Assembly: GCA_001949185.1 (NCBI GenBank)
Contig: BDGG01000041.1
Span: forward strand, 1 to 6,779
Length of the DNA: 6,779 nucleotides
Direction: 5' to 3'
From: Ramazzottius varieornatus
Taxonomy: Eukaryota; Animalia; Tardigrada
Made by a program: the position numbers and the translations under genes. Of the stretch, positions 1 to 6,779 are shown piece by piece. How positions within the stretch are numbered: the stretch's first letter is position 1; every line of letters starts with the position of its first letter. The notes beneath the pieces were generated by a model that saw only the letters and a program-made list of their open reading frames with translations, did no database searches and was not told where the DNA came from.

Positions 1-26
1 TCGGCCGATTTGCCCTCGGTTTTCAG

Positions 27-2345
27 GTACAGCCGTAAGGGAACTCCCACCCAGAAAATGTTCAAAGACTTCTCTGACCGCTCTGCGGTCGAACTTGCTG
101 CATTGATGACGGTGAGTGGTCTGGCTCAATGGGGTTTTTTGCAGAAGATCGGCGAACAAGAATGCGATCATGTTTCACGTACCTGCATACACTACAGCGT
201 ACAGCTATTGCGGACCAGAAGTACCCATGTTTCACGAGCCTGCATACGCCGAGCCGTACATTTTTCTTGTGTTGTTTTTGCAGAACAACAGTCCGCAGAT
301 GGAATGTCAGATCTGCCTCGCTTTCCTGTTGGACATCCAGCTGTACCCCGGTGTTCCGAACCTTCCCACGGACACCGAGACTACTCGTTCTTATGCGGGA
401 AGTTGGTTGCTGATGGGGGATGTGGAAATTTCTTCCACCGAGGCTGCCTCAGCATGGTCATCCGCCACGGCAAACCATGCCCGAAGTGCACGTAACTGCT
501 TTCTTAATTTTACTTTTTTCTGCCGAATATTTTGCGTGGCATTGGGAATTCGCTCTAACGTGTCGTCTGTGATTGCAGTAGAATAGTGAGGAACATCAAC
601 CTCTGTCCCCCTGTCGTCCAAGGCACTGTGGACGCGATGGACATCTGGACATCGGCTGCCACGGCCCTGACTGGACAGCTAACGCTGCTTCATAGTGGGC
701 TGGAAGCAACCCGGGCGCAATATGCAGCCGTCACTGCGGAACGAGAAGAAGTCCAGCGTCAGAACCGACGGTTACTGCGCGAGGTTGCTGCGCTTAGGCG
801 GGGAACTCCCTATCCGGTTGAGCAACCACCAACGTCCGACGCGTCGACCAGCACGGAAGCAAGCGTCTACGCAAACGCGTCCACATCCACAAAGCAGGTC
901 GTCATGGTCAGCTCTTCCACTTCTACAGATGGTGTCAGTGGCTTTCTCCTCCGTAAAGCGCTTCTTAGCTGCTTGTTCCGACAAGGTGTGGAGCATTTGT
1001 TGGGAATTATTCCCGTAGGGCTTGGTCGCCGCCGATTGCTGTGTTCGTTCCTCGAGTCCTTCCATTTGCTAGAGGAGCTGGATGAGCTTGTTTGGAACCG
1101 TGCAGAGTAGGTGTCGTATTATGAGTGGCGCACGCTTCCAGCCACCAATAATGAAAACGTGCACCACTTCAACAAACTCGACAAGATAGTCTTCCCCAGT
1201 GGCGCACGCTTCAACCATTAATAACGAAAACGTGCGCCACTTGAGATAACGATTTTGTACGTTCATTTGTTCCGCTCTCAACTAATTCTCACGGAATATT
1301 CGGTTATTTTGAATGTTCTCTCTTATAGCGGAGTGAATGTTGACGATGCAGGAAGGACCCTCCATAGAGTGATGGCCGAAAAGCGCTGGTCTCGAGAAAA
1401 TCCGGCGTTTCACCAGCTTCCTTGCCTTCTTTGGAGCCCGTCCTGCCCTCGTGGCTGCCTTCGCTCTTCCGGTCGACTGCGTTCGACCTGCCCATACCTT
1501 CTCGTCTTGTGGAATCGATACAGTAGAATATAAGGAAGCCATGCAGTACGTTGAAGCCATCCTTCGACCCTTTTTCCACCGTGATGGAGGGAATATTGAG
1601 GTAAGCTCACCCCGATACTTTTACCGTGAAAAACAGTTCCGGCATTCTTCGCCATCAGAACTTCTTTCGAAACGTGGTCTTGTTTACAGGTGATCAAGGC
1701 CACCTGCCTCGCATTGGGAACTCCCTTCTTCACCAAGCTCATCTTTCCAGTTGACGGAGGTGCTCTCGGCAGTGAGTTCCACAGCCGAAAGATCTTGGAC
1801 AGCCTCCGTATCACTCTTCGAACAGAAAGAGACAGGTAAGCATCAATGCGGTCAAACATTAGTCCAACAAAGTATCAAGGTCCTTCTGTTGTTTGTAGAA
1901 GTCCTGTGACTCGTTTTCTTCCTTCTCCCATCCAGTTGGCCTGCTACTTGTGTCCCGCAACTGCCGGAAAGATTTCCTGGAAGGACTACAATGTCCATGT
2001 CGTCAGCCAGCACGATGTTGAGGTGCGTCACTCATATCTTTTCATATATTACTTCATGTGAGACATAATTTCCTCTAGGTCACGAGCAACTCTCCGCGAT
2101 GTGAGCGATGCCTGCTCCTGCTGAAGGATCTGTCGGTCGAACAGAGGCTCCACCACGCCTGTTACTGCCCGAAGCGACAAGCTCCTTTGCTGGCCAGTCC
2201 GACCTTTTCCTGGGGTCGCAAAGCACCGGAGCCCGTTGGAGTCCGCCTCCCTGCACCGAATTTTCCTGTGGTATTTGGCGAAGTAGATGTTGAGGTACTT
2301 ACTCTTAACGAGAACTACATTGAAGTTTCTTTCCGCAGTTTTTGA
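27..2345 (+). CDS. Multi-exon zinc-finger protein, putative E3 ubiquitin ligase (C4HC3 RING/PHD-like + coiled coil + C2H2 + UBZ4-like); 5' partial and frameshifted (possible pseudogene or assembly indels). Exons 27..111, 284..491, 579..1106, 1329..1600, 1690..1835, 1936..2022, 2079..2345
   Basis: GT-AG introns at 112..283, 492..578, 1107..1328, 1601..1689, 1836..1935, 2023..2078. Junction phases agree: ALMT|NNSPQMECQICL; CPKCT|RIVRNINL; WNRAD|GVNV; GGNIE|VIKATC; SQHDVE|VTSNSPRCERC. Motifs: CQIC...CGKLVADGGCGNFFHRGCL...CPKC; heptad-like LEATRAQYAAVTAEREEVQRQNRRLLREVAALR; CYLC-x14-HVVSQH; CERC-x14-HACYC. The frame must change inside exons 284..491, 1329..1600 and 1690..1835. The 3' end is uncertain (a possible extra 44-nt intron at 2295..2338). 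Confidence 0.68.
169..260 (+). repeat. Imperfect 35-bp direct repeat (period 57) in intron 112..283
   Basis: CATGTTTCACGTACCTGCATACACTACAGCGTACA (169-203) vs CATGTTTCACGAGCCTGCATACGCCGAGCCGTACA (226-260); 27/35 identical. Confidence 0.85.
1124..1241. repeat. Two tandem copies (period 74) of a 44-45 bp unit, each bounded by 11-bp inverted repeats
   Basis: AGTGGCGCACG(1124-1134)...CGTGCACCACT(1158-1168, 1 mismatch) and AGTGGCGCACG(1198-1208)...CGTGCGCCACT(1231-1241, perfect). Lies in intron 1107..1328. Confidence 0.9.
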
Positions 2346-2425
2346 AGTGGGAACTCCCTATCCGTTTTACTTCGCGTACGAATAATGTCTTTCGTTCTTT
2401 CGTATTTTGTCTTACATGATCCGTT

Positions 2426-5137
2426 TTACATGATAGTGTGAAGCGAGGGTGGAATCATCGCGAATTCGGCATGAATAAAATCGTTTGCCAACACAATCAC
2501 AAGAGGACGCAATAGATCATCGACAGAAACAATTAATTTTCGGTAGGTCTGCGCACACTTTCGAAAGAAATTCTGGGAACTCCCATCCGGTAACCGAAGA
2601 CTCCTCACAGGACGGGAGTCAAACTGTTGCACCACACAGAAAATACTACACTTTCGTTCCAAATCAGCATAAAGATGCCAACAATCTGGACAACCGATCC
2701 GTCTGCAGTACAAAAAAAGGTGTTATCGAATTTTGTGCTTTTACGGGTACCTTGACAGTCCATCAAGATGTTGTCGTCTCGAAGCAGGCGTGAGGCGAAG
2801 CAGGTTCGGCCGCGTTCCAAACCTTCCCGACAGCATGGGAGTTCCCTCAGAAGATCCAACGTTGCTGGATCATCTGAGATGTTCACTGTTGATCCTTGGA
2901 TTAGATAGTAGTGCTTGGTCCGTTCGACATGAGTACCACCCATGATATAGGCCGGGTCTCTCTCCGGACAGAGATGGCGAAACAGGAAGTTGTCCTGCAG
3001 ATACTTGCGTAACATTTGGCTTTCGAGAGCAGCTGATCCTTTCACCGCCCGCATCTCTCGACCCAAGAAGTCTTCAAAGTAAAAACAGCCCAAATGGTAA
3101 ATCGGCCCCCAGTCTAGTCCGTTTTGAGCCAAATGTCTTAGCTGGTGCACGTTGTACACCATGCGCTTGAGGCCATAAATTTGCTGATAATTATGGCAGA
3201 ATCTTTCGATGAGGATTCTGGCATTCTCGATGTTTACTTCTCTGGCGGAAGCAACAAATGACACGTCAGCTAGAAGTAAATGCAACGCCAACGAGAGGTC
3301 CATTGCATTCTCGAACAGGAGACCCGGAAGTACGTCTTTGAAACAGAAAAAGAAGCCGTACAGTAGTAGGTTGACGTACTCTGATGCATGACTTTCTCCA
3401 CTTCGGCTGAGAGGTACCAATGTGCGCTTGAAGGCTGACGGAAATCTGAGGGGACTCCCATACGGACTCCCACAGAAAGGGGACTCCCATACGGTCAGAT
3501 GGATGCATATGCACCGATCAAAATTTCGACGACAGGTTAACCAGTACAGAATCTGTTTGAATGCTAATGTGATACCTGAAATGCTTCATTCTTTGGTCGA
3601 CGATGCGTTCTTCTCGTTCGCCAACAATAAGTTCCGTCGTGTTGGCGGTTTGGGAAGCGAAAGGAAAAGTAATCTTTTTCAGCTTGCACCAGTTTGTCAT
3701 CAGGCCTGTTTTCACTACTCCAAGGGCTACACAGTGCATGTAGTCATGCGTGGAACCCCGAACCGGGCAAAAGCTGGAGATGCGGAGCAGTCTTGTTGCG
3801 TACCTCACGCCAAACACGGGAACTCCCTTCCGCAAAGCTTGCTCAGCACATTGTATTACAGAACGACGTGTTCGAAGCTTCATGTGAGTTTCTGCTGGGT
3901 ACTTTCTGGCCTCTTTTGACCCTTCCTTCTTCATTCCGGAATCGAAACATGTCGTACAACCGTGTTCCGCGTGGAACGAGGAAAGCCCCAGTGCGTCCCA
4001 TCTGGCTTGAGCGTCCGAGTTGAACAAAGGAGCCTTCACGTATGTAGTTCTGAGAGTTCCCTTGTCATCGGTCCAGTCGAGGCCGTTCTTTTCTAAAGCG
4101 AAAACTTCTGAAGAAAAAAAGTCCATCAGCATCTGCGAAGGTGGATGGGATTTCCCTACTGCCAGCGCATGCAGGAAGCGATGTCTGTAGCGTTTTCTTG
4201 AAGGAAGCTCATTGATGATGAAGGACAACATCTTGGTTGAGCCGTTCTTGCTTCCGTTGATGCCGAAGGTCAGCCCGTCATCGACATGGAAGGTCAGCGA
4301 AACATCATCCGGTCCCACGGTCATCTTCTCGTATTTGATCCCGTCGAACAAGTCGAAGTCACGTCCCTCGCTGTTAGCAGGACGGCGATACACGAACACA
4401 TCGTGGCCTACCACCGACTCGAAGTACATCTTCAATGATTCTCTCACACTAATCGTGAAGAATGCCCCACAGATCTCCCTGTCTTCTTCTTTTCCGGTCA
4501 GGTTCAGCTGGCAGGAATCGGAACCACAGGAACCCGTCCCACACAGTCCAGCAGCGTGACCGACATAGTTTCCGTGTTCGAGGCAGTAGTAGTGCTTCAT
4601 GGTCGCCATGTAATGCGGCTCAAGCATCTTGTCGAAGAAGTACAGGTTGCTTGGGAAGTCCGATTTGCTGTTATGCTTCGCCTTTATGTGACGAAGCATT
4701 CTATCCTGATGCTCTCTTGTCATTCCTTGGACGTCCTTGAGGAAGTGGACCACTGATTCAAACGTGGAGTTATCATCGTACTTCTCTGCAGTTCTTTCAT
4801 CCATCATTTCAGACTCGCTTTCTACGTTATCGCATGGAAACTCCCTATCCGCGCCCAGTCCCTCCTCGCACACGTGCTCGTTACTTTCTCCTTCATCTTC
4901 GGACGTGCTCGGATGGCTGGCAGTTTCTTCGTTCCTGCGAATGTCTTCCACATTCTGAAACAAAAATGATCAAGGCGATTCTCAATCAACAGTCAAGGGA
5001 ATTCCCACAGTCCCGCTACGAACAGATGATCTTACCTCATTACGCCGTGGTAAGTAACGTAGTAATCCACGGCTCCTCACTCTAGTCGAAGGCGTACATA
5101 CGCTGTAAACCCTTCTTCGCTTTCTTGGCTTAAACAT
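2426..5137 (-). CDS. CACTA/EnSpm (CMC superfamily) DDE transposase; exons complement(5036..5137, 3576..4954, 2605..3445), 773 aa as written, or about 833 aa ending at 2426 if a 1-nt frameshift near 2640-2675 is repaired
   Basis: Exon 1 MFKPRKRRR...RNE (NLS-like) joins in phase 0 via GAG|GTAAGA...TTTTTGTTTCAG (intron 4955..5035) to the 481-aa ORF. A phase-2 intron 3446..3575 (CAG|GTATCA...CCCCTCAG) joins it to the 271-aa ORF, giving MKHFRFPSAFKRTLVPLSRSGESHASEY. Family motifs: FDGIKY, SLTFHVDDG (D1 about 4277-4282), INELP..R, NSDAQAR (D2 4013-4015), GCTTC (C(2)C 3947-3958), DYMH..LGVVK (3734-3745), ASE..LLY, NVHQLRHL (H(3)H 3133-3147), GPI...CFYFE (E 3073-3075). Family assignment is from recalled motifs, not from a search. 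Confidence 0.9.
2474..2479 (+). promoter_or_regulatory. Candidate polyadenylation signal for the RING/zinc-finger gene
   Basis: AATAAA about 130 nt after the TGA at 2343-2345; it overlaps the antisense C-terminal transposase coding segment. Confidence 0.35.
3450..3494 (+). repeat. Tandem 16-bp repeat GGGGACTCCCATACGG x2 with a partial third core, in transposase intron 2
   Basis: Exact copies at 3450-3465 and 3479-3494, with GGACTCCCA between them (3464-3472). Confidence 0.9.
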
Positions 5138-5592
5138 TCTAGGCCGAAACGAGCAAAACTACGGAGAAAAGTCTCAACCGGAAGCTGAATCCCAACTGCG
5201 TAACTATAAAGCAGGGTTGTGGCACAACTGCTAGTCAGTTTGAGTACTGGAATGAAAACGCAGCGTTAACAGACAGTCGAGCTATCCAGTTGGTTGATAC
5301 TTTGCAAAGACACGCTGAGCGTATTACAAAATCAATTGATCAACTGGTGCCGGAAAACCGAAAATTACATCGTTACGGGGAACCATCGTTGAGTTTCCGA
5401 AAACCCGGATATTACACCCTCCGGAACACAAGCGGATAGACCGCAGCGCTGGGTTATTCTGGACGGGAACTCCCACACGGTCGTAATGACCAGACTGGAT
5501 CACTGATTTCTCTTTAGTGATCCCATACTCTTCCTTCTTTTGACTGCTCCTTTGCTTTGGTAGGTTTTGCGGAATACGTGCACAAAGCCAGG
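5138..5592. promoter_or_regulatory. Probable bidirectional promoter/5'UTR region between the transposase and the Tudor-like gene
   Basis: Lies between divergent ATGs. Contains TATAAA (5205-5210, +), CAACTG at 5193, 5225, 5341 and on - at 5287, the palindrome ATCAATTGAT (5331-5340) and one GGGAACTCCC (5465). Confidence 0.5.
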
Positions 5593-6779
5593 ATGGCAGC
5601 CAGACGACGAACGAGGAACAACTCCGTGGAAGAAGAGGACGCTGAGCTACCTGAAGAAGCCTCCAAAACAACGGGTACTGCTCACCACTGAGGGTGCACC
5701 AAGACTTTCTAGCCTAGCTTTGCCGGTTTATTCTTCCCCTTTTCAGGTCGATCGACCCGAAAACGCACTGTCAAAGACATGGCGGAGTCTGAAGAAGATC
5801 CAGAAAAGCAACGTCTGCAGAAAGCTCACAGCAAACGTAAGTTGTATGCAGCTTGGCTGATGAACGGGTCGGGAATTCCCAGTCTTACATTTTTCATTGG
5901 TTCATGATGTTCTTACGGGAAGCTTATTGTTTCTGCAGATTACATCGTCATCATGTTTGTCGACCAGAGATGCATGATGCTAAACATGGCGGGCCAGAAA
6001 GCGGGTCAGAAATGGAAGCTTGATGATCGTGCTGTTTACGGCGACAATCTTCAAGTTGGTGATTTCATCATCGTCCAGCATCCCTTCAAAATGGACCAAT
6101 TTCAACAATGGTCCAGAGCCGAAATCCGAATGGTCACGTCTGTGCGAAAGTCTGCCGATGGTCTAGTTAAACAACTAGAAGAGAGGGCCATTGTACGTAC
6201 AGATCAACTTTGATGTGTTTTGATCCAGTCTTTGTTATTATTGTGTTATACTGTAACATATGAAGCTGGCCGCAAAAACGGGTTGGGAACTCCCAGTCTG
6301 TTTGAACCTGCAGAGTTTCCCGCAGAAATTTTCCGTATTCCATTTGCAGGGAAGATCTCGAAAGAAAGCTTGCGAACAGCTTTCCCCTTCCCACCAGGAG
6401 AAAGAACAGAGCTTTGTGAATGGCCTGTTCGCTGACTTGGACGGCCCAAAGTCTACACCTGATCGTGAACCTTCTCCTGAAAACTATCTTCCCGAAGAAT
6501 CACAGCAGCTGGATTTGCCTATGACGCAGGACAACGATTCGAGTCTCGGTGAGGAAAACTCCGCCATAGCGAGACAGTCAATACCGGATCAAGCGATCAT
6601 ACCAACGCCGCTGTCAAGTTGCAGCACCGGACAAGGACGCGACAGACATCGTGAAGCCTCACCTGCCTCTCGCTTCACGTCTAATGGAGGACAATGGAAG
6701 TTTGATCCTTTTACTGGGCGCCGATTGACAGGTACGGACCCTCACTACCCGCATGACGTCACAAGTGTGTTTTTCGCTG
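5593..6779 (+). CDS. Multi-exon accessory protein with a Tudor/SH3-like barrel followed by a disordered acidic/Ser-Pro region; 3' partial. Exons 5593..5674, 5747..5836, 5939..6192, 6350..6731
   Basis: Introns 5675..5746 (phase 1), 5837..5938 (phase 1, GTAAGT...TTTCTGCAG) and 6193..6349 (phase 0) splice into one stop-free frame: MAARRRTRNNSVEEEDAELPEEASKTT-GRSTRKRTVKDMAESEEDPEKQRLQKAHSK-HYIVIMFVDQ...LQVGDFIIVQHPFKMDQFQQWSRAEI...EERAI-GRSRKK...WKFDPFTGRRLT. Probable next donor CAG|GTACGG at 6732. An acceptor at 5563|5564 implies a further upstream exon (UTR or coding). Confidence 0.75.

What the first reader, a model, noticed from the sequence alone, without database searches (positions are those of the whole stretch)
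39..6294. A kappaB-like 10-mer tiles the whole locus, including coding exons of two of its genes
Seen: 9 exact GGGAACTCCC (8 on +, 1 on -), 2 GGGAATTCCC and about 6 close variants in 6.8 kb. A given 10-mer is expected roughly 0.01 times on both strands at even base composition. Copies sit in introns (544, 3450, 3479, 4997, 5871, 6285), in non-coding spacers (2349, 5465) and in exons in different frames and strands (GTP x3 in gene A; DGSSQ, RELP, KGVP, KGTL, GKSH, REFP in the transposase), so the constraint acts on DNA rather than protein. Many copies extend into a CG-containing tail (TATCCG at 801, 2349, 4836; ATCCGG; ATACGG x2; ACACGG; TTCCG). Known: En/Spm TnpA binds short motifs mainly in subterminal repeats; Arabidopsis VANC proteins bind short motifs spread within VANDAL elements to counter silencing; the core also fits the NF-kB/Rel consensus GGGRNNYYCC. 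Inference: an element-wide self-recognition code bound by an element-encoded protein (anti-silencing or transpososome assembly), or recruitment of a host Rel-family factor.
Basis: partly seen in the sequence, partly recalled or inferred. Interest (0 to 1): 0.88.

Follow-up and report, generated by a model that had tools for sequence, protein, structure and literature searches.

The report
Family-specific DNA address code tiling a transposon
A jumping gene of the tardigrade Ramazzottius varieornatus carries about 21 evenly spaced copies of one short DNA word, some inside its own coding exons, and an older sister jumping gene has a different word at the same places, so these look like docking sites for a protein the element itself encodes.

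Summary
The window has 9 exact GGGAACTCCC (0.01 expected) and 16 sites at one mismatch or fewer.

The window is the interior of a ~9.48 kb DNA transposon of Ramazzottius varieornatus. It has 13-bp inverted ends (CCCTATCCAGAAA), 3-bp target duplications, and a divergent CACTA/Mirage/Chapaev-type transposase.

The real motif is a directional 16-mer, GGGAACTCCC-W-N-N-C-K-G. The full element holds 21 sites, 18 on one strand, spaced more evenly than chance, and none lies in 28 kb of flanking DNA. Genome-wide, 54 of 104 exact copies lie in this family; the rest match background.

Three new results:
- A 1.67 kb non-autonomous relative shares only its termini and two motif copies with the main element.
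- A sister family (transposase 46-50% identical) lacks the motif but has GGGGTATACCCC. At least three of its sites sit at homologous positions, one inside the same Gly-X-Pro codons.
- Each family uses its own central four bases in a shared GGG-N4-CCC frame.

This supports sites for an element-encoded, family-specific DNA-binding protein, analogous to plant VANC or TnpA systems. A host Rel factor is unlikely, because tardigrades lack NF-kB. No binding protein has been identified, and RNA-seq and foreign contigs were unavailable.

The parts
39..54 (+). Motif site, exact core (GGGAACTCCCACCCAG). It lies 19 bp upstream of the annotated ATG of gene A1, so it is in the promoter or 5' UTR and is not coding.
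58..1107 (+). Gene A1 (RvY_19353 / RvY_19391 / RvY_00493 models). It encodes a RING-like Cys/His region and a long confident helix. Exons are 58-111, 284-454, 580-747 and 751-1107. The window copy is frameshifted in the RING-like part relative to the C1 copy.
544..553 (+). Degenerate motif copy (GGGAATTCGC, 2 mismatches) in an A1 intron. It shares its 5' flank with the site at 1716.
   Evidence: (D10)
801..816 (+). Motif site, exact core with tail TATCCG, inside annotated A1 coding sequence (RRGTPYP). A foreign homologue at 60% identity has RRGIANP here.
1124..1270 (.). Unrelated high-copy MITE-like inverted repeat, inserted in the intron between 1105 and 1329.
1330..2420 (+). Gene A2 block. 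These are predicted exons conserved with the sister family (about 1391-1600, 1690-1836, 1888-2022, 2079-2294). It contains a conserved C-x2-C...H-x4-H zinc-finger-like motif. The exon borders are my inference.
1716..1731 (+). Motif site, exact core, in a predicted A2 exon (LGTPF). The sister family has GLP (GGACTTCCG) here, so this site is specific to the main family.
2349..2364 (+). Motif site, exact core with tail TATCCG. Its position is homologous to sister-family site D (GGGTATACCC), with alignable flanks on both sides.
2575..2590 (+). Motif site, exact core, downstream of the transposase stop codon. It is one arm of the 17-bp overlap at the junction of the 2.2-kb internal deletion in the C1 copy.
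2605..5137 (-). Transposase gene (RvY_19356). Exons are 5137-5036, 4954 to about 3576, and about 3447-2605. It is a divergent member of the CACTA/Mirage/Chapaev superfamily. The ORFs of 481 and 271 aa are intact.
2831..2846 (-). Motif site, exact core on the minus strand, in transposase exon 2 (RELP).
3450..3494 (+). Two copies of AGGGGACTCCCATACGG, 29 bp apart, in the transposase intron. The first copy abuts the 3' splice site. The sister family has no intron at this position.
   Evidence: (D1)
3818..3833 (+). Motif site, exact core, inside transposase codons K-G-V-P (AAG GGA GTT CCC). It is homologous to sister-family site B, codons T-G-T/I-P-H (GGT ACA/ATA CCC C).
4052..4061 (-). One-mismatch copy (GGGAACTCTC) in transposase coding sequence (KGTL). 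There is no counterpart in the sister family, and it could be chance.
4147..4156 (-). One-mismatch copy (GGGAAATCCC) in transposase coding sequence (GKSH). There is no counterpart in the sister family.
4836..4851 (+). One-mismatch copy (GGAAACTCCCTATCCG) in transposase coding sequence (REFP). It is the other arm of the deletion junction in the C1 copy.
4997..5012 (+). GGGAATTCCC site in the first intron of the transposase model (intron about 4955-5035).
5465..5480 (+). Motif site, exact core, in the divergent intergenic region between the transposase (ATG at 5137, minus strand) and gene C (ATG at 5593). Sister site A lies in the same intergenic region.
5593..6779 (+). Gene C (RvY_19357, partial). 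Exons are 5593-5676, 5749-5835, 5941-6192 and 6350 onward. The gene continues about 1.9 kb beyond the window. It is conserved in the sister family and its function is unknown.
5871..5886 (+). GGGAATTCCC site in gene C intron 2. Sister site F lies in the homologous intron.
6285..6300 (+). Motif site, exact core, in gene C intron 3.

Best explanation
The repeated word is a set of docking sites for a sequence-specific DNA-binding protein encoded by the transposon itself, probably acting as a dimer.

**Proposed recognition.**
- Each site has two outer half-sites, GGG and CCC.
- A central four bases (AACT, AATT or GACT in this family) and a 3' tail (W-N-N-C-K-G) give family specificity and direction.
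- About 21 sites are laid along the whole 9.5 kb element, on average every ~430 bp and never more than 915 bp apart, almost all pointing the same way.

**Proposed function.** The bound protein would label the entire element as 'self'. I take the most likely purpose to be control of the element's own expression or chromatin state, that is activation or protection from silencing. This would resemble plant VANC proteins on VANDAL elements and TnpA on Spm elements.

**Shown versus inferred.**
- Shown: enrichment, confinement to the family, orientation bias, even spacing, retention in a non-autonomous relative, and the swap of the core at conserved positions in a sister family.
- Inferred: that a protein binds these sites, which protein it is, and what binding achieves. 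Candidates are the A2 zinc-finger-like protein, the A1 coiled-coil protein, gene C, or the transposase.
For: 1. **Enrichment and confinement.**
   - The window has 9 exact copies against 0.01 expected.
   - The full element has 11 exact copies and 21 at one mismatch or fewer.
   - There are none in about 28 kb of flanking DNA.
   - Genome-wide, 54 of 104 exact copies are in this family. The other 50 amount to 0.9 per Mb, close to the reversed-word control of 31.
   - No other k-mer is repeated in the element.
2. **Directionality and tiling.**
   - 18 of 21 sites are on one strand (P=0.0015).
   - Gap CV is 0.56 against 0.93 for random placement (P=0.004).
   - The largest gap is 915 bp against 1591 bp expected (P=0.006).
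3. **Non-autonomous relative.** A 1.67-kb element with about 6-8 copies and its own 3-bp target duplication shares only 110 bp and 52 bp of termini with the main element. It still has two exact motif copies.
4. **Sister family.**
   - It is colinear, its transposase is 46-50% identical, and it has CCC...GGG ends and 3-bp duplications.
   - It has no GGGAACTCCC. Instead it has 3-5 dispersed GGGGTATACCCC or GGGGTGTACCCC per copy, and 14 of about 20 genomic sites lie in its 6 copies.
   - Three of its 7 sites map exactly onto main-family sites at 3818, 2349 and 7496. Two more lie in the same intron or intergenic region. P is about 1e-4.
5. **Coding overlap.** At the shared Gly-X-Pro codons, X and the codon choices follow each family's motif. 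Foreign homologues have other residues there.
6. **Family-pure cores.** All 18 GGG-N4-CCC words in the main element have N4 = AACT, GACT, AATT or AAAT. The sister copies have TATA or TACA. Flanking DNA has random N4.
7. **Published analogues.**
   - VANC21 binds YAGTATTAY motifs arrayed in one orientation at high density, only in its own family (PMC5735166).
   - Spm TnpA proteins have family-specific motifs that co-diversify with element lineages (bioRxiv 10.64898/2026.08.24.746577).
Against: - No binding protein is identified. Pfam finds no DNA-binding domain in any element ORF, and single-sequence structure models were of low confidence.
- No expression, chromatin or binding data could be obtained.
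- Copies within a family diverge as fast inside sites as in the flanks (10/180 against 116/1778). This gives no evidence of constraint within a family, although neutral decay is expected for inserted dead copies.
- The sister family has far fewer sites (about 7) than the main family (21), and several main-family exonic sites have no sister counterpart.
- Both motifs share a GGG-N4-CCC frame, so a host dimer that contacts only the outer triplets is not excluded.
- Unlike VANDAL, the host appears to lack DNMT1/3-type methylation, so any anti-silencing would have to act on another pathway.
Confidence: 0.42

Rival explanations
1. The binder is the same kind (element-encoded and family-specific), but the purpose is mechanical. 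The internal sites would load transposase or a helper along the element and help pair the two short ends of a long (9.5 kb) element to build the transposition complex. Each element tip (CCCTATCC...) would act as a half-site.
For: - The non-autonomous element keeps two motif copies in inverted orientation, 595 and 486 bp from its ends. This is what a cis requirement for mobilisation would predict.
- A 3.66-kb derivative built from two right ends keeps the paired sites.
- The TIR tip CCCTATCCAG matches the second half plus tail of the sites at 801, 2349 and 4836 (CCCTATCCG). In the sister family, the tip CCCACA resembles the tails CCCCACAAA.
Against: - Sites are spread evenly over the whole element rather than concentrated near the ends. 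The first 570 bp at the left end has none.
- All sites point one way instead of being mirror-symmetric about the two ends.
- The match between tip and tail rests on a few sites.
Confidence: 0.25
2. The sites recruit a host transcription factor that binds GGG-N4-CCC as a dimer, for example a Rel-homology (NFAT-like) protein or another family. The element would use it as an enhancer or stress switch.
For: - GGGAACTCCC and GGGAATTCCC fit the kappaB consensus GGGRNYYYCC (direct reading).
- Both transposon families share the outer GGG...CCC frame.
- Tardigrades do keep NFAT-like Rel-homology proteins (PMC7056985).
Against: - No NF-kB, Dorsal, Dif or Relish was found in eight tardigrade species, including this genus.
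- My PF00554 search of the genome found nothing, which is weak evidence.
- Outside the transposon family the motif sits at background density, so no host regulon is visible.
- Each family is pure for its own central four bases and tail. A factor that reads only the outer triplets would not enforce this.
- The sister core GGGGTATACCCC does not fit the kappaB consensus.
Confidence: 0.12
3. The repeats have no function. They would be a mutational by-product, spread inside the element by template switching, filler DNA during gap repair, or gene conversion between short repeats.
For: - The only large internal deletion seen (C1 copy, window 2589 to 4835) has its junction inside two motif copies, so the repeats do take part in recombination.
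- Within-family copies show no extra conservation of sites.
Against: - Sites sit in frame within intact coding exons without disrupting them.
- Spacing is more even than random and orientation is biased.
- Positions are conserved between families while the core is replaced.
- An otherwise unrelated non-autonomous element carries the same word.
Confidence: 0.08
4. The word acts at the RNA or single-strand level, as a splicing signal, a small-RNA target, or a hairpin.
For: - Several copies lie in introns, and one abuts a 3' splice site (3450).
- All three minus-strand copies lie in the minus-strand transposase gene.
Against: - Six plus-strand copies are antisense to the transposase transcript.
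- Copies also lie in intergenic DNA.
- The sites do not fold better than shuffled sequence (z +0.38, -0.81 and -1.26).
- No Rfam family matches.
Confidence: 0.03

Closest known systems
VANC anti-silencing proteins and their YAGTATTAY-type motifs in Arabidopsis VANDAL (Mutator-like) transposons (Hosaka et al. 2017, PMC5735166)
   Same: - A short motif is highly enriched only in one transposon family.
- Many copies are spread through the element in the same orientation.
- Related families carry different motifs.
- Sporadic genomic copies are at low density.
   Different: - The transposon superfamily is different (Mutator-like, not CACTA/Mirage/Chapaev), and so is the kingdom.
- No VANC homologue is present here.
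- VANC motifs are in non-coding regions and often form tandem repeats. Here the sites are single, evenly spaced and also inside coding exons.
- The VANC effect is loss of DNA methylation, which this host probably lacks.
- Binding has not been shown here.
TnpA of En/Spm (CACTA) elements and its family-specific binding motifs (12-bp subterminal repeats in maize, from general knowledge; CCVTCGCAAA clusters in Arabidopsis Spm1, bioRxiv 10.64898/2026.08.24.746577)
   Same: - The transposase superfamily is the same by transitive homology, and the target duplication is 3 bp.
- The element encodes accessory proteins besides the transposase.
- The motifs are family-specific, and the preprint reports that they co-diversify with element lineages.
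   Different: - TnpA motifs cluster at the two termini, in both orientations. Here the sites tile the whole element in one orientation, and the terminal 270-570 bp are poor in them.
- The ends are CCC..., not CACTA.
- No sequence similarity of the accessory ORFs to the transposase or to TnpA was detectable.
NF-kB / Rel kappaB sites (GGGRNYYYCC)
   Same: The main-family core fits the consensus, and GGGAATTCCC is the classical palindromic form. The site has a dimer-like half-site architecture.
   Different: - The host lacks NF-kB proteins according to PMC7056985.
- The extended 16-nt directional motif and the sister core GGGGTATACCCC are not kappaB-like.
- There is no enrichment outside the transposon.

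Membership tests
CACTA/Mirage/Chapaev (CMC) superfamily DNA transposon | Transposase homologous to Transposase_21/tnp2 (PF02992) or the related DUF1258 | tested here: met
   - Direct hmmscan of the 481-aa and 271-aa pieces was silent.
- A profile of the tardigrade proteins finds 1666 relatives.
- Eight of the ten best relatives scanned carry PF02992 and/or PF06869.
- The nearest ESM Atlas clusters are PF02992 and DUF1258, with scores of 0.95-0.96.
- Membership is therefore transitive, and this is a divergent member.
CACTA/Mirage/Chapaev (CMC) superfamily DNA transposon | Target-site duplication of 2-3 bp | tested here: met
   The duplication is 3 bp throughout. Main family: GAT, GAT, CAA. Non-autonomous element: GTG. 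Sister family: GTA, CTG, ATG, AAA.
CACTA/Mirage/Chapaev (CMC) superfamily DNA transposon | Termini beginning 5'-CACTA or 5'-CAC | tested here: not met
   The termini are CCCTATCCAGAAA (main), CCCTATCAAGAAA (non-autonomous), and CCCACATTCC or CCCTAATTAC (sister).
En/Spm-type TnpA subterminal repeat system | Binding motifs clustered in both subterminal regions, in direct and inverted orientation | tested here: not met
   Sites are spread over the whole 9.48 kb and 18 of 21 are on one strand. There is no site in the left 570 bp and one site 270 bp from the right end.
En/Spm-type TnpA subterminal repeat system | Accessory protein related to TnpA or to the transposase DNA-binding domain | tested here: inconclusive
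   No Pfam hit and no similarity between the accessory ORFs and the transposase. Gene models are incomplete.
VANC-like sequence-specific anti-silencing system | Short motif enriched at high density and in one orientation only in the cognate family, with a different motif in related families | tested here: met
VANC-like sequence-specific anti-silencing system | Motifs confined to non-coding regions, often as tandem repeats | tested here: not met
   Five to seven sites lie in coding exons. The only tandem pair is at 3450 and 3479.
VANC-like sequence-specific anti-silencing system | Element-encoded protein binds the motif and removes silencing marks | not testable with these tools
   No binding or chromatin data are available. 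The host has only one weak PF00145 hit.
NF-kB/Rel kappaB site | Sequence fits GGGRNYYYCC | tested here: met
   Direct reading of GGGAACTCCC, GGGAATTCCC and GGGGACTCCC. The sister core GGGGTATACCCC does not fit.
NF-kB/Rel kappaB site | Host encodes an NF-kB/Rel protein that could read it | tested here: not met
   The PF00554 search of the genome gave no match. This is weak, because the search works exon by exon and the controls were silent. The literature reports no NF-kB homologues in tardigrades, only NFAT-like proteins (PMC7056985).
NF-kB/Rel kappaB site | Sites present at host target genes | tested here: not met
   Outside the transposon family there are about 50 exact copies in 55.8 Mb, against a control of 31. 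For GGGRAYTCCC the counts are 225 against a control of 156, before subtracting roughly 75 copies inside the family.

The most novel reading that the evidence does not exclude
An animal DNA transposon carries a VANC/TnpA-like self-recognition system. An element-encoded dimeric factor would read a GGG-N4-CCC 'address' laid at regular intervals of about 430 bp over the entire element, written even through its own coding exons. The factor's specificity (central four bases plus tail) has co-evolved with the sites, so that sister families keep the positions but have swapped the word. This would be the first such system in Metazoa. It would also be the first case in which protein-coding codons of a transposon are visibly shaped by its own address code.
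Probability: 0.4. Interest if true: 0.8.

Novelty: new variant of a known kind. Interest (0 to 1): 0.62.

Why it matters
Sequence-specific self-recognition by transposon-encoded proteins has been demonstrated mainly in plants (VANC, TnpA). It is thought to let a transposon family act on its own copies without disturbing the host.

Here an animal element shows the DNA half of such a system in an unusually clean form:
- One word tiles the element evenly.
- It is retained by a non-autonomous dependant.
- It overlaps codons.
- It is replaced by a different word at the same positions in a sister family.

The case also makes direct tests possible. There is an apparently intact, recently active copy (copies are 97-100% identical) with four candidate proteins, and two natural 'alleles' of the code (AACT against TATA cores) that could be swapped.

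A practical point follows as well. The motif copies act as microhomology for internal deletions, and the family is the cause of several scaffold gaps in this assembly.

Tried and rejected

The DNA around the two foreign transposase homologues (P0002, P0003) and the gene A homologue (P0006) could not be read, so the motif test in another species was not done.
Exon assignments rest on NCBI models and on conservation.
- The JGI metagenome scan for relatives found nothing.

**Protein analyses with no useful result.**
- Direct Pfam scans of all ORFs gave no significant domain. The only hits were weak ones to RING, HALZ and C2H2.
- AlphaFold single-sequence models of gene C (P0008, pLDDT 44) and gene A1 (P0007, pLDDT 52, with only one long helix confident) were too poor for fold searches, so none was run.
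- An all-against-all comparison of element ORFs found no shared domain between the accessory genes and the transposase.

**Tests that were uninformative or negative.**
Within-family copies decay equally in sites and flanks. The comparison between families was the informative one.
- The hairpin or RNA-family reading was rejected.
- Literature searches for the 10-mer found only unrelated uses: kappaB probes, guide RNAs and miRNAs. Searches for tardigrade CMC elements found nothing relevant.

Exons were handled one by one by reference.
- For counting only, I placed three natural overlapping stretches (the left part of the C7 copy, the window, the right part of the C7 copy) in one coordinate frame in a script.

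Full report
**1. The observation**

The window holds 9 exact GGGAACTCCC. Eight are on the + strand (39, 801, 1716, 2349, 2575, 3818, 5465, 6285) and one is on the - strand (2837). Dinucleotide-preserving shuffles give 0.01. There are also 2 GGGAATTCCC, at 4997 and 5871.

At one mismatch or fewer there are 16 distinct sites, against 0.54 strand-hits expected. The copy at 544 has two mismatches.

**2. What the window is**

- The transposase ORF is 100% identical to 'hypothetical protein RvY_19356-2' of Ramazzottius varieornatus.
- The genome is 55.8 Mb in 200 contigs, and the window is the whole of contig C41.
- Near-identical DNA (93-100%) occurs on C1, C2, C7, C11 and C13 and on the small contigs C52, C57 and C171.
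- The copies on C7, C11 and C13 are interrupted by runs of N. The small contigs are therefore probably the unplaced interiors of those copies.

Comparing flanks of five copies fixes the element borders at 530 bp left of window position 1 and 2171 bp right of 6779. The full length is about 9.48 kb.

- The ends are 13-bp inverted repeats, CCCTATCCAGAAA ... TTTCTGGATAGGG.
- They are flanked by 3-bp target duplications (GAT, GAT, CAA).

The transposase (minus strand, 2605-5137; open frames of 481 and 271 aa) gets no direct Pfam hit. Other evidence places it in the CACTA/Mirage/Chapaev superfamily:
- Its nearest ESM Atlas clusters carry PF02992 and DUF1258.
- A profile search finds 1666 relatives.
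- Eight of the ten best relatives scanned carry Transposase_21 and/or DUF1258.

It is therefore a divergent member of that superfamily, with atypical CCC... ends.

NCBI models map exactly onto the window:
- Gene A1: 58-1107, plus strand.
- Transposase exons: 5137-5036 and 4954-3521 (the annotated isoform 2, which runs on to the stop at 3518 rather than splicing at the donor I infer near 3576).
- Gene C: 5593 onward, continuing beyond the window.

A further block, A2 (about 1330-2420), is conserved with the sister family and contains a conserved C-x2-C...H-x4-H motif.

**3. Anatomy of the motif**

Aligning all sites of the full element shows a directional 16-mer. The core GGGAACTCCC is followed by W (21 of 21 sites), N, N, C (17 of 21), K, G (14 of 21).

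- There are 21 sites at one mismatch or fewer in 9.48 kb, and 18 are on the + strand (P=0.0015).
- The gaps between sites are more even than random. The CV is 0.56 against 0.93 (P=0.004), and the largest gap is 915 bp against 1591 bp expected (P=0.006).
- It is the only over-repeated k-mer in the element.
- No copy lies in the roughly 28 kb of flanking DNA that I fetched.

Genome-wide there are 104 exact copies, and the reversed-word control gives 31. By position, 54 of the 104 lie in this family. The remaining 50 give about 0.9 per Mb, against about 1160 per Mb inside the element.

**4. Coding overlap**

- Site 801 lies in annotated A1 coding sequence (RRGTPYP).
- Sites 3818, 4052, 4147 and 4836 lie in the annotated transposase exon.
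- Site 2837 lies in the second transposase exon, which aligns with the C-terminal extension of the foreign homologue P0003.
- Sites 4997, 5871 and 6285 are in annotated introns.
- Sites 3450 and 3479 lie in an intron that the sister family lacks.
- Site 39 is upstream of the annotated start codon, so it is not coding.

**5. A non-autonomous relative**

Ten of the genomic copies form inverted pairs 575 bp apart. They belong to a 1.67-kb repeat with about 6-8 copies at 96-100% identity.

- Its ends are CCCTATCAAGAAA ... TTTCTGGGTAGGG, and its target duplication is GTG.
- It shares only its terminal 110 bp (75% identity) and 52 bp (85% identity) with the main element.
- Beyond the termini it shares nothing except the two exact motif copies.

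A 3.66-kb derivative built from two inverted right ends also keeps the paired sites. Elements that depend on the autonomous copy have thus kept the ends and the word.

**6. A sister family with a different word at the same places**

A protein search of the genome finds older, broken relatives on C6, C1 (two loci) and C2. Their transposases are 46-50% identical to the main one. Two more were found through their motif.

- The copies are 84-98% identical to each other (most aligned blocks 90-95%).
- Their ends are CCCACATTCCACAAA ... GTAATTAGGG, with 3-bp duplications GTA, CTG, ATG and AAA.
- They are colinear with the main element over all three gene blocks.

They contain no GGGAACTCCC-like word. 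Each copy instead has 3-5 dispersed GGGGTATACCCC or GGGGTGTACCCC. Of about 20 such sites in the genome, 14 lie in these six loci.

Mapping the seven distinct sister sites onto the main element:
- Site B falls on window 3817-3818.
- Site D falls on window 2349, with alignable flanks on both sides.
- Site G falls on 7496 in full-element coordinates.
- Site F is in the same gene C intron as 5871.
- Site A is in the same divergent intergenic region as 5465.

The chance of three or more exact coincidences among seven sites is about 1e-4.

At site B the word overlaps conserved Gly-X-Pro codons:
- The main family has K-G-V-P, AAG GGA GTT CCC, which is the reverse complement of its motif.
- The sister family has T-G-T/I-P-H, ACA GGT ACA/ATA CCC CAT, which spells its own motif.
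- Two foreign homologues have Ser and Cys at X.

The residue and the codons therefore follow each family's DNA word. This is the best evidence here that the constraint is on DNA.

Counting all GGG-N4-CCC words shows that each family is pure for its own central four bases:
- Main element: AACT x11, GACT x3, AATT x3, AAAT x1.
- Sister copies: TATA or TACA.
- Flanking DNA: six words with unrelated N4.

The two words are thus variants of one frame, with a family-specific core and tail.

**7. Interpretation**

These are the properties expected of cognate sites for a sequence-specific protein that evolves together with its element:
- family-restricted
- directional
- evenly tiled
- kept by dependants
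- written through codons
- conserved in position while the word changes

Plant systems provide the precedent:
- VANC21 binds YAGTATTAY motifs arrayed in one orientation at high density only in VANDAL21, and related families have other motifs (PMC5735166).
- Spm TnpA proteins bind family-specific motif clusters that co-diversify with lineages (bioRxiv 10.64898/2026.08.24.746577).

Because the sites tile the whole element rather than the subtermini, I favour a role in regulating or marking the element as a whole (0.42). The alternative is a purely mechanical role in building the transposition complex (0.25). That alternative is supported by the retention of sites in non-autonomous elements. It is also supported by the resemblance of the TIR tip CCCTATCC to the second half of three sites.

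The binder is unknown. The candidates are:
- A2, with its conserved zinc-finger-like motif
- A1, with one long confident helix that ends exactly at site 801
- gene C
- the transposase

**8. Rivals**

*Host Rel factor.* The main core fits the kappaB consensus. Against this reading:
- Tardigrades lack NF-kB, Dorsal and Relish and keep only NFAT-like proteins (PMC7056985).
- My PF00554 search was blank, which is weak evidence.
- There is no host regulon-like excess of the word.
- The purity of each family's core argues against a reader of the outer triplets only.

*Mutational by-product.* The 2.2-kb deletion in the C1 copy joins window 2589 to 4835 inside two motif copies (17-bp overlap), so the repeats do recombine. 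This does not explain in-frame exonic sites, even spacing, or positional conservation with a swapped core.

*RNA or hairpin roles.* These are not supported.

*Methylation link for the CG tail.* This is unsupported. The genome shows only one weak PF00145 hit.

**9. Limits**

- Conservation within a family is uninformative, because inserted copies decay neutrally (10/180 against 116/1778).
- Structure models were too poor to search.

**10. Verdict**

The Rel reading is disfavoured.
- Novelty: a new variant of a known kind, namely TE-encoded sequence-specific self-recognition, here in an animal CMC element with tiling through exons and core turnover at conserved positions.
- Interest: 0.62.

Noticed in passing
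window 1124-1270: A MITE-like inverted repeat (arms 1181-1211 and 1228-1258), unrelated to the element, sits in the intron between 1105 and 1329. It has dozens of copies at 71-91% identity across the genome.
   Followed up: partly
window 2573-2589 and 4835-4851; L001 (C1:1417803-1417819): The C1 copy lacks window 2590-4834, which is most of the transposase. The junction is a 17-bp overlap lying inside two motif copies, so the motif acts as microhomology for internal deletion.
   Followed up: partly
window 330-460 compared with C1 copy (P0007 versus P0004): The C1 copy encodes an uninterrupted RING-like Cys/His region (CQIC...CGKL...CGNFFHRGC...CPKC). In the window copy the same region is split between two reading frames by an indel, so gene A1 may be damaged in the copy that has the intact transposase.
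   Followed up: partly
L017 (C1:5444757-5448411): A 3.66-kb derivative is bounded by two inverted copies of the right end of the element (775 and 890 bp), with unrelated DNA of about 2 kb in between.
   Followed up: partly
L003 5802-10000, L004 1-1970, L005 5249-10000, L006 1-4122, L007 5018-7129: Scaffold gaps (runs of N) sit inside the copies on C7, C11 and C13. Contigs C41, C52, C57 and C171 look like the unplaced interiors of those copies, so the copy number in the assembly is uncertain.
   Followed up: no
window 3447-3576, minus strand: The annotated transposase isoform (P0001) reads through a donor site into the intron and stops. The 271-aa downstream exon (2605-3447) aligns with the C-terminal part of the foreign homologue P0003, so the full protein is probably about 780 aa and the public model is incomplete.
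   Followed up: partly
genome G000, C4:3208818-3208955: This is the only match to the cytosine-5 DNA methylase family (23.8 bits, N-terminal motif only). The genome may lack DNMT1/3-type enzymes.
   Followed up: no
L018 4661-4915 (C6 copy of the sister family): The sister family has a 254-bp insertion or intron in the transposase gene at the point equivalent to window 3235. It contains one of that family's own motif sites. The main family instead has an intron elsewhere (3447-3576) holding two sites. In both families an intron gained in one lineage only carries the word.
   Followed up: partly
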